This document shows positions 1-64,000 of a stretch of DNA of 64,000 nucleotides, piece after piece. The notes below the pieces were generated by a model that was not told the origin of the DNA, made no database searches, and saw only the letters and a list, made by a program, of their open reading frames with translations. Source of the DNA: a virus; IMG/VR virus record IMGVR_UViG_3300044858_004394, positions 5,748 through 69,747 of that record, one strand, 5' to 3'. A program made the position numbers and the translations under genes. Numbering within the stretch: position 1 is the stretch's first letter; the number at the start of each line of letters is the position of its first letter.

Positions 1-290
1 GACGGAACGGTGTCATCCTCAAAGTGCAGATGGAACTCACTCTGCATCTCTGAGAATCCGTAGGACAAAGCACCAAGGATGGCGCGGTTGCATCCGGCCC
101 GGCCGGAAAACGCGACCGCCTCAAAGCCGTACTTCGCGGCGGTGGTCACCTGCTCTCGCGTCTCTTCGCACGGATCGAGCAGCACCGTCACGCGGCAGTC
201 TCCGATGCCCTCGCAACGTGAGAGCGCGGCAAGAGTCGCGCGCAGATACGCGGGTCTGTTGTACGCGGAAACCGTGACGTTCATGTTCAT
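1..290 (-). CDS. GT-A fold glycosyltransferase, N-terminal part (runs off window)
   Basis: Manual translation MNMNVTVSAYNRPAYLRATLAALSRC...FHLHFEDDTVP shows YNRP and EDD motifs; ATGA overlap with the upstream stop. Confidence 0.7.
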   Translation of the reverse strand, partial: MNMNVTVSAYNRPAYLRATLAALSRCEGIGDCRVTVLLDPCEETREQVTTAAKYGFEAVAFSGRAGCNRAILGALSYGFSEMQSEFHLHFEDDTVP

Positions 291-1846
291 GACACCTCCA
301 CCTGTCGCGGCGTCCAAGCCGGCGACACGCGGCCCTGCCAGTTGTCTCCGCTCTTGCCGAGATGAGCGACGGTGATCGGGAGCATCGCTACTCGCGGGAA
401 CGTCGCGGCGAAGTCCAAGTCGCACTTCTCCGCCGAATGGCTCCACTCCGCGTAGAGGCGGTGCGACTTGTAGAGATGGAAGAAGCCTGCGGGCCAGTCC
501 GGGTAGCCTTGCGTCGGCACTCCGGAGGCCACGGCGGCGTCGTCGTGGTAGTCAACGCGATGAGCGACGTACAGCGTGTCATCGTCTGGAGGCAGCGAGG
601 CCGCGACCGACCGCACGTTTCCCGGCACGACGATGTCGGCATCGACAATCAGTTGCCACGCGTTCGGGTGCGTCTGCCGGACCCACAGCTGCGCGAGCCT
701 CAGGGCGCCGGACTTATTGAAGGCGGCGCCATTCGCCTGCCAAAGGGCCGTGACGAGAACCTTTGCGTCATTGGCTTCGGCAATGGCGGTCGTCGTCGCG
801 GAGCCATCGGTCACGACGTAGACATGATCGACCTGCCTTCGCAGGTGTGGGAGCGTTACCTGAAGCTCACCGTCATAGTTGACGGCGACCACGATAGCCG
901 CGATCTCGATTGCCCCGTTTTCGATATAGTCGGTGGCCTTGCCGAGCCGGTCGCCAAGCTGATCGAGGCTCGTCACGACCTCGACCTCTCGGCCGCGAAT
1001 TTTCGGCCTGTAGATATCTGCGTGCGTCTTGCTGACCTGCTCCGTCGTGCCTCCGACTGCAAGCTCCCCATGTCCGCGGAGCGGAATCCCGCAGCGGTGG
1101 CAGTGGTAGCGAATCTGCTCCGCGTACGCCTCGATTCCTGCCTTCCACCAGCCCGGCACGATCCTGACCCCGGTGTCCGGGTAGTCCGGGTCGTTCTGGT
1201 GGAGCATCGCCTGCGCCCCGGCGATCTCGCAGAACCAGCCGCGAAGCTCGCCTCGGAAGACTCCGATCATGGCAGACCAGTACTTGTTGATATCGCAGTC
1301 TGCGATAAGCCTCCATCGCTCGCCTTCGTCCTCGATGACATCCTGCATGGCGACGAACACCGGCGAATGCCGGCTGTCACCATCAAGTCCTTTCACGTAC
1401 GGCGCCGCCTCGGGCCAGTCCATCGCGAACTCCTCCGCGGCCTCGCGGTCGAGGTGGACGTTGAGATTGCTGTACTTCGGATCGAAGGTCTGCCGGCAGG
1501 CGGCACCCTTGCCGTTCGGGTGATTGCACCAGAGGCCACGCTGCTCAAACGGAACCCACGAGTCGCGGAGGATGCCGCACAGTTCCTCAAAATGCGGGTG
1601 GATAGCCGGGTTGCCGCCGAACATTCCGACGACGCCGAAGTAGCCTTCCAAGCTCGCCACGGCTTCGCGGTACTGGTCCGGCGTCATCATGCCCGGCTTG
1701 CCGGCAAGGTTGCTGCCCTGCGTGCATCCGAAGCACGCCTTATCGCAGGCCCGCGTCACCCAAATCTGAAGCACACCGCCGTGTTCGTAGCAGTCTCGCC
1801 GCATGGAAGGGGCGACCATCCGAGAAATGGCATCGGCTTCGTTCAT
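287..1846 (-). CDS. Radical SAM-like domain fused to a C-terminal GT2-like glycosyltransferase domain
   Basis: CDKACFGC (CxxxCxxC) and GGNP motif; C-terminal LIVDADIVVP (DxD); start MNEADA overlaps the upstream stop (ATGA). Confidence 0.65.
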   Translation of the reverse strand: MNEADAISRMVAPSMRRDCYEHGGVLQIWVTRACDKACFGCTQGSNLAGKPGMMTPDQYREAVASLEGYFGVVGMFGGNPAIHPHFEELCGILRDSWVPFEQRGLWCNHPNGKGAACRQTFDPKYSNLNVHLDREAAEEFAMDWPEAAPYVKGLDGDSRHSPVFVAMQDVIEDEGERWRLIADCDINKYWSAMIGVFRGELRGWFCEIAGAQAMLHQNDPDYPDTGVRIVPGWWKAGIEAYAEQIRYHCHRCGIPLRGHGELAVGGTTEQVSKTHADIYRPKIRGREVEVVTSLDQLGDRLGKATDYIENGAIEIAAIVVAVNYDGELQVTLPHLRRQVDHVYVVTDGSATTTAIAEANDAKVLVTALWQANGAAFNKSGALRLAQLWVRQTHPNAWQLIVDADIVVPGNVRSVAASLPPDDDTLYVAHRVDYHDDAAVASGVPTQGYPDWPAGFFHLYKSHRLYAEWSHSAEKCDLDFAATFPRVAMLPITVAHLGKSGDNWQGRVSPAWTPRQVEVS

Positions 1847-2469
1847 CGCTTCACCCAGATGGAGGAGCCGTTTCGGACGAATGCGCTGCACCAGACGCAC
1901 GCCCACTCCGGAGATGCGGCCAGTGTGTCGTGGGCTTGGGCGCACTTGTAGGCGGAGTAAACGTCGTCGAGCATGAAGCAGCGCACGCGACCCCGCAGAA
2001 GCCGGAACTCGTCGAGCCCCGTGAACTCGCTGCCGTCTAGCAGGGCGAAGTCATAGCTGTCGGCAGGGTGCGCCTCCAGATATCCGGCCGGCGAGGAATC
2101 CATGTACTCAATGAACTGGTCCCACCACCCCCGGACCTGATCCTCCGGGTAGGCGAGCCTGTTGTGCGGGCTGTTCCATACGTCCGCAAAACTCCGCGGT
2201 GTCAGCGAGCCGGCCGAAATCGAAGAGCCGTGGTATGCCTCGACCCACGGCGTTTCGGCGAATCGCTCCGCCAGCCGTTCGTGCCTTTCCCTCACGCTCT
2301 CGATTGCCACGAGCCTCGGCTGCGGCTGTCGGCTCAGTGCAGCCACGATGACGGACGTAGAGCCGGAACCGTCCCACGATCCGATCTCGATCCCGGACCG
2401 ATAGCCGAACGAAAGGATCGTCGTGGCGATGGCCCGGCCGAAGTCGTCGTGTGCCGTGATCTCTGGCAT
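1843..2469 (-). CDS. Class I SAM-dependent methyltransferase-like protein
   Basis: IEIGSWDGSGST motif I; LLDG and MLDD strand ends. Confidence 0.6.
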   Translation of the reverse strand: MPEITAHDDFGRAIATTILSFGYRSGIEIGSWDGSGSTSVIVAALSRQPQPRLVAIESVRERHERLAERFAETPWVEAYHGSSISAGSLTPRSFADVWNSPHNRLAYPEDQVRGWWDQFIEYMDSSPAGYLEAHPADSYDFALLDGSEFTGLDEFRLLRGRVRCFMLDDVYSAYKCAQAHDTLAASPEWACVWCSAFVRNGSSIWVKR

Positions 2470-2476
2470 TGATGCT

Positions 2477-2702
2477 CTATCGCTCTAGCGACACTCCTCG
2501 CTCGTCCAAGTTGCGGTGCAGTTCGTCGCGGACCTTTTGCAACGCGTCGGCTACATCTGAAGAGAGTTCTCCGTACTTCAGGCGGCTTCTCAGGTAGCTG
2601 TCCATCTCCCACAGAACGGCATGAGCGCCCCTTCCGTCCACGGCGCAGCGGAAGTCGTCTTCATCATCGGGGAGCAAAAACGTGAACGTGACTTTAGCCA
2701 AG
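2477..2702 (-). CDS. Small hypothetical phage protein (start approximate)
   Basis: C-terminal part of ORF 2477..2899 (LAKVTFTFLLPDDEDDF...) looks protein-like and packs with its neighbours. Confidence 0.45.
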
Positions 2703-3095
2703 GTGCAATATCCAGTCGTTGCCGTTACGGGTGTAGTTGTAAACGTCACGAAACCCCAGCGACCTCGCAAGAGGAATGCAGTCCGGCGAGAAGACTGCAA
2801 GAGGCTGTTTCCTGTTGAGGTAGCTCGTGGAGAGAAGAACCATCGCGCCGATGGACGCAAGGCCGCACCGCCTCCTGTCCTCCGCGACGAAAGCCTCAAG
2901 GGTTTGCTGTCCGCGCCACTCGTGCGACGCGACCCACGCCACCGGCTCTCCGACGCAGATGACGACGACAGGTGTGTCCGACTTCCCCTCGCGGAACTCC
3001 GCCTGCATCTCCGAGCCTTCGCGGCAGAGCTTGGTGGCGCAGTACTCCGCCGTGTCTTTGCATAGCTCGCCGATTGTCAAAAGCTCGATCTCCAC
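2694..3095 (-). CDS. Hypothetical protein
   Basis: 133-aa ORF abutting the protease gene. Confidence 0.5.
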   Translation of the reverse strand: MEIELLTIGELCKDTAEYCATKLCREGSEMQAEFREGKSDTPVVVICVGEPVAWVASHEWRGQQTLEAFVAEDRRRCGLASIGAMVLLSTSYLNRKQPLAVFSPDCIPLARSLGFRDVYNYTRNGNDWILHLG

Positions 3096-3830
3096 TCAGT
3101 TGTTCTCCGTCGTGTCGGCGATCCAGTCGCGGTAAAGCCACACGTTCGTGTGGCATGACTCCTCGCCGTAATTGCCGCGGCGTCTGCCGGCCGGCCTCGC
3201 CGTGTAGCTGTGAAGCCCCACGAGATTGCCATCGTCGTCAAACAAGGGGCCTCCGGAATCACCGGACGCCGGGCAATACAAAAGCCGGCAGCACCCGCGA
3301 TCCGCGAAGCACACGACGCATGTGTTTTCCGTATGCCGGACGATTGCGTTCCCGGCCCGCAGCCGACCGTCATAGCTCAAATCACCGCCGTCCAATTTGC
3401 CGAACATTCCGAAGCCGACCACGGAAACGCCACTGCCCATCCGAGCCTCGGCCAAAGGCGGGTACTCTCTCTCGGACAGCGAGCGGGCGAGCTTCACGAG
3501 CGCGATGTCGTGAAAACCGATCCGCTGCTTGTCGAAGCGAGGCTCCTGAAAAACCGCGGACGCCTCGACGGTCGTGCCGTCGGCGAAGCGAACGCGAACG
3601 TCTCGCGGGGCGTCGGAAATCACGTGCGCGGCCGTGAGTACCCAGTCCTGCGAAATCGCCACGCCGCTGCCCTTGGCCCTGAGACCTCGCCTCTCCTCGC
3701 CAGAAACCTCACACGTTACAGCGGCCCACCGGCGGCCGGCGTCGATGTAAAGCTCGTCCGGAGTGTCGTTGTCGCGGTGTCCGGCCAATGCCGTGGCCGC
3801 GATCAAGAGGTGTGCAGCGGCGAGTCTCAC
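3096..3830 (-). CDS. Trypsin-like (S1) serine protease with signal-peptide-like N-terminus
   Basis: LTAAH, DIAL and GDSGGP catalytic triad motifs; hydrophobic N-terminus MRLAAAHLLIAATALAG. Confidence 0.85.
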   Translation of the reverse strand: MRLAAAHLLIAATALAGHRDNDTPDELYIDAGRRWAAVTCEVSGEERRGLRAKGSGVAISQDWVLTAAHVISDAPRDVRVRFADGTTVEASAVFQEPRFDKQRIGFHDIALVKLARSLSEREYPPLAEARMGSGVSVVGFGMFGKLDGGDLSYDGRLRAGNAIVRHTENTCVVCFADRGCCRLLYCPASGDSGGPLFDDDGNLVGLHSYTARPAGRRRGNYGEESCHTNVWLYRDWIADTTENN

Positions 3831-4951
3831 GGCCCCTCCATCGAAAGCGGCATGATCACCTCAGTCGTTGAATCGCACCGAAAGACCGCGGCGCTCTCGC
3901 CGTCGGCGATCTCCAGTTCGACGGGGCAGGCGGGATCGTCGATGCTGCGAACGAACTCAGCGACGTACTTCGGGTGAAGCTTGATCTTCGCCGCGACGCC
4001 CTTTGCAATGAACGGGACTTCCGCAGCGGACTTGCCGATCTCCGAACTCTCGCTCGTCAGCTTGAGCGCCTCGCCCTCAGTCGAGAACACAACGCCGCAC
4101 GATGTCTCGCTCGTGCAGACAGCGACCGCACGGGTTGCCGCAAGCAGCGGAGCCGCATCAACCACCGACGCCTCAACCTCGCGATCCGGGATCACCTTCC
4201 GCCAGTCTGGAAATGGTGCGGACAGGAGCCGGCACGCGATGACCTTGTCCGCAATAGTCGCGACAGCCTCGTTGCCGTTGGCCTCGATCTGGACGGCATC
4301 GTCACTGTCCGCAGCGATGGCCGCGATGGCCTCGACAGACGAAGCCGGAATCAGCGTTCGCGAGTCGTCAACGGCTTGGTCGATCTCAAGCTCATAGGTT
4401 GCCAGACGCCGGCCGTCTGTAGCCGCCAGCACGACTGTGCCATCGGCAACGTCGATCAGAACACCAGCGAACGCCGGCCTCGATCCGCGGCCGTCCGCGG
4501 CGTGGATGACGCTCTTCACGGCGCGAACAAACTGATCGGCCGGGATTCGGCAGACCGGCGACACGGCGTTCTTCGTGATGTCCGGGTAGCTGTCGATGTC
4601 CTCCAGCGGCAAACGCCACGCCATGCTGCCGCATCGAACCGTGCATGTGCCTTCGGCGAACGTCAGCGTCAGGTCGTCTGCCTCACACAGCCCGAGAATC
4701 TGCGAAAGCCTCGCGTGCGGAAGCAGGGTATCCAAACAATCGAACGGCACGATGGCCGAAATCTGGAGGTCGCCGTTGTACGCGGAGGCCGTCCCGTCTC
4801 TGACAATCACGTTTCGCAGAACCTGCGTCGGGCAGGACGCCGACGCGACCGCCGGCTTGAGGATGTCCAGAAGCGCCTTGAGGTCACTTCTTGCGAGGTT
4901 GAGGCGTGTGCCACCAGTTGTCTGCCGTCTGGCCGTTGCTGTTGCGGTCAT
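3827..4951 (-). CDS. dnaN: DNA polymerase III beta sliding clamp homologue
   Basis: 374 aa; LAATDGRRLA, PFPDWRKVIP and C-terminal VIMPL motifs. Confidence 0.9.
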   Translation of the reverse strand: MTATATARRQTTGGTRLNLARSDLKALLDILKPAVASASCPTQVLRNVIVRDGTASAYNGDLQISAIVPFDCLDTLLPHARLSQILGLCEADDLTLTFAEGTCTVRCGSMAWRLPLEDIDSYPDITKNAVSPVCRIPADQFVRAVKSVIHAADGRGSRPAFAGVLIDVADGTVVLAATDGRRLATYELEIDQAVDDSRTLIPASSVEAIAAIAADSDDAVQIEANGNEAVATIADKVIACRLLSAPFPDWRKVIPDREVEASVVDAAPLLAATRAVAVCTSETSCGVVFSTEGEALKLTSESSEIGKSAAEVPFIAKGVAAKIKLHPKYVAEFVRSIDDPACPVELEIADGESAAVFRCDSTTEVIMPLSMEGP

Positions 4952-5050
4952 TGCGTGACTCCTTTCGACTGTTCACTCCCACGTACACTCCAAGCGCGAA
5001 CGTCGCGAACTGGAGAAGAACACCGATACTGATCAGCGCGAGTTGCTCGA

Positions 5051-5329
5051 TCATTGGCTCAGGCAGGCCGCTGCCTCCTCCTTGCTGTGAACCACGTGGC
5101 AGACCGCGCCGCCCTCTCGCTCTATTTCGTTCATGCGTTTTCGTTGGATCGCCGTCGGGTGCTTGCCGGGCTGCTTCACCTCAAGGAACATCGCGTGTCC
5201 GTTCTTGAGGCAGAGCAGGTCGGGCACTCCGCTCAATTGATATGGCCCGCCGTGAATCTTCATGGCCCACCACCCATGGTGTTTGGCTTCCCGAACAATC
5301 AAAGCGACGATTGACGATTCTCTTGGCAT
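5051..5329 (-). CDS. VRR-NUC domain nuclease
   Basis: GVPDLLCL...FLEVKQPG...Q PD-(D/E)XK pattern. Confidence 0.85.
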   Translation of the reverse strand: MPRESSIVALIVREAKHHGWWAMKIHGGPYQLSGVPDLLCLKNGHAMFLEVKQPGKHPTAIQRKRMNEIEREGGAVCHVVHSKEEAAACLSQ

Positions 5330-5817
5330 CCGCTTCTCCGGTACTCCCTACAGTCCGTCATGTCGATGAACGCGTTGGCCCGATCTGCCACGCCGCCATT
5401 GATGCTCTTCTGCGTCGTCGTCCGGCGGCATTCAAACGGTGCGGCGAAGGTTCCGTCTTCGTCTGCAAGCCTCCGCGTCAGGAGGACGCCGTCGGCCGCG
5501 ATGTAGAGAAACCCGACGAACGGCACGCGGAGCGACCTTGCGACCGCAGCGCCGCGAACGAGCTTGTCCATCGTGACGAGCCAAGAGTTGCCGAACGTGG
5601 TCCGGAAGTCGTCGAGAGTGATGCCGTAGCGGCACTTGCCCTCGATGACGGCAGCAACGTCTCCGAGCGGATCGATCAAGAATCCGTCGATGTCGCTCTG
5701 CCGGTCGCGGGGCAACAGGGCAACCCGCCAGCCGACGTTTGCGCTTTCCCACAAAGCGACCGCCTCGTCGAAGTCTTCGACGGAACGAAGGCCGGCAGGT
5801 GTGACGACATCAAGCAT
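5299..5817 (-). CDS. Hypothetical PD-(D/E)XK-like protein
   Basis: DIDG...VIEGKCR pattern. Confidence 0.5.
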   Translation of the reverse strand: MLDVVTPAGLRSVEDFDEAVALWESANVGWRVALLPRDRQSDIDGFLIDPLGDVAAVIEGKCRYGITLDDFRTTFGNSWLVTMDKLVRGAAVARSLRVPFVGFLYIAADGVLLTRRLADEDGTFAAPFECRRTTTQKSINGGVADRANAFIDMTDCREYRRSGCQENRQSSL

Positions 5818-6538
5818 CGAGGCAATCCTTTGCCATCCTCACAGCGTCTCCGTTGAAACAACGGCGACACTGTTCGCACACCCGAACAATCGACTTGCTC
5901 AGGTTGAGTGGACAATCGTGAGCGACGGATGGATTTTCGTCAAGCTCATATCCGTCACGAAAAATGACCGGCGCTGCCAGCGGCGCTGGCACCTCGCCCC
6001 GGTCGCATTGATATGACCAGAACCACTGGAGTCCGGCAGGCGCGATCTCGCGGAATCGAGCGAGCCGGTCCCATGAAGTCCTGTCCACAGAGATGTGAAC
6101 GTAGACGTTCTGGCGAGGATGGATCGTTGCGGCAATTTCGGGCTTTCGGCTCACGACCCACTGCGGCACCTCGGGCAGCATCTCGGCCACCGCGTCGATG
6201 CACCGTGGCGTCTCGGCCACGAGGTCGCCGCCGCCGCACCAGCGTATGAACGACAGCTTGAGCCGCGTCGCCCAGCCGGCGATGCTGCCGGCCAGCTTCT
6301 GCGGGTCGGCCCGCAGCGAGTTCAAAAGCCTGTGCTGTTTGTCGAGGCTCGCGGGCCACGTGGACGGCCCCTTGGCGAAGTAACACGTTTCGCTGCACAC
6401 GGGCGACGGCGTGCATGTCCCGACGATTGGGAAATTCAGGCTGTGCCCAGTCACCTTGTTGGTGCTGAATGGGTTTTCCCCGTCTCGCAGGAGCCGGGAA
6501 TGCCCCTGCGGTTTCTTTGCCAGCGTGGCAACGCTCAT
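5810..6538 (-). CDS. Gp88-like Fe-S / radical SAM-related phage protein
   Basis: CTPSPVCSETCY, IRWCGGGD and C-terminal C..CxxCxxC. Confidence 0.6.
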   Translation of the reverse strand: MSVATLAKKPQGHSRLLRDGENPFSTNKVTGHSLNFPIVGTCTPSPVCSETCYFAKGPSTWPASLDKQHRLLNSLRADPQKLAGSIAGWATRLKLSFIRWCGGGDLVAETPRCIDAVAEMLPEVPQWVVSRKPEIAATIHPRQNVYVHISVDRTSWDRLARFREIAPAGLQWFWSYQCDRGEVPAPLAAPVIFRDGYELDENPSVAHDCPLNLSKSIVRVCEQCRRCFNGDAVRMAKDCLDA

Positions 6539-6568
6539 GCGGCCACCTGACCAAACCTGTCAAGAGAA

Positions 6569-6599
6569 CCGCCCGCCGCGGAAGGTGCGCGGCGGGCGG
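6569..6599. terminator. GC-rich hairpin (possible terminator)
   Basis: ccgcccgccgcg-gaaggtg-cgcggcgggcgg inverted repeat in an intergenic gap. Confidence 0.5.
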
Positions 6600-6679
6600 C
6601 AGGAGCCTTTGCAGGCGACCGTGGATATACGCCTCTCACGGCTTGGCGACCAATGCGGCCGATGGACAGCAGCCAGCTT

Positions 6680-7030
6680 TCAAGCCGATGGTGCGGCTGA
6701 TTCCAAGTACTCCGTGATCCTCGTACGAAGCTTCTCGTTCGTGTCCCGCAGATGCTCCAGATACCGCCGGCCGTTCGGCTCCGCGTCCGCTTCCGCGAAC
6801 GTCATGCCGGCGAACCGACCGTACTGAAACTTGAAGCTGGAGGCGTCTCCCTGCGGCCGGATGAGCGGAGCCGACCGCACCATGCCGGCGGCCTTCTCCA
6901 GAACGCCGCAGAAGACGCACTCCAGAACGTCCTCCCACTGGCCGCTCTTCGTCCGGCGTTCGTCGATGCACTCCCAGCTTGATGCCTTGCATCGGTAGCA
7001 GACGAGCTTTGTTTCGTAGAAGTCGATCAT
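6680..7030 (-). CDS. Zn-ribbon protein with C-terminal FGKY-like (DUF3820/ExoX-C-like) module
   Basis: Two CxxC pairs; FQYGRFAGMTFAE motif. Confidence 0.55.
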   Translation of the reverse strand: MIDFYETKLVCYRCKASSWECIDERRTKSGQWEDVLECVFCGVLEKAAGMVRSAPLIRPQGDASSFKFQYGRFAGMTFAEADAEPNGRRYLEHLRDTNEKLRTRITEYLESAAPSA

Positions 7031-7377
7031 GTGGCCTCCGCGATCATGTGACTAACTGCGAGCCAGAACGACGCGTACTCCGGATCGCAGATGACGAGCG
7101 ACAGCCCGTCGTCGAAGAGGGACGGGTCGCTGCCGGAACGCGTCCATCGCGTCATGTCTTCCACGTAGACGGGGCACTTGAGCCGCTTGGATTGCGCTAT
7201 GGCCGCTGCCCTCTGCGGCAGTTCTCCGCTGCCGCTTGCGATGTCCACGTAGACCCCGAGAACGCCGGCTTTGTCCTTGCGAGCCTTTGCTTGGCAGCAC
7301 TCGATCTGCCGGACGATGCCGCTGCCCCATGACTGGGTTCGCGAGCTAACTCGCGCGTAAATCACGCACCGGGCCAT
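7027..7377 (-). CDS. Stand-alone serine recombinase (resolvase) catalytic domain
   Basis: VIYARVSS...Q, YVDIASG and VEDMTRWTR motifs; no DNA-binding domain. Confidence 0.7.
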   Translation of the reverse strand: MARCVIYARVSSRTQSWGSGIVRQIECCQAKARKDKAGVLGVYVDIASGSGELPQRAAAIAQSKRLKCPVYVEDMTRWTRSGSDPSLFDDGLSLVICDPEYASFWLAVSHMIAEAT

Positions 7378-7532
7378 CCGCCCCTCCTCCCTCGTTTTCT
7401 GGACGCCTTCTTCAGCTTCGACCAACGGGCCTTGAACCCATCGCAGGTCGCCTCGATCAGTTCCTGCGGAGGCTCATAGACCCGGTACTTTCCTGTCCTG
7501 TGCTTGTCGTCTCTTGGTGCGTTCCTAGACAC
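7362..7532 (-). CDS. Small hypothetical protein (56 aa, not in ORF track)
   Basis: Manual translation MSRNAPRDDKHRTGKYRVYEPPQELIEATCDGFKARWS...; fills the gap between neighbours. Confidence 0.45.
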   Translation of the reverse strand: MSRNAPRDDKHRTGKYRVYEPPQELIEATCDGFKARWSKLKKASRKRGRRGGWPGA

Positions 7533-8622
7533 GCGTCGTTCCCTCGATGACCTCTACGCTCCCCGTGTCGAACAGCCCGATGCTGTCCTTCACCTCTGTG
7601 ATCCGCTGTTTGGCGAGCTTCGCGTACTCCGGATTGAGTTCGCACCCGACTCCGCTGCGGCCAAGCTCCGCGGCAACGGCCAACGTCGTGCCGCTGCCGG
7701 CGAATGGGTCGAGAACCGTGCATGGCACGACCTCGCGCTCTCCGCACTCGCACCCGGCCTGCCAGCCGGTCGTTTTCGTCTTCGTGCAGTGCCGCAGCGG
7801 GTCGCGGTTGCCGACGACCTCGGAGGCCGAGTCATCCGCGACGGCGTAGACCTTCGACACCGCCCCCGGCCGCGTCGGCTCGCGATGTCGCTCGACCACG
7901 CGGGTGTATGGAGCGCCGCACCGCGAGCAGCATCCTCGCTCGCTCGTGCCGGCCTCGATGCACGGCTTCACCAGAGCGGGCGGCATGACGGCGAAGTGGG
8001 CACCGCTGTAGGGCTTCGTCGTGATCGTCCAGACGGAGCGGCGGTTGCGGCCTGTTGGATCGCAGTAAGGGATTCCCTCACGCCCCGCGTCATTCCGAAG
8101 TGTGCTGTCAGCGCCGTTCTTGCGCATGTTGCGAGTCTTTCCGATCAAGTCGGGTCGCGCACTTTCTTCCTTCACCGCATCCGCGTCGTAGTAATACCGC
8201 TCGCTCTTGGTGAGCAGGAAAACGTATTCGTGTGCCTTCGTGCAGCGATCCCGAACGCTCTCGGGCATCGGGTTTGGCTTGTGCCAGATGATGTCCTGCC
8301 GCAGCCACCAACCGTCGGCCTGAAGGGCGAAGGCGACTCTCCACGGAATCCCCAAGAGGTGCTTCTTGTCTCCGTAGGTGTCTCCGATATTGAGCCAGCA
8401 CGTGGCGTCGCTTCTCATCACGCGCCGAACCTCGCGAAACACGCCGACCAATCGAGTGACGTAAGCCTCCGGGTTTTTCTCAACCCCGATCTGGCCGTCG
8501 CGCTGGTAGTCGCGGAGATTCCAGTACGGTGGCGAGGTGACGCAGCAATGCACGCTCGCATCCGGCAGCGTTCGCAGACCTTCAACGCAATCGCCGACGA
8601 TTATCCTCTGGAGGGTCTGCAT
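7525..8622 (-). CDS. N4-cytosine/N6-adenine DNA methyltransferase (beta class) with Cys-rich insertion
   Basis: TSPPY catalytic motif, HFAVMP and VLDPFAGSGTT; CCSRC...CEC insertion. Confidence 0.92.
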   Translation of the reverse strand: MQTLQRIIVGDCVEGLRTLPDASVHCCVTSPPYWNLRDYQRDGQIGVEKNPEAYVTRLVGVFREVRRVMRSDATCWLNIGDTYGDKKHLLGIPWRVAFALQADGWWLRQDIIWHKPNPMPESVRDRCTKAHEYVFLLTKSERYYYDADAVKEESARPDLIGKTRNMRKNGADSTLRNDAGREGIPYCDPTGRNRRSVWTITTKPYSGAHFAVMPPALVKPCIEAGTSERGCCSRCGAPYTRVVERHREPTRPGAVSKVYAVADDSASEVVGNRDPLRHCTKTKTTGWQAGCECGEREVVPCTVLDPFAGSGTTLAVAAELGRSGVGCELNPEYAKLAKQRITEVKDSIGLFDTGSVEVIEGTTRV

Positions 8623-10271
8623 CACAGCACCTCCAGCGAATTGATCGGGCGTCCGGCGCGGCCCTCCGCGACGACGAACAGGCGGCGGCGGGCGCGGGTG
8701 ACCGCGACGTACGCGATGCGGCGTTCTTCGTCGGCCTGATCCGGGTTCTCCATTGCCGTCGCACACCGCTGCCCGACTGTCGTCAGGAAGGCCACGTTGT
8801 CGGCCTCGGCGCCCTTCACGGAATGAACCGTGCCGACGCGAATCCGCGGCTCCGATGTGACCTTGGCCCCGTGCTTCATCGCCTGTCGGCGGTACTGCGA
8901 TCCCTTGTCAACCAGTCCGCACCACGCGCCGGTCCTGATCGCCTCGATCAGCGGCGGCTCGGCGCCGACGTTCCTCAGGTCCGACAGAAAGATCGTGTCC
9001 CACTTCTCTGCGGATTCCTTGCCCCACTTCGTCTTCACGCCGCGAGACAGCATCTTCTCCTTCTGCCGGTTCGTGACGGGAAGAAGCGACACGGCGTGCG
9101 CCCACTGCCTCCCGGTGATCGGTTCGTCCTTCTCAAGCGCGAAGAGCGCCGCGAGTCCCTCGCCGCGGTTCGTCGCACCGTCGTGGCTCTTCACCCAGCG
9201 GCACGGGGTCGCGTGCGACTGGAGGGCGCCGAACAGCCGCACCGCCTGATAGTTCGTCCGCGCGATGAACAGCCAGTCTTCGTCAGGCTTGGCGATGCTG
9301 ATGGGATGCTCGATATCAGATGTCTCGATAACCTCGCCTTCGTGATCCGCGGGGGCGATCCCGCGGTCGAAGTAGCCGCGGGTGAGCCGCTTCAGACATC
9401 GCTCCCCAAGCTCAAGGATCGGCTTCGGGCAGCGGTATGACTTCGGCATCGTCCTTTCTTTGGCGGCGGGCCAGCCGAGAAAGCACTCGGCGCTAGAGCC
9501 TGCGAATCCGTAGATGCTTTGAAACGGGTCGCCAACCACGTAGCACCACCGCACGCTCGGCGCACTGACGAGCCGCTTGCAGACGGCGTCCAACAGGGGA
9601 GACGCGTCCTGTTGCTCGTCGAAGAGCCACGCCGCCACCTCTGGCAGGAAGCCTCGCGGAGCCGTCGATCCGACGCCGTCCAGAGGGGAGAAGTAGACGC
9701 CGGCGAACTGCGCGAGCATGTCGGTGAAGTCGAGGCGGTCGTCGAGCCGCTTCTTCATTTCGTATTGTTCGACCACCCGAACAATCGCTGCATAGTCCGG
9801 CACCTCGTCATCGATCTGGCGGAGCTTGCGCACGACCTCCGCGAGAGGCAGCATGGAGGCGCGGCTGAAGTTCCATGCGTTGATGGAGCCGGCGACCACG
9901 GGGTCGCCGATGAACCTGTGCCGGCCGGACTCGTCGTCGATCTCCGTGGACAGCCGGACGCCGAGGGCGTTGCTGATCCACTCGCGGTCTTTTTCCGTGT
10001 CGCCGATCAGTTGACCGGGAGCGACATCAAGGCACCGCTTGCAGGTGGAGTGAATTGTCCGAAACCAGCCGTCTTTTTCAAGCAGGGCGGGCGACACGCC
10101 CCACGCCGTTGAGACGCGACCGACCGCCTCGGCGCGGGCCGCTCTGGTAAACGAGGCAAAGCCGAGATTCAGGGGGTTATGGTCAAGCTGCGGAAGAGCG
10201 GCCTCCATCGTGCGCTGGAGTTCGGTCGTCTTTCCGGTCCCGGCCCCCCCTATCAAGCGGGCGATCTTCAT
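8622..10271 (-). CDS. UvrD/REP superfamily 1 helicase
   Basis: GGAGTGKTT, DEQQD, GDPFQSIYGF, TVHSVKGAE and YVAVTRAR motifs. Confidence 0.92.
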   Translation of the reverse strand: MKIARLIGGAGTGKTTELQRTMEAALPQLDHNPLNLGFASFTRAARAEAVGRVSTAWGVSPALLEKDGWFRTIHSTCKRCLDVAPGQLIGDTEKDREWISNALGVRLSTEIDDESGRHRFIGDPVVAGSINAWNFSRASMLPLAEVVRKLRQIDDEVPDYAAIVRVVEQYEMKKRLDDRLDFTDMLAQFAGVYFSPLDGVGSTAPRGFLPEVAAWLFDEQQDASPLLDAVCKRLVSAPSVRWCYVVGDPFQSIYGFAGSSAECFLGWPAAKERTMPKSYRCPKPILELGERCLKRLTRGYFDRGIAPADHEGEVIETSDIEHPISIAKPDEDWLFIARTNYQAVRLFGALQSHATPCRWVKSHDGATNRGEGLAALFALEKDEPITGRQWAHAVSLLPVTNRQKEKMLSRGVKTKWGKESAEKWDTIFLSDLRNVGAEPPLIEAIRTGAWCGLVDKGSQYRRQAMKHGAKVTSEPRIRVGTVHSVKGAEADNVAFLTTVGQRCATAMENPDQADEERRIAYVAVTRARRRLFVVAEGRAGRPINSLEVL

Positions 10272-10445
10272 GTGTTCCCCCCCAAAAGAGCGTAAAAAAA
10301 GGAGTCTCCGAGAGAAAAAAGGTCGGCAAAAACCATTTTCGCGGGGGTTTTCGCGGGCAGCAAAACCCTTACGCGACAAGGACTTACGTCAAATGACGAG
10401 AAAACCGACACGTTGCGAAACGATTTCGACATGATTTTTTTTCGC
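10272..10445. other. AT-rich non-coding gap, candidate replication origin
   Basis: A/T runs and repeated ttttcgcggg and cttacg between the primase and helicase genes in an otherwise GC-rich genome. Confidence 0.4.
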
Positions 10446-12185
10446 CTATACAACGGGATTGTCGGCAAGGTCCGTTCGTTCGGTGGCCGCCATCTCCTCC
10501 AGTGCCGCGAACTCCCGCTTGCTCCAGACCACGTAGCTCTTGCGGCTGCCGCCGATGTGGCGGTACTCGCGGTGGTGAAAGTCCCTGACCGCCCCGAGCC
10601 GGGCCAGCAGTCGCCGCTTCAATGCGAGCTTCTCGCCCTCCATGATCCGGTGCTGCCGCTCGATGTCCTCCCAGACGCGGCCCCACGCGAACCAGAGCGT
10701 TCCGTCCGCTCGCCAGCTTGCCCGGCCCGTCGGGTCCGGAACGTCGTCGTCGGACGGCTGCGATGCCTGTGAGAGGCGGTCATAGAGCCACGTGGCGAGC
10801 AGGACGTAGCGGAGGCTCGACGCCCCCGGCTGCTCGTGTGACGGATTGTCCAAGAGCTTGGCCTTCACCCCCCGAGCCGTGTGTGACTTGGCGGGCTTGC
10901 CGTCCGGGCCGCGGGTATCGACCACCTTGTACCCGCCGTCCCAGATGCGCCTCCACCGCTTCGGCTCGTCGTCCAGCATGATCGTGCCGGTCGCCGCCAG
11001 CACAGCGGCGGCGGTCTTCGGGGCCGAGCGGAACTGATCCACCGTGAGCGAGACGTTTCCGGTGCCGTCGGCGGTGTGCGGTCTCCACGCCGGCACGTGC
11101 AGCCGGTACTCCAGCGGGTCCGAATGCACGACCGTCAGTTGCCATTCGCCCGGCCCCCATTCCGGCTCGCTTCCGGATTCAGGGACCAGCGGTGCGAAGG
11201 ACAACCCGATCTCCGTGAACACCCGCTGCCACCCCTGAGTCGGCATCGCGGCGCCGCTTGGCCGCGAAGTCTGCGTACTCACCGCATGCGTTGCCGCGGC
11301 GTCGATGGCAGAGCGTTCGTCCACGCCCGCAGCGCGGCTCTTTCGCACGAACGCGATGGCCGAGCGGTAGACGGCGACGACCTCTCCGTCCTCCATCGGA
11401 GGCTTGCACTGGACGATGTTGACCGCCCGCAGCTTCAGGAGCAGGTCTTGCTGCTCTCGCTCATCGTCGAGGTTCGGCCCGCAGCGGAAGGCTTCGGCGA
11501 CCGCGAACCTGTGGAGTTCGTTGTTTCGCTCCCCGAGCTTCAACGGCCTGTGCAGCACCTCGCGGGCGGGCGACTTCGCCATGCTCACCGGCATCTGCCC
11601 GGTGCCGTCGTCGTTCCACAGAAGCGTGACAAGCTTCTCCGGAAGCGGCGCAAGCTCCACATCGTCGGGAGAGAGTCCCGGCAACCATTCGTAGAGAACC
11701 CCGGTGTGGTGCCGGCTTGGCGGCAGCACCGACTGCGCGGCCTTGCCGCCGTTACCGATGCGAACCTCGATCCCGAGCGGCTTGCGAACCTGCGCCGTCG
11801 GAAGCCCGTCGTCCCATTTGAAGAGCCGGTGCGGCCCGCGCCCCGCCCGGTAGGTGGGCGTGTAGATTTCGCCAAGGCCGAGGCTCTGCCACGCTGCCGC
11901 AGCCTCCTCGCCGTCCAGTTCAACGTCCACGATCCCGCTGGCCGGTCCGAGCAGGATGCCGATGTTCACCGGCTTCTCTGTGTCGAACCACGAGATGATC
12001 GTGTCTTCGTCGCTCGTCGCGGACAGGTGCCATCCGTTTCCGCCGCTGGGATGCTTCCCCGGAGTGCCGCAGTCTCGGCCCTTCCAGCATGTGCAGGCCG
12101 CTGAATCCTGCACGCCGTAGAGCGGAACCAGCTTCCAGCCACGCGCCGCGTAAGAGAGCGCCATGTCTGCCGGTGTGTGACCCAT
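10446..12185 (-). CDS. Bifunctional DNA primase/polymerase (Prim-Pol + PriCT-like)
   Basis: C-x-C...C..PGKHP, NIGILLG..SGIVDVELD, GPHRLF, VLPPSRHHTG..YEW and GERNNELH motifs. Confidence 0.88.
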   Translation of the reverse strand: MGHTPADMALSYAARGWKLVPLYGVQDSAACTCWKGRDCGTPGKHPSGGNGWHLSATSDEDTIISWFDTEKPVNIGILLGPASGIVDVELDGEEAAAAWQSLGLGEIYTPTYRAGRGPHRLFKWDDGLPTAQVRKPLGIEVRIGNGGKAAQSVLPPSRHHTGVLYEWLPGLSPDDVELAPLPEKLVTLLWNDDGTGQMPVSMAKSPAREVLHRPLKLGERNNELHRFAVAEAFRCGPNLDDEREQQDLLLKLRAVNIVQCKPPMEDGEVVAVYRSAIAFVRKSRAAGVDERSAIDAAATHAVSTQTSRPSGAAMPTQGWQRVFTEIGLSFAPLVPESGSEPEWGPGEWQLTVVHSDPLEYRLHVPAWRPHTADGTGNVSLTVDQFRSAPKTAAAVLAATGTIMLDDEPKRWRRIWDGGYKVVDTRGPDGKPAKSHTARGVKAKLLDNPSHEQPGASSLRYVLLATWLYDRLSQASQPSDDDVPDPTGRASWRADGTLWFAWGRVWEDIERQHRIMEGEKLALKRRLLARLGAVRDFHHREYRHIGGSRKSYVVWSKREFAALEEMAATERTDLADNPVV

Positions 12186-12207
12186 CGCAACCTCCGTGTA
12201 TTAGGGA

Positions 12208-12240
12208 GCCGGCCCGCCGCGAACCCCGCGGCGGGCCGGC
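12208..12240. terminator. GC-rich hairpin
   Basis: gccggcccgccgcg-aaccc-cgcggcgggccggc. Confidence 0.45.
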
Positions 12241-12440
12241 ATAAACATCACCGCTTCGGACGCGGACGCTTGCCCGGCCGGCAGACCCCTCCGGGGCAAC
12301 CGCCCCGCTCGACAGAGGACACCGAAGTCTCCTCCTCCGTGTTGTGGTCACCGAACGAAACCGGCGCACAGCACAGGGCAACCAACAGCGCGATCCATCG
12401 CATCGAACACACTCCTTTCAAAAAGAAACCACCAAGAAAT

Positions 12441-12473
12441 GCCCCGGCACCGAGTCCGACTCAGTGCCGGGGC
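12441..12473 (-). terminator. Probable intrinsic terminator
   Basis: gccccggcac...gtgccggggc hairpin followed on the minus strand by T-rich sequence. Confidence 0.55.
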
Positions 12474-12494
12474 GAACGACGAGTCGTTCCGTGA

Positions 12495-13259
12495 CTACTC
12501 CGCATCCTGCGAAACGTCGATTTGAGTCACGACGCGGGAGAGCGGCGTCGTGTAGAGCCTCTTGACGATCTCGCCTTCCTCGCGGCTGATCGTGCCGAGC
12601 AGCTTCGGCGTGATCTGCGAGTAGGGCTGACCGCCGGCGTTCTCGACCTTGTTGAGCCCGAGGCTCACGACCGCACGGTAGTGCGGAACCGGAAGCCTCT
12701 TGACGAACGAGGTGACGGACGAGAGCGACCCGACGCCAGCCGAGACGAGCAGCGGCCACGCCTCGTCTTCGCGCAGGATCGCGAGAAGCCTCGACTCCTT
12801 GCACCTCTTCCCGCGTCCGCTGGCGCTCGTGCCGAACTGGTTGTAGGGCAACCTCTGCCAGTCATAGGTGCGGTCACCCGTCCGGCAGCTTTCCAGAACG
12901 TCGGCGTCCAAATCGCCGATGTCGTCGTTCACCCTCACGGCGTTCATCAGGTCATACGTCACCAACACCGGCTGAGACTTCCCCTGCGGGGATTCGCTGC
13001 CCCAGAGCGTGCCGCGAACGAGATACCCGACGAGAATCCCGTCGAGAGTCTTCGCGGTCTGCTCGTTGTTGCCGGCGTCCTGCCACGCCCACACCTTCGC
13101 CCCGCCGGCCGGCGTCGGCACGCGGGGAAGGTCGGCTGCGGACAGCGACTCCCCCGGACCGAGATTTGCCATGAGGGCTTCGCGGATATCGCTGTCGGGG
13201 CGGAGCGCGAGCCACTTGCTGCCCTCGGCGCCGGTGATCAATTCGCCTGTCGGAGTCAT
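12495..13259 (-). CDS. Phage replication protein, putative SSB-like
   Basis: NQFGT...GKRCKE.R.L motif typical of phage replication-module proteins; position in the module. Confidence 0.5.
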   Translation of the reverse strand: MTPTGELITGAEGSKWLALRPDSDIREALMANLGPGESLSAADLPRVPTPAGGAKVWAWQDAGNNEQTAKTLDGILVGYLVRGTLWGSESPQGKSQPVLVTYDLMNAVRVNDDIGDLDADVLESCRTGDRTYDWQRLPYNQFGTSASGRGKRCKESRLLAILREDEAWPLLVSAGVGSLSSVTSFVKRLPVPHYRAVVSLGLNKVENAGGQPYSQITPKLLGTISREEGEIVKRLYTTPLSRVVTQIDVSQDAE

Positions 13260-13299
13260 GCCAGAGTCCTTTCGTAGAGAAATCCTTGTAACCAAACAA

Positions 13300-13776
13300 T
13301 CAACCCAGCGTGAGGCGCGACAAGCGCATCTCGCGGTACTCACTGATCAGTCCATCGAACTTCGTCCCTGCGGCGAGCGAGTCGGCAGTGTCGCCTCCCT
13401 CTCGCTTGCGGCGGTCGGCGAGCCACGACTTGAGGCTCGATGTGTTCACGGTGACGTAGTCGTCAAGCCCTTCGGCTCGCGCGGCTTCGACCACCTTGTC
13501 GCGGTTGTCGCTGGGGATGCTGACCGCGAAAAACTCGCGGACTCCCCACGACTTGCCGGCCGCACGGACGCGGTCCAGACCGCTTGCGGCGATGGCTTCG
13601 ACGGCCATCGGCTCCAGTTCGGCGATCTGCTTGCCAATCGACTTTGCCTCGCGGTCGAGGCGGTCCTTCTCGGCGTACAGTTCGCTGATCCGCTCCAGCA
13701 CTTTGAGCAGGTGCTGCGCATCCGCCTGCGGCTCGTTGGCCGCTGGATCGGCAAGAATCGCTTCTGCTTCACTCAT
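13300..13776 (-). CDS. gp33-like phage replication-module protein
   Basis: Coiled-coil N-terminus and VTVNTSSLKSW motif. Confidence 0.5.
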   Translation of the reverse strand: MSEAEAILADPAANEPQADAQHLLKVLERISELYAEKDRLDREAKSIGKQIAELEPMAVEAIAASGLDRVRAAGKSWGVREFFAVSIPSDNRDKVVEAARAEGLDDYVTVNTSSLKSWLADRRKREGGDTADSLAAGTKFDGLISEYREMRLSRLTLG

Positions 13777-14213
13777 GTCCCGCATCCTTTCCTAAGAGTT
13801 TCAATCGCATCCGCCGCCTCAGCGCAGACATCGACGGCGCGGCGGCACCATCCGTCGTGTCCATCGTCCGGAAGATTCCGGACGACATCGATCAGCTTGT
13901 GGAGCAGGTCGTCGATCTTGTGAGCAAGCGCTGCCTTGGCCTTCACGACCGCCCGCATCGAACCCCACTCCGTCATGTCCGGGTGCTGCGACTTCCAGAA
14001 CGCCGCGATGGCCCAACTCACCTTGAACACGGCGTCTGGTTCGTTCGCGTAGACGAGAACGAAGTGGTCCGAACACACGGTCTTGTAGCAGTCGTGCCCG
14101 TCGAAGTGACCGCAATACAGAAGGTCGTCTTTGCGCCATCCGAGCGTCGCGGGATGCTGAAAGCTTCTGGCATCCGGGTCGTCCTTGGTCGTCATTGTCG
14201 GGAAGGCGATCAC
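13773..14213 (-). CDS. Hypothetical protein
   Basis: Start and stop overlap both neighbours. Confidence 0.5.
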   Translation of the reverse strand: MIAFPTMTTKDDPDARSFQHPATLGWRKDDLLYCGHFDGHDCYKTVCSDHFVLVYANEPDAVFKVSWAIAAFWKSQHPDMTEWGSMRAVVKAKAALAHKIDDLLHKLIDVVRNLPDDGHDGWCRRAVDVCAEAADAIETLRKGCGT

Positions 14214-15586
14214 GCCACACGCTCCTTTCTTGGCGAGAGCTTCGACAGCACCGCCTCGACAACGTCGCGCCGGTCGCGGAGTGCGGCGTAGACCTGTTCG
14301 TCAACCGTGCCGCGGCAGACGAGGTGGTAGTAGCGCACGCAACGCGTCTGCCCCGGCCGACGCAGGCGAGCGAGCGATTGCACGTAGTCGCCGAGCGAGT
14401 ATCCGAGCGAGTAGTAGACGGCGTACGCGGCCCGTGAGCAGTCGATGCCGACGCCGCCAGACTGCATTTGCACGCCGAGGATAACGGCATCTCCGTTCTG
14501 CCATCGCTCCAAGTCCTTGCGGTTTCCGCTGACTTCCGCGTACTCCCGTCCGAGTTCTCTGGCTGCGGCGGCAACGTCATCCAAGTCGCTGCGAAACCTG
14601 CAAAAAACGACGACCGGCTCCGTCGCGTGCAGGTCTTCCAGACGGTCTTGCAGCATGAGCCGCTTGGCCGGCGTGCCGTCGATGGCGCGGACGCCGACCT
14701 CGCCGTCGATCCGTGCGTAGCCGCCGGTGGCCTGCGCGAGACGCAGGAGCTTCGTGAGCGCGTTCGCCGCCGTCACCGTGCCGGCTTCGATGTCGGCCGT
14801 CATCTCGCGCTCAAGATCGCGGTAGAACCGCATCGTCTTCGGCGAAAGCTCGACCTCCACCGTCTCGTGGAGCGCGTCCGGCAGGTCAAGCACTTCGTCC
14901 GCGGTGACTCGCCACGAGTTCGCATCGAGCTTGGCCGTGAGTTCGTCCTGACGCTTCCAAGAGGTGACCTTCGACGGAAACATCGGGTGGCAGTTCGCGT
15001 ACCTCGCCCGCATGGCGGGGTAGCTTGGGCCGAAGATGCTTTGATCGAGGAACCGCATCTGACCGAAGAGGTCGAGGGGAGAATGCGGCATCGGCGTGCC
15101 CGTGAGGCACAGTCTCTTGGCCCGCGGGTGCTTCTGCGCGAGCTTCGCCAGATACTTGCTGGAGGTTCCGTTTGGGCTTTTGATCCGATGGCTCTCGTCC
15201 AGCACGATGGACGACCAGTCGATCTTCTCGACCACCGCCGCGAGCGACTTCCGCCAGACCGATTCGTAGTTCACGGTCACGATGAGCGGCCGACCAGCCG
15301 CGGCGAGAACAGCCCGCGAAAGGCGTTCGGCCCGTGACTCCGACGAACCCGAGGAGATATCGACGTAGTGCATCGGCTTACCGTTGAGTCCGAGGGCGAG
15401 GAGCGCCGTGAACGTCTTGCCCGTGCCCATGTCGGCGGCGAGCAGGCCGTAGTCGCGGCTGTCTGCCCACGCGGCAGCGGCTGACTGGTGCGTCCACGGG
15501 GAAAGCTCACCGCGGGATGCCATGCCGATGATCCTGCCCCACGCCGGCGCGACCGCCTGCGGACAGACGACAAGTGTGGCGCTCAT
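14210..15586 (-). CDS. SNF2-family (SF2) helicase
   Basis: DMGTGKT, LDESHRIK, LTGTP, SGGVGID and QSLARLRRPGQ motifs. Confidence 0.92.
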   Translation of the reverse strand: MSATLVVCPQAVAPAWGRIIGMASRGELSPWTHQSAAAAWADSRDYGLLAADMGTGKTFTALLALGLNGKPMHYVDISSGSSESRAERLSRAVLAAAGRPLIVTVNYESVWRKSLAAVVEKIDWSSIVLDESHRIKSPNGTSSKYLAKLAQKHPRAKRLCLTGTPMPHSPLDLFGQMRFLDQSIFGPSYPAMRARYANCHPMFPSKVTSWKRQDELTAKLDANSWRVTADEVLDLPDALHETVEVELSPKTMRFYRDLEREMTADIEAGTVTAANALTKLLRLAQATGGYARIDGEVGVRAIDGTPAKRLMLQDRLEDLHATEPVVVFCRFRSDLDDVAAAARELGREYAEVSGNRKDLERWQNGDAVILGVQMQSGGVGIDCSRAAYAVYYSLGYSLGDYVQSLARLRRPGQTRCVRYYHLVCRGTVDEQVYAALRDRRDVVEAVLSKLSPRKERVA

Positions 15587-15873
15587 GCGGTGGCCTCCGC
15601 CGTGCCGTTGAGAACCTTGGCCCGCAGGCCGTCGATCTGCGTCCGCAGGGTGGCGATGCGACCGTGCAGAATCTGCGCTGCGTCACTCATGGCCTCCTCG
15701 GCGCTGCCGCGCCACTGGCCGTCGTCCGGCACGTAGAAGGAGGAGAACTGGCAGACCAGTTCGCGGCCGTCGTCATCGACCAAGCCAGACAGGACGCCCG
15801 TCTTCACGCGAACCGTGAACCCGCTGCCGCCCCAGTTGTCGGCGACCTCGACTCTGAAAACTTGCCTGTCCAT
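15583..15873 (-). CDS. Hypothetical protein
   Basis: 96-aa ORF with RBS; stop overlaps the helicase start. Confidence 0.55.
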   Translation of the reverse strand: MDRQVFRVEVADNWGGSGFTVRVKTGVLSGLVDDDGRELVCQFSSFYVPDDGQWRGSAEEAMSDAAQILHGRIATLRTQIDGLRAKVLNGTAEATA

Positions 15874-16015
15874 GCCACGAGTCCTTTCGTGCGTTGAGAG
15901 GTCGGGAACCCGAACAATCGACTTGCGATTGGCGAACGATATGCCTTTCTTTCCGATTGGTCAATAGACCGGTTTATGGGGCGAGAAACGCCCGGAAAAA
16001 GAGGGGGGAAGCCCG

Positions 16016-16252
16016 TCAGGACTTTTTGTTCCGCCCCTTGCCGGCGGCAATCCACGCGGGATTGCCCGAGGTCCGATGGATGAGCGGCTCAATGGCCGAC
16101 AGGTCTTGCTCCGCGAGGGCGACGATCCGCGTGCCGTCGGCGACGATTCCCACGCCTTTCGACTTCGCGACTCGCCGGACAGTTGGGATGGAGCAGCCCA
16201 ACCGTCGCGCCGCCGCTGTCATCGTCAGATAAACCACTTTTTGCTCTCTCAC
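16016..16252 (-). CDS. Small HTH DNA-binding protein (excisionase/Cro-like)
   Basis: TMTAAARRLGCSIPTVRR. Confidence 0.65.
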   Translation of the reverse strand: MREQKVVYLTMTAAARRLGCSIPTVRRVAKSKGVGIVADGTRIVALAEQDLSAIEPLIHRTSGNPAWIAAGKGRNKKS

Positions 16253-16303
16253 TGCCGGGACTCCTCACATTCCTACCAGTAGCGGCAAATGAAGGCAACC
16301 GGC

Positions 16304-16534
16304 CTAGCCGGCCAGACCCGACCGCCGCCGGCCAGCAGCCGCCGGGTCGCGGGACAGGTACGATTTCAAGTTTTTTTCCGCGGAGGCACGGCTGACCGCC
16401 CAAGCCCGCCCGGAAAGCCGAAAACCCTCTAAATCGCCCTTTTTTAGGAGCCGCAGCACCCAAACATCCGTGCAGCCGAGCAGTTCGGCCGCCGCCGGGA
16501 CGCTGATCCACTCCTCCCGTGGTTGCTTTGGCAC
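16304..16534 (-). CDS. Small HTH (HTH_17/excisionase-like) protein
   Basis: WISVPAAAELLGCTDVWVLRLLKKGDLEG; RBS ggaggt before the GTG start. Confidence 0.75.
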   Translation of the reverse strand: MPKQPREEWISVPAAAELLGCTDVWVLRLLKKGDLEGFRLSGRAWAVSRASAEKNLKSYLSRDPAAAGRRRSGLAG

Positions 16535-16603
16535 AGCACTACCTCCTACGATTGATTTGTTCGCAGGCCCCGCCACCTGCGGCAACGGGGGTCCAAAAAA
16601 GTG

Positions 16604-16622
16604 AAATGGCGGGGGTAGGAGT
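16604..16622 (-). other. Possible attP core resembling a tRNA 3' end
   Basis: Minus strand ACTCCTACCCCCGCCATTT resembles a tRNA T-arm/acceptor end; lies upstream of the integrase. Confidence 0.3.
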
Positions 16623-16780
16623 AGACAAAGAGTCAGTAGTGACCAAGCGTGCACCGGACAACCGGCACGACCGTCACAACCGGAACCCCGAGTGGTAGCG
16701 AGAGGCCCCCAGTTGAAAACGAAGAACCCCCACAAGGAAGCGAGGGTGACCTAGAGTCCAAAAAGCCGTGAGGTGGCAAA

Positions 16781-17710
16781 ATGACCCTGAAAGCTTTTTT
16801 CGATAACATCTATCGCCCGCTGCGATTGAGAGGGCGAAGCCAGCGAACGACGCTGCTCTATTACGCGACCATCTCGGCATACCGCCGATGGCTCCGGGCA
16901 GAGGGGATCGCAGACGAGCCTGCGATAGAGCATCTGGACGAGCTTCTCATGGCTCGTTTCTTGGAACACAGGGCCGCGACGAAGAGCGCGTACACGAGCG
17001 AAAAAGAAAGAAGCCAGTTGATGGCGCTCGCCCGCCTCGCGTGGGAACGCCGCGTGGCCGGCATGGAAAGGCTCCCGACCTGCCCCCCCGGTGTGCTGCC
17101 GGACCGCGTCCCTCACTCGTGGAGCCTAGAGGAGCTTCGGCGTCTGTTCGCGGCCGTGTCTTCCACGAAGGGGAACATCGGCAAAGGGGCGAGCGCCATC
17201 CCGGCATCGGAATGGTTTTCGGCCATCATCGCGGTAGCGTATGAGACGGGCGAGCGGGTAGGTGCGTTGCTCGACTCCTCCCCCGCAGACTACCAGCGGC
17301 CGAACCTGACGGTCAGGCCAGAAAGCCGAAAGGGCGGCAGGAGAGGCCGAACGTATTACCTGTCCGAAGAAACGTGTGACCGGCTCGACCGCCTTCGCGC
17401 CCACGGCGGCGACAAACTCTTTCCGTGGCCCTACGTCAAAACCTACCTGTGGGGGAGGCTGAAGAAAATCCTCGCGAGCGCCGGCCTTGCCGGCAAAAGG
17501 ATCGCCTTTCATCAAATTCGCAGGTCTGCCATTTCTCATTTTGCTGCGGCCGGCGGCGACCCCGTCGCGTTCGCCGGCCACGCGAGCGCCGCCATGACCA
17601 AAAAATGGTACTTGGACCCGCGGCTCTCGGATCGCGGACCGAAGCCGCACGAGCTTCTGCCGCGGATCGATGTCGCCAACGACAAGCCGGCCGACAAGCC
17701 GGCGGCGTAG
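16781..17710 (+). CDS. int: Tyrosine recombinase/integrase
   Basis: ETGER (R), SRK (K), HQIRR (HxxR), GH and WY catalytic residues; divergent from the HTH genes. Confidence 0.88.
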   Translation: MTLKAFFDNIYRPLRLRGRSQRTTLLYYATISAYRRWLRAEGIADEPAIEHLDELLMARFLEHRAATKSAYTSEKERSQLMALARLAWERRVAGMERLPTCPPGVLPDRVPHSWSLEELRRLFAAVSSTKGNIGKGASAIPASEWFSAIIAVAYETGERVGALLDSSPADYQRPNLTVRPESRKGGRRGRTYYLSEETCDRLDRLRAHGGDKLFPWPYVKTYLWGRLKKILASAGLAGKRIAFHQIRRSAISHFAAAGGDPVAFAGHASAAMTKKWYLDPRLSDRGPKPHELLPRIDVANDKPADKPAA

Positions 17711-17718
17711 AAACGCAA

Positions 17719-17750
17719 CCGCCTCGCCCGGAGGGAGACGGGCGAGGCGG
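17719..17750. terminator. Hairpin between the convergent integrase and late operon
   Basis: ccgcctcgcccg-N8-cgggcgaggcgg perfect 12-bp stem. Confidence 0.6.
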
Positions 17751-17783
17751 CGCGGCAGCGGCGCGAAAGGAAACGCTCGGCTG

Positions 17784-17975
17784 CTATTTGTTCATCTGCT
17801 CGCGGAGCTTCTCTAGCTCGTCAAGCAATCGCTTTCGCTCGTTCAGAAGCCTTCCGATCATTCTGGCGGCCGTGCCTCCAGTTGCTGTCCACGCGTTCGA
17901 CGGCCCGAACCGGCAGACGAACGTGCGGGCCTCGGCCGCTTCCGAATCGCTGTATGGAATCTCGTCATTGCCCAC
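17784..17975 (-). CDS. Hypothetical protein
   Basis: 63-aa ORF packed at the end of the late operon. Confidence 0.5.
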   Translation of the reverse strand: MGNDEIPYSDSEAAEARTFVCRFGPSNAWTATGGTAARMIGRLLNERKRLLDELEKLREQMNK

Positions 17976-18372
17976 GCCGGCATTCCTCGTGGCACGCTGC
18001 GTAGCCGGCGATGTCGATGGCCGCGTCCGCGGTCGGCGACGTACCCCTCTGCCTTGCGATCTTGTCCAGCACCATGACGAGCGCCCAGTCGGACGCCGTA
18101 AAGCGGGTTCCGAATGCGGCGTTCACGAGCGCCGCAGTCCTCGCGAAATGCTCCGCCGGCGGGCCGTACTTCCCGTGCCGGTCGCTCACCGCCTCGATGG
18201 AAGCCTTGAGCGTGTTGATTGCGACGCTCTCCGTTTCTTTGAGCAGCCGCGAAGGCGGCGGCATGCTCGCGCCACCGCAGCAATTTCCAGCAAGTCGCGA
18301 CTCAACCGCGCTGCGAAGCTTTGCGTTTGCGTCTGCCAGTGTTGGCGCGTCCGTCTCTACCGTCGTCGTCAT
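17965..18372 (-). CDS. DUF6378-like phage protein
   Basis: DRHGKYGPP...MVLDKIAR...DIAGYAAC. Confidence 0.7.
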   Translation of the reverse strand: MTTTVETDAPTLADANAKLRSAVESRLAGNCCGGASMPPPSRLLKETESVAINTLKASIEAVSDRHGKYGPPAEHFARTAALVNAAFGTRFTASDWALVMVLDKIARQRGTSPTADAAIDIAGYAACHEECRRGQ

Positions 18373-19454
18373 GGTCCCTCCGTAAATCTCTGTCGCAGAA
18401 CAGTGGATAAGCCCTCGTCACCTCGTTGCGCCCATGATCCACAATCACGAACCCCTGACAGGGCCGCTCGCGACTTGGTGACTTGATGTGGACAGCGTAT
18501 GCCGTGTGTCCAATAAGCGAGCCGTTGGCGACGTATCGTGCGCCGCGCAACCACCCCCAGTTGTGATAATGGCCGAAGATCGTCAGGTCCGCGCGGCGAT
18601 GTGAATCCCACGCCGCGATGGCCTTGCCGGCAGGAAGTGCGAGGCCGTAATTCCCGCCAGAGTAGCGAATGGAATGACCGTGGGTGCAGCGAACGACGAA
18701 GCCGTCGAGGTCAACGTACCCAAGGTGGCCCTCGCTGATCTGCCAAGACACGTTCGCGTTCTTCTCCTCCGCCGCGAGCGTGTGGTACATGAGTTGTTCC
18801 CATGAATGCTCTAGCTCTGTTGCGATCCTGTTTTTCTCTGTACTCCGACCATGATTGCCTGCGTTCGTCGCAATGATCACGGAGTCGGCGTGCTTCGCGA
18901 CCGTGTCGATGAGTCCGCGGAGCCTCGCTTGTATCCATCGTGTCGCGTTCATGGGCGATAACTGCGCTACTTCAGCGCAGTCCGGATGGATATGCCCCGT
19001 CAGGAAATCGCCTCCCAGCCAAATGAGGATGCGGTTGATGTCCGCTTGATTGCGCTCGTGCCGAAGGTTCTCAAGGAACCGCTCCTGCAATTCGTCGAGC
19101 CGCTGTTGACACACGTCAAGCGAGTAGTCGTTTTCGTAGTTGACCGTGGCCGGCTCCACTCGCTCTTCGCAGTGGACATCGCTCATCATGAGGATTGCCG
19201 TGGCAGCGTGCTTCGTGCTGGCGCGTGTGGCCCGCGAGTTCATCCGCACGGGCTGCACGCCTTTGAGCGAGACGATGGCGTCCGCTCTCTCCCGCTCGCG
19301 GTCGATCTGCGCGAGCGCGGACTTGTACCTGCCTCGCAGCGCAGCCACCTCTGCCCGCAGCCGCGCAAGCTCCGCGTCCGCGGCAAGCTGCTTCGCCGAC
19401 TCCATGTGCCCTGCAACGCTGTCGCTCAGGCTTTTTCTTGTCGCTCTAGCCAAT
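18302..19454 (-). CDS. Calcineurin-like metallophosphoesterase
   Basis: SDVH, GGD, GNHGR, HGH and GHYH motifs. Confidence 0.85.
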
Positions 19455-19692
19455 CGATCACCCCCTGTCTGCCGGCCGTGTGCCATCCACGTTCTTTCGC
19501 AGATTCAATGATCGCGCGAGCCAAGGCGTTCTTGTTGTGAGACGCAGGGTCGAACCGCTTCTTTATTTCAAGTAGCTCGGCCTGCGCGGACGGGTCGAGC
19601 CGGTCGAACCAACTCTTGAACCCCGGAAGCTTCCTGCCTGCGTTCGCAAACACTTCATCTGCGAGGCTTTGGGGCTTTTGATCCTTTGCCAC
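19426..19692 (-). CDS. Hypothetical protein
   Basis: SWFDRLDP...GRQGVIDWL; GTG start. Confidence 0.5.
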   Translation of the reverse strand: MAKDQKPQSLADEVFANAGRKLPGFKSWFDRLDPSAQAELLEIKKRFDPASHNKNALARAIIESAKERGWHTAGRQGVIDWLERQEKA

Positions 19693-19843
19693 GGCGTTTG
19701 CCCTCCGGTGACTTGCCTCTCCTGAGGACGATGTTTCCATCCTCGTCAGGGATCGGGCAGGTGTGTTCTTCGTCGTCGTCGTGCAGAGGCTCGGCGTCAA
19801 ACTGCGGACGGTCCGTCGCCTGCGGCTTTGTTTTGCGAGCCAT
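19655..19843 (-). CDS. Small acidic/basic hypothetical protein
   Basis: MARKTKPQ...DDDEEH...PIPDEDG. Confidence 0.45.
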   Translation of the reverse strand: MARKTKPQATDRPQFDAEPLHDDDEEHTCPIPDEDGNIVLRRGKSPEGKRRGKGSKAPKPRR

Positions 19844-19865
19844 GTGCCTTAGTGTGGAAAACTCG

Positions 19866-20186
19866 TCAAGGCAGATAGAAGTTCGCCACCTTGATCGCGG
19901 CGTTTCGCACGGCAATCTGGGCTTTGTTGCCGACTTCGTTCAGCCATTTCTGCCGTTGGGCACACCCGCACCCGCCGGGCTTGCCTGACCTGCGTGTCAG
20001 GGCTTCGACCCGCTCCTTTGTGATGCCGATGGCCGTGAGGCCACGTTCCACTAGGTCTCCAACCGGTATAGGTCGCCAGACCTTTTCCGGCACCGGGCGA
20101 CACTGGCGGTACGTTGGCAGGCGCTTGGCAACGTAGCCGCAGGCCGGACAAGTCTGCGCCGGATTGTTGAAGTCGCACAGGCTCAT
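19866..20186 (-). CDS. Cys-rich protein at end of tail module
   Basis: CPACG...VGDLVERGLTAIGIT...GCGCAQRQKWLN. Confidence 0.55.
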   Translation of the reverse strand: MSLCDFNNPAQTCPACGYVAKRLPTYRQCRPVPEKVWRPIPVGDLVERGLTAIGITKERVEALTRRSGKPGGCGCAQRQKWLNEVGNKAQIAVRNAAIKVANFYLP

Positions 20187-22438
20187 GAAATAGTTACCGT
20201 GCCTGCCGTTTTGGAAAGGTCTCCGAATGAACCGCTTTCGCCGGACGGGCTGCAAATTGGAGTTTCAACACAGTAACCGCATTGATCTTCTTGCCCGCCG
20301 AGCGAAAAGAAGTTGTATGCGATAAAAGACGAATTATTTGCCCCGAAGAAGTGATAGATGGTTGCGTCTACTTGTAACTCGCATTTTGGCGGGCATTGCG
20401 AACACGCCTGTTCGCAAGCCTCGTGGCGAATCTTGACGGATAACACCGCAAGCGGATTGAGGTTGTCATTTGTTGGCGTGCCGAAAAACTGCCACCACAG
20501 CGGAAATGGATTATTTGCTGGCAAAACATACGTGCCAGAGAAATCACCCAACCCGCTTGGACGGCTGGTGTTCCATGTGTCTGTTACTTCAACTTCAATT
20601 TCCTCTGGAGGAGCTTCCTCGCCGCGGCAGCAGACATGGCACGCCGACGCGTATGGGCCGACGTTTGTCGAAACGTATGGGTTAGGGTATTTCGCAGTCG
20701 CGCTGTAGTCGCCACCCGGAACCACGGAGATGCTTGCGCCGCTGCCGTTGATTGCTGTTAGCGCGAAATCGGCGCAAGAGGTAGGAGAGTCTCCAGCCCA
20801 GTTTTGCGAGCACGCGGATGGTCCTGTTTCCTCTGTGTCACTGAATGCTCCGGACAGCGAGGCGGTTGCCGGAACCCCCTCGCCGTTGAACGCAACGGTC
20901 AGCAGAAGGCTTTCAATGATCCGCGGAGACCCTACAGAGTCCTCCAGCAGTCTGTATCCGCCACAAAAGATATGCACGTATCGGCATGGGTCCGCTGGGT
21001 CTTTTTGCAGCACAACTTCAGTGCCGTTCAAGTAAGCCCCGCAGCACAGTTCAGTCCCAACAAACTCCCACGCCAGATAGTCGTCCCCGCCGTCGTCGAT
21101 CGTGATGCCAGTGATTTGCCCAAAGGTTTCGCTGGCAGTGTCATCGTCAACCACAGCTAAAAGCGTTGCGCCGCTGCCAGTGCTCGGAGCGGTCTGCGTG
21201 ATTGTAATTGTGATGGACGACACCAACGGGTCTTCGCTTGCGTCCTCGCGGTAATACGATCCTCCGCCATCGACGTTGACGCTCTGTGGTATGCCCGTCT
21301 CGTGGTAGTATTCGCCACCCGAGGACACTTCGACTTCATTAAGCTCATCTGACAGGTCATAGAACAAGCCTCCGCTGGCGGTAAGTGCCGTGATGCCGCC
21401 GGTGCCATTGGTCGAAGTTACTTCGCCGACAATAAACCCATCGGCCCCGATGCCGCTGGGGTTCGTGTTGAACGCCGCAATCAAGTCGCCGACCGTGTAT
21501 CCGCTGCCTGCGGCAGTGATGGTCGCTGACGCAACCTGCCATGCGTCACGGCCGTCCGGTCCTGTCGTCTGGCTAAGCGTGGCCGACAGCGTTGCACCAG
21601 TGCCAGAAGCGAATGGCGCGAACGGCTCGATGGATACTGTCGGCTGAAGTCGCACGGTACGGTAGACGCCGACTGCTGGAGTGACCTCAACATCGTCGGT
21701 GTCATACTCAATCACCAGCGGGTCTCCGTCAACGTAGCCCGAGCCGCCGCTAGTCACCGTGACAGAGTCCACGCCCCATGTGCCGTCAAGGTTATCCACA
21801 AGCGTGACTGTGGCGGTAGCGGTTCCGGCAACAGAAAGCGTCGGTTCTGTAGCTGTGTAAACGGTGGCCGTCGCTGCCGACACCTCGGTGTCTCCACTAG
21901 CCGCACTGATTGTTAGTTGCGACAGGTGTACGTAACCCGTGCCACCAGAGACCGACACAGAATCCAGAGACCACGTTGGCACGCCGCACCCGTCGTTTGT
22001 GCTTGTCAGCGTCGGCGTAAACGTCGCACCGCTGCCACTGCCACCCGATATCGTGAGGGTAGGAGCAACACGGCCAAGGACTGCGTATCCGCTACCGCCG
22101 TTTGTCACCTCAACCGCCGAGGTCGGCCCTTTGTCCGTATCTGGGTCGCCGCCGGGGTCCGTTACTTCTGCCGAAGCGCCGCTGCCGAAGCACGAAGCAA
22201 AAGACAGCGAAATCAGGTCCGGCCCTTGCACTGGAATGCTGTCTGGAAATCCCGACAGCGTTGCTGTGACTGTCTCCGGAAGCCGCCCCGACGTGCAGAG
22301 CGTGCATGGATTGCAGCAGGGCGAACAACTCGACCCGAGCATGAATCCGACAGGATACATGCCAGCCGCGAAGATCAGCAGTCCCCACAACGGCGCGGAC
22401 GTTGGCTCTGAAACGACGACGGCGAGCAGTTCAATCAT
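20183..22438 (-). CDS. Tail/receptor-binding-like protein with G/S/T-rich beta repeats and Cys-rich ends
   Basis: Repeated (V/I)TxGGSGY motifs; position downstream of the tape measure gene. Confidence 0.6.
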   Translation of the reverse strand: MIELLAVVVSEPTSAPLWGLLIFAAGMYPVGFMLGSSCSPCCNPCTLCTSGRLPETVTATLSGFPDSIPVQGPDLISLSFASCFGSGASAEVTDPGGDPDTDKGPTSAVEVTNGGSGYAVLGRVAPTLTISGGSGSGATFTPTLTSTNDGCGVPTWSLDSVSVSGGTGYVHLSQLTISAASGDTEVSAATATVYTATEPTLSVAGTATATVTLVDNLDGTWGVDSVTVTSGGSGYVDGDPLVIEYDTDDVEVTPAVGVYRTVRLQPTVSIEPFAPFASGTGATLSATLSQTTGPDGRDAWQVASATITAAGSGYTVGDLIAAFNTNPSGIGADGFIVGEVTSTNGTGGITALTASGGLFYDLSDELNEVEVSSGGEYYHETGIPQSVNVDGGGSYYREDASEDPLVSSITITITQTAPSTGSGATLLAVVDDDTASETFGQITGITIDDGGDDYLAWEFVGTELCCGAYLNGTEVVLQKDPADPCRYVHIFCGGYRLLEDSVGSPRIIESLLLTVAFNGEGVPATASLSGAFSDTEETGPSACSQNWAGDSPTSCADFALTAINGSGASISVVPGGDYSATAKYPNPYVSTNVGPYASACHVCCRGEEAPPEEIEVEVTDTWNTSRPSGLGDFSGTYVLPANNPFPLWWQFFGTPTNDNLNPLAVLSVKIRHEACEQACSQCPPKCELQVDATIYHFFGANNSSFIAYNFFSLGGQEDQCGYCVETPICSPSGESGSFGDLSKTAGTVTIS

Positions 22439-22822
22439 TCAGCACTCCGCAGCGATCAGGTACCACGCGGTCCCCTCGCGAGCGATGGCGCAGTTTCGGG
22501 CAGAGGCCGCCGTGCCGATATCCGCGAATAGGTTGCTGGAAGATACGGTATTCGGCGTGCTCGTCGTGTACTTGAACGTCACGGTTTTGAGCGTGTTCTT
22601 TGACCATGCACCAGTAAACGTGCAGACGCGAAACACCTTCCTTGCAGCCGGAGGGGGCGCACCGAACGCCAGTGATTTGCCCGCCGCTGGCGGTAGAGCC
22701 TCAAACACCAGCGGTTTGCCAGCGGGTACTTGATTCTCCACCGTCAGCACCGCCCGCCCGATCCGCTCCGCAGCGTCGGGCGTGAACTGCACAACGTCCT
22801 GCGGGCGTCGAAGCGGGATCAC
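22439..22822 (-). CDS. Putative tail protein
   Basis: Position in tail module; C-terminal WYLIAAEC. Confidence 0.5.
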   Translation of the reverse strand: MIPLRRPQDVVQFTPDAAERIGRAVLTVENQVPAGKPLVFEALPPAAGKSLAFGAPPPAARKVFRVCTFTGAWSKNTLKTVTFKYTTSTPNTVSSSNLFADIGTAASARNCAIAREGTAWYLIAAEC

Positions 22823-23739
22823 GACGGCATCGCTCCAAAGATCGTGGTGAAATTGGCCTCTGGCAGAACGCGGCGCTCAAGGATCGCCGGGGCGCCGCCT
22901 GTTTGCGCGCCGCTGCCGTTGAGTCCCACCGGGTTCGGAGAGGCGATCCACTCGCCGTTCTGAAAATCAAAGACCATCGCCCTGCGCTTCTGCACGCCGT
23001 CGATGAAATTGAAGCCAACGTCCGGAAGCTGGAGGTTCCACCCCGTCTGTCTGTACTGGAGTTCTGCGGTCACCTGCCAGTACTTTGCCACCGCGGCGGA
23101 GAACTCCTCCTGCACAAAGGCGATGTTCACGCCCGTGACCTTGAACGTGTGGGCCGGGGCGCCGCCGTACGTGGCGTTGTTCAAGTGGTTGATGCTTGCG
23201 GCCTGCGTGTAGGGGAAAAACTGCCCGTACGTGTTTTGGTCTTGGTTCGCGCTCGGGCCAAAATTCTTCACGACGGTGAATCGAACCATCGCCTCAGAGG
23301 CCGTCAGCCCTTGATAGTAGTCATAGGCGGAGTTCGTGAGCGGTAGCCTTGTGTTGTTGCCGCTCCCGGAGTAGTAGTACAGCGCCGGGACTTCGGCGGA
23401 GCCAGACTGACTGGCCCACTGCGCGGCTCGCGCAGACGGAAACACCAGTTCTTCGTCGCGGATAAGGCCGTACTCTGCCTCGATCAGAGCCTTGTACGGG
23501 TCGCCTTCGTAGTGCTCGCTATAGCTGATCTTGCGGCATCGCAGCCACGGCTGACTTGGGTGTGAGGCCCCCCACTGAAAAGACGGCGCGGCGATCCCCG
23601 CCAAGTCGAAGTCTATTAGAGGGTTTCCGGTCAGCGTGTTGTCATCGAGGATGGCAACCCACTGCCGACGCGCAATCGACGCCTTGCCAAGCTCAAGCTC
23701 GGCGCGGCGCGGAAGCTCGACGATTGATTTGATACCCAT
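22819..23739 (-). CDS. Putative distal tail/baseplate protein
   Basis: Immediately downstream of the tape measure gene. Confidence 0.5.
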   Translation of the reverse strand: MGIKSIVELPRRAELELGKASIARRQWVAILDDNTLTGNPLIDFDLAGIAAPSFQWGASHPSQPWLRCRKISYSEHYEGDPYKALIEAEYGLIRDEELVFPSARAAQWASQSGSAEVPALYYYSGSGNNTRLPLTNSAYDYYQGLTASEAMVRFTVVKNFGPSANQDQNTYGQFFPYTQAASINHLNNATYGGAPAHTFKVTGVNIAFVQEEFSAAVAKYWQVTAELQYRQTGWNLQLPDVGFNFIDGVQKRRAMVFDFQNGEWIASPNPVGLNGSGAQTGGAPAILERRVLPEANFTTIFGAMPS

Positions 23740-23740
23740 G

Positions 23741-26700
23741 TCAGTTGCCAGTCAGCCTCGCGTACCCGACGATGGAAACAGGTGCGTTTACGTTTCTAAC
23801 GACCTGCTCAAGGGCGGCGTTTGCAATTTGCTGAAGCAGTTTCGTTTGAAGCCGCTGTTCGATCAGTGCCGGGTCTTGCCGGCCAAGCTCAAGGCCCAGC
23901 ACAAGGTCGGCACCCTGTTGTGTGCGAACGTCGATGCCCTGAATCGTCCGCGAGCCTAGCGTGTTCAATTCCTGAAGCCGCTGAACGTCGCGCTCAAACT
24001 CCGCCTGCCGCTCCGCGGCGATCTGGTTCAATACGTTTTCGCGCTGCTCTTGCCTCTGCTGCTGTTCTCTCTCGTACTGCTCGGCCAACTGACGCTGTTG
24101 TTCGGCGGCGGCCCTCTGGTCTGCCAGAACCTGATCCTGAAGCTTTTGCTGTCCGCGGAATTTTTCGTTGATGATGTCTTTTTCACCGCGCATGGCCTGT
24201 TGCAAGGCGCGGATGCGCTGCACGGCCGCTCTCCCGGCCTGTGCGTCCAATTCGCCGGCCTCTCTCGCTGCGTTCAGCGCCGCCCTTTCGACATCGATGC
24301 GATCCTGAATCGCCTTGATGTTGAGCGCTGCTTCGCGCTTTCTCGCGGCGACTGCGTCTTCGGCGTCGATCTCCGCCTTCTTGCGCCCCTCGATCTGCTC
24401 CTTCAGAAACGCGTCTACTCTGTTCGCGGCGGCGACCTTGGCGTCAAATATGTCCTTCTGGCCCTGAAGCTCTCGCTGCTTCCTCTCCTCCAGCCGCTGT
24501 AGCTCCAGCTTGAAAACCTGCTCCGCGTTGGCGATGGCTTGCTGATCAATCTGGATGCCGCGCTCTCTTGCGTCCTGTTGGGCCTTCGCCACGAACTGCG
24601 TGAAGGTGGCCGCGGCCACGGCCCCTTCGTTGCCGAACTGCGAGGCACTTGCGATCAGCGACTGGAAGCCTTGGTTCATCGACTCAAAGGCTTTGTCGAA
24701 CCCCTCGCCGTACCCCATCTCGGCGGCCTGCTGCTGTTCGTCAAGCTGTTCGCGAAGTTTCTCAACGTCCTTCAGCCGCTGCTCTGACGCCGCAAGCTGC
24801 GCGTCGTTGCGTAGGGTTGCGGATCGCCGCATGAACTCCTCGGCGCTGATGCTGGAGTCGCTTGCCAAGTCCTCGATCTCAGACTCGATCCTTGCCCGCT
24901 TGAAGCCAATCTCGTCTTGCAGCCGAAGCCGTTCCTCAGAGAGCGCATTTACCTGCTTTTCAAGCTCCGTCTCCTCTTGGCTCTTCTTGAGAAGCGTGTC
25001 CACGAGCTTGGCCCGCTCTTCCACAGCCGCAAGTCGTTCCTTCTCGACCTGCAAGCCAGTCTTCTGGCCGTCGGCCATCTGTTGTTCCATGTCGCGGGCT
25101 TCACGGAGACGCACGACCTTTGCGTCAATGGCCGCTGCGGCGTCTGTGTCGTTGTCTTTCCGTGCTTTGGCCGCGTTCTCCTCCAGCCTCGCGATCTCGC
25201 GATTGATCGCAGACACGTTCTGGAGTGCCTTTGCGCGGGAGGCGTCTCCACCCATCAGCTTTTGAAGCTGAAGCTGCTCCTTGAGCGCGTCGTTCTCTTT
25301 CAGAATCTGATTGGCGATCTGCGTGTCTGTTTGGATGCGGGCTTTGTTCTCCTCTTCAATCGCGAGAAGCTCGCCCCGGACTCCCTTTACAAGCTCAAGC
25401 TGCTCCTCAAACTGCCTCTTCGCTTCCGCGAGCCGCTTGGCGTACTCTTCAGCGCCGATGTCCTCAAGCTCTCGATTGAGCCGCGCGACAGCCCTCTGAA
25501 AATCTGACGCAGCCACGAAGCCGGACTGGCCGAACTGCCCCGCCTTCGCAATGGCGTCGCCGAGTGCTTGGTTTCCCTTTTCAAGAGCGTCCTTCATGGT
25601 CTGCGACAGTTCGTCCGCAGCCGCAGCCGTGGCTCGGATCGATGTCGTGGCCGCTCCGCCGTAGCCTGTGATTTGCCTGAACCAGTTGGTTATGTCTCGG
25701 CTTAGGAAATCGATGACTCGGCCGACTCCCTTCAGAAAGTCTGCAATCGGCTTTAGCGCGATGTTCACGAGACGCAATGCCACGCCTATGACCTGCCCTA
25801 GCACATTCGCAAAAACACCAAAGCCACTTAGAAGAGGCGACAGGGCGTCCAGTACAATCCCGAATGTTTTCCCTAGTTCAGAGATGACAGGTGCGAGGCC
25901 GTCGGCGACGCTCTTGGCAATGCCGATGAACGGCGTAAGCACCTCGTTTCCAACGCCCCGTATCGCGGCGCCAACGTCGTTGAACGAGTTGCCAAGGTCG
26001 AGCACACGCTTGACATCTACCTCCGAGAGCCTCGCGTTGAAGCGGTCCAGCCGCTGCTCTGCTTCGCCAAGGTTCTCCAAGAACGGCAGAAGCTCCGCGC
26101 CAGACTTTCCGAAGATGGCGACGGCCGCCGTGGCCCGCTTTGCCGGGTCTTCAATCGCCAGAAGTTGCGTTGCTATGGTGCAAATCGTCTATTCGGTGTT
26201 TTCGCCCTTGATCGACTCAAGGCTGATGCCGATGTTGCCAAGCGCTTTTGCCGCCTTCTGCCCCCGTTCGTCTGCGTTTGCAAGCGTTCGCAGGAGCCTT
26301 GTCGTGGCGGAGTTTACTTGCTGAAAGGACACGCCAGTAGTTTTGGCCGCTTCTTGCAGGGTCTCTATGAACCTGAACGAGACCCCAAGCTTGTTGGCAG
26401 TGTTCTGAAGCTTCTGTGTCTCCGCCTCAAGCCGCGAAAGCCCCGCCGCAACCGCACCTGAAGTGACCAAAAGCGCCGCAAGCTGGCCGACGGGGTTCAG
26501 CAGTATCGTTCCAAGCGTTGAAAAGACGCGACCGACACTCGCCCCAAGCGCCGGGAGGTCAGCTAGAGAGCGGCCGAGTCTCGTTATTGTTCCAGAGGCG
26601 CCCCGCACGTTGTTGAAAAAGTCGGCGACGTTGACCGCGGCTTGACCGAACACGCCGGGCAGAAGCCTCGCTGCCGCGGCTAATTCGCTTGTCCCCTCGG

Positions 26701-27526
26701 CGGCTTCCGTCGCCCCCTCGCCAGCCACAAAGAAGGCTTCCCCGGTCGCGCGCGACGCCTCCGCAAGCTCTGCGGCGCTCAATCCCTCGGCAGCGCGAGC
26801 GAGCGCGGCAGAATAGTTCTCAAGGGGCAGGACTCCTGCATCAAGAAGCTCCTGAAGCTCGCGCTGCTTCTCATAAAACCTGTCAAGATTCGTTAGCTGC
26901 GATTCAATGATGGCGTCGGCTTCTTTCTGAAGCTCCGCCTGCCTTCTAGTGGCCTCCGCCTCCGCGTCCTGCGCTTCCGCCGTCCGTCGCAACGCCTCCG
27001 CGTAGTCATCGAGCGAGCCGGTCCCCGACGCAACGCTGTCCGTGATCTCTGACAGAGACTCCGCCACCCCCGCCGTGCCATCTAATTCAATCTCAAAAGC
27101 ATCCGCGACAGCTTTTTGAAACGTCTCGGCATCCAGAGCGCCGGCGCGAAGCTGTTCCGCGTATTCGGAGAGAGACTCGACAGCGGTATCCTGAGAGTCC
27201 CCAAATGCTTTCGTCGTCTCTGCGGCTGCGGCGAACACATCGGAAGCCTGCTGCGCTTCCTCCCGTATCGCGGCGAACGACTCGGCGTACTGCTGCGCCG
27301 TGATCGTCTTCTCCTCAAGCTGCTGCGCAAGCGCGGCAAACCGCTCTCCGAACTGCTCCTGCGCTCTGGCCGCCGCGGCGGATTGCTCCGTGAACGGCTC
27401 AAAGACTTCCGTGATCTTCTCGACCTGCGTCCCGAGGGAGGCGAGTGCGCGTTCAAGCGGCGTGAGCTTGACGCCGGTGGCGTCAGCGTTGATCTTCAGC
27501 GCCAGCGAGAGGATGTCCCTAGCCAT
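23741..27526 (-). CDS. Tape measure protein interrupted by one in-frame TAG at 26189-26191
   Basis: ORFs 26189..27526 and 23741..26080 share a frame, linked by ENTE*TICTIATQLLAIEDPAKRATAAVAIFGKSGAELLPFL; A/E/Q-rich helical sequence after the chaperone genes. Confidence 0.8.
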
Positions 27527-27839
27527 CGTCCGTCTGCCCCAGTGCCGCGCGCAGTCCCATCAGTACGTCGATGACCTGCGATTCGTGCTGCGGGCGTTTC
27601 TCCAGCGGTATAAAGTCGTCGGCCTTGAAGGTCTTCCCCTTCGGCGCATGCGGGGCAAGCACCGCCGTGGTCAGTAACGCTGTCTGCCTCCACGGATCGG
27701 GAAGGGCTTCAAAGTAAGTCGAGTAAGCGACCCACTCAGTCAGTTCCTGAGAGTCCATCCTGTTGCATAGCTCTTTTACGGTCATTTTCAGGTGCCCGGC
27801 CAGACGAAACAGAAACTGTCTCGTCGGCAGGACACTCAA
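27519..27839 (-). CDS. Tail assembly chaperone, -1 frameshift extension (gpT-like)
   Basis: Lies in the -1 frame after the slippery site; FLFRLAGHLKMTVKEL...ELTEW. Confidence 0.75.
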   Translation of the reverse strand: MSVLPTRQFLFRLAGHLKMTVKELCNRMDSQELTEWVAYSTYFEALPDPWRQTALLTTAVLAPHAPKGKTFKADDFIPLEKRPQHESQVIDVLMGLRAALGQTDDG

Positions 27840-28180
27840 TCTTTTCCCATCGACTCGACATCCGCAGCGCTCATGCTGTTGTGAGAGATGGCCGCATCGA
27901 ACAGCCGCCCCATAACGGCACCGGACTTACTCGCAAGCTGCTCGACCTGAGAGCGACTGAAGAGCAGCTTGCCGTGTTCGTCGCACAGGACGCGAGCAAG
28001 GTACTCCGTCCTGAAGTTGTCAACGCCCGTCTCCCTCTTGCCCATCCACAGTTTTTCGTAGGCATCCCTTTCTCCCACGGACATGATCCGAACGTAGACA
28101 TCGCCACCCCACTCCGGGACGGTGATCTTTTTCAAGCCAAGGTCGTCGGCGGCAAGAATCTCGTCGGCTGTCAGAGCCAT
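27836..28180 (-). CDS. Tail assembly chaperone (gpG-like)
   Basis: MALTADEIL...VPEWGGDVYVR...LCDEHGKLLF. Confidence 0.8.
   Translation of the reverse strand: MALTADEILAADDLGLKKITVPEWGGDVYVRIMSVGERDAYEKLWMGKRETGVDNFRTEYLARVLCDEHGKLLFSRSQVEQLASKSGAVMGRLFDAAISHNSMSAADVESMGKD
27841..27848 (-). promoter_or_regulatory. -1 programmed ribosomal frameshift site GGGAAAAG
   Basis: ATG GGA AAA GAT TGA at the chaperone end; canonical G/GT arrangement before the tape measure gene. Confidence 0.8.
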
Positions 28181-28181
28181 T

Positions 28182-28628
28182 TCAGTTCGTCTCCTTTGAA
28201 AGCTTGAAGGTCGCTGTGAACCTCCAAACATCGTTCACTTTTGCGCCTGCCTCCAATGTCTGGCAGATGGCGTGAGTCGTCATCAGATACCCGGCCGTCT
28301 GGGTGGTCGATGTACCAACGAACGCCGTACCGCCGATTGAAAGCACTCGCTTCGCGCCCCACTGGTCGATGGACACATTGGCCGTCGAGAGGCACAGCAC
28401 TTCTATAGAACCGATGTCAACCGACCACGGCTTCTGAATCTGTGTGTAGGTGGTCGCCATTGTGGTAATCGGGCCGACCGCCGTGGAAAGCTTCACGGCA
28501 GAAAGCGACACGGTAGAAGCACCGCGTCCGAGCGGCAGACTGCCGCCGTAGGACGACCGCAGTTCGACGACCGTGCCGAACGCCGTGCCGCCCCACGATG
28601 CTGTGACGCCGGCGGTTATCAGTGCCAT
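28182..28628 (-). CDS. Tail tube-like protein 2
   Basis: Thr-rich beta protein ending in TATFKLS, directly before the chaperone. Confidence 0.5.
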   Translation of the reverse strand: MALITAGVTASWGGTAFGTVVELRSSYGGSLPLGRGASTVSLSAVKLSTAVGPITTMATTYTQIQKPWSVDIGSIEVLCLSTANVSIDQWGAKRVLSIGGTAFVGTSTTQTAGYLMTTHAICQTLEAGAKVNDVWRFTATFKLSKETN

Positions 28629-28646
28629 GACGGACCCCCGTCAGGC

Positions 28647-29114
28647 TTATTCGCTCAGTGCGGTCGTGCGGACGAGCGACAGCACCGCCTGCCCACGAAC
28701 GGCATCGTTGCCGGCAAACGTCACCGTGTTGCTCGACACCGTAGCGAAGTAATTGGTCGCCTTCGTCGCGTTCGACGACCCAATGATCGCCGTGCCGCCG
28801 ACGGTGATGAGAACCGTTCCGGTCGCACCGTCGAGCAGGAAGACGCTGGAGGCCGTGGAGGTCGAGGCGATGTAGTCGAACGTGATCTGACGACCCGAAT
28901 TGCCGTTCTCGTCTGGCACGACAAGCGGGCGGTCGATCCGTGCGGCCTGCTCTCCGGTCGTCTGGCCGAGATGGCTAACGTCGATCTTGGACTCCGCCGC
29001 GGCGGGGTTCGTGTTTGCGACGACGATGTTGGTGACCGTGTAGATGCTGGCGTCAAAACGCAGAACGGTCCCCTTGGTGGTCGCGTTTCCGTTGTGCGGC
29101 GTCAGATAACTCAC
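28647..29114 (-). CDS. Tail tube-like protein 1
   Basis: IDVSHLG...GRQITFDY; position in tail module. Confidence 0.55.
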   Translation of the reverse strand: MSYLTPHNGNATTKGTVLRFDASIYTVTNIVVANTNPAAAESKIDVSHLGQTTGEQAARIDRPLVVPDENGNSGRQITFDYIASTSTASSVFLLDGATGTVLITVGGTAIIGSSNATKATNYFATVSSNTVTFAGNDAVRGQAVLSLVRTTALSE

Positions 29115-29117
29115 GTT

Positions 29118-29537
29118 TCAAATCTCCTGCCAAAGAATTGTGTATGTCTGACTCACGGTGTAGACGGGCGGGAGGTCGCCTCCCGCCAGCGTCACGAATC
29201 CGTCAGCCTCGTTCAAAAGACTGACGTTCCGTACCGTGATCCAGTCTCCCAAAGCTCCCCCCCACCCATCCAGAGCATGGCGGCACTTGTCGGCAAGCTC
29301 TCTGGCGCCTTCGTACGTCTCTGAGTAGAGGTCAACCTGAAGCGTCACGGTCGGAATCCCCGCCGGCCCCGACAGGGTCATTTCCCGCTGTACTGCCACC
29401 CGACGCCACGTGATAAACGGGATCGCGGCGGTCGCCGGCGCCAGCACCGGGTAAATCCGCGTGCCGACCATCGCCGCGACGGACGGGTCTGACTTGAGCG
29501 CGTCGGCCAGAAGTGGCTCTGGTGCTTTTACGCTCAT
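29118..29537 (-). CDS. Tail completion/terminator protein (DUF3168-like)
   Basis: VGTRIYPVLAP...PFIT...LQVDLYS. Confidence 0.8.
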   Translation of the reverse strand: MSVKAPEPLLADALKSDPSVAAMVGTRIYPVLAPATAAIPFITWRRVAVQREMTLSGPAGIPTVTLQVDLYSETYEGARELADKCRHALDGWGGALGDWITVRNVSLLNEADGFVTLAGGDLPPVYTVSQTYTILWQEI

Positions 29538-29538
29538 T

Positions 29539-30315
29539 TCAGAGTGTCCCCGTGGAGGTGCGGACGAGAGTCTGAAACGCCTGCTCAAGCGAAATGCGAA
29601 GCTCGCGAGACAAAATCTCGGCCACAACGGATTTTGTGTCGTTCCACGCCGTTTTTATGGGTGGCTGTCCCTTTCCGCCCGGCAGCATCGGCGGAATCTG
29701 GATCGGCGTCTTGCTCTTCTTGAAGTACGCCTGCGGATATCCGGGTTCCGTCTCTACGCGGTGCCCCTCCTCGCCCTTGGGCGGTCGCGGCGTGGGGACG
29801 AACTTGAACGGGCCAAGCTTGCTGAAGCTGGAAGCGATATAGGCGTTCTGCCCCTTGACCATGTGCGGGCGAACCTCAACTGCCGGTCTGCCGGGGAGCC
29901 GGCGAAGGTGCCCCCTTCTGCCGTACGTGGTGTTTGAATACGTGGTCACAAGCCGCGGGAGCGTGCCTTCCTCAAGCCAGTACTGATGAAAAGCCCTGTC
30001 TCGGCCGGTGCGGACGCGGCCCCCCTGCGCCGAACGACTTCTGCCAGAGCCGGCACGCTTGTAGCCGACGAGGCCAACGCAATTTCCGCTCTTCGGGTAG
30101 GCGACGACCTTCTTCGCCGCCGCTCGCCTCAGGTTTCCGGTTGGGCCGACCGGCGTGACCGCTTTCAGCCTGTTGAAAAGCGGCTCGATGGCCTTTTCCA
30201 TCGCAGCGCGAAGAATCTCCGCCTTTGCCTCTGGAGGCAGGGCCTTCCTGAGAGCTTCCTGCAATTCCGTCAGATTCTGGATGTCTGCGGTGAGGATGAT
30301 GCCGGCGGTAGCCAT
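29539..30315 (-). CDS. HK97 gp10-like neck protein
   Basis: TPVGPTGNLRR...WLEEGT...PPIKTAW. Confidence 0.7.
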   Translation of the reverse strand: MATAGIILTADIQNLTELQEALRKALPPEAKAEILRAAMEKAIEPLFNRLKAVTPVGPTGNLRRAAAKKVVAYPKSGNCVGLVGYKRAGSGRSRSAQGGRVRTGRDRAFHQYWLEEGTLPRLVTTYSNTTYGRRGHLRRLPGRPAVEVRPHMVKGQNAYIASSFSKLGPFKFVPTPRPPKGEEGHRVETEPGYPQAYFKKSKTPIQIPPMLPGGKGQPPIKTAWNDTKSVVAEILSRELRISLEQAFQTLVRTSTGTL

Positions 30316-30316
30316 G

Positions 30317-30637
30317 TCAGTCTGCCCTCTCCGTGCATATGGCCTCGTGTTCGCTCCTGTTGCCGTGCTCCAGAAGCGAGGCAATCTCAAGCACTCTCCC
30401 TCTCCAGACAATCCGCATCGTGCCCTTGAACCCCTCCACGTAACGCAGCCGAACGCGATGGCTGATTTCGGTTTGCTGCTGCCCGGTCAAGAGAACCTCG
30501 CGGCTGGAAAGTCCCTCGACGCTCGCCCACCGCTCCGCGAACGTAGACCACGACATGACGGACTCACCCATTGCGTTGCGGGTTTCCGTCGCCTGCTCGA
30601 TGGTGATCCGCTCGCGCAGCTTTCCGGGGTCTATCAT
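30317..30637 (-). CDS. Head closure / head-tail adaptor
   Basis: GKLRERITIE...WASVE...MRIVWRGRVLEI. Confidence 0.88.
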   Translation of the reverse strand: MIDPGKLRERITIEQATETRNAMGESVMSWSTFAERWASVEGLSSREVLLTGQQQTEISHRVRLRYVEGFKGTMRIVWRGRVLEIASLLEHGNRSEHEAICTERAD

Positions 30638-31062
30638 GAACCGTACAGAATGATGGTGTATGAGCTAGTCCCGGCTGTGCCGACGACGCCGATTTCAAAC
30701 TCGTTGTCCTCAATCGATTCGCTGACGGCGATCTGGTTCGCGCGGCTGTAGAGGGTCATCGCGTACCCGACGCCGTCTAGCTGGTCGCTCGCGCACCTGA
30801 CCATGTTCGCCCCCGTCGCCGAGAATGCCACGCGGCTGATCGAGGAAAACACGACTGCGGCGCCGGACGAATCCGTGTACGCGGGCGTGTTGCAATCCAC
30901 GTTGATGACCGCCGTGCCAACGGTGCCGGTGACGACCGCCACCTTGCCGCTGCTGTACTCCGTCGCGTGCGCAAGCGAGACGGTCTTGACGCTCTTCGTC
31001 GGATCGCCGATGGACGAATCAGTGAAGTTGACATCAATCGTGAATCGTCCGAGCAAACTCAT
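30634..31062 (-). CDS. Hypothetical virion protein
   Basis: ATGA overlaps on both sides within the head-tail module. Confidence 0.55.
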   Translation of the reverse strand: MSLLGRFTIDVNFTDSSIGDPTKSVKTVSLAHATEYSSGKVAVVTGTVGTAVINVDCNTPAYTDSSGAAVVFSSISRVAFSATGANMVRCASDQLDGVGYAMTLYSRANQIAVSESIEDNEFEIGVVGTAGTSSYTIILYGS

Positions 31063-31655
31063 CGGTAGCTCCCCCATCTGGATGAATCGAGCAACGCTTT
31101 CACGCCGAACGGAATCTCTGAGAGGCTCGCGGCGTCTGCCGCCATCCTGCGCTCGTACCACAGCCCGACGAGCCACAGGATCGCGCTCTTGATCTTCTGA
31201 GAGACGCTTGAGCCGTCCGGGCCGTATCCGCCCCACCAGCGAACCGTAATGGCGTTCTGGTCGAGCCTGTGTGCGGGCCACGAGCCGCTGTAGTTGTTCC
31301 GGATGACACCCGGCAGGGCGTCTCTGTCAACGCGGTATCGCGTCTCCGAAAGCGTGACTGTCGCGGAACTTTCCAGCGTGTACGTCACCGACACGGCGGT
31401 GCAAGTGCCGGCCGAGGCCATCGGCGGCTTCGGCAGTTCGATTTCCACGGGGAACGAATCGAGCTTCATCACGTACTCTCTGTGGACGAAACTTTCATCG
31501 CAGTAGGACTCGCACCACTCCCTCGCGGCTGTGATCAGGGCGCTGACGTACGCATCGTCGTTCGACGTATCGATGCGGCAATGGTGCTTCGCTTCGGCGA
31601 GCGTGACCGGCTCAACTGCCGGCGGCGTCGCGACTTTCAGGCTTCGGTACTGCAC
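31059..31655 (-). CDS. Head-tail connector (gp6-like)
   Basis: PAVEPVTLAEAKHHCRID...LITAARE...AILWLVGLWYERR. Confidence 0.88.
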   Translation of the reverse strand: MQYRSLKVATPPAVEPVTLAEAKHHCRIDTSNDDAYVSALITAAREWCESYCDESFVHREYVMKLDSFPVEIELPKPPMASAGTCTAVSVTYTLESSATVTLSETRYRVDRDALPGVIRNNYSGSWPAHRLDQNAITVRWWGGYGPDGSSVSQKIKSAILWLVGLWYERRMAADAASLSEIPFGVKALLDSSRWGSYR

Positions 31656-31854
31656 TTCGTCGTGTCCTCCGTGGGGTGGCCGCGGCCACTTCCGTCTGGT
31701 GTTCCACTGCCGCTGTCTCGATGGCCGGGGCAGGGGCTGGCTCCTCGCTCACGGCCACGCCGTCGGCGATCAGCCGCCGTGCCGTCTCGTCCTCGCACTC
31801 GACGACCTTGCCGGCGTGGTAGGTCGAATACCGCTTCACAAGCTTGATTCTCAT
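31612..31854 (-). CDS. Small virion-associated protein
   Basis: MRIKLVK...GKVVECEDETARRLIADGVA. Confidence 0.6.
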   Translation of the reverse strand: MRIKLVKRYSTYHAGKVVECEDETARRLIADGVAVSEEPAPAPAIETAAVEHQTEVAAATPRRTRRSAVPKPESRDAAGS

Positions 31855-32585
31855 GCGCCGGGAGCCTTCCATGCAGTTTTGGGTGCGCCGTTCGCGGTGT
31901 AATCGCCGACATACTGAAACACGGGGGCTTGCAGTTCCTTGCCCGGCCACACGGCCACGTACTCGCCGTGACCGATGGACACCCGCGGAGTGACGTACGC
32001 CCTGTTGCCGCCTTTCTTGAATTGGCGCCAGAAAAAAATGTCGGCGTCCGTCCTGCCGTCACCGTACTCGCCGGCCGCATTCGGGATGTCCTGAAACCAA
32101 GGCTTCGGCGTCCGCTTGAGCGCCTTGGTGCTGATGACGGTGCATCCGAAGTGGGCGCTGTCCACCTCTTGCACAGGCTCGCAGAACCACTCAATCGGCA
32201 ACTGGGTCGAGCCGTCTTTCGGCGGGGCGTCAAGCTGGCCGGGGAGAGTGAACATCGGCCGGCCGTCCTCGCGTTTGACCTGCAATGGCGCGAGGGCGTC
32301 ACAGTTGAGCGCCATTGCCATGCCGACAAGCTCCTCAACCGTTTTGCGATCCCAGAACGAATCGTAGTCGGTCGTCAGGATGTATTCCGTCGAATCCGCA
32401 AACTGTTCTAGGCAGCGTTGAATCACCTGAGGCCACAGCGCCCCCTGTCCGAGCGTCGGTCGAATCCCGAGCGGCATAAGCGCTTGCGCCCAGCCGAAGA
32501 TGTTCGCGATGGGGCCAAAGCGGGGGCCACTCATCACGCATTCGATGCGAACGTCCATGTCCGTCGAACCAATCTTGACGATCAT
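31851..32585 (-). CDS. GT2-like glycosyltransferase within the head module
   Basis: ILTTDYD (DxD), HFGCTVI, PKPWF, DADIFF and IGH motifs. Confidence 0.6.
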   Translation of the reverse strand: MIVKIGSTDMDVRIECVMSGPRFGPIANIFGWAQALMPLGIRPTLGQGALWPQVIQRCLEQFADSTEYILTTDYDSFWDRKTVEELVGMAMALNCDALAPLQVKREDGRPMFTLPGQLDAPPKDGSTQLPIEWFCEPVQEVDSAHFGCTVISTKALKRTPKPWFQDIPNAAGEYGDGRTDADIFFWRQFKKGGNRAYVTPRVSIGHGEYVAVWPGKELQAPVFQYVGDYTANGAPKTAWKAPGA

Positions 32586-32605
32586 TCACTGCCTCCAGAA
32601 AAGAA

Positions 32606-32638
32606 GATGGCGGGTACGGAAGCCCGTACCCGCCATCT
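32606..32638 (-). terminator. Probable terminator after the capsid/decoration genes
   Basis: gatggcgggtacgg-aagc-ccgtacccgccatc followed by TTCTTTTC on the minus strand. Confidence 0.65.
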
Positions 32639-32661
32639 AATGTGTCGAGGCTGTCAAATGA

Positions 32662-33114
32662 TCAGCCGCTGTACTTCACGCGGACGCCCTTTTCGGACGC
32701 GCTGTCCGGGCCATCGGCGCCCTTCGACAGGCGGCCGACGAGGATCGCCCTCGCCGCCGTGTCGTTCGGGGCCGTCGCCAGACTGATGTAGCGGGGCTTG
32801 CCGCGGAGGTCGAAGTCGAGCCGGGCCACGGTCGCCACGCTCGTCTGCGAGGCCGCCGTGTTGGCCGAACTGGTGATGCCGGACACCGAACCGTAGGTCG
32901 CGGTGTAGTCGGCAAGACCCGCCACGGTGTCGCCAGCCCGAAGCGTGAAGATGCTCGCCACGGCGCTGTTCGCATTGCAGGTCGAGTAGACCGCGTCCAC
33001 GGACAGGTATTCGTAGCCGAGCGTATCGACCGTCAGGGCCACGGTGCCGGCGGCAACCGAACTGCCGGTCGCCACGAGGCTCGCCACCGACTTGCTGTTT
33101 TCAAGATGATTCAC
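32662..33114 (-). CDS. Putative head decoration protein
   Basis: Follows the capsid gene; VDTLGY...DLRGKPRYI. Confidence 0.55.
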   Translation of the reverse strand: MNHLENSKSVASLVATGSSVAAGTVALTVDTLGYEYLSVDAVYSTCNANSAVASIFTLRAGDTVAGLADYTATYGSVSGITSSANTAASQTSVATVARLDFDLRGKPRYISLATAPNDTAARAILVGRLSKGADGPDSASEKGVRVKYSG

Positions 33115-33143
33115 GGACTTCGTCTCCTAGAGGGTCAAGTGGG

Positions 33144-34658
33144 TCAGGCGAACTTCAGGGCAACGAGTGGGCCGGCCTTCGTCGAATCGCCAAGGTCCGT
33201 TACAACCATAGCGTTTCTCGTTGTTGCATGGATCAAAGTCTGATCCAGTTCGATGTACCTCTCTCGGGCCGTCTGGATGCCGATGGCACGACGCTCGCCG
33301 AACACAGCGGCCTGCGAGAGGTCGCCGAAGAGGCAAGCGACCTTGCCGGTCGTGCCGGTCAGGTTCGACTCAAGCGAGTGAGTCAGCCGGACCGGGAAGC
33401 CGAGGAAATTCAGCGTGTTCCAGCCGCTGCCGACATCGTTGACGGTGTTGCCGCCGCCGCTGTTGGTCTGCGTTCCGACGCCGCTGGTGGCCGCACCCGG
33501 ATTCAGGGCGAGGCGGGTCATCGCGGCGCCGAAGCCGACCGGCGAGATGTAGAAAGCGGCGTTCCGCTTGGCGTACATCGGGAGCTTGGCGATCAGGCTC
33601 GTGAAGTCCCGAAGCTCAAGCTGGTCGAACGTCGTGTTGTTGGTCTTCGCCGTCACGACGCTGGCGCTGTGCGTCCCGTCCACGATGGCGACGGCAGCGC
33701 CGACCGTCCCGTGGTACGTGGAGCTTCCGTCCCCGATAAAGCCCGAATTATCGAAGGCTTCTGCGTAGGCTTGTGACACCTCGACGGCCATCGCATCTGC
33801 CAGATCAATGACGGAGTCCTCAAGCAGCGAGTTGGGGATGCGGTTCGCAACGCCCCAAATCTTCGCCACAAGCTGGACGTTGTCGAACTCGACATTGCTG
33901 TCGGTGATCTCGACGTTCTCGCCGACCGGGCGGGCCGCAAGGCCGCTCTTCCGGCGTGCGATGACGAGCGTGTCGCTGTTCATCTGCACGCGGCGGGCGA
34001 ACTGCGGAAACACGCCGTACTCTTCGACGAGACGGATGATTTCCGTCGAGAGTTCTTCGGAAACCAGAACGCCGCCGAGCGAATTGATGCCGCCGGCCTG
34101 CGCGCGGGTCTCGACGCCGTGGTCAGCGCACCACCGGCGGGCTTCGGCGTCGCCGAAGACGTAGCCGCGGATGTGCATGCCGGCCCGGTACGCCCGCTCC
34201 GCGGCGTTGTCGCCACGGAAGGCACGGAGGTTGGAGTGCGACGCGGGGACGGCAAAGACTCGCTTCATGGCGTTTTCTCGCTTTTCAAGGGTTTCGGCAG
34301 GGGCGGCTCGTTCCAGAACAGCACGCATTTCGGCCTCCTTGGCCGCCTTGCGCTCGTAAAAGTCGATCTTGGCCTTGACCTTCTCGGCCTTCTTCATCAG
34401 CCGCTCCAGCGAGCGGGCCTTGACCATCTCGGGGTCTTCCTCTTCCTCGTCTTCCTTCGGCATGTCCTCGCCTTCGGGCATGTCCGACGCCCTCGACATC
34501 TCGTCTTCGCCTTCGGCGGCAGCGGCGTCACCGACGACGACGCTCGCCTCTTCTCCGGTCGGCTCAAGCAGGTCGGTCGCGCCGTCATCGAGGGCGCCCA
34601 TCTCTGCGAGGATGGCGGCGAGTTCGTCAAGAAGCGTTTTGATTTGGGAGGCGGCCAC
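33144..34658 (-). CDS. HK97-fold major capsid protein with N-terminal scaffold (delta) domain
   Basis: Acidic coiled-coil N-terminus; ETRAQAGG...GGVLV, LLEDS, FLGFPV and FGDL motifs. Confidence 0.92.
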   Translation of the reverse strand: MAASQIKTLLDELAAILAEMGALDDGATDLLEPTGEEASVVVGDAAAAEGEDEMSRASDMPEGEDMPKEDEEEEDPEMVKARSLERLMKKAEKVKAKIDFYERKAAKEAEMRAVLERAAPAETLEKRENAMKRVFAVPASHSNLRAFRGDNAAERAYRAGMHIRGYVFGDAEARRWCADHGVETRAQAGGINSLGGVLVSEELSTEIIRLVEEYGVFPQFARRVQMNSDTLVIARRKSGLAARPVGENVEITDSNVEFDNVQLVAKIWGVANRIPNSLLEDSVIDLADAMAVEVSQAYAEAFDNSGFIGDGSSTYHGTVGAAVAIVDGTHSASVVTAKTNNTTFDQLELRDFTSLIAKLPMYAKRNAAFYISPVGFGAAMTRLALNPGAATSGVGTQTNSGGGNTVNDVGSGWNTLNFLGFPVRLTHSLESNLTGTTGKVACLFGDLSQAAVFGERRAIGIQTARERYIELDQTLIHATTRNAMVVTDLGDSTKAGPLVALKFA

Positions 34659-34761
34659 GAGATGACTCCTGAGTGTCGCGTGCGTGTGTGTCGATAACCT
34701 CGACACTTGCAGGCTAGACCGGGAGGGGGCCACCCATCCAGATAGAGAACGCTGTGCTTAC

Positions 34762-34938
34762 CTAGTTAGGTAGCAGCGACCGGCGCCTTATTTCAGACGA
34801 TGGCACGACGCTCTTCGTCGTGTAGCCGCATTTCTGACAGCGCAGATAGCGGGCTTGGTATTCGCCGCGGCACTGGCTGGCATAAACGCCTACGCGTGCG
34901 TTGCGACAACTGGGACAAACGTCGCCGGATTTAGCCAT
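34762..34938 (-). CDS. Ogr/Delta-like zinc-finger protein (58 aa, not in ORF track)
   Basis: MAKSGDVCPSCRNARVGVYASQCRGEYQARYLRCQKCGYTTKSVV. Confidence 0.6.
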   Translation of the reverse strand: MAKSGDVCPSCRNARVGVYASQCRGEYQARYLRCQKCGYTTKSVVPSSEIRRRSLLPN

Positions 34939-35623
34939 GCTTCCGAATGTAATCGGCCAAGGAAGTCCGTGCGCGCTTCAGAATGCTGTCGAGCCTTCCG
35001 CTTCGCGAAAGGTAGACTCGCGGCTTCGCAAGTCCTTTCGACTTGCGAAACATGTCATAGGAACGCATCGCGACCTTGGCGTCGGCATCGGGATAGGCCG
35101 GAAAGGTGACTGGCCCGACATCGATCAGAGAATCGACGCGTTTGATCAATCTCGTGGAGCGGCCTTGCTCGACCGCCCACTCATCCCCGCCCCGCGCAAC
35201 CGTGAAGCTGAAGCTGCTCCCGGAGATGATCCCGTCGCGGATGTTGGTAGCTAAATCCTTCCCGTAGCTGCTATAGGGCACAGGGAATTCATAGCGAAGA
35301 CCGATGTCGTCAACGTAGAGCTTGAGCGTCTTCGGATAACGTGCCAGTGGCATGTCGGCGTTGTGGTTGAAGAGCGCCCGCGTCTCAAGCGGCGACCGCC
35401 GTCCGCGGCGCTCCGTCACGATCCCAAACGCACTTGGATCGATCCTCTCAATGAACTCTCCGTCGATTTCAAGAGAGTTGACCCCGAACTTGGCGGCGTA
35501 GCCGACGATCCATTCGCGACCCTCCTCCCCGTCGTCCGGGCACTCGCAGCGCCGCTCGATGCGCAGGAGCGACCCGCGGCTGTTGTCATCGTACGAAAAG
35601 GACCGTCGCTCAAGGTTTTCCAC
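34931..35623 (-). CDS. HK97-family prohead protease
   Basis: IVGYAAKF, ALFNH, GLRYE, SSFSF and DVGPVTFPAY motifs. Confidence 0.92.
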   Translation of the reverse strand: MENLERRSFSYDDNSRGSLLRIERRCECPDDGEEGREWIVGYAAKFGVNSLEIDGEFIERIDPSAFGIVTERRGRRSPLETRALFNHNADMPLARYPKTLKLYVDDIGLRYEFPVPYSSYGKDLATNIRDGIISGSSFSFTVARGGDEWAVEQGRSTRLIKRVDSLIDVGPVTFPAYPDADAKVAMRSYDMFRKSKGLAKPRVYLSRSGRLDSILKRARTSLADYIRKHG

Positions 35624-35700
35624 GGCTTCGCCCTTGGTCGGGTGTTTTTTGCTGCCGTAAAAACTATAGGCGAAAGCCGCCGCGCCCTTGCAGTTTCCGG

Positions 35701-35934
35701 CTATTGGACAAGGCTCTTTTTGACGGCCTCAAGGTGGGCCATGGCCTCGTCCTTCGTGACGACGCTGCCCTCTTCGTCTAGCCTTTTGATGTTCGTGAAG
35801 GGGAGCCGCTCCCCCTTGTAGTTGATCAGAAAAAACTGGATGCGGCCCTCGCCGTAGTTCTCAGCCACGACGGCAGACATGCCGCACTCATACCACGTTT
35901 CAGACTGGACTGTTCTCGCGTCGTTCTCTGCCAT
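35701..35934 (-). CDS. Small acidic protein, candidate antitoxin
   Basis: 77-aa ORF immediately after the Tsi6-like gene. Confidence 0.5.
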   Translation of the reverse strand: MAENDARTVQSETWYECGMSAVVAENYGEGRIQFFLINYKGERLPFTNIKRLDEEGSVVTKDEAMAHLEAVKKSLVQ

Positions 35935-35936
35935 GT

Positions 35937-36296
35937 TCAGTACCACTCAAGGTCATATTCGTCCACCTCGGCGAACTCCGCGTCGTCGAGCCAGTGCTTG
36001 ATGTAGATCGCCACCTCGCCGGCCATCTGCGCCCAGTCGTCCACCTCTTGAATCTCGCTGCGAAGGGCTTCGTACTCGACCGCCACGATGCGGCAGATGT
36101 CGATGGACTCGATGTCCTCGCGGCTTGGCTGCTCGCCGCCCTTCGTCCACCCCTTGATCGCCCGAAGCTGCGAGGCGACACGGGCAAAGCCCGGATCGTC
36201 CGGCCGGGCCTCGCTTGCCGCGATGGCCTTGTCCAGCGTCGCGTAGAAGCTGTCGCGGTCTTTGATGTGCTGGAAAGAGTCTGCGAACGAACCCAT
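35937..36296 (-). CDS. Tsi6-like immunity protein
   Basis: Helical acidic protein; VASQLRAIKGW...IESIDICRIVAVEYE resembles my recollection of the Tsi6 pattern; downstream of the Ntox46-like domain. Confidence 0.6.
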   Translation of the reverse strand: MGSFADSFQHIKDRDSFYATLDKAIAASEARPDDPGFARVASQLRAIKGWTKGGEQPSREDIESIDICRIVAVEYEALRSEIQEVDDWAQMAGEVAIYIKHWLDDAEFAEVDEYDLEWY

Positions 36297-36300
36297 CTGA

Positions 36301-36708
36301 TTAGCTCCGGTGCTTCACAAGACGATTATACGCACCCGCCAAATACGAATGGTAGTCACGCTTGGCCTTATCGTCTGCGGCGTTCATCTGCCTGACGAGC
36401 TTCTTTGCCCACGACCACCCCGCGTCTGACCCCCACAATGCCCACGCGATCCGGGCATTCGAGGGAAAGTTTTTTTCGCCGGGACTCCAGCCTTCTTTTC
36501 CCTTGTTGACCTGATGCCTGTCGAAGAACGCCTTCATCCTGCGAGCCGTGGTCGGGCTGATCTTCGTGCCGTTCGACAGGTCGCGAGCGCGGGCCACGCC
36601 TACTGCCGTGCCTCCGCGGCCGTGTTCTCTTCGCCACGCCAGCCCTTTCTCTGCCTCCGACCGCACTCTCGCCGGCGGCGTGAAGTCGATGTGGTCATAC
36701 CGTGCCAT
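36301..36708 (-). CDS. Phage head-associated basic protein
   Basis: FTPP...GGTAVGVARARDL...RMKAFFDRH...IAWALWG..AG.SW; I recall this domain from head morphogenesis regions. Confidence 0.65.
   Translation of the reverse strand: MARYDHIDFTPPARVRSEAEKGLAWRREHGRGGTAVGVARARDLSNGTKISPTTARRMKAFFDRHQVNKGKEGWSPGEKNFPSNARIAWALWGSDAGWSWAKKLVRQMNAADDKAKRDYHSYLAGAYNRLVKHRS
36326..36340 (-). promoter_or_regulatory. Partial copy of the early promoter motif upstream of the immunity gene
   Basis: ttatacgcacccgcc (minus strand GGCGGGTGCGTATAAT), about 30 nt before the ATG at 36296. Confidence 0.55.
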
Positions 36709-37832
36709 TACGCCGACCCCTTCACGGTCTGGGGCGCGTCGTCCACCCAGATGTCAACCTTGATGCCGGCGTCTTTAGCCGCGGCATCCTTGAGCTTGTC
36801 GGTGCCGACCAAGAGGACTCGCGAAAAGCTTGTTGCCCACTTGCCGAGTGACTTAGCGACGTACGCCTGATTCTCTGGGGTGTCCTCGCGACGGGACACC
36901 ATGACGACCTTGTTGCCTTCGCCGACAGCCTCCGCAGCGAACTCGCCCCATAGTGCAGGGTCGGCTGCAAAAGTGCGGTCGAAGTCGATGCTAATGGTCA
37001 GTTTGCGACGCTGAAGCGACCGCACGCTCCGCCGCTTGCCGCCCTTCAGCTTGAACTCATCGATGCCGCCTGTCGCCTGCGCGTCCGGAACAAAGTATTG
37101 GACGCCTCCTCCGTTTGCGGCCTGCGGCCGGCTGTCCTTGGTACTCCACGTATCGACGGCTGGGGACGCGTAAGACTGGAGGTATTGGGGTGCGGCTTGC
37201 ACCTCAAACGTGTAAGGGATTTTATCGACGACGGGCTGGCCTTCGGATTTCCAAGCGGTGCCCTTCCTGCCGATTCCAAGCTGCTCTGGCTCCGTGCCCT
37301 CCGTGGAGAAGTAGCCGCCGGCCGGCGGTATGTTGCCGGGGGCCTGCCACTGCACAAGCACGGAAGGCGGCGGCAGTTCCGGGGGCGGGCCGACCTTCAC
37401 TGGCTTCGACCAATCGATTGCCTTCATCTGCCCTTCAAACCGCTGCCGGTCGAGCGGCTTGAGCTTCCCCGTTTTTCTGTCGAGAAAAGCCCCCTTGCTG
37501 TGCATGAAGTGCGACGCGACGACCTTTCTTGCTGCGATCTGCCGCGGAGAGTCGCCGTCCTGAGAGGCAAGCTGTACCTCGCTCTTCGATGGCTTGCGCG
37601 TCGGCACTCGCTCCGGGCGATTCGCGCGTCCCTTCGGCGTCCCCGACTTGTCTCCGCCGGCGGCCCCACCCTTGCCGCCCTTTCCGCTCCCGCATGAATT
37701 ATCGACTCCGCCGCCTGACCCAGTCGGGCAGAAGGCGCGGTCCTCCGCGAGAGCGCCATCGATGAAGAACTTCCTTGCAAGCCTCCAGTACGTCTTCTCT
37801 GAGTCTTTCGTGTTACTGGTCATGTAGACCAT
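36708..37832 (-). CDS. Tagged effector: Ntox46/Tse6-like domain + HAD-like domain
   Basis: LVQWQAPG..GGYFS..EQLGI..LQSYASPAVDTWS..GGGVQYF; C-terminal ISIDFDRTF (DxDxT) and IWVDD. Confidence 0.65.
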   Translation of the reverse strand: MVYMTSNTKDSEKTYWRLARKFFIDGALAEDRAFCPTGSGGGVDNSCGSGKGGKGGAAGGDKSGTPKGRANRPERVPTRKPSKSEVQLASQDGDSPRQIAARKVVASHFMHSKGAFLDRKTGKLKPLDRQRFEGQMKAIDWSKPVKVGPPPELPPPSVLVQWQAPGNIPPAGGYFSTEGTEPEQLGIGRKGTAWKSEGQPVVDKIPYTFEVQAAPQYLQSYASPAVDTWSTKDSRPQAANGGGVQYFVPDAQATGGIDEFKLKGGKRRSVRSLQRRKLTISIDFDRTFAADPALWGEFAAEAVGEGNKVVMVSRREDTPENQAYVAKSLGKWATSFSRVLLVGTDKLKDAAAKDAGIKVDIWVDDAPQTVKGSA

Positions 37833-37835
37833 GCG

Positions 37836-38843
37836 TCACGCCGCTTTCTTTTTCTGTGCCGCTGGCCGCCGAACTGGCGGGCCAAGGTAGTCGTCATACA
37901 AGTCGAGAACCTCTCGCGAGTAGTCGATCCCAAGAGACAGCCCGGTCCGTGTTTCGGCGACAAACTCAAGCGGATTCCTTGTCGCGTATTCGCTCACCTG
38001 CGCGGCAACTTCTTTTGCGGCCTCTTCGCTCATGGGACCGCCTTTGTCGTTGCTGGACTTGTGCGACGCTCTCTCATATCTGGCCCACGGGTCGGTTGTT
38101 GGGACTCCATTAGAAGGCGCTGGATCACCCAGCCAGCGATCCAAATACTGCACCGCCCGCCCTCCGCTTTTGAAGAAATCCGTCATTGCGCGCATGTGGT
38201 CGTGGTGCGCCATCTCGTGAACCATTGAAGTGACATGCTCCTTCCCCGCGACCCCAGCAAGCCATCCCTCTTCGACTGACTGCCTTACCTTTGCGACATC
38301 GTAGTCTGGGTCAAAGTAAAGCACTCCGTTATCCATATTGCATGCAGCCGGCGCGTTGCCGCTGATGTCCTCGACGATGATCTTCTTCGGCAGAGCAACT
38401 CCAAGCCTCTCCAGTTCTTCAACCCCTTGTGTGATCGCATCCATAGCGTCGATGGACGCCGGCCCCTTTTTTCTTCCCTGCATAGAAGGCGGAAGCCCCA
38501 TGCCGGTCCACTCTCCCTGATTGTGCTGAAGCTCAACTCCTTTGCCCGCAAGCCACTCCGTCACTTGCTCTATATGCGCCACCCGCTGCTCCCATGTGTG
38601 CCCGGTCAGCGATCCACGCGGGTCTTCTGGGAATGAACCCTTTGCGGCTGCGGGAGAGGGCGACTGCGGCGCACTTGTTCCGGCGTTTCCCTTGTTCGCG
38701 GGAGAGCAGGAGTTGTCCGGAGGCGAAGCGCCCGGACAGAAAGCACGCGACTCTCCGGGGGCGCTGTCGCCAAGAAAGTCTCTCGCGAGGCCCCAGTAGG
38801 CTTTCTCGATTTCTTTCAGGCTGCTGCCAGTCATGTAGACCAT
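37836..38843 (-). CDS. Tagged effector: HExxH zincin-like peptidase
   Basis: HEMAH...VSEYATRNPLEFVAE; RAFCP tag. Confidence 0.7.
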   Translation of the reverse strand: MVYMTGSSLKEIEKAYWGLARDFLGDSAPGESRAFCPGASPPDNSCSPANKGNAGTSAPQSPSPAAAKGSFPEDPRGSLTGHTWEQRVAHIEQVTEWLAGKGVELQHNQGEWTGMGLPPSMQGRKKGPASIDAMDAITQGVEELERLGVALPKKIIVEDISGNAPAACNMDNGVLYFDPDYDVAKVRQSVEEGWLAGVAGKEHVTSMVHEMAHHDHMRAMTDFFKSGGRAVQYLDRWLGDPAPSNGVPTTDPWARYERASHKSSNDKGGPMSEEAAKEVAAQVSEYATRNPLEFVAETRTGLSLGIDYSREVLDLYDDYLGPPVRRPAAQKKKAA

Positions 38844-38846
38844 GCG

Positions 38847-39800
38847 TCACGCCGCCTTCTTCTTTGCTTTTGCGGCGGGCCTGCGGACGGTCGGCCCGAG
38901 GTAGTCGTCATAGAGCTTCATGACTTTGTCTGAGTAGTTGAGTCCTAGCGAGAGGCCCGTTCGCGTCTCGGCAACGAACTCAAGCGGGTTCATCGTCGCG
39001 TAGACGCTGACCTCGCTGGCGATGAGCCTCGCCCTTTGCGCGTTCGTTCGGTTTCCGCCTTCCGTGGCCCCGTATCCGAATCGTGCGGTCGGCTCCCACG
39101 GATCGGTAGTTGGCCCATAATCGCCCGGATTGCCGCACCACGCTGCCCACACCTCTCTCCCCTTTTCGTCGCCGTACTGGTCTTGCACGGACATGTTGTG
39201 GTCGTGGTGCGACATCTCGTGGATCATTGGGCCGCCGTCCTCTTGCCCTTTGACGCCCGCCAGAAAGCGCTGCTCGACAGAGTCCCTCAGCGCCGCGATG
39301 TCATAGTCCGGGTCAAACCAAATTGTCTGCGTCCCAGAGTGGTATCCGGCCGGCGGGTTTCCGGGGATGTCCGCGATGACAAGCTTCTGCGGAATCCCGA
39401 TACCGACACGCTCAAGCTCCTCGATTCCGCGAGTGACCGCGTCCATCGAGTGCATCGTCGGCGGGTCGCTCTGGCCTGCGGTCCTGATGAATTCGATGCC
39501 CCGAGACGCGAGCCAGTCACTCACCTGCTCAAGGTGCGCAAGCCGCTGCTCCCTTGTGTGTCCCGTCAGCGTTCCGCGTGGGTCGCCCACAAGCGACCCC
39601 GGCGCGGCGGCAGGCTCCGGGGCCTTGGGCGGCGCTGGCCCGGCGGTGCCCTTATTCGCCGGTGAGCAGGAATTATCCGGTGGTGAAGCTCCGGGGCAGA
39701 AGGCCCGCGACTCGTCGTCCGGAGCAAGCCCGACAGCGGCGCTCGCCGCTGCCCAGTACTTCTCCTCAAAGTCTTTGTCGGTCGGCAAAACGTACGTCAC
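38847..39800 (-). CDS. Tagged effector: HExxH zincin-like peptidase
   Basis: HEMSH...VSVYATMNPLEFVAE; RAFCP tag. Confidence 0.7.
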   Translation of the reverse strand: MTYVLPTDKDFEEKYWAAASAAVGLAPDDESRAFCPGASPPDNSCSPANKGTAGPAPPKAPEPAAAPGSLVGDPRGTLTGHTREQRLAHLEQVSDWLASRGIEFIRTAGQSDPPTMHSMDAVTRGIEELERVGIGIPQKLVIADIPGNPPAGYHSGTQTIWFDPDYDIAALRDSVEQRFLAGVKGQEDGGPMIHEMSHHDHNMSVQDQYGDEKGREVWAAWCGNPGDYGPTTDPWEPTARFGYGATEGGNRTNAQRARLIASEVSVYATMNPLEFVAETRTGLSLGLNYSDKVMKLYDDYLGPTVRRPAAKAKKKAA

Positions 39801-39803
39801 GCG

Positions 39804-42800
39804 TCACGCTGCCTTCTTCTTCTGCGCCGTGACGCGAACCGGAGGGCCGAGATAGTCGTCATAGAGGTCAAGCACGCGCTGCGAGTACTCAAGGCCATAG
39901 GCGAGGCCAGCGCGAGTCTCGGCGACGAATTCAAGCGGAGTGACTGTCGCATATCGACTCACCTCGCTCGCGATGGCGATGGCCTCTTTCGGCGACACCC
40001 GGCGTCCGTCACGGTCAACTGAATTCGATGCCATTCGCGTTCCCGGCTCCCACGGGTTTTTCGTTGGGCCGAGGATACCGGGTCTGCCAATCCAATCGCG
40101 GCACTTCTCGACAGCGTCGTCCTTGCCCATCATGACCTTGAGCGCGGACACGTGTTCATGGTGGGCCATCTCGTGGACGATGGCGTTCCCGCCCTCGCTT
40201 CCGGGCACGCCGACCACGGCCTTGAGCAGCACCGCGTTTCGTATCGAATCGATACTCAGGTCTGGGTCGATATGCACCGTCTCCGCGACGATGTCATAGG
40301 CCGCCGGGGCGTTGTGGGGGTGTTCCTCAATGATGATCGTGCGAGGCACCTCCATGCCGTGCCGTTCGATAGCCTCCACGCCGTCCGTAAGGGCCTGCAT
40401 GGCCTGCATCGAAGGCGGGCCGTTGGCGTCGTCCTTCTGCTCAAGCGTGACGCCCTTGGCAGAGAGCCACGCAGCCACTTCGCCAAGGTGGTCATACCGC
40501 TGAAGCTTGGTGTGCCCCGTGACATCGCCGCGAGGGTCATCCGGCAGCGAACCCGGCTCGCGTGAGGGTTTGGGCTGTGCCGGCGGTCGAGCGCCGCCGC
40601 TGCCCTTATTGGAAGGGGAGCATGAGTTGTCCGGCGGAGAGGCGCCGGGGCAGAAGGCCCGAGAGACTCGCTGCGTCAGCCTTGGGGCTTGTCGAGCTTG
40701 CCGGCCATCGCCTTTTTGGCGAACTCCTGAAACGCCTCCGCCATCGCCTTGAAGTCCATCGCCGATCCAGCCGGAAAGTCGAAGCGAGCGAACTGCTTGG
40801 GCGCGGGGGCGCTTTCTGCTCGCTTCGTAGTCTTCGCGGCGGATTTCCCGCCTCTCATCGAGGTGCCAGATCGCGAGTTGGTTCGTTTCTTGCGCTGCAT
40901 CGATGGCCTCGTCTATGTCCTCAAAACGCTTCGATAGGTCGAAGTATACCTTGCCGGTGTTCGTATCAACCCAGCCGCCGAAGTGAAGGTTTTCGCTTTC
41001 TTCAAAAGCTGCCTTGTTCGCTTCGTAGAAGCCCCTGAACGCGGCCTCGTTTACCTGCTCATACGAATCATAAATCACCTCGGCTTCGGGTCGCACCGAA
41101 ACCATGTATCCGGTCGTCGGGCTTTGGGAGGTAACCGGATGAACCGAAAAGCCGCCCGTAGCCTTCATGTTGTCGAGCGCGGCCCGCGACACGGTGCCGA
41201 ACTCGACCTTCTTGCCTTTGCCCTTTACGGCTCCGGAAGCGGCCTTGTTCGCCCCAGCGCCAGCACTTCCGCCCCCGTCCCCCTTGTTCGCAGGCGCGCA
41301 AGAGTTGTCCGGCGGAGAGGCGCCGGGGCAGAAGGCCCGTTTCGCGGTACTCCCCCGCCGGCGGCCGGGCGGCGGCGGCACTTCGTCGAAAGCCCGCGAC
41401 CAAATCAGCATCTGTGCCGCAGCCGACGCCTCAGAGATGGAGTTTGTCTTCGGGTCGGGCTTGTACAGCCCGTGGCTGTTGTCCTTCGGACTGCCACGGT
41501 TTCCGTCATACGCCTGCCGCAGGTGGAACTGAAGCTCCGTCATGACGGAGCGGCCGGCTTGCGTCTGTAGCTCCATCGTCATGTGGACGGCGCCGTAGCC
41601 GGTTTCGCTCTTGTCCTCAAACCTGTTCTTGATCGACACAGCCATGCCCGCCTTCTCGGCCTGCTGCTGCACGGACCGCACGGCGTCGCCAAGTGCTTCC
41701 GGGGTGTCTGCGATCAGTGATCCGCGGACGGCGTCCTTGAGTTCGCGGTTGACGATTGTCGCGTCAGAAACTTCCGGGCCGAGGTTGTCTTCCTTGCGAA
41801 CCCGCGGCACTTTCCCTGCCAGCGACTCAGGAATCTTGAGCATGTGCGTTCCGAACGCATGCTCGCGAAGGTAGTCGTGTGCGGGGTTGTTTGGGTCTGC
41901 TTCTCCAAACGACGCTTCAACGCCCGCGTCCTTGGCGGCCTTCTCGACAATTTCCTTGTACTGCGGCACAACGTCGCGTGCGTCCGCAAGCAACTCATCG
42001 ACGGTTGTGGCTGAGTTGTTTGTCTCGCTCGACTTCTTGCTTGGAACGCCAACCCGCTCCGCAAGCTGTCGCTTTACATCAGCGTGGTGTGTTTGCAGCT
42101 TCGCGTAGTCGCGGGGCACAACGGCGCCTTTCGGAAACTCGTCCGACACAATCGCGCCGTCCACGTAGGAGCCGCCAGCCACCTTGTCTGCGTGCTTCTC
42201 AAGCGCCGGCACGCTGACATCGACAGCACGAACCCGCCCGCTGCTTCCGCTTCCGCCACTCCCGCCCTTGCCGCTGCCGCACGAGTTGTCCACGCCGCCG
42301 CCGGGGCCGGTGGGGCAGAAGGCGCGACTGCCGCGTCCCTTCATCAGCTTCTTGTAGTCGGCTTCGCCCATGACGCGAGCCGGCATGTCCTTGCCGAGAG
42401 CGCTGTACATGGCAACGCGGTGGTGCCCGTCCACGATATGAAGGTTGCCGTTGCCGTCGTCCCACAGCTTGGTGACGTAGCCTTCGCGAAACGGCTCGTC
42501 GCCTGACACGACCTTCTCAATCGGCGCCGTCTTCAGCGTCTCTTCGTTCGCCTTGAGCGTGGTCCCGGCGGGGATCGTCGTGACCGGCAGTTCGTTCCAC
42601 TTGTCGTCCGGAACCTCGCGAGCCTTCTCGACGACCTTCGCGTTCTCGGGCGAGTAGTCCATGCCGTACTCAGAGGCAAAGACACGGCCCGGACCGGCAT
42701 CACCGGAGTCCTTCGCAGAGCATGTGTTATCCACTCCGCCGCCGGGGCCTGTGGGGCAGAAGGCGCGAATGCTTCTGCTCGACTTGGTCGGCCTCTTCAG

Positions 42801-42866
42801 CATCATCGAAGCCGCTGCCCAGTACTCCTTGCGGCTGTTGTCGTCCGCGACAAATACGAAAGCCAT
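39804..42866 (-). CDS. Polyvalent protein: ParB-like + RelA/SpoT-like + unknown + HExxH peptidase domains, four RAFCP tags
   Basis: IVDGHHR; K.PES..GK, KDAVRG, GYGAVH, ELQFH, HGLY; GGFSVHP..GYMVS..FGGW; HEMAH..PLEFVAE. Confidence 0.75.
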   Translation of the reverse strand: MAFVFVADDNSRKEYWAAASMMLKRPTKSSRSIRAFCPTGPGGGVDNTCSAKDSGDAGPGRVFASEYGMDYSPENAKVVEKAREVPDDKWNELPVTTIPAGTTLKANEETLKTAPIEKVVSGDEPFREGYVTKLWDDGNGNLHIVDGHHRVAMYSALGKDMPARVMGEADYKKLMKGRGSRAFCPTGPGGGVDNSCGSGKGGSGGSGSSGRVRAVDVSVPALEKHADKVAGGSYVDGAIVSDEFPKGAVVPRDYAKLQTHHADVKRQLAERVGVPSKKSSETNNSATTVDELLADARDVVPQYKEIVEKAAKDAGVEASFGEADPNNPAHDYLREHAFGTHMLKIPESLAGKVPRVRKEDNLGPEVSDATIVNRELKDAVRGSLIADTPEALGDAVRSVQQQAEKAGMAVSIKNRFEDKSETGYGAVHMTMELQTQAGRSVMTELQFHLRQAYDGNRGSPKDNSHGLYKPDPKTNSISEASAAAQMLIWSRAFDEVPPPPGRRRGSTAKRAFCPGASPPDNSCAPANKGDGGGSAGAGANKAASGAVKGKGKKVEFGTVSRAALDNMKATGGFSVHPVTSQSPTTGYMVSVRPEAEVIYDSYEQVNEAAFRGFYEANKAAFEESENLHFGGWVDTNTGKVYFDLSKRFEDIDEAIDAAQETNQLAIWHLDERREIRREDYEASRKRPRAQAVRSLRLSGWIGDGLQGDGGGVSGVRQKGDGRQARQAPRLTQRVSRAFCPGASPPDNSCSPSNKGSGGARPPAQPKPSREPGSLPDDPRGDVTGHTKLQRYDHLGEVAAWLSAKGVTLEQKDDANGPPSMQAMQALTDGVEAIERHGMEVPRTIIIEEHPHNAPAAYDIVAETVHIDPDLSIDSIRNAVLLKAVVGVPGSEGGNAIVHEMAHHEHVSALKVMMGKDDAVEKCRDWIGRPGILGPTKNPWEPGTRMASNSVDRDGRRVSPKEAIAIASEVSRYATVTPLEFVAETRAGLAYGLEYSQRVLDLYDDYLGPPVRVTAQKKKAA

Positions 42867-45608
42867 CTACGCCGTCCTCCTGCGGGAGCCTCGACGCACG
42901 AGTTCTGCCGGCCCGCCGTAGTCGTCATAGAGCGACAGCACATCGTCGCCGTATGTGGCGCCGGCAGACTGCCCCGAAACGACCTCGGCCACGAACTCAA
43001 GCGGGTTTGTCGTCGCGTACTCGCTTACCTTTGCGGCAATGCTGCGAGCCTCGTCTGGGTCAACGGGCTTTCCGTCTTCGTTCAGCGCCGCGGAGCCGAA
43101 TCGCGCCGACTTTGTCCACGGGTCTTTTGTTGGAAATCCGTCGTCGTCCGGGTTTCCAAAGAGCATCCCCACTCGTTCGCTGGCTGCATTGTCAACGGCC
43201 TGCTCGTCCTTGCCTCTATAGAACGATGGAACTTTGTCGCGAATGCTTGCGATGTGCTGCTTGTGTGCAGACTCGTGAACAAGCACATCCGGCAACGCGT
43301 TGCTCGCAAACTGCCCCGGCTTTGCTTTGCCAAGACTTGAGATGTTGAAGTTAGGGTTGATCGCAATGGAGTTGTTCCACTGATAGAAGGCTGCCGCTGC
43401 TTTGGGCGGAAGGCCGTCATCAAAAATGATTGCTTCCGGCTTCGCCATTCCAAGCTCAACAATCTTCGGCACCCCCTCCGTGACCAACTGCATCGCGTGC
43501 ATTGAAGGTGGTAGCGGGTCAGCGAAGTCTCCGTACTCGACGAGCATGATCCCGTGGTGTTCCTTCAACCACTGTTCGACCTCTTTCGCGTAGGCAAGGC
43601 GCTGCTCCGCCGTGTGGCCGGTTAGCTTCCCTCGCGGGTCGTCGTCACCGACCGGGGTCTTCGACGGTTCCGGTGCGGCTGGCGGCCGTGGTGCTGAGTC
43701 TCCCTTGTTTGCTGGCGAGCATGTGTTGTCCGGAGGCGAGGCGCCGGGGCAGAACGCGCGTGAGTCCTGCGGGCCGCTCGTCGGCTGCTCTGGCGCACCC
43801 GGAGGCCCGCCGGGTCCGAATGGAGACTGGCCTTCCGGGGCGCCCGGAGGAGGTTGCTGCGGCGGCTGTTGCTGCTTCGCGCCGGCAATGATCGCTTGCG
43901 CCAGCGGCTGCGGCATCGTCGGGAAGACCGCCGTCACGATGGAGAGGGCAGCTTCCGGCGTGACCGCCCCTTGGGTCACCTGCCCGAGGATCGCAAGCAG
44001 CCCGCCAACGTCTGCCGTGGGCCGCTCCTGCGGCTGAGAGGGCGGATTGACGCCCGCCACGATCTGGCGTGTCGTGGCGTCCGGCAGGCCCGGATAGACG
44101 GAGCCAAGGGCCGCGACCGCGGCGTCCGGGGTCAGGCCGCCCTCCTTCACCTGCGCGAGGATTGTCACCAGCCCGCCGACCTCCGCCGCCGGACGATCTG
44201 CCGGCTGTTCGGTCGGCTTCTCCGGACCCGATACTCCCGCCACGATCTGAGAGGCAAGGTTCTCTGGCAGCGCCGGGAAGGCGGCGGCCATGATGCTCTT
44301 CGCCGCTTCCGGGGCGATTGAGCCGGCGGCGATCTGTGAAAGAACCGCTACTAGCTCGTTCACGCTCGCCGCAGGAGTCGGGGGCGGCGCCGGGGCAGGG
44401 GGCTGGTTCGCCGCCGCCTCCAGCGTCTGCATGTTTAGCGGCGTGAACCGGGTGTCGCCGCCCTCGACCGGATTCAGGTTCTCCCACGCCCGCAGTTCGT
44501 TGACCGAAGCAACGCCGAGGCCGTGAAGCGTCTGGTAGTAGCTGGCCCGCGCGGCGGCATCGCCTCGCATGAAGCCGCGTGTGTCGAATTCGGTGAAGTG
44601 AGTCGTGTCGCCGTCGCCAAACAGGTCGCGGTGAAACGCCGACTCAAACCGCCGCAACCACGGCAGGAGCGTGTGCTGCACAAAGTCGATACTTTGCTGC
44701 TCGATATTCGCGAACGTGCTTCGCGAAAGGTCACCCACCAAATGGGGGGGTACTCGGTAGAGTCGGCATACTTCCTCGATCTGAAACCGCCTCGTCTCAA
44801 GAAACTGCGATTCTTGGTTCGTGTTCCCGAATTCGACGGGCTTGAGTCCCCCGGTGAGTACAGCCGTTTTCTGCGCGCGGTCTGGGCCTCTATGAACGCG
44901 CTCCCAATTCACTCGCAGCGTCTCGGCCGCATCGACGGAGAGGTTGTTGTCGGTCGATAAAACAAGGCCCGGACGCGCGCCGTTCGCAAAGAAACTGGCG
45001 CCGTGAATCTCGCAGGCTCTGGCAAGCCCGATGGCGTCCTTCGCAAGCTCGATTGGAACCATGCCGTTGACTCCGTCGTTCGTGAGCCAACGGATGTGCA
45101 TGATCTGATCTTGCGAGTACGTCGTGAGCCGTCCGGTCTCCTCCTGATACGTGTATCGAATTGTTCCCGTTTCGATACTTTCAACCCGCATTCGACTCGG
45201 GTGAAGGGGAATGAGTTCGCGGACGATGTCCCGCTCGTCTCGCACGATCTCATTGAACGACTGGCCGTAGATGCCGAGGTGCAGCATCTGCATCTCGCGC
45301 CACTCAAAGCTCGTCTGCCACGCGTTCGGCTTGTCGTGCAAGACACGGTACAGCGGATGCTCGCGGGCGATGTCCTTCCCGCCGTTCGCGACCCTTCGAT
45401 ATACGTGGATTGGGAGTGTCGCGACCGATTCTGCGAGGACGCGAACGCAAGCCAATACAGTGGTGCTGTTGAGGGCCGTATTCGCGTCCACCCTGACGCC
45501 GGCCGGGTTGCGGCTTCCGCCGGTGAACGTGTTCGACTCATAGTCGAACAGTGAGCGCGCCTCATAGTCCGACGCCGGGAGCCACAGGATGCCCGTCTCT
45601 TGACTCAT
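42867..45608 (-). CDS. HK97-family portal protein with C-terminal extension (3 helical repeats + tag + HExxH peptidase)
   Basis: VLACVRVLAESVATLP, FFANGARP, QFLETRRFQIEEVCRLYRVPPHLVG, NIEQQS and NELRAWENL; then about 490 extra aa. Confidence 0.93.
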   Translation of the reverse strand: MSQETGILWLPASDYEARSLFDYESNTFTGGSRNPAGVRVDANTALNSTTVLACVRVLAESVATLPIHVYRRVANGGKDIAREHPLYRVLHDKPNAWQTSFEWREMQMLHLGIYGQSFNEIVRDERDIVRELIPLHPSRMRVESIETGTIRYTYQEETGRLTTYSQDQIMHIRWLTNDGVNGMVPIELAKDAIGLARACEIHGASFFANGARPGLVLSTDNNLSVDAAETLRVNWERVHRGPDRAQKTAVLTGGLKPVEFGNTNQESQFLETRRFQIEEVCRLYRVPPHLVGDLSRSTFANIEQQSIDFVQHTLLPWLRRFESAFHRDLFGDGDTTHFTEFDTRGFMRGDAAARASYYQTLHGLGVASVNELRAWENLNPVEGGDTRFTPLNMQTLEAAANQPPAPAPPPTPAASVNELVAVLSQIAAGSIAPEAAKSIMAAAFPALPENLASQIVAGVSGPEKPTEQPADRPAAEVGGLVTILAQVKEGGLTPDAAVAALGSVYPGLPDATTRQIVAGVNPPSQPQERPTADVGGLLAILGQVTQGAVTPEAALSIVTAVFPTMPQPLAQAIIAGAKQQQPPQQPPPGAPEGQSPFGPGGPPGAPEQPTSGPQDSRAFCPGASPPDNTCSPANKGDSAPRPPAAPEPSKTPVGDDDPRGKLTGHTAEQRLAYAKEVEQWLKEHHGIMLVEYGDFADPLPPSMHAMQLVTEGVPKIVELGMAKPEAIIFDDGLPPKAAAAFYQWNNSIAINPNFNISSLGKAKPGQFASNALPDVLVHESAHKQHIASIRDKVPSFYRGKDEQAVDNAASERVGMLFGNPDDDGFPTKDPWTKSARFGSAALNEDGKPVDPDEARSIAAKVSEYATTNPLEFVAEVVSGQSAGATYGDDVLSLYDDYGGPAELVRRGSRRRTA

Positions 45609-47235
45609 ATGATCAGGATTTCGGGGGTTTTCGTGGTCTGCGGCGAGGCTTCGTTCGTCATCCAGCAGCCGACCGCTTGGCACAGGGCGACGATTCCGTC
45701 GATCCTCTCAGTGCTTTTTGCCTTGCTCGGATAGATATTTCCAAACTTGTCCTCGGCCACGGCGGCGTTGTCGGCGCACCACGACAGAACCGGGTGGTTC
45801 GCGTGCCGTACTTTGCCGCCTTGGACAAGGTTCTCAAGCGCACGAGCCGGCCCAGTCATGGTGCGACCGCCTTGTGCAAATCCTCTCACATCCACCCCCT
45901 CCCCTTGCAGAGTGTTCGCCAGCATCTGCGCGTTGAACCTGATGTCCACTCCTAGCTGACGCACGCCGTACTTCTGGCAGATTTCCACGATGTCCCTGTG
46001 CAGGATCGTGTAGTCGGTAGTGTTCCCCTCCGTGGTCCGCAGGTGGCCGTCGCGTATCCACGCGTCATACGGCACCTTGTCCCGGTTGATCCGCTCTACG
46101 GCGTTCGCCTCCGGTATCCAGAAGAACGGCAGCACATCAATCGAGCCGTCGGTGGCGTCCGGGCAGACCAGCACCATCGCCGTCAGGTCATACGTGGTCG
46201 CGAGGTCGAGGCCGGCGTAGACGGGTCGGCCGTCGAACGGCCGCAGCGGCTGGTTCCCCAACTGCCACGTTTCGGGCTTGAACCAGCGATTATCTTGGGT
46301 CGTCCAGACGTTGAGCCTGTAACGCAAAAAAGAGTTGAGCTTGGTCGGACTCCGCTCGGCCTCTCTGGCATCCGCGGCAAATGACTCGACGGTGATCGTC
46401 TCGCCGAGGCTTGGGTTCGCCATCCTCCAAACCCGCTCCTCTTTCCACGATCCGTCGGTCGCGCAGTCCTGCGGCGCAGCGTAGATCAGCGGGTAGAACG
46501 ACGGATCGAACTCCGGATCGGCAAGGCACCTTTCCGCGTACTGGTGCTGCTCCCAGCAAATCGACCGGCGATCAAACCCGGCCGTGGAGATGGACAGGAG
46601 AAGCGGCTGCTTCCTCGCGGCGCCGCCGTAACGGAGTGCGTCCCATAAACGGCGGTCGCGTTGTGCGTGCAGGTTTTTCTGGGTCGCCCCCCCCCGCCGC
46701 TTGGCCGGGGGGCGCAACCCAGTTCGTCGAATAAGAGGGCATGTATGTTCAAGCCCTCCGCCCTGAATGCGTCAGCGCTAAGTACGCGATAGAAAGAATT
46801 ACTCCTGCGATGAAGGATCGTTTTGCGACTGTCGATGACCTCTAGCTGCTTCGACAGAGCAGGGGAGGCTCGCACCATCGCGGCGGCCTCTCTGTAGATA
46901 ATTCCCGCTTGCTCACGGTCACTCGCCGCACCGTAGCACTCACAGCCCGCTTCAGAATCAGCGACGAGCATGTAGAGCGCAATTCCGGCAAGCGTGGTCG
47001 ATTTTCCTTGTTTTTTCGGGACTTCGATGTAGGCAGTTCTGTACTTGCGAACGCCCGTGGCGGGATTCTTTCTTCCGAAAAGCTCGCGGAGCATCTTCCG
47101 CTGCCAGTCCATGAGATAGAACGGCTGGCCGGCGAGGTCGCCCTTGGAGTGCCGAAGCATCTCCTCAAAGAAGCGGCACACGCGGTTGGCGGCGGCAGGG
47201 TCGAAGTCGCCGCCTTCGTCGTCAAGCGTTTCGCT
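45605..47235 (-). CDS. terL: Terminase large subunit, split by a 50-nt insert at 46670-46719 (start approximate)
   Basis: VPKKQGKST (Walker A), LLFDEL|HAQ (Walker B), ISTAG, GLDLA and RIDGIVA; the two halves are in different frames. Confidence 0.9.
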
Positions 47236-47704
47236 TGAGGAAGTCGTCAAGCTCGTCTTGTTGCTGCGATTGCGAGGCACTCAAGCCGCTCCGTGACGAT
47301 GGAGTCAAGCCAAACTCTTGCTCGATGCGGAGCATCGAAGCCGCGAGCTTCGCCATCATGGTCGCCGCCGGCGTGGATTGCATGTACTTCACCTTGCCGG
47401 AGTCATCACGAATAACAAGAACGTCAAGCCCGCGACGGACCTGATCAAGGTATTTCAGGTACTGCTCGTGCATGGAGCAGTAGCGGGCAACGGTGTCGAT
47501 GTCGGCGTTCGTCATGACGCCCATGCCGAGAAGCTTCGGGACAAGCTCGTTCCACTTGTCCAGAGATTTGCCGGTCACCCAGTCGGGCGGTGAGATGCCG
47601 TCACTGGCCGGCTTCGGCTCGTTGTGGTTGATCGCCCTTTTGCCGGGGTTGCCTTTGGCGATCTTCAGAATCGTCGGCTCTGGCCGACGGCCTCGCTTGC
47701 CCAT
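47222..47704 (-). CDS. terS: Terminase small subunit, P27 family
   Basis: MGKRGRRPEPT...GNPGKR...EFGLTPSSR. Confidence 0.92.
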   Translation of the reverse strand: MGKRGRRPEPTILKIAKGNPGKRAINHNEPKPASDGISPPDWVTGKSLDKWNELVPKLLGMGVMTNADIDTVARYCSMHEQYLKYLDQVRRGLDVLVIRDDSGKVKYMQSTPAATMMAKLAASMLRIEQEFGLTPSSRSGLSASQSQQQDELDDFLKRNA

Positions 47705-47724
47705 GAAGCCTCCGTGTTGTGGGC

Positions 47725-47931
47725 TTACTTTTCGGCCTTGGGTCGCCCGCGGGAACTCCGCTCAAATGTCTCGGCATCCTTGCGGTAGACGAACCACTGG
47801 CCCTCGATGCTGAACGCTCGCACCTTCCCGCTTTTGGCGAGCCTTCTCATCCATTCTCTGTGAACATCCGCGATACTTGCAGCCGTGTGGATTGACACCC
47901 ACTGATCCGGGTCGAACGATTTCATTTTCAT
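47725..47931 (-). CDS. Small HTH (excisionase-like) protein
   Basis: WVSIHTAASIADVHREWMRRLAKSGKV...GRP. Confidence 0.7.
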   Translation of the reverse strand: MKMKSFDPDQWVSIHTAASIADVHREWMRRLAKSGKVRAFSIEGQWFVYRKDAETFERSSRGRPKAEK

Positions 47932-48013
47932 AGTAAGCCCTCCTAATGATTGTACGCGGTCGCCGCTGTACGCGACTGCTAATATATCCACTACGCAAGC
48001 AAAGGGTCATCCG

Positions 48014-48229
48014 ATGATTGTCGATGTCTGGAAGTGCCCCCTGTGCAAATCTGAACTTCAGTCGTCAGGCGTCATCGTCGCAAACGACCAAGAGTGCAGC
48101 GTGTTTCAGTGCGACGACTGCGTGGTTGTAAAGCCGGTGTTCGGCGAACCATTCGACGTTGCGCTGACGTTCGCCGTGAACGACGCCGGCGAGGCGTTCG
48201 ATCCTGTCGATGACGAGGTCATCGGCTAG
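48014..48229 (+). CDS. Small Zn-ribbon protein
   Basis: CPLC...CDDC; divergent from the HTH gene. Confidence 0.5.
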   Translation: MIVDVWKCPLCKSELQSSGVIVANDQECSVFQCDDCVVVKPVFGEPFDVALTFAVNDAGEAFDPVDDEVIG

Positions 48230-48612
48230 AACGACGATACTGGCCGGGGAAGCTGCCGCAGGTAGTTGAACATCCCTTGAAGCGTGATTGACCGCGGCCC
48301 GTCCACGGCTACCTCTCGCGATTTCTTGCCGTCCTTGACGATCATGAACTCCTGAACGGCGATGCCCTGCGCCGTGAAACGAATCGCGACGACGGCGGCT
48401 GCGGTCTGGCCGCACATGACATCGACCTCAAAATACGGCTCTTCCTCTGGATCGTACCCGGCCGCGTCCGGCTGCGGGCCGGCGATCTCCGACAGAATGA
48501 TGTCCTCAAACGGAATCAAGGCCGCGCGGAGGCAGACCAGATTCGGCGCGAACCTCCGAACCATGTCGAGCCTCGCGTTGATGTCGGCAGCAATGTCACT
48601 CTCGCAGTTCAT
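48226..48612 (-). CDS. Hypothetical protein
   Basis: MNCESDIAA... with RBS and ATGA overlap. Confidence 0.5.
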   Translation of the reverse strand: MNCESDIAADINARLDMVRRFAPNLVCLRAALIPFEDIILSEIAGPQPDAAGYDPEEEPYFEVDVMCGQTAAAVVAIRFTAQGIAVQEFMIVKDGKKSREVAVDGPRSITLQGMFNYLRQLPRPVSSF

Positions 48613-49028
48613 GGCAGCACCCCTTCCTTTCTGATGATTCGACGTTCCCCGGACAGAAGTATCACGTAAGCCGGGAAACCAGTGGCGTCCGACATCTTCG
48701 CTATAAATTCCCACATGGCGGCGACGCCGCCGGCCCGCGTCTCTCTGGCGATGATCGTTTCCGCCCCCAGCTTCGTACTCCGCGTCTCCAGAATCACTCC
48801 GCACTTATCCGGCCGTAGCTCCATCGGCATCGGCGTCTGAAGCCACATGCACTTGTAGTCTCGGCACGGCGTCGGCCGTGTGGAGTAGATTGCACAGCCT
48901 GCGGCGCACTGGTGCTGACACCTTTGCCCAGCCGGCTTTGCGACCGCCTCGACGGACAGCGCGACGCAGCACTCTTGGCATGTGCCGCACCGCTTTCGGT
49001 GGCGCCTCGCCTTGTTTCCCCTCCCCAT
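48609..49028 (-). CDS. YkgJ-like Zn/Fe-chelating (CxxCxxCC) protein
   Basis: CGTCQECC...CAIYSTRPTPCRDYKC. Confidence 0.75.
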   Translation of the reverse strand: MGRGNKARRHRKRCGTCQECCVALSVEAVAKPAGQRCQHQCAAGCAIYSTRPTPCRDYKCMWLQTPMPMELRPDKCGVILETRSTKLGAETIIARETRAGGVAAMWEFIAKMSDATGFPAYVILLSGERRIIRKEGVLP

Positions 49029-49029
49029 G

Positions 49030-49332
49030 TCAGCCTCCCTTGGTTTTGCCCTTGCCGGCCATCCTCTTCTCCGCAAGCGACTTCCGCCGGCACCGCGGGC
49101 ATTCGTAAGTGACGCCCTGCGCCCAGTACCTCGCGAAGAATGCCACCAAGTCCGCTGGCGCCGGCTTGCGCAGCCGCCCCGGCCCGTGCATCAGCACCTC
49201 CGTCTTCTCATAGCCGCAAGGCCATCGGTACGTCAGCTTGTTTCCGTCGCGTCCGACAACCTTGGCACGGCCGCCGGCCCCGTGAAGGAGTCCGCAGGTC
49301 GTCGCGTGCTTTTTGATTGTGCTTCGGGCCAT
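49030..49332 (-). CDS. Hypothetical protein
   Basis: MARSTIKK...CPRC. Confidence 0.45.
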   Translation of the reverse strand: MARSTIKKHATTCGLLHGAGGRAKVVGRDGNKLTYRWPCGYEKTEVLMHGPGRLRKPAPADLVAFFARYWAQGVTYECPRCRRKSLAEKRMAGKGKTKGG

Positions 49333-49336
49333 GAGA

Positions 49337-49561
49337 CTACTCCCTCTCTGGCTTGATCCACGTGTGTCCATATCGATAGTTGTAGTCGGCGGCAGCGGCC
49401 TCCGCCGCCGCACGACTACTGTACACCTCATGCCGCAGCACCAGACCGGAGCCGCGAGCCATCGCGTACGTGGCAAGCGCTCGCGGCAACTCCTCCTTCG
49501 TGCAGGCGAAGCCGTGGTGAATCACGACCGCAAGCCTTGTCCCGGCGACAACGTAGCTCAT
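49337..49561 (-). CDS. Hypothetical protein
   Basis: 74-aa ORF with RBS. Confidence 0.45.
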   Translation of the reverse strand: MSYVVAGTRLAVVIHHGFACTKEELPRALATYAMARGSGLVLRHEVYSSRAAAEAAAADYNYRYGHTWIKPERE

Positions 49562-49578
49562 GAAAGTCTCCCTTCGAT

Positions 49579-50586
49579 TCAGTCCAGTGCGAACAGCTTC
49601 CGGAACGCGGCGTCGATTGCCGGCATCTCGGACTCCAGCGGATAAGGATACCGTGCCTCGCCGCAGCCGAACTGGTTCAGCTTGAGGATGTTCGCGAGGT
49701 AGTCATTGTTGACGTTCGCCCGCACCCATGCCTCAAACGCCCGAGCCAGCATCTCTTCCGGCTTGGAGTAGTACTTCGCTCCGGACCGCGACCGATCCGC
49801 CTCCGCGCTCCGCTTCCGCAGTCCGTAAGGAATCGCTCGCAGCACCTCCCGCAGTCCGGCGGAGGCCGACAGGCCCGGCAGGCCAGCCGACACGCAAGCG
49901 TTGTGGTCATAAGCGTGGAACCACTCGTGAGCAAGGCACCCCGCGCCGTGCGGCTTGGTCAGGTTGATGACCTTGTGTGCCAGTTCGTAGTGGGCCGCAG
50001 CCTTGCCGTGACCTCTCGCGCCGAACGCGAGGCCGAGGCGACCGCCGAAGGCGATTGCCTCTGGCGCGAGCCGCAGGAAGTTGGCGAGGTCGAGGAAGGC
50101 GTCGTGCGCCTGATTGAGGCACAGGTCGCGGTCCTTCTGCCAATTTCCGAATTGGACGCCGTAGGGCTTGAACACCTCCATGAACCGCTCCGGAGCGACA
50201 TCGGCGCCGCCGCGATAGTCGGGGCCGACACGCGGCATGTTGCGCTCGCCGCGCAGCTTCAGGTCGTTCACCTTCTCCCGCTCTCGGACATCGTTCCACA
50301 GCGCGAGGAGGATTTCGCGGGAGTCGGGGAGCCGCCAGAACTCGGCGAGCGCCTCACGCGATGCGAACTCCTTCAGCCGGCGGTGGCCGCGGTCGCCCTT
50401 CTTCTCGATCCACCACAGGCTCGCCGCGCGGTGGCGGTAGGCCGCGAACACGGCCGGCTTGGCATCGCCGCGGGGCTTCTTCGGCTTCGCCGCGTCGCCT
50501 TCCGGCTTGTTGACGCGTGGGGCCGCGCGGTCCTTTTTTGCACCTGCGATCTTCTGCCCGAAGTCACCGATCACTGCGTTGTTCAT
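49579..50586 (-). CDS. LPD1-domain (large polyvalent protein) protein
   Basis: DFGQKIAGAKKD, GVQFGNW, LAFGARG, AAHYE, GCLAHEWFHA, EMLARAFE and YPYP motifs. Confidence 0.8.
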   Translation of the reverse strand: MNNAVIGDFGQKIAGAKKDRAAPRVNKPEGDAAKPKKPRGDAKPAVFAAYRHRAASLWWIEKKGDRGHRRLKEFASREALAEFWRLPDSREILLALWNDVREREKVNDLKLRGERNMPRVGPDYRGGADVAPERFMEVFKPYGVQFGNWQKDRDLCLNQAHDAFLDLANFLRLAPEAIAFGGRLGLAFGARGHGKAAAHYELAHKVINLTKPHGAGCLAHEWFHAYDHNACVSAGLPGLSASAGLREVLRAIPYGLRKRSAEADRSRSGAKYYSKPEEMLARAFEAWVRANVNNDYLANILKLNQFGCGEARYPYPLESEMPAIDAAFRKLFALD

Positions 50587-50668
50587 TCTGTCCTCCCTTC
50601 TGGACACCTGTTATACGCATCTGCCTACAAACGGTTCGCCACGGTTTTCTGCCGGCGGCGGCGGTGCG

Positions 50669-51316
50669 TTAGGCCGCACCGCGCCCGCCGAACTCCAACA
50701 CCTCGCCCTCCGGAAACTCGCTGACACTGCCCGGCAGGCCGTGCCGCAGGGAAGCCAGCCAGAACGCGCCGGCGGTTTCTCCGATGTGCAGCGGCTGGCC
50801 GTTGGCCCGCGCGCCGATCAGCCGGTCCGGCCACAGTGCGAGCGACACGAACGGGCTGACGCCCATAGCTTCGCTGCATGCCCGGACCATCCGGTTCATC
50901 GGCTTGCCGCGAAACTTCTTGAGCATGAGGCCAATCACCTCGCTGTCGCATTCGGTCTGCATTCGCAGCCGGTGCTTTTTGACAATCGATTCGTAGTGGT
51001 GAATCACACCGTTGTGAACGACCCACGAGTCGCCGCCGTCGTGCGGGTGGTTGTTGAGGTTGTTCGCGGGGTCGCCGTGAGTCGCGTACCGGCAGTGGCC
51101 GATCAGCATCTCCGCACCCGCTGCCATGCCGAGCAGGCCAAGCGAACTCGACACGCGGCCGTGCTGCTTGAAGGTCCGCACCTTGCCGCGGCGGTCCACC
51201 CACGCCATGCCCCACGCGTGAGGCCCGCGAAGCTCCGTCACCCGTGCGATCTGCTTGAGAACCGCAAGGTCTACACGCTTGTTGCCCTTTGACACGAAAC
51301 CGAACACGCCACACAT
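50669..51316 (-). CDS. Class II (Ntn) glutamine amidotransferase
   Basis: MCGVFG, RGPHAWG, GHCRYATHG, NNHP, HNG and DSEV motifs. Confidence 0.9.
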   Translation of the reverse strand: MCGVFGFVSKGNKRVDLAVLKQIARVTELRGPHAWGMAWVDRRGKVRTFKQHGRVSSSLGLLGMAAGAEMLIGHCRYATHGDPANNLNNHPHDGGDSWVVHNGVIHHYESIVKKHRLRMQTECDSEVIGLMLKKFRGKPMNRMVRACSEAMGVSPFVSLALWPDRLIGARANGQPLHIGETAGAFWLASLRHGLPGSVSEFPEGEVLEFGGRGAA

Positions 51317-51346
51317 TGCGAAGCCCTCCTTCTTGGTTTTTGCTTA

Positions 51347-52231
51347 TCAGCCCTGCCCGCCGTCGCCGCCGCCGCCTTCGGCGGCAGCGGACGCGGCGTC
51401 ATACTTCCGGGCGAGCCGCAAGACTTCCCGGACATCGGAGTCGAGGTTGTCGGCCCCGAGCGCCCCGAACTTCTTCCGGCCGTACTTCCGGGTTCCGAAC
51501 CCCTCATAAGTCCAGCCGAGGGAGAAGACGAGCCGAGCGACTTCCTTCTCACCGGCACCGTTGGTCCGGAACAAGCCTCCCGCCTTGGCGGGGTTGTTCC
51601 ACGGCACCGGAGCGGAGGACTCGACAGCCTTCTCCACCAGCCCGACGCAGAGCCGGACCCACGCGCTGATCTTCACCGCGTTGAGGCTCGCGCCGAAGAC
51701 GCGGAACTCGACGGTCGGCTTCCGGCCGGTCTTCAGGTTCAACAAGTGGTACCGATCAGACTCGGAGGCCCGGATCGCCCGCCCGGCGCTCCCGTATTGC
51801 TTGATCGACTTGCACCAGTGGGTTCCGTACCGGCCGCCGACTCCGCGCTCGCGAGAGAGGGTTCCGGTGACCGCGTACAGCGCCTTCTCGTGGTTCGCGA
51901 CAAGCTGCGCCAGCTTTCGCTTTGCGGCCTTGTTGCTCTTGTCGAAGTCGATGTGAACGTGAAGGCCGCACGAGGCGTTGACCTGACCGCCGCGAGCCTT
52001 GATCTCGGCGACGACCGCGTGAAGCTGACGCAGGCCATCGGCCCCGTCGAGGATCGGCGAGACGAACTCGACGCCGAACCGCCCGCTGTTGGGCGGGACA
52101 ATCGAAGGGTCAGCGTCCGCGAGCCAGCCCGCCGGGAGCCACGGCACCGGAGCGCCGTTTCCGTGGGGGCCGCGGTTGACCGAACCGACCGGCATGTGGG
52201 TTTCAATCTCGACTGCAAAGCGAAGTGCCAT
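51347..52231 (-). CDS. Phage amidoligase (COOH-NH2 ligase)
   Basis: FAVEIE, EFVSPIL, SCGLHVH, RYHLLN and TVEFR motifs. Confidence 0.88.
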   Translation of the reverse strand: MALRFAVEIETHMPVGSVNRGPHGNGAPVPWLPAGWLADADPSIVPPNSGRFGVEFVSPILDGADGLRQLHAVVAEIKARGGQVNASCGLHVHIDFDKSNKAAKRKLAQLVANHEKALYAVTGTLSRERGVGGRYGTHWCKSIKQYGSAGRAIRASESDRYHLLNLKTGRKPTVEFRVFGASLNAVKISAWVRLCVGLVEKAVESSAPVPWNNPAKAGGLFRTNGAGEKEVARLVFSLGWTYEGFGTRKYGRKKFGALGADNLDSDVREVLRLARKYDAASAAAEGGGGDGGQG

Positions 52232-52387
52232 CTTCGTGTCCTCCCGGCGGGCGCCATGCCCGCCACACCGATTATACGCAACTGACGATAAAGGGTTCGG
52301 TCGTCGGTTCGTTTTTTTCTTTTGCTGCCGTGGCCGCTGGCTGGCCGTAGGAAGGGCGGAGTCTCTGGCCGTCCCGGAAGCCGCCGG

Positions 52388-52645
52388 CTAGGCGGCGTGG
52401 CCTCCAGCCTCGCGCCCCGCTGCCGGGCAGGCCGTCGGCATGCCTAGCAGCTTCAGTTCGTCGAAGCCCCACCACCAGCCGGTGTCGAACTCCGTGTCAT
52501 ACCTCCGGGCGATGACGCGGTCGCCGGCCGTCTCGATCATGCCGATGCCGAGGTGCCCGCACTTGGCACAGCGGACCAGCACGCGCGGTCTGTGCGTCTG
52601 GTGCGCGTACTTCGCATCGGCCACGTATAGGTCATGCGGCGTCAT
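52388..52645 (-). CDS. Hypothetical Zn-binding protein
   Basis: MTPHDLY...CAKCG. Confidence 0.45.
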   Translation of the reverse strand: MTPHDLYVADAKYAHQTHRPRVLVRCAKCGHLGIGMIETAGDRVIARRYDTEFDTGWWWGFDELKLLGMPTACPAAGREAGGHAA

Positions 52646-53018
52646 CGGAGTCGCCTCGCATTCCGGCCCAGTCGCCGTTGGGCACCAGTTGCCTGCCGAC
52701 GGTATGCCGCTGGGAAATCTGGTAAGCCCACGCTTCCACGCTGCCGTGACGCTCGACATTGGCGACGACGCGGATTCGGTCATAGAGGCCGACCGCGACG
52801 CCCTCCAGCCGGTCGAGGGCCGCGAGCGACGCATCGTCGATATCCCATACTTCGCCGTAGACGGTCCCGTGTCCGTCGTCCTGACGGAGGCCGGGGAAGC
52901 CGTTGAGGTTGTAGAGCATGCCCGCAGTCGTGGCCCGGCCAACCAGCCGGCCCTGCATGAGCCGGTTGTTGCCGAAGCCAGACATGAGCGTGCCGTAGAC
53001 GAAAACTCGATTGTTCAC
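52632..53018 (-). CDS. Gamma-glutamylcyclotransferase (AIG2-like)
   Basis: VFVYGTL...VYGEVW...LDRLEG...YDR. Confidence 0.9.
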   Translation of the reverse strand: MNNRVFVYGTLMSGFGNNRLMQGRLVGRATTAGMLYNLNGFPGLRQDDGHGTVYGEVWDIDDASLAALDRLEGVAVGLYDRIRVVANVERHGSVEAWAYQISQRHTVGRQLVPNGDWAGMRGDSDDAA

Positions 53019-54456
53019 TGTGCTACCTCCCTTGCAATCAGGTCGATGGCGTGCCCGCGGCCTTCGTATGAAGAGCCGACGAACCGGCTCCCGTGGCCGA
53101 CCCCGACGTATGCCTTCCACGGCGAGCCGCGCTGCTTCTCCAGAAGCCCGACCGGGACGCCGCTGTTTTTCACCACGTAGCAGTCGGCTTTCTTGTTCCA
53201 TGCCTCGCTACGGTCAATGCTGTGAACCTCCATAGCCATCGCAACACCTCCCTCTTGAAATGAACCTGTCACTCCACGCTCCACTCGCCAACCGTGTTTC
53301 CGTTGGCGTCCCTGATCTTCCCCTCGTCATGCACGGCGCCGGCCGCGACCTTGTCCGCAAGCTCGTGGAGGATGCGGCCAAGCTCGCCGGCGTCCTCAAA
53401 GGCTGCGTTGCCCATCTCGATGCGGATCGTCAGTTTCATGGCATCTGCCCCTCTTTCTTCAGGAACTTCTCAGCTATCACCTTCGCCCGCTTGACGGTGC
53501 GGGCGCTCCCGACTTCCTCTGCGAGGCAACCAGCGCGAATGACAGTGACGACGTAGTGACGGGTCTTTCGCCAGCCCCTCATGTTGTCCCCCGTCGTTCC
53601 GACCCTGCCGCCGATGTAAACCGGAGGCTTGGAGTTGAGGGCCGCGTAGAAGGGCGTGTCACATCCGCCCCACCTGCCCGTTTTTTCCACTTGATCATCA
53701 TGATGCCACCCCATTGCCTTTGCGAAACACTCCTCCCTCACTCGCCCGCGTAGTCGTCGGGAAGCGAGATCACAGCCACCCGCGCCCCGGTCCGATAGAG
53801 CTTTTTTGGCCCGAACTGCTCGCCCCGGTGGTACATGCGGTAGCCGTGCCGCTCCTTGATCATGTAGATGCCGTTCTCAGAAGCCCTGAATCGAAACTTG
53901 CCGCCAACGGGGATGTTTCGATAAAGAGCGTTGCATCCCCACTCGATCGCCCAACCAACCGCATAACCGGCGTCGTTCATCGTTGCTCTCCCCTCTCTCT
54001 TGTCACAGGCTCGCGAGAGCCGCCGCAAACCCCTTGCTCACGCCGCTGACGTTCTCCACGAAGTGGCCGTGAAGCAGCGCCGAGTAACCGCCGACACCCG
54101 AACCGTCCGACCCCCACATGCTGCCGCCCCTCGCCGAAACGAGGCTCAACAGCCCGTAGTATTCGCCGTCCGCGGCGACGTAGGCCGCGTTGTCTCCGGG
54201 CGAAAAGTGCTTCGCGACGGAAACCACGTTGCCCCTGACGGACCAGCGCCACCCCGCGGCCTTGCAGGCATCGGCGAACTTCGCCGCCGCAACCGCCGCC
54301 TTCCCCTTTCTCATCAGCCATCTCTCCTTCCGCCGGGCGGCACGCCCGACATCCTTTATACGCATCTGCCGACTAATGGTTCGGCCGTCGCTCGGATTTC
54401 TCTCCCCGGCATCCCAAAGATTTTTTGGGCTTGGTACGGTGTTTGACGAAAACGCG

Positions 54457-54711
54457 CTACTCGCCGCAGCCGCAGCCGTCGTGGCGTTCGCCGACCGTCC
54501 GGACGGGCGCGGTCGTCTCGATCCAGACACGCGCGCCGCATGACAGCGGCTTGTCCGGGCTGTAGACGACGACCGACGGCCCGTCGATTTCGACGGCGTG
54601 GCAGTAGGTGTTGCGGCGGCCTTGCTTCACGGTCAGCACGGGTTCGCGAGCGCCGGTCTTGGCGTTTCGCCTGATAACGTGCTGGTTCACGTGTATGCGA
54701 GTCTTCGCCAC
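54457..54711 (-). CDS. Small phage protein of unknown function
   Basis: RIHVNQHVIR...YSPDKPLSCGARVWIET, a pattern I recognise from other phages. Confidence 0.7.
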   Translation of the reverse strand: MAKTRIHVNQHVIRRNAKTGAREPVLTVKQGRRNTYCHAVEIDGPSVVVYSPDKPLSCGARVWIETTAPVRTVGERHDGCGCGE

Positions 54712-57700
54712 GGTTCACCTACTGCGCCAGTTCACCCTCGCGCCGCTCCCGTTTCTTGGCCGCTGCTTTGCTGCGCTCTTCCCAGCGGCGCCGCATCCAT
54801 TCATGGTACTTGGCTCGTCGAAGCTTCCGGTTGTCTCTGTTCGCTGTCATCCTCGCGTCTCCGTGCGATGGTAGTGGTGTGCCTACTCTTTCTTTGACCG
54901 TGCCGCCCGCGCGGCCCGGCGAGCCTCGGCCCGCGCTGCGGCCCGCGCGGCCTGCGACATCAACTGCTCCGCCTGATCTGCGATCCACGCCGCGATGGCA
55001 GTAGCCTCGTTCGCTGTCAGAAAGATCGAGGCTCTGTCCGGCGACTTCCCCGGCTCATGCTCCCCGACCACAAGAAGGCCGATGGTGTCTTCCCCGCGGT
55101 GCCCCTCGATCCGGGCAGGGAACCGCGTCCAGAGGGTCTGCGTCTTCCACATGTGGCGCTTTGTCCGTGCGCTGCTCATTGCCGTCTCCCTTTGCTAGAA
55201 GTTTCTTCACGTACCGGGCGAACCGACGCCGGTAGTTCGCATCCTTCAACTCTTCATCCGTGACGTACTTTCCACAGCACGGGCAGCGGCGAATGTCCGT
55301 CAGCCCTTGAATGTCAACGAAGCCGTCGTTCTCTCTCGTGATATCGAGCCTGCACAGCTTGCAGGCCATGATCTGGAGAAGCTCCATCCTCATGACGCGA
55401 GCCTCCGCCGCTTCGGCCTGCCGGCAAGCGACCGCACCTTCCCCGTCACCCGATAGGGCCGGGCGACGATGATGCCGGGCGCAGGGCTTCGCCGCTTCGT
55501 GATGGCGAGCGCGGCGAAGCCGCCGTCCCGCTTGCTGAACGCCTCGATCCATGCGCGGCTTCTGTACTTCGCCAGCCGCAGGAACACGAACGGCCCCTTC
55601 GCCGCCATGCTCACGCGAACCCGCTTCCCTCCGCCGGCCGGTTCGGCGAGGTAGTACGGTCCGTCCTTCGCCCGGAAGATGTCGCCGTGCTGGAGAACCA
55701 CACGGTCGCTCACCCGGTACTCGCTCTCATACGTGACGTTCATCGGTCCCTCTCTTTCTGAAACGTCGGAAACACAAACAATCAGCGCACGCGTTTTCCC
55801 TTCCTCTTGGCCTTCGCCTCGCGGTGCTTCTCAAGCTCGACCATCGCATCGGCGATGATCCTCGCCATCGCGGGGCTTTCCTTGACCACCGATGCGCCGA
55901 GCATCAGTAGTCGCATCTCAAGCTCGCTTGGTTTGCGCATTGCTGCTAGTTCCCTCCATTGATGTTCCGGCCGCTGGCATCGAGAACGTACCACTCGCCG
56001 GCGTGGTTCGCCTCGGCGTACTCGTTGGCCGCGTCGTCGTCCGCTGCCACGAATCGCTCCACAACGTCGAACTCTCCGTCAGTGCGGACGAACGCGATGG
56101 CGTATTCTTTGCCAGTCGTGACAAGCCTCGCGAAGTCGCTGATCGACGGGTTGTCAGATTCACCGAACGCTTTCATTGCGCCGCCTCCCTTTCGTATCGT
56201 GCCTCCGCCACCAGAATGCCCTCATACAGTAGCTCTGCGGCTCGCCTCGCCTCCGCAACGCTGCCCAGTCGCGACAGCCCCTCGATCAGCTTCCCGGTTC
56301 GGTCGAATGCCCGCACGAGATAGCCGCTGACTCCCTTGCCCTTCTGAACCTCCAGCCGCTTGACCGGCCCGTCGAACCCGACGCTGATCACGCCGTACTT
56401 AGTCCACTTGATCATTGCTCGCCCTCCCGTCGCTGAGTGTTTGAACCGGCCCTCTCAACTAGCTCGATCAACCTCGCTTCCAGTGCGTCGGCAGCGTTGT
56501 AGCGGCGAGTTGCCTTCCACCCGCTGAACCGCCTCCCGCTCTTCTTGTTCTCCTCGATCAGCAGAAGTTGTATTCCGTCGAGGAGCAGTCCGACCTCGGA
56601 CTTCGTCAGCTTCGCGTGAACGTGCATCGCAGTCGCCTTCCTTTCTCTCGCTGTCACCCTGCCGGAACCCTCTGAGCAAGAATCTCCCTCGCCTCTTGCT
56701 CGGCGTTGCGGAACGCGTCCGCGACGGCGTCGGCTTCCGCCCCGCCGCACCGCGGCGCCACCGACGCCGCGATGGCGTCGAGGTCTTCCTTGCGCAGCCG
56801 CTTGGCTCCGCACAGAAACACCCCGAACGACTTCGCCGGAAGGTGGACTCCGCGATCATTGCGAAACTTGTTGAGTAGGTGGTAGGGGGAGATGCCGGGC
56901 GGGTAGTACGGCGAAGGCTCGACCTTGTGGGCCGGGAACGCTACGAACGAGTAACCTCGGCCTTGCCCTCCGCGCAGCCCTCGCCAATAAGCCACCCGCC
57001 CAACCACGTAGACGCCATCACCTAAATCCTTGACGAACGCGTCTCGCTCAATGTTTTTTCGTCGCTCCGACGGAGGGACTCGCCTGCGTCGCCTCATTGC
57101 TTTCACTCCTCTCGATTCGGGAAGCCGAACAATCAACGCTGCTTCTGCTTGGCCGCAGCTTGCTCCTCCAGCACGATCAGTCGCCCCAGCCACGCCGCGT
57201 AGTCGTCCGCTCGCGGCTTGCTGTCCTTTCGGTAGAACTCGCGAACCATCTTCAAGCCGGGCTTCCCCGGCTCGGCCACGCCGACGACGTAGATGATCGC
57301 CTTGCCCGGCGCGCGTCGCTCTGCAAAGGAAACTCGCTTCATTGCCACTCCCTCACCTCCGGTCCCGGCAGCAACCGCCGCCGACACCCTTTATACGCAC
57401 ATGCCGACTAGGTTGTTCGCGCGTCACTTCTCGATCCACAGGCACCACGCATCCGCTGGATCGTGTCGGACCCCGCCACGAACCGGCGCCCGGTCCGGGC
57501 CGCTGAACGCGACCTCGCCGACTCTTGGCCGATAGTAGCCGGCGGCTATCAGCACATTGATGCAATCGCGGGCCATCGACTTGATGTCGTTCGCCTCGGC
57601 ATGAGCGAGAGCGTCGTGAATCGCGTCGGCCACATCGTACCCCTCATACCCCTCGGCGTCGGAGTAGGTGTCCATGTAGTAGGCCACCTCTTCGCGGAGC

Positions 57701-60700
57701 CTGATGGCTCCGATGGCGTTGTAGGCGTCGATTACTCGCTGGCGGTTGGTCATGGCTGCACTGCTTTCTTGGACGCGACTGCCTCGTTCACGATTTGCAC
57801 CGCGCGGCGCTTGGCTGCGCCTACAGACCTGAACGCCCCGACAAACTCGCCGCCATGCTTGAGCGAGATGCAGCGCCCGTCCGCAGAGCGGAAGAAGCGA
57901 ATGACGAACACCCCGCCAGAGCCGCCGTCTCCGTAAACGCCACGGCTCTTCACATCGCTTCCAAAGATGAGCGAGTCTGCCCACGCAATCGGCGAATGTC
58001 TTTTGCTCATCGCCCAGACCTCCCTTCAAGTCCAGTCCCGGCGGCGACCGCCACCGACATCATTTATACGCATCTGCCTACCGCGTTGTTCGCCGATCAA
58101 TTCACTGCCGGGAGCGCTCGCCGCATGGCTGCGGCCTTGCGCTCGATGTGTCTCTGGATGGCCTCTGCCTGCGAGACGCGACCGGCCTCGCGCTCTCTGC
58201 GCGAGTAGCACGCAAGCAGCCGTACCGCCGACTCCAGTTCGTGATAAAGCTCCGGGGCAGACTCGCATAGCGTTCTGTCGGCCTTGCTCAACGGCCATCC
58301 GTGAACAGTCCTGAAGTTCGTCTCCATCGCGCTCGCTCCTTTCCTCATGTTGCCTACTGAAGCCCGACCGAAACCATCGCCGCATCTACAGCCCGCTCGA
58401 CGGCGTCATTCACTCCGTAGTCGCTGATTACGTCCTCGCCGTTTCCAAGCACAAGGAACACCCACGACTTTCCAAGGATGATGTGAGCCTCATCGACGGC
58501 GAAGATGGCCTCCATCGCATCCTTGGGGCTGTCGCAAGGAATCCGCTCGCCGCCGTCATCGACGACGACTTTGACTCCGGGAAACTCCGCGGCGAGATGG
58601 TGGAGCAGCGCCCACGCGATCTGCCGCTCGACAATGTGGCTGGCCTTGAGAACCCGGTCCGCTATGTCCTGCCGGTCAACGTCAAGCCGCGGAACCGGCG
58701 GAATCGAAACTGCGTTCATGATCGCCTCCCTCTCTCGTTTGTGGTTAGTCCAACTCCTCGATCCTCTCGTCACATTCGTATTGGCTGTCGGTGAAAATCT
58801 CCGGGCGGTACTTCGCCCTCAACTTGGCCTCGCACGCGCGGCAGCACCGACCGACCGGGATGCCGCGAGCATCGTACAGCGTTTGCGGGTACTGCCCGCT
58901 GCCGCAGTGACAAATCTTCCGCGGCCTTGATAGATCGAGGTAGTACCTGTTGGCGTTGCCTTGCATCGGAGCCTCCCTCACTCGCAACTATCTTCGCCGA
59001 ACAGCGGTTCGGTCACCCGAACAATCGCGTCACACTCTTGACCATGTCGTTTCTGGAACTACTTCGCAGCGGCCATCGACTCCGCCTTGCCCTTGGCGTC
59101 CGCGAGCGACTTGCAGCGGACGGTCCGCTTGCCCGCGCGGATGTACCACTCGCCGCCGGGGCGGCAGGGGTCTTCCGGAAGGACGCTCCACTTCACGCCG
59201 GCCGGGAGGCCCGTGACGGCGTAGAACGTGATCGCGCCCATGTTCGTTCCGAGCGCCACCTTCTTGAATCCGACCTTCGCCATTGCCGTCTCCCTCATCT
59301 CGCGGCGGTCGCCCCGCCGACACCTCTTATACGCATGTGCCAACCATTGTGTTCGATGGCCGGCGGATTTTCAAGCCGCCTGTTTCGCGGCGAAAACGCT
59401 CAAGTGGCTGCCGCGCCATCAGGTTCTCTGTCCTCGGACGGAGCCAGTTCCTGACCAGCGAGCGACAGAAGCTCATCAGCACGGCTGCGCAACCGCAAGG
59501 CAAGCGCGACACGCGCATCTGCCGCTTTCTTGAACACATCGGTGTGCCGGAAAGTGCTGATGCCGCTCCACGGGCCGTCTCCCCAGCGGACTCGATAGTT
59601 GATGCCGTCGCTGTCTCCGTACGAACTGGTGATGACTCCGGACTCGACAGTCCAGTCAGCGGCGCGAACGACCCACACCTTGTTCCCTCTCTTGATCGCC
59701 TCCATCGAATTGCTCCGAACAATGCCTTATACGCACATGACAACATATCTGTTCTCAAGAGCGGGGCCAGTCAAGGCTGCTCAATCGCGCGAGCCATAAC
59801 GTCTCGATCCCACAGCCGGCCGTCCGTCAGATTGAACTGCCCCATGACAGGGCAGAGCTTGACGGCCTTCGCCTTGACGTAGACCGCCATGATGCGAGCC
59901 GCCTCATCGGCCGTGAAGCCGAACTGCTCGATGACCGCCTCGCGGAATCTGGCGGCGGCGGCATCCCTCCTATCGAGCAGCGGCCTCGCGATCTTGTACT
60001 TGTTCATCGGTCGCTCCTCCATACTGACGGCTTGGAAGTGCCACCCGTTTCGCAGCTTGCGGCGGGCCGGGTGGCCCCACCCTTTGATCACAGCACCCAG
60101 TCGTTGATCTCCCTGACAGCCGCGGCGTACCCGGCGGCCTTGGCTTCGTGAACGGCCCGCTGGAACCCGTCGCCTCCGAAGTTGCCGACCATCAGCAACA
60201 CCTCGTCGAGGCACCGCTTCACGCCGGCGTCAACGGCCTCGCGATCCGAAGCGTAACCGTGTCGCTTGCCGACCCTTTCAAGGCATCCTTGAACAACCCA
60301 GAACGCCTCGGACTTGTATTGCGCCTCGATCACGCTCTCGCACCACGCTACGGCGTCCGCAGGGTTTGCCGCGTCGCGACCGAACTTCTCGTGCGATCGG
60401 GCATAGGCGTCCCGCACCCGCGCGAAACGCTCGACGAAGCGCCCCCTGACTCCGTTCTCCACAGCCGCTTCTGGCATCGCATCACCCTCCCTTCCCGTTT
60501 CTCTCGCGGCGGAACGCCCGCCGACATCTGTTATACGCATCTGCCGAGTTGTTGTTCGGTCGCTCGCTCACGGCGACCGTCGATTCATACGCCCAGCATC
60601 GCCGCAAGCCGCTCGATGATCGGCGCGAGCTTGTCCGCGATCTGCGGATAATCCTCCATCAAGTCCTGAAGGTCGTGGAGGATGTCGTCCGCTTCCTTCC

Positions 60701-60999
60701 TCGCCCAGTTGATTTCTCCCGGCATAGTCATCTCCTCCCTTGCTCAAGGTTTCGCTTGCAGTCCTCGCACCGGCACGGCTCTGCCCATCGCACAGCCTTC
60801 GCCAATTCTTCCACCGAATACTCGTGACAGGCGTGTGAGTCGCTCGCGGGGCATCGCCATCCGGGCTTGAGGTAAGCCCACACGCCGTTGCCGTCGCCGT
60901 AAGACTCTCCCGGCCTGCGCTCGTCGCTGATTCTTTCAACCTTTCTGTTGCGCGACAGAGCGGCCAGCTTTCTGTCCATCTGCCCACCTCCTGCCTCAG

Positions 61000-61512
61000 T
61001 TATTCTCCCGCGATCACCTTCTCGATCCGCTTCAGGTGCCGGGCCTTGCCCGCCGCACCGCACATCGGCAGCACTCGCTTCAGGTCTTCGATCAGGCTCC
61101 GCTCTTCGCCCCACGGGAGCCGGACCACCTGCTCGACAAGGACCGCCGGCGGGTCGGCCAGAATCGCATCGAGCCGCTCTTGAACGGCCTTGGCCTTGGC
61201 CTTGGCCTTCTCCTGCCGCTTCTCCCGCTCAAACTGCTCGACCTCGCGAGGCACACGCTCGCCGGCCTCAATGTATGCCCGCCGGACGCAGTCGCAACCG
61301 ACCTCAAACCGCTTGCCGCACGCGGCGCGGATTTTGAAGCACTCCTTGATGCCCTGACCGCAGTAGTCGCAGACGCCCATCGGCTGACCGGGAGCGCCGA
61401 CCATCATGCCGTTCGCGAGGTGAATCGGCCCGACGCGGGACTCGACACCGACGACGCGGAACGGGTATTGCCCCAGACCCGCGACTTCCCAAGGATGATT
61501 CGACTGTTTCAT
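61000..61512 (-). CDS. Hypothetical Zn-finger protein
   Basis: HPWEVAGLG...CDYCG...VGCDC. Confidence 0.6.
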   Translation of the reverse strand: MKQSNHPWEVAGLGQYPFRVVGVESRVGPIHLANGMMVGAPGQPMGVCDYCGQGIKECFKIRAACGKRFEVGCDCVRRAYIEAGERVPREVEQFEREKRQEKAKAKAKAVQERLDAILADPPAVLVEQVVRLPWGEERSLIEDLKRVLPMCGAAGKARHLKRIEKVIAGE

Positions 61513-62744
61513 TTTGACTCCTCCGGGCGGCAACCGCCGCCACACCCTTTATACGCACCTGCCAGTAATTGGTTCGCGCTTGTTTCGGCCGGCGGTCACA
61601 CAACCGCGAGTCGCTCGACCGGCCACGATCCACGCTTGCCGTCGAAGAACGCCACGTAGGCGTAGTTCTTGAGGGCGCCGTCGAGGCCGTCAACCTCTTG
61701 GTGGAGGCTGATGACCCTGCCGCGGCCGATCCGGGCAGAGTGCGCGTTCGGCTTGCCGTTCGGGCCGACAGAGAAAACCACGGCCCCCACTGCCACCTTC
61801 TTCTGACTCATTGCTTCTGCCTCCGTTCACTTTGCCGACCGTTCGCCGCGCCGCCCCGGCAACGCACCGGGGCGGCTTTCCGATTCAGTCGCGGCAGACG
61901 TACTTCACGCTGATCGAGACACCGCTGCCGGAGAACCTCTCGCGGACACTGGCCTCCGCTGCGTTGATCGCGTCGCGCCCCAGCGGGGCATCGACAAAGC
62001 CAGCCGCAGCCTCGTACCGATACCGGGGGTAGCGGTTCCGGCCGTACACCTTGTAACCGGCGAGCTTCCGATAAATCTGATCCGGGCGAAACCCGGCCTT
62101 CTTGAGCGGTCCCTTGCGGTCACACGACGCCATGATCATCCAGAAGTCGAACTGATTCATCACTCGTCACCTCCCGTTTCTTTCCGGCGGTCACTCCCGC
62201 CATAGATTATACGCACCTGCCAGTAATTGGTTCGCGAGCTTCAAGAAGGAGGGGCGGGGCTTATCCGGCATTAGCACCCGCCCGTGGCTTCTTCGTGGCT
62301 TTCGCCAAAACAGCCGGAAGCCGTGTCTCGTCACCGACCGGCCCGACGCCACAGCGCGGCCCGCGCGGCCCGCCAAGCGTCCCGGTCAACGGCGTAGAGG
62401 GCGTTGACCCTCGCAACCTCCGCGGCGTAGTCGAATCGAACCATGCCAACCACGGCATCGACATGCCGATCAAACCCGAACCACGCCGCAAAACCCCTCA
62501 GAGCAGACATCGCAACCTCCTCGCGGGGGCGACCACCGCCCTCACCGCATAGGTTATACGCGAATGCCGATAATAAGGTTCGCAGGCTGGCAGCTTTTTC
62601 GCGCAGAAAAGAGCCTCCAGAATGCCGGCGGAGCCGCCCGGACTCGCTAGGGTGGCCCGGAGGCCGCGGGCCGTGCTTGCAGTGCCTCAGAGGAGCCGGC
62701 TTCGCAGGGTCGCCGGCGGCCCCCGGAGAGATATAGCCTGAAGG

Positions 62745-63386
62745 CTATTTCGCGCGGCGCTTCGCGGCGGGGGTGGCCGGCGGCGGAGCAGGGGGAGTCT
62801 CAGTCGGCTTGTCGATGCGAACAGCGAGGTATCGCGTCCTGAATCCGGATGTCGATTCCCACACCTCAGAAACGCGATGGCCGCCGGCCGGCTCCAGCGA
62901 CAGGAAGTGATTGAGAGACAAACCGACAAGGTACTCCGTGAACGCCGGCGACAGCGGCCAGTCGCCGGGAATCCCAAGCGACCGCAGCACGGTCTTCGGC
63001 ATCTTCATGCCGGTTCCTCGCCCGCGGGTCGCGGTGCCGATGGTCATGAACACAGTCGTCGGCTCGACAACGTTCGGCAGCAGACCCTCCCAGTGATCCC
63101 ACGGCATGCCGTAGGTGTCGATGTCGATGACGTTGCACCGCAGGTCCGGCTGGCACACGATCCGCCGCGAGTCCACCGCGAGCCGGCCGCGCTTCGGCTT
63201 CACATCGACGCCCCAGTAGCTCGTCACCGGGAACTCGGCCTTGAGCCGCGACCATATGACGCCGCCGCCTTGGCAACAGTCGAAGACACGGATGTCGCCG
63301 GCCGCGTGGTATCGCCGCAGCGCGTGACGCCGCAGTTCAAGCTTGCTCTTGAGCAGAGCGTTGTCAGTCCTTGTCGGCGCCGTCAT
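62745..63386 (-). CDS. Methyltransferase-like hypothetical protein
   Basis: VFDCCQGGG motif I-like; VIDIDTYG. Confidence 0.5.
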   Translation of the reverse strand: MTAPTRTDNALLKSKLELRRHALRRYHAAGDIRVFDCCQGGGVIWSRLKAEFPVTSYWGVDVKPKRGRLAVDSRRIVCQPDLRCNVIDIDTYGMPWDHWEGLLPNVVEPTTVFMTIGTATRGRGTGMKMPKTVLRSLGIPGDWPLSPAFTEYLVGLSLNHFLSLEPAGGHRVSEVWESTSGFRTRYLAVRIDKPTETPPAPPPATPAAKRRAK

Positions 63387-63954
63387 TCACGGTACTCAGG
63401 ATTGTCGCGTCGGGCACCGCCGCAATCGCATCGACAGCCGATTGAATCTCGCCGTATCGAACAGTCGGCACGCCGACCAAAACCCACGCCATCTTTGGCG
63501 GCGCCTTGGCATCGACCTGCTTGACCTCGACATCGCCGCCTTCCAGCAGCCCGTTTTCCTTTGCCAAATCCTCCCACATCGAGGCGAGCGAGGAGTCGCC
63601 CGTCTGCACATCGCGGAGCAGACCTTCCAGAGCCTGCGCGTTCGTCTCCGCCAACTGCGCGAGCGGGTCGAGCGAGAGCAGGAGCTTGTCGGCCTCCGCC
63701 TCCGTGATGTCGAGAATCAAAACGGGTACTTCCTGATCCGGGGTCGCGCCGGCCCGGAGGTGGCCGTCCACGAGCATGAGCGATCCGTCGGGCAATTCGC
63801 GTGCGAGCAGGGCATCGGCGTAGCCGATTTCCCCGAGGATGCCCTTCAGGGCCTCCTCTTGAGCCTTGGGATGCGTTCGCCAGTTGCGTGGGTTCGGAGT
63901 CAGGTCGCCCGCGCGGACCCGCCGAAGCTCGCGTATGCGGTCCCGTATTTTCAT
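63364..63954 (-). CDS. ParB/Srx-like N-terminal domain protein
   Basis: LTPNPRNWRTH...LVDGHLR. Confidence 0.85.
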   Translation of the reverse strand: MKIRDRIRELRRVRAGDLTPNPRNWRTHPKAQEEALKGILGEIGYADALLARELPDGSLMLVDGHLRAGATPDQEVPVLILDITEAEADKLLLSLDPLAQLAETNAQALEGLLRDVQTGDSSLASMWEDLAKENGLLEGGDVEVKQVDAKAPPKMAWVLVGVPTVRYGEIQSAVDAIAAVPDATILSTVNDGADKD

Positions 63955-64000
63955 GCCAAAAACCCCCCCCTACGAAAAGTCGCGGACGCGCCGGCGTGGC

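What the first reader, a model, noticed from the sequence alone, without database searches (positions are those of the whole stretch)
35701..45608. Portal-anchored array of tagged effector domains: candidate capsid-packaged, protease-released toxin cargo system
Seen: about 8 kb between the portal core and the prohead protease encode 4 HExxH peptidase domains and single ParB-like, RelA/SpoT-like, unknown, Ntox46-like and HAD domains. Every domain except the HAD is preceded by RAFCP...DN(S/T)C (8 copies, two subtypes), and the first is fused to the portal itself. Known: this locus holds MuF/polyvalent toxins in other phages, and HK97-type prohead proteases process head proteins; the capsid here has a comparable ETR|AQ junction. 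Inference: the tag is a capsid-targeting and/or R|A cleavage signal that loads and releases a set of effectors injected with the DNA, with no recognisable MuF domain.
Basis: partly seen in the sequence, partly recalled or inferred. Interest (0 to 1): 0.9.

Follow-up and report, generated by a model that had tools for sequence, protein, structure and literature searches.

The report
Tagged effector array in phage head
A phage head gene cluster encodes a string of toxin-like and enzyme domains, each introduced by the same short cysteine-containing tag, and the same tag turns out to mark the domain boundaries of hundreds of giant head-associated proteins in other uncultured phages.

Summary
Eight RAFCP…DN(S/T)C tags (5 of type A, 3 of type B) and four HExxH modules lie in five same-frame ORFs between an HK97-type portal and an S78 prohead protease; chance expects none. 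The window is an uncultured virus record rated complete.

The tag is not local. A profile of it finds 258 representative proteins, with up to 10 tags each. Of 120 listed tag proteins, 67 carry portal, prohead-protease or MuF domains. No Pfam or NCBIfam model covers the tag, and its strings are absent from the searchable literature.

Best reading: a split phage "polyvalent protein" packaged in the capsid. Each joint has a lineage-specific prohead-protease site (E-x-R|A here) followed by an invariant Cys loop of unknown role. Support:
- The same E-x-R|A lies at the predicted capsid maturation site.
- A sister lineage has K at both places.
- Stand-alone proteases end at that Arg.
- The tag is modelled as disordered.

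Against: the core also occurs in phages with no recognisable prohead protease. Nothing is shown experimentally. This is a new variant of a known kind.

The parts
45605..47280 (-). Large terminase in two overlapping frames (46486-47280 and 45605-46717); context only
   Evidence: ORF list and translations. The function is read from the sequence, with no family scan run.
44382..45683 (-). Portal core (residues 1 to about 434 of the 938-aa ORF 42867-45683)
   Evidence: PF04860 E 3e-107 at residues 75-402; TIGR01537 portal_HK97 E 1.4e-72; phrog_12
43869..44369 (-). Three helical repeats of about 57 aa after the portal core, then a Pro/Gln-rich linker
   Evidence: Read from the translation. One such repeat stands in the L001 portal.
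43719..43760 (-). Tag 1, type A (DSR|AFCPGASPPDNTC), fused to the portal
42870..43691 (-). HExxH metallopeptidase module 1 (C-terminal part of the portal ORF)
   Evidence: Aligned with its paralogues, H-E-x-x-H-x-x-H and EFVAE invariant
39804..42866 (-). p1020: leader, tag 2 (B), ParB-like lead, tag 3 (B), RelA/SpoT-like lead, tag 4 (A), domain of unknown function, tag 5 (A), HExxH module 2
   Evidence: The orthologue P0012 has the same order, but a type-A tag at the second position.
42720..42767 (-). Tag 2, type B (SIR|AFCPTGPGGGVDNTC)
42279..42326 (-). Tag 3, type B (GSR|AFCPTGPGGGVDNSC)
41298..41339 (-). Tag 4, type A (AKR|AFCPGASPPDNSC)
40620..40661 (-). Tag 5, type A (VSR|AFCPGASPPDNSC)
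38847..39800 (-). p317: leader helix, tag 6 (A, 39666-39707), HExxH module 3
37836..38843 (-). p335: leader helix, tag 7 (A, 38706-38747), HExxH module 4
   Evidence: AF2: helix 8-23, residues 25-40, 42-45 and 49-51 (most of the tag and what precedes it) below pLDDT 50, blocks from residue 61 on mostly above 85.
36708..37832 (-). p374: leader, tag 8 (B, 37692-37739), Ntox46/Tse6-like NADase domain (37083-37475), HAD-like domain without tag (36720-37004)
   Evidence: Pfam Ntox46 E 1.1e-9; PDB 4zv0/4zv4 E 7e-8; phrog_4919 E 2.1e-12 at residues 277-371; alignment A8
36301..36708 (-). p135: domain that in relatives is fused to the N-terminus of the S78 protease
   Evidence: phrog_2859 E 1.7e-27; 65 local domain hits, among them in protease ORFs such as L042, L043 and L091
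35701..36296 (-). p119 and p81: small ORFs of unknown role. A p81-like domain precedes a tag in P0092.
   Evidence: no family
34931..35623 (-). S78 (HK97-type) prohead serine protease, stand-alone
   Evidence: PF04586 E 8.5e-31
33144..34733 (-). Major capsid protein with a roughly 210-aa N-terminal scaffold-like region; predicted maturation site ETR210|A211 at 34101-34106
   Evidence: PF05065 E 2e-28 at residues 220-513; junction conserved in 18 of 18 clade capsid proteins; mapped onto HK97 gp5

Best explanation
The 8.7 kb between portal core and prohead protease encode a phage polyvalent protein that is split into five co-oriented ORFs and anchored to the head by fusion of its first unit to the portal.

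Every unit is introduced by a bipartite joint. First comes a short lineage-specific site, E-x-R|A in this clade. I propose that the phage's own S78 prohead protease cuts it inside the procapsid, as it cuts the capsid protein. Next comes an almost invariant Cys-bounded loop (FCPGxSPPDNSC or FCPTGxGGGxDNSC) and a Gly/Ser/Pro-rich linker. These would stay on the N-terminus of the released domain.

Cleavage would free single-domain cargo from portal, protease or neighbouring domains so that it can leave with the DNA. The cargo here is four zincin-like peptidases, a Tse6-like NADase and likely ParB-like, RelA/SpoT-like and HAD-like enzymes.

Shown: the anatomy, the wide recurrence of the tag, its association with head proteins, and selection on it at the protein level. 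Inferred: packaging, cleavage at R|A, injection, and any role of the Cys loop.
For: 1. Anatomy. There are 8 tags where chance expects 0, each before one domain. The portal, S78 protease and HK97-type capsid are identified.

2. Selection acts on the peptide, not the DNA. Among the 5 type-A copies, 13 of 20 codon columns vary only synonymously and 3 change the residue. Pairwise, 93 codon differences are synonymous and 12 are not.

3. Recurrence. 258 proteins match at E<=1e-3 among 1.84 billion representatives. In the 150 listed there are 362 tags, 0 to 10 per protein, with a median spacing of 258 aa.

4. Head link. Of 38 scanned tag proteins, 8 have MuF, 4 have a portal domain and 2 have S78. 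Of 120 listed, 21 have PF04860, 24 PF04586, 20 PF04233, 1 PF05136 and 1 PF06381 (my count).

5. Same order in a relative. L001 runs portal-HAD / tag+unidentified domain (R-S-E-type ADP-ribosyltransferase motifs by my eye only) / tag+domains+HExxH / S78 / capsid.

6. Site match. [ED]-x-R|[AV] stands at the scaffold/shell junction in 18 of 18 distinct capsid proteins of the clade (17 have Ala and one Val after the Arg). In the window this is R210|A211. It lies 53 residues before an anchor that aligns with HK97 gp5 residue 157, the same distance as S104. By Pfam coordinates it falls within 1 residue of the HK97 site. Tags of the R class have E or D at P3 in 257 of 360.

7. Co-variation. In the 4 K-class records that have a PF05065 capsid, the equivalent junction is EQK|S, EQK|A (twice) or WHK|T. 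Their tags read x-x-K|A, except one STR|A. All 4 encode S78.

8. Uniformity within proteins. The residue before the tag is the same in all tags of 98 of 107 multi-tag proteins. The mean share is 0.97, against a maximum of 0.70 in 1000 shuffles.

9. Module boundary. 7 of 8 distinct stand-alone proteases of the clade end in ...R-stop, aligned with the P1 Arg of protease-tag fusions. E-S-R-A without the Cys loop precedes the HAD-like domain in 6 of 11 aligned relatives, 5 of them on ORFs that match the portal profile; 5 others have E-G-R-S or E-A-R-D.

10. Accessibility. The tag is modelled as disordered (pLDDT below 50) in two AF2 models, next to confident domains.

11. R-[AG] dipeptides are 83 observed against 50.7 expected in the scaffold-like parts, and 41 against 63.1 in the shell parts, of the 18 related capsid proteins.
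Against: - No experiment exists, and no virion proteome or cultured phage with the tag was found. The phage collection gave no match to p335.
- The co-variation rests on two clades (R and K), both with a basic residue, so it amounts to about two independent events.
- The capsid site is predicted by analogy. The HMM anchor to HK97 is weak (E 0.0035 in a two-sequence search) and BLASTP does not align the two proteins. The site K103|S104 itself is recalled from the HK97 literature.
- The invariant core is not explained. It is the same with HK97-, lambda-, Mu- and portal_3-type portals. Five N/L-class records that are 90-100% complete gave no hit to S78, ClpP or S49. They gave none to S77 or Mu-like protease either, but for those two the control genomes also gave nothing.
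- PF05065 was absent from 5 of 5 N-class and 2 of 2 L-class records, and from 4 Y/F-class and 4 K-class fragments that are only 8-17% complete.
- One K-class record has one R tag.
- The window's own protease ends in ...KHG, not R.
- [ED]-x-R-[AG] also occurs inside domains, for example ETRAG in module 2 and ETRAL in the protease.
Confidence: 0.5

Rival explanations
1. The tag is not a cleavage site. It is a structural or binding element, and the polyprotein stays whole or is cut elsewhere. The element could be a metal (Zn or Ca) or disulfide clasp that compacts or cross-links cargo in the head. It could also be a retention or ejection signal read by something common to all tailed phages or hosts.
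For: - Two invariant Cys, an invariant Asp and a Gly-rich turn recur across classes.
- The core is the same with four portal families and in records without a recognisable prohead protease.
- Tags occur a few residues from the N-terminus of some proteins, for example F at residue 9 in P0016 and residue 5 in P0109. A cleavage site alone would be pointless there.
- Types A and B replace each other at the same position in orthologues.
Against: - Effectors fused to the dodecameric portal or to the protease must be released to act in the host, and the tag is the only conserved element between anchor and cargo.
- The class-specific, within-protein uniform residues just before the core and their match to the capsid junction are not explained by a clasp.
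- AF2 gives the tag no fold of its own.
Confidence: 0.2
2. The joints are cut by peptidases carried in the polyproteins themselves, here the four HExxH modules. Cutting would happen in the head or after injection, as proposed in general for polyvalent proteins.
For: - Iyer et al. 2017 (PMC5512222, passages seen) propose processing of polyvalent proteins by zincin-like metallopeptidases.
- 4 of the 5 type-A tags in the window directly precede an HExxH module.
- Tag proteins elsewhere carry an ATLF-type zincin (PF07737 in P0135) or a papain-like peptidase (PF12385 in P0064).
Against: - The type-A tag is a trait of the lineage, not of the peptidase. It precedes the unknown domain here and the RelA/SpoT-like domain in P0012.
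- No peptidase family is common to tag proteins in the scan of 38.
- Four paralogues at 41-52% identity look like diversified effectors rather than one processing enzyme.
- The match to the capsid junction is not explained.
Confidence: 0.13
3. The core is a self-cleaving or recoding element. One form would be Asn- or Asp-Pro-based backbone cleavage; another would be a 2A-like translational break. Either would separate domains without any protease.
For: - D-N and D-P alternate at one position of the core (232 against 86 of 320 type-B tags), and both are chemically labile bonds (from general knowledge).
- The core is invariant whatever the head type.
- The position between the domains of a viral polyprotein fits.
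Against: - A loop of 12-14 residues modelled as disordered is unlikely to catalyse cleavage.
- The class-specific upstream residues are unexplained.
- No precedent in bacteria is known to me.
Confidence: 0.05
4. The tags are DNA-level recombination joints for shuffling modules, or plain low-complexity linkers.
For: Domains are shuffled between relatives at the tags.
Against: Synonymous sites vary freely while the residues are kept. The peptide is near-invariant over hundreds of proteins whose domains are unrelated.
Confidence: 0.03

Closest known systems
Phage-type polyvalent proteins (Iyer, Burroughs, Anand, de Souza, Aravind 2017, J Bacteriol; PMC5512222, passages read)
   Same: - Many effector domains (zincin peptidases, ADP-ribosyltransferases, ParB and others) sit on one polypeptide.
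- They are encoded beside the portal-terminase head genes, are sometimes fused to MuF or portal, and are thought to be packaged and injected.
- Processing by peptidases is proposed.
   Different: - Here the protein is split into five same-frame ORFs and there is no MuF.
- Every unit is introduced by a conserved Cys-loop tag. In that paper's main text the words linker, cysteine, spacer, interdomain, disordered and low-complexity have no occurrence. Its supplementary alignments could not be seen.
- The tag strings occur in no relevant paper of the searchable library.
T4 internal proteins with a capsid targeting sequence, and the ejection proteins of giant phages cut by the prohead protease (PMC8442874 passage; SPN3US papers seen only as a search listing with abstracts)
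   Same: - Cargo is loaded into the prohead.
- It is trimmed by the prohead protease at a short motif also used in head proteins, kept in the head and delivered with the DNA.
- In the relative L026 the protease tail helix holds YQEFIAE, the core of the T4 sequence MKTYQEFIAE.
   Different: - The protease family differs (S78 against S77) and so does the proposed motif (E-x-R|A against [LI]-x-E|, the latter recalled).
- Here the motif recurs between the domains of polyproteins and is followed by an invariant Cys loop, which T4 lacks.
MuF polymorphic toxins of temperate phages (Jamet et al. 2017, PMC5576092)
   Same: A head-associated anchor is followed by variable toxin domains at the same locus, between portal and head genes.
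   Different: - No MuF domain is recognised in the window.
- There are many domains rather than one C-terminal toxin.
- That paper's main text has no occurrence of cleav-, linker, cysteine, glycine or junction.
MARTX toxins (recalled, no call)
   Same: Effector domains are strung on one polypeptide and released by cuts at short inter-domain sites.
   Different: MARTX toxins are secreted bacterial toxins cut by their own cysteine protease domain in eukaryotic cells. There is no relation in sequence or delivery route.

Membership tests
Phage-type polyvalent protein | Two or more unrelated effector or enzyme domains on one polypeptide of a phage | tested here: met
   p1020 has four distinct regions separated by tags. 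One of them has 47 domain hits in other tag proteins and virus-contig ORFs, the HExxH module has 63, and the other two regions are found only in the orthologue P0012. p374 has Ntox46 plus a HAD-like domain.
Phage-type polyvalent protein | Encoded within the portal-terminase head module | tested here: met
   The gene order is terminase, portal, array, S78 protease, capsid.
Phage-type polyvalent protein | Packaged in the capsid and delivered to the host | not testable with these tools
   Inferred from the fusion to the portal and from relatives fused to the protease or MuF.
MuF (SPP1 gp7 / Mu gp30) polymorphic toxin | N-terminal MuF domain (PF04233) | tested here: not met
   No PF04233 hit in any ORF of the array at E<=0.01, nor in its segments at E<=10. 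MuF is present in 8 of 38 and 20 of 120 tag proteins elsewhere.
HK97-type head module | HK97-family portal, S78 prohead protease and PF05065 capsid protein with an N-terminal scaffold-like region | tested here: met
   TIGR01537 at 244.7 bits (cut-off 112). PF04586 at 107.8 bits and PF05065 at 100 bits, starting at residue 220.
Zincin-like metallopeptidase | HExxH helix plus a downstream Glu ligand on a zincin fold | tested here: inconclusive
   HExxH and EFVAE are invariant in 7 of 7 aligned sequences. No Pfam or PDB sequence hit. Foldseek gave 0 matches at E<=0.001; nearly all weak matches listed are zincin-type metallopeptidases, best 4l7a at E 0.026 and TM 0.29.
Ntox46 / Tse6 NAD(P)+ glycohydrolase toxin | Match to PF15538 above the gathering score | tested here: met
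   38.9 bits against a cut-off of 25, residues 125-248. PDB 4zv0_A and 4zv4_C at E 7e-8. Catalytic residues were not checked.
RelA/SpoT nucleotidyltransferase | Match to PF04607 or a solved relative | tested here: not met
   No Pfam hit at E<=10, no PDB hit, and no homologue of 172-550 aa. Only a lead remains: an Atlas cluster at 0.93 in which 34% of members carry PF04607, and four motifs I read by eye against recalled consensus motifs.
ParB/sulfiredoxin fold | Match to PF02195 or a related model | tested here: inconclusive
   Only DUF1015 at E 0.076 over the DGHHR stretch, and an Atlas cluster at 0.91 in which 26% of members carry ParB_N.
HAD phosphatase | The four HAD motifs on a Rossmann-like fold | tested here: inconclusive
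   DFDRT (DxDxT) and a C-terminal DD are invariant in 12 of 12 aligned sequences. No Pfam hit and no PDB relative. The phrog families hit have no known function.
T4-type capsid targeting sequence system | An N-terminal peptide that loads cargo and is removed by the prohead protease | not testable with these tools
   Leaders of about 30 aa with a helix stand before the tag in p1020, p317, p335 and p374. Loading and removal were not tested.

The most novel reading that the evidence does not exclude
The invariant Cys loop would be an autonomous module, independent of head type, that marks every protein domain co-packaged and co-injected with phage DNA. It could be a metal- or redox-switched release, retention or ejection element. 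If so, it is a sequence signature from which injected effectors, most of them of unknown function, can be read directly out of metagenomes.
Probability: 0.2. Interest if true: 0.85.

Novelty: new variant of a known kind. Interest (0 to 1): 0.7.

Why it matters
Which phage proteins travel with the DNA into the cell, and how they are loaded and freed, is known for only a few model phages. A short, nearly invariant tag would give a simple sequence handle on this cargo. It delimits single domains in hundreds of head-associated polyproteins (362 tags in 150 listed proteins).

That cargo includes many domains with no known family, which are candidate anti-defence or take-over effectors. If the E-x-R|A edge is a prohead-protease site, HK97-type heads would have a cargo-processing system analogous to the capsid targeting sequence of T4. 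Such a system could also be used to load foreign proteins into capsids.

Tried and rejected
- Complex prediction of the window's S78 protease (25-row alignment) with a 42-aa tag segment (54 rows): score 0.02 against a mark of 0.32. The verdict was no answer, and it counts neither for nor against binding.
- AF2 model of a natural protease-helix-tag fusion (L026), to see whether the tag docks in cis. The protease is confident and helix 209-223 is predicted, but residues 225-233 and 235-266, which hold the tag, are below pLDDT 50. This is uninformative.
- tblastn of p335 against 50,697 phage records: no match.
- tblastn of the 10-tag protein P0061 and of the unknown domain found only single homologous domains in cultured phages, none through the tag region.
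- Genome collection. The peptide-pattern scan found 100 stretches, none a relative. The type-B DNA pattern found only 4 stretches, all in metagenome-assembled genomes.
- Cluster look-up of 8 tag proteins held by NCBI gave no accessions or organism names.
- Sequence searches of PDB with p1020 and with profiles of the HAD-like, unknown and HExxH domains gave nothing, or one chance hit.
- A search for stand-alone relatives of the RelA/SpoT-like segment gave none.
- BLASTP of the window capsid protein against HK97 gp5 gave no usable alignment.
- The co-variation test could not be extended to the N, L and Y classes, because their capsid and protease genes were not recognised.
- Recombination-joint reading: rejected on synonymous variation.

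Full report
**What is there**

The window is all but the first 5.7 kb of an uncultured virus record of 69,747 bases that CheckV rates complete. On the minus strand lie, in order:
- a small and a large terminase (the large one in two frames);
- a 938-aa portal ORF;
- ORFs of 1020, 317, 335 and 374 aa;
- three small ORFs;
- an S78 prohead protease;
- a PF05065 capsid protein with an N-terminal region of about 210 aa.

A regex scan over all six frames finds exactly eight tags of the form R-A-F-C-P…D-N-[ST]-C and four HExxH motifs, all in one frame. Five tags are type A (FCPGASPPDN[ST]C) and three are type B (FCPTG[PS]GGGVDN[ST]C). Degenerate DNA patterns for the two types match 5 and 3 times, against 0 in 100 shuffles each. 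A tag profile finds no further copy in the whole record.

The portal ORF continues after its core with three repeats of about 57 aa, a Pro/Gln-rich stretch, tag 1 and the first HExxH module. The five large ORFs share one reading frame. They are separated only by TAG-ATG and by TGA-CGC-[AG]TG three times. Each separately started ORF opens with a leader of about 30 aa (M-x-[FY]…[KT]-[EAKT]-Y-W…) that ends in the tag.

**Domain content**

- Ntox46 is firm (Pfam 38.9 bits, cut-off 25; Tse6 chains in PDB at E 7e-8).
- The four HExxH modules are paralogues at 41-52% identity with invariant H-E-x-x-H-x-x-H and EFVAE.
  - An AF2 model of p335 with a 21-row alignment is confident (mean pLDDT 82.9; most 10-residue blocks from 61 to 330 above 85).
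  - It has a leader helix at 8-23, and residues 25-40, 42-45 and 49-51, which cover most of the tag, are below pLDDT 50.
  - Foldseek against PDB gives no match at E<=0.001. Nearly all of the weak matches listed are zincin-type metallopeptidases.
- The ParB-like, RelA/SpoT-like and HAD-like labels are leads only.
- The "unknown" domain is common: 47 local domain hits in other tag proteins and virus-contig ORFs. It also occurs as a stand-alone gene in 121 phage records, 117 of them Mycobacterium phages.

**The tag is under selection as a peptide**

Among the five type-A copies, 13 of 20 codon columns show only synonymous variation and 3 show a residue change. This removes the idea of a DNA-level joint or of recent gene conversion.

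The HExxH family is rare: 11 proteins at E<=0.001 in a library of 5.8 billion. In every relative fetched, the tag is nearly unchanged while the domains around it are 32-50% identical and reshuffled. Examples are Ntox46+peptidase, unknown+peptidase, and another peptidase type. In the orthologue P0012 the second tag is type A where the window has type B, so the two types are interchangeable.

**The tag is widespread and tied to head proteins**

- A 32-position profile of ten tags, scored against 1.84 billion representatives, gives 258 proteins at E<=1e-3 and 61 at E<=1e-10, up to 4,059 aa long.
- In the 150 listed I count 362 tags. Two proteins have none by my regex and one has ten. The median spacing is 258 aa; 320 tags are type B and 40 are type A.
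- The core [FWY]-C-[PA]-T-G-x-G-G-G-[VIQ]-D-[NP]-[ST]-C is almost invariant.
- Pfam scans of 38 of these proteins give MuF in 8, portal domains in 4 and S78 in 2. They also give ADP-ribosyltransferases, Zeta toxin, Ntox46, GNAT, topoisomerase IB and a 2H phosphoesterase. No family covers the tag itself, and NCBIfam has none either.
- A second search with a 42-aa profile lists 120 of 231 hits. By my count 21 carry PF04860, 24 PF04586, 20 PF04233, 1 PF05136 and 1 PF06381; none carries a conjugation domain.
- The type-B DNA pattern hits at least 117 stretches of IMG/VR contigs. It hits only 4 stretches, all in metagenome-assembled genomes, among one genome for each of 185,579 species.
- The literal tag strings occur in no relevant paper of the searchable library; the only 2 hits are on parechovirus.
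- The main texts of the two closest papers do not use the words that would describe such a tag. Their supplements could not be seen.

**Evidence bearing on mechanism**

Tags fall into classes by the residues just before the core:
- R class, E-x-R|[AG], 63 loci.
- N class, [LP]-[TV]-x-N|[AV], 34 loci.
- K class, x-x-K|A, 13 loci.
- L class, P-x-G-[LIV]-x-L|A, 4 loci.
- Y and F classes, 6 loci.

Within a protein all tags share the class residue in 98 of 107 cases. The mean share is 0.97, against at most 0.70 in 1000 shuffles.

R-class loci carry portal, S78 and capsid genes homologous to the window's (36, 38 and 30 ORF hits). In 18 of 18 distinct capsid proteins of this clade, [ED]-x-R|[AV] (Ala in 17, Val in one) stands at the junction of the N-terminal region and the shell domain.

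In the window this is R210|A211. It lies 53 residues before an anchor that aligns with residue 157 of HK97 gp5, the same distance as S104. By Pfam coordinates it is 9 rather than 8 residues before model position 1. That HK97 is cut at K103|S104 is recalled from the literature.

Four K-class records with a PF05065 capsid have EQK|S, EQK|A (twice) or WHK|T at that place. All four encode S78. Their tags have K, with one R exception.

In 14 distinct fusions the protease domain is followed, after a helix, by a tag about 30-54 residues later. Seven of eight distinct stand-alone proteases of the clade end in …R-stop, exactly where the fusions have the P1 Arg. E-S-R-A without the Cys loop precedes the HAD-like domain in 6 of 11 aligned relatives, five of them on ORFs that match the portal profile.

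Taken together, E-x-R| behaves as a module boundary that is also used at the capsid maturation site. This is what a prohead-protease site would look like. Release is also logically needed: enzymes tethered to a dodecameric portal or to the protease cannot act in the host unless they are cut off.

**What this does not explain**

The Cys-loop core is identical in phages with HK97-, lambda-, Mu- and portal_3-type portals. Five N- or L-class records that are 90-100% complete gave no hit to S78, ClpP or S49. They gave none to S77 or Mu-like protease models either, though for those two the controls were also silent. They gave none to PF05065.

So the core must do something that does not depend on one protease family. 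A metal or disulfide clasp, a retention or ejection signal, or self-cleavage are all open. Other peptidases carried in the polyproteins could make the cut. The co-variation amounts to two clades. The complex prediction and the cis-fusion model gave nothing usable.

**Verdict**

- The system is a phage polyvalent protein, a known kind, in an unusual split and portal-anchored form.
- Its recurrent bipartite tag appears to be undescribed.
- I put about 0.5 on the joint being cut by the prohead protease at E-x-R|A, with the Cys loop staying on the cargo.
- I put about 0.8 on the broader statement that these are capsid-packaged effector modules.

Noticed in passing
window 45605-47280 (-): The large terminase is in two overlapping frames (264-aa and 370-aa ORFs overlapping at 46486-46717). 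The N-part runs into nonsense soon after ...LLFDELG. This could be an assembly error, a real frameshift or a broken gene.
   Followed up: partly
window 36708-45683 (-): Five consecutive ORFs (portal to p374) share one reading frame. They are separated only by TAG-ATG and three times by TGA-CGC-[AG]TG, with AAGAAGG-like runs upstream. This could mean translational coupling or stop read-through. In L001 the first junction (portal-HAD ORF to the next ORF) is an overlap in another frame.
   Followed up: partly
window 43869-44369 (-): Three repeats of about 57 aa (V..L..IL.QV..G..TPEAA....FP.LP...A.QI.AG) follow the portal core. The L001 portal has one such unit.
   Followed up: no
window 36301-36708 (-); L042, L043, L091, L057, L065: The p135 domain (phrog_2859) is a separate ORF here. 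In relatives it is the N-terminal part of the S78 protease protein.
   Followed up: partly
window 35701-35946 (-); P0092: A p81-like domain forms residues 5-73 of P0092, directly before a tag at residue 83. It may be another head-internal anchor or cargo.
   Followed up: no
L026:5655-6452 (+); also L010, L015, L046: The helix at the end of the protease, just before the tag, reads ...RKYQEFIAERR|GFCP. YQEFIAE is the core of the T4 IPIII capsid targeting sequence MKTYQEFIAE (PMC8442874). Whether this is chance, convergence or shared targeting logic is not known.
   Followed up: partly
L001:2447-4768 (+), L018, L088, L110: A third, looser tag type exists: R-[ED]-C-G-x(3-5)-G-G-x-F-x-x-G-N-[TA]-C. 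It stands at domain boundaries, including directly after the protease tail.
   Followed up: no
window 43623-43646 and equivalents in p1020, p317, p335: About 40 residues after each tag that precedes an HExxH module stands a conserved [DEG]-D-P-R-G-x-[LV]-T-G-H. It lies in a confidently modelled part of the peptidase. It could be a second [ED]-x-R|G site.
   Followed up: no
L017, L103, L055, L091, L001, L050: In these relatives the HAD-like domain is preceded by E-S-R-A but has no Cys loop, and in five of them (L050 was not checked) it ends the portal-matching ORF. In the window the domain ends p374 after the NADase and is preceded by QRRK.
   Followed up: partly
window 40656-41297 (-): The unknown domain of p1020 has stand-alone homologues (about 31% identity over half its length) in 117 Mycobacterium phage records, and at 40% identity in a Fusobacterium phage.
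   Followed up: no

Follow-up and report, generated by a model that had tools for sequence, protein, structure and literature searches.

The window (the whole stretch of viral DNA that was analysed, 64,000 nt) carries the gene of the large terminase subunit (terL) on the minus strand in two parts. The 5' part (46723..47280, minus strand), assigned by Pfam PF03354 and by alignment to the solved large terminase 6z6d, encodes the ATPase domain up to Walker B; the ORF 46486–47280(−) matches TerL_ATPase (PF03354, E 9.6e-17) over profile positions 1–133 of 178 only. The 3' part (45605..46669, minus strand) is read in frame +2 with respect to the 5' part, is intact and free of stops, and encodes the remainder of the ATPase and the nuclease domain; its product, translated from 46672 to 45605, matches TerL_nuclease (PF20441, E 9.9e-38). 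The small terminase subunit (47222..47704, minus strand; PF05119) is found upstream; the portal protein (42867..45683, minus strand; PF04860 on residues 75–402 of 938), which has a long C-terminal extension, overlaps the end of terL.

Between the two parts of terL the minus strand reads TTC GAC GAA CTG (46722–46720), 47 nt, CTG (46672–46670), CAC GCA CAA; recounting by script gave a frame-breaking insert of 50 nt (46670..46719, minus strand), the second CTG included. The first CTG (46720..46722), the last sense codon and the proposed take-off codon, encodes the Leu of ..FDEL in Walker B and makes up the first 3 nt of the stem of a GC-rich hairpin (46679..46722, 44 nt, CTGGG...CCCAG; identified by folding and by covariance model R1). 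There follow an A-rich single-stranded tail, AAAAAC (46673..46678), and the second CTG (46670..46672), i.e., the last 3 nt of the insert and the proposed landing triplet, after which decoding would restart at CAC (46669–46667). In the alignment to 6z6d the break falls directly after the hhhhDE strand, which we take to be Walker B. Folding of a 96-nt region: −46.4 kcal/mol, z −3.9, equalled by 0 of 200 shuffles; hairpin, sense strand −41.8 kcal/mol vs antisense −33.3 kcal/mol; model R1, 59.3 bits (sense) vs 37.7 bits (antisense). The 41-nt core of the hairpin is a single-copy sequence both in the window (chance expectation 0) and in the full virus record of 69,747 nt, and no known RNA family in Rfam matches the insert at E up to 1.

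In all 83 related loci that have both terL halves, the His codon directly follows the Leu codon and no interruption is present; hence the removal of exactly 50 nt restores colinearity. The insert is missing from all uninterrupted relatives. The earlier note had described an exact 50-nt hairpin insert between CTG codons, removal of which restores the frame, and had stated that frame 0 stays open to 46486; the sequence and the relatives bear out the first statement and the ORF listing the second.

The virus record has a run of nine G within the insert, and the earlier note had considered an indel in this G9 tract. Sequencing runs containing at least half of the stretch's words numbered 9, dated 2020–2024, and no RNA run was listed as containing the stretch; Logan contigs from four runs were compared, three of which end inside the hairpin. 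The contig X2 (independent run, lake metagenome, 2024; 1850 nt, gapless) spans the whole site at the same length and differs by substitutions at 46688, 46695 and 46702 (plus-strand positions); the contig X1 (2020), which reaches its end within the loop, has the first two of them. These substitutions break the G9 run and improve the stem, and the relatives carry runs of G5–G6. G9 is thus not a stable feature, and an indel error or slippage on it is rejected, since a variant of the same length exists without it. No insert-less form of the window's phage was seen among the Logan contigs of the four runs, three of which end inside the hairpin. An artefact of assembly or sequencing, to which this breaking of contigs within the hairpin might point, is of negligible probability: one independent gapless contig spans the site, and fifteen related variants are present across many unrelated assemblies.

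The hairpin belongs to a family. Covariance model R1, run on the window and 85 related loci, found 11 copies on the sense strand, every one in terL; pattern scans of viral contigs were added, and together at least 15 distinct variants were obtained, all of a single 20-bp hairpin followed by an A-rich tail, at no fewer than four sites in two or more genes. Among the matches listed, terL has three of the sites and a capsid-adjacent gene the fourth, the carriers being a group of related lake phages; further host genes beyond these may exist. Site i precedes Walker A (4 variants); site ii, that of the window, follows Walker B (3 variants: the window, L308 and L088); site iii lies 9 residues beyond site ii (6 variants); site iv is in the capsid-adjacent gene (TGG/TGG and TGG/TGC). 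This last gene, for which no Pfam family was matched, has an uninterrupted homologue in the window (31851..32585, minus strand; tblastn, 58% identity, residues 17–259). All sites are sense with respect to the gene, and the orientation is sense in 15/15 variants. Each of six phage records holds one copy, and in five candidate host metagenome-assembled genomes (MAGs) the best match had E 0.042 (150 candidates scored per genome); the family is no dispersed repeat. A literature search, with most subscription journals outside its reach, returned no description of 50-nt hairpins in terL.

Every element consists of a 20-bp GC-rich stem-loop and a 4–11-nt A-rich tail; lengths of 49, 50, 51 and 52 nt were recorded, covering all three frames, and site iii by itself has 50, 51 and 52 nt. 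The stem starts with the last exon codon in all 15 variants. The closing 3 nt of the insert match that codon perfectly in 5 of the 15 and in two of three positions in about 5 (CTT, CCG twice, TGC in two rows of site iv). Site i: CTG/CTG once, otherwise CTT and CCG (twice) as the last 3 nt; site ii: exactly 50 nt with CTG/CTG in L088 and L308 also, with differing loops, stems and tails (AAAAAC in the window, AAAAAA in L308, ACAAGC in L088); site iii: AGA as the last 3 nt vs TGG at take-off in all six. The retention of CTG in the three site-ii variants at ca. 20% divergence is not significant by itself, nor is the lack of CTG, as a premature landing site, from the gap's 3' half, the sequences being few and short. 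The alignment of relatives proposed in the earlier note thus gave matched codons at site ii (CTG/CTG, 3/3) together with covariation in the stem; the matching of codons did not hold at site iii. The codon after take-off is GGT, GGG, GCT or GTC in 15/15, i.e., ordinary, if rare, sense codons (GGT, moderately rare, makes up 8% of the window's Gly codons).

The 3' part of terL is free of stops in every carrier. For 45 carrier pairs, dN/dS was 0.05–0.33 at dS 0.6–1.5 (window vs other carriers, 0.15–0.27), and, apart from the hairpins and a single intein-like insert, the 85 loci showed no lesions; judged from these sequences, the carrier genes are intact and under purifying selection. With the surrounding genes intact, the ribosome probably skips the hairpin. 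At site ii the inserts are 76–84% identical to one another and the flanks 69–84%: the inserts are old. Compensatory change is found at 6 of the 20 stem pairs; the sense fold is the better one in 15/15 variants, by 6–15 kcal/mol; 42 of 296 stem pairs are G·U, and this on the sense strand only. All this points to selection of the structure on the mRNA strand. On the terL tree the carriers are patchy, site iii requiring at least 3–4 changes and site i 2–3. The carrier L031 and the non-carrier L016 are 94–97% identical and colinear except for the insert; between L059 and L007 the identity jumps at the insert, from 89% upstream to 97.6% downstream, which indicates spread by recombination.

The patchy distribution, the near-identical pair with and without the insert, the jump in identity and the presence, within the same runs, of insert-less relatives (loose ends at 46659) would also suit a selfish or damaging insertion, in which case the gene is knocked out and the carriers persist through co-infecting helpers or through rare events of exact deletion across the 3-nt repeats, or are decaying prophages. 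The earlier note had likewise offered a MITE-like inactivating insertion; its mobile part stands (one family, four sites, two genes), and its inactivating part is at odds with intact carrier genes under purifying selection. The inserts have diverged like their flanks and the stems are kept by compensatory change, which implies persistence through dS of about 1 with 340 downstream codons open and dN/dS in the range given above. Further, other types of lesion are lacking in the 85 loci, the window's record is rated 100% complete and has long ORFs in an unbroken array, the carrier was assembled with the insert both in 2020 (X1, as far as the loop) and in 2024 (X2, full site), and no reservoir was found in the phage records examined or in the five MAGs. 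Loss of function is on balance unlikely.

REP/RAYT elements and palindromic MITEs derived from IS200/IS605 are short strand-specific hairpins placed by a short fixed target; they are multi-copy, mostly intergenic, and have a cognate Y1 transposase. The phage hairpin resembles them in lying beside CTG or CTGG and in having its right boundary ca. 7–11 nt past the foot; it differs in being single-copy, confined to coding sequence of essential genes and to the sense strand, with none found in the five MAGs. The 3-nt repeats could be target-site duplications from insertion, rather than landing codons.

The reading frames across the inserts were compared for all variants. In-frame stops are present in 12 of the 15, and in none does a stop follow the take-off codon immediately. 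L088: TGA two codons after CTG, with a stop likewise as the second codon at site iv; L308: TAA in the outgoing frame, inside the loop; L031: stop at codon 6 of the incoming frame and TAG in the outgoing frame, immediately ahead of the insert's final 3 nt; window: no stop, both incoming and outgoing frames open across the insert. Frameshifting is excluded in L031, where both frames have stops; a single −1 or +1 shift finds an open path in the window only, and is blocked by stops in both frames in L088, L031 and at site iv. Going by these frames, the insert is not read as triplets. It could be proposed that the insert is translated after −1 slippage, ribosomal or transcriptional, at either the G run or A AAA AAC, with 17 extra residues following Walker B: both frames are open in the window, the record has its G9 run, and the tail of L308 reads A AAA AAC in frame. 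This is very improbable, given the TGA of L088 and the loop TAA of L308 in the outgoing frame, the independent contigs of the window's phage that have the same length without G9, and L031, which rules out any single shift; moreover, 17 residues beside the catalytic Glu would be new in each lineage.

Several further candidates were tried and rejected. Production of terL as two polypeptides, or re-initiation, is opposed by the lack of a start codon or ribosome-binding site at sites iii and iv and by breaks that fall inside the ATPase core; a self-splicing intron (group I/II, catalytic RNA core of at least 200 nt) or an intein, by the 50-nt size, the absence of an Rfam match, the stops and the frame-breaking lengths. 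A hammerhead-like CUGAUGA, noticed by eye in the loop of L059, is confined to one sub-variant, the other loops being different.

Excision at the RNA level would be another way of removing the insert: the hairpin would mark a very short intervening sequence, which host or phage enzymes would excise from the mRNA before rejoining the ends, a micro-intron of a new kind. Selection on the sense-strand structure and the tolerance of three length classes and of internal stops agree with it, as does site iii, where no landing triplet is matched for a full hop and splicing would need none. Its boundaries are less accommodating: the 3' boundary lies 7–11 nt past the stem, within a variable tail and with no conserved motif, and the 5' boundary lies 3–4 nt inside the stem, so that the cuts would be asymmetric, unlike those of helix-guided nucleases. 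The insert is also, at 50 nt, far below the size of self-splicing introns, with Rfam empty at the threshold given above, and excision would offer no explanation for the 3-nt repeats seen at sites i, ii and iv. We know of no endonuclease–ligase splicing of mRNA of this kind in bacteria, and we consider excision distinctly unlikely.

The reading preferred here is that of a mobile hairpin element, similar to the mitochondrial byps, which is skipped by translational bypassing; we give it about an even chance of being correct. What the sequences show is the family with its sites and lengths, its stops, flanks that are intact and a stem on the sense strand; we infer that removal takes place on the ribosome and that the insert stays in the mRNA. 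Bypassing from CTG to CTG, the suggestion of the earlier note, is the best fit to the comparative data; the hop itself is put forward as an interpretation. The element has moved into conserved positions of essential genes in this group of lake phages; it stays in the DNA and would remain, undecoded, in the mRNA. A ribosome with peptidyl-tRNA-Leu would reach the CTG at the base of the stem; codon–anticodon pairing would come apart; the mRNA would slide as the very stable hairpin refolds; the tRNA would re-pair on the identical CTG, 6 nt past the hairpin; and decoding would restart at CAC to give a normal large terminase.

At site iii (AGA vs TGG) a full hop would have no matched landing triplet, and a second sub-model, the partial hop, is needed. 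A partial hop that starts at the codon ahead of the loop stop and ends on a cognate triplet at the hairpin's foot fits 6/6 variants (GGC..GGC, GGC..GGT, AGC..AGA) and would account for the lengths of 50, 51 and 52 nt and for the constant AGA; it is offered as a sub-model for that site. At site i, pairing of Pro codons (CCG..CCG, CCA..CCA) fits three of four variants and would leave 5–6 extra residues directly before the P-loop; it, too, has the standing of a sub-model only. A partial hop at site ii from a codon inside the hairpin was tried and dropped, only CTG/CTG being consistent across the window, L308 and L088.

The tails at site ii (AAAAAC, AAAAAA, ACAAGC) contain no GAG or GGAG that might act as a Shine–Dalgarno-like motif, and the element lies downstream of four peptide contexts that are unrelated to one another, so that a nascent-peptide signal common to all sites is unlikely; of the signals of gene 60 of phage T4, the first is therefore missing and the second probably so. 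To our knowledge, there is no experimental precedent for a bacterial ribosome hopping a 20-bp hairpin of ca. −42 kcal/mol; among the very few bacterial cases of bypassing known to us, T4 gene 60 with its homologues (one gene) has been studied in depth, the terminase of the Streptomyces phage phiHau3 is a candidate, and the only multi-site family is mitochondrial. That bacterial ribosomes routinely hop a 20-bp, 44-nt hairpin which is portable among unrelated coding contexts, and that this is the first such byp-like set outside mitochondria, is advanced as a tentative proposal that falls just short of an even chance. On this proposal the refolding hairpin would act as motor and ruler at once, driving the hop and placing the landing 4–8 nt past its foot, and transfer of the element from phage to phage would come about through recombination into conserved motifs within essential genes, as with inteins or homing introns.

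In its anatomy the element appears nearest to the byps and, for the take-off codon inside the stem, to T4 gene 60. According to the accessible parts of their description, the byps of Magnusiomyces capitatus mitochondria measure 27–55 nt, have dispersed as GC clusters do, carry AU-rich 3' parts and function with imperfectly matched codons. Re-pairing in the P site is likewise described as having latitude. The phage hairpins (49–52 nt) are likewise frame-breaking, GC-rich and structured, with an A-rich 3' part; as far as those parts go, both have spread over several sites and several genes in the manner of miniature mobile elements, both have take-off and landing triplets that are identical or agree in two of three positions (phage site iii excepted), and neither seems tied to a particular upstream peptide. 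The same source material also sets them apart: mitochondrial ribosome and an A-site codon that is unused or unassigned vs a bacterial system and ordinary sense codons; 81 byps per genome vs one phage hairpin; and, in the phages, a uniform 20-bp stem that always takes in the last sense codon. The likeness is one of description.

With T4 gene 60, in the portions of its literature at hand, the family shares a 50-nt gap (in the window), matched codons, an A-rich stretch before landing, an essential phage gene and a link to mobile DNA (the MobA bypass cassette); the take-off codon within a stem-loop is common to gene 60 and to 15/15 phage variants. Differences, within the same portions: gene 60 encodes the large subunit of topoisomerase II, with Gly46/Asp45 at the junction, whereas terL and a capsid-adjacent gene are concerned here; gene 60 has a stop right after take-off, so placed in none of the 15 variants, and a Shine–Dalgarno-like GAG, flanked by A/U, 5–6 nt before landing, which the hairpin family, whose tails are A-rich only, is without. 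Gene 60 adjoins a MobA-type HNH homing endonuclease, whereas no HNH family was found among the nine neighbouring ORFs of the window (E up to 0.001) and carrier and non-carrier loci are colinear; the phage stem is much longer, and no sequence similarity exists. The terminase of phiHau3 has, in what could be consulted of its report, 10-nt inserts whose first triplet is the rare UUA, whose supposed role is to sense how much tRNA is available, and that are proposed to be bypassed on the basis of mass spectrometry in E. coli; these are, like the hairpins, frame-breaking non-coding blocks within a phage large terminase gene, and differ, on that account, from a 50-nt, multi-site family that has no rare-codon trigger.

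Should bypassing be the true explanation, a bacterial ribosome could bypass without a tailored nascent peptide or Shine–Dalgarno-like motif, and the 15 variants would form a natural series in which the determinants of take-off and landing could be tested: one site has gaps of three lengths, and the landing triplets include matched, near-matched and unmatched ones. The family would then be a new class of selfish element residing in conserved motifs of phage genes. If the insert is instead excised from RNA, a new kind of bacterial mRNA splicing would be at hand, which would matter even more. If bypassing is correct, terminase genes recorded as "split" or "pseudogenised" in metagenomic phages may be intact, a warning for annotators.

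The large terminase gene, terL, lies on the minus strand (about 47280 to 45605; ORFs and Pfam), flanked by the genes of the small terminase (47222-47704, minus; PF05119) and the portal (42867-45683, minus; PF04860), and is split: the 5' ORF (46486-47280, minus) matches only positions 1-133 of the 178 of the TerL_ATPase profile, and the remainder, to 45605 on the minus strand in another frame, carries TerL_nuclease (E 9.9e-38). Re-reading of the sequence returned the order claimed by the earlier note, TTC GAC GAA CTG, 47 nt, CTG, CAC GCA CAA; the insert was located at 46719-46670 (minus; 50 nt, length from sequence), directly behind the hhhhDE strand (alignment to solved large terminase 6z6d), labelled Walker B here. 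A 44-nt hairpin begins with the first CTG; folding of the 96-nt region gives −46.4 kcal/mol (z −3.9; 0/200 shuffles as good), the hairpin core is single in the window and in the entire 69,747-nt virus record (completeness 100%, CheckV), and no Rfam family matched the insert region. Each terL half was compared separately (tblastn) with 80 viral and 5 genome loci, relatives being ca. 70% identical; the His codon stands immediately 3' of the Leu codon in 83/83 loci with both halves, and this colinearity at the junction bears out the exact 50-nt insert.

The stretch occurs in 24 lake-water runs on the list, nine containing 50% or more of its words; RNA runs on record among the 24: 0. Contigs end inside the hairpin in three of four runs compared; loose contig ends at 46659 belong to related phages, uninterrupted at this junction. 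Contig X2 (1850 nt, from an independent lake-water run) is gap-free across 46300-47100 and differs from the window by three substitutions (46688, 46695, 46702), all inside the hairpin; X1, from another such run, shares two. The substitutions break the G9 run and abolish the bulges of the window's copy; the pairs being better formed in X1 and X2, the G9 run of the record may be a minor variant or consensus error. With contig ends inside the hairpin on one side and the gap-free contig on the other, an artefact was given a negligible chance.

Additional interrupted relatives were revealed by the same tblastn comparison. Searching the window and 85 loci (530 kb) with a covariance model built from the hairpin (R1; 45 positions, 20 pairs) gave 11 sense-strand copies, every one within terL; extra copies were collected by pattern scans of the viral collection and one of the metagenome collection, followed by R1 and context reading. 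Among the matches listed there are at least 15 distinct variants at at least four sites: site i, between YIE-CTG and CCN-AAG just before the P-loop (loci L029, 49 nt; L313, 51 nt; L031/L034 and L149/L292, 52 nt); site ii, that of the window, between FDE-CTG and CAC (window, L308, L088; 50 nt); site iii, nine residues after site ii, between CTC-TGG and GAY-GCN (L098, 50 nt; L037/L040, L060, L063, 51 nt; L059, L061/L062, 52 nt); site iv, between TTC-TGG and GAC/AGC-CAA (L128 type, L153, L180 type; 50 nt), in a gene between those of the major capsid and head-tail connector, where the element is present in 5/80 loci compared. The homologue in the window (31851-32585, minus) is uninterrupted. Orientation is sense in every copy found, with one copy per record in 6/6 whole phage records searched and no record with two copies among those examined. 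Locus L207 (contig shared with L054) has the element in the capsid-adjacent gene and an uninterrupted terL; L292 has the reverse.

The stem has 20 bp and starts with CTGGG, its first 3-4 nt being the last exon codon (CTG, or C+TGG); it encloses a loop of 4-7 nt and closes with CCCAG or CCTAG. The tail that follows is mostly A-rich, with 7-11 nt up to the resume codon and 4-8 nt between hairpin foot and the insert's last triplet. Perfect 44-nt palindromes with CTGGG...CCCAG ends (L101:6436-6479, L296:2100-2143, L299:3920-3963, L189:3117-3160; R1 32-36 bits, equal on both strands) stand at ORF 3' ends in unrelated prophage-like records and could be distantly akin to the family, its source, or unrelated terminator-like hairpins. 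In the window, perfect 15-bp and 14-bp GC-rich hairpins (32605-32638 and 12208-12240), outside the R1 family, lie in short gaps between genes of the minus-strand structural module and are probably terminator-like.

The carrier genes are intact and the inserts old: no stop was found in any terL 3' part examined; dN/dS on 326-343 codons downstream of all sites was 0.05-0.33 at dS 0.62-1.46 (10 carriers, 45 pairs); no lesions were seen in 85 loci beyond the hairpins and an in-frame intein-like insert (three loci). Identity of insert vs 150-nt flanks: site i, 56-75% vs 75-86%; site ii, 76-84% vs 69-84%; site iii, 84-94% vs 79-93%; the element has therefore diverged at least as fast as the intact host genes. 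Of the proposed gene-inactivating mobile insertion, mobility stood and inactivation fell, insert divergence arguing against a recent knockout; a selfish insertion that damages the gene and is complemented in trans or reverts, for which scattered sites speak and intact carriers do not, is unlikely. In the comparison with relatives for which the earlier note had asked, insert position and matched codons are conserved in relatives (site ii 3/3, 50 nt, CTG/CTG) and the stem covaries (double compensatory change in 6/20 pairs, first five sequences). The same fold was obtained for 15/15 variants, the sense fold being the more stable in all of them by 6-15 kcal/mol because 42/296 pairs are G·U; by these comparisons, the stem is evidently under selection on the mRNA strand.

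Sites are scattered over the terL tree (3' part, 87 rows, quick ML), with four changes for site iii (at least three on well-supported branches) and three for site i (at least two). Insert excepted, L031 is colinear with L016, at 94-97% identity; identity shifts at the insert in L059 vs L007 (89% upstream, 97.6% downstream), L060 vs L012 (84.5%, 89.5%) and L211 vs L212 (86%, 91.6%). Near the insert L060 is closer to other site-iii carriers than to its nearest relative, and an identical site-iv element occurs in two gene backgrounds only 69% identical downstream. The pattern is read as apparent spread by recombination among related phages, possibly plus precise loss. HNH nuclease families were absent among nine ORFs neighbouring terL; five candidate host MAGs, 3/5 labelled Planctomycetota, gave no copy better than E 0.04 (only 150 candidates scored per genome). 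A 1014-nt in-frame insert in the P-loop (L032:730-1743; also L052, L056), in the context KKQGK...THN, STTLAG (ca. 338 residues, His-Asn end before Ser), resembles an intein whose middle part is the size of a homing endonuclease; with the hairpins it marks terL as a hot spot of mobile elements in these phages. The portal ORF (42867-45683, minus; 938 aa) has its domain at residues 75-402 only; with Pro/Ala-rich repeats and a region that contains an HExxH-like string, the C-terminal half may have a second, fused function. Of the ORFs at 36708-37832 and 49579-50607 (both minus), one carries Ntox46 (E 1.1e-9), another LPD1 and LPD5, domains of polyvalent proteins; 51347-52231 is an ORF with Amidoligase_2.

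Insert lengths fall into all three classes modulo 3, at site iii alone too (50, 51, 52), and the incoming frame has stops in 12/15 variants: at codon 6 in L031, where an outgoing-frame TAG abuts the insert's last three nt, and as TGA, second codon past CTG, in L088, which shares the window's site; at site iv the outgoing frame is open for only 9 nt ahead of the resume codon. A −1 shift is workable for the window's sequence taken alone; lengths and stops across variants show that a single frameshift or stop readthrough is not the general solution, and translation through the insert is very unlikely. By these data, the insert must be either removed post-transcription or skipped during translation.

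Translational bypassing is favoured at about an even chance, because the stem base always includes the last sense codon, as in the take-off stem-loop of T4 gene 60; because the insert's last three nt repeat the last exon codon in 5/15 variants (3/3 at site ii), while another 5 agree with it at two of three positions; because the pre-landing stretch is short, unstructured and A-rich, as described for gene 60 and the byps (mitochondrial bypassing elements of Magnusiomyces capitatus); and because no conserved motif that a nuclease might read marks the 3' boundary. RNA excision is quite unlikely, and a share of the probability was assigned to none of the readings. The ribosome would stall on the stem, lose pairing at CTG (46722-46720), slide, powered by hairpin refolding behind it (argued for gene 60 in a preprint), re-pair with the second CTG (46672-46670) and resume decoding at CAC. 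Speculatively, the refolded hairpin doubles as a ruler, like an SD helix, given the near-constant 4-8 nt foot-landing spacing.

Several points weigh against bypassing: AGA replaces the expected TGG at site iii, no variant has a stop directly after take-off, and the next codon in the window, GGT, makes up only 8% of Gly codons there; no SD-like motif was found in the tail, a nascent peptide common to the variants is unlikely, and the 3-nt repeats could have arisen as target duplications. For site iii, five codons would be translated into the stem, with the codon before the loop TGA as take-off site and a cognate triplet at the foot of the hairpin as landing site. This fits 6/6 variants (GGC..GGC, GGC..GGT; L098 AGC..AGA), would account for the three lengths and implies an 8-residue insertion, one co-variation being its basis.

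A full-text search for earlier descriptions of 50-nt hairpin inserts in terL found none. Gene 60 homologues are described as all lying in topoisomerase genes with MobA, unlike terL and a capsid-adjacent gene here; the phiHau3 terminase has 10-nt UUA blocks instead of ca. 50-nt hairpins; byps are mitochondrial, whereas the present element is in phages. It qualifies as a member of neither the byps nor the gene 60 cassettes; by analogy it seems most byp-like in working and partly like the gene 60 take-off site in build. The observation of the earlier note is confirmed; its bypass interpretation is supported in part and considerably widened, from one insert to a mobile multi-site family. The element family is real, conserved and mobile and interrupts essential phage genes without killing them; judged from sequence, it is most likely a new bacterial-phage variant of programmed translational bypassing.
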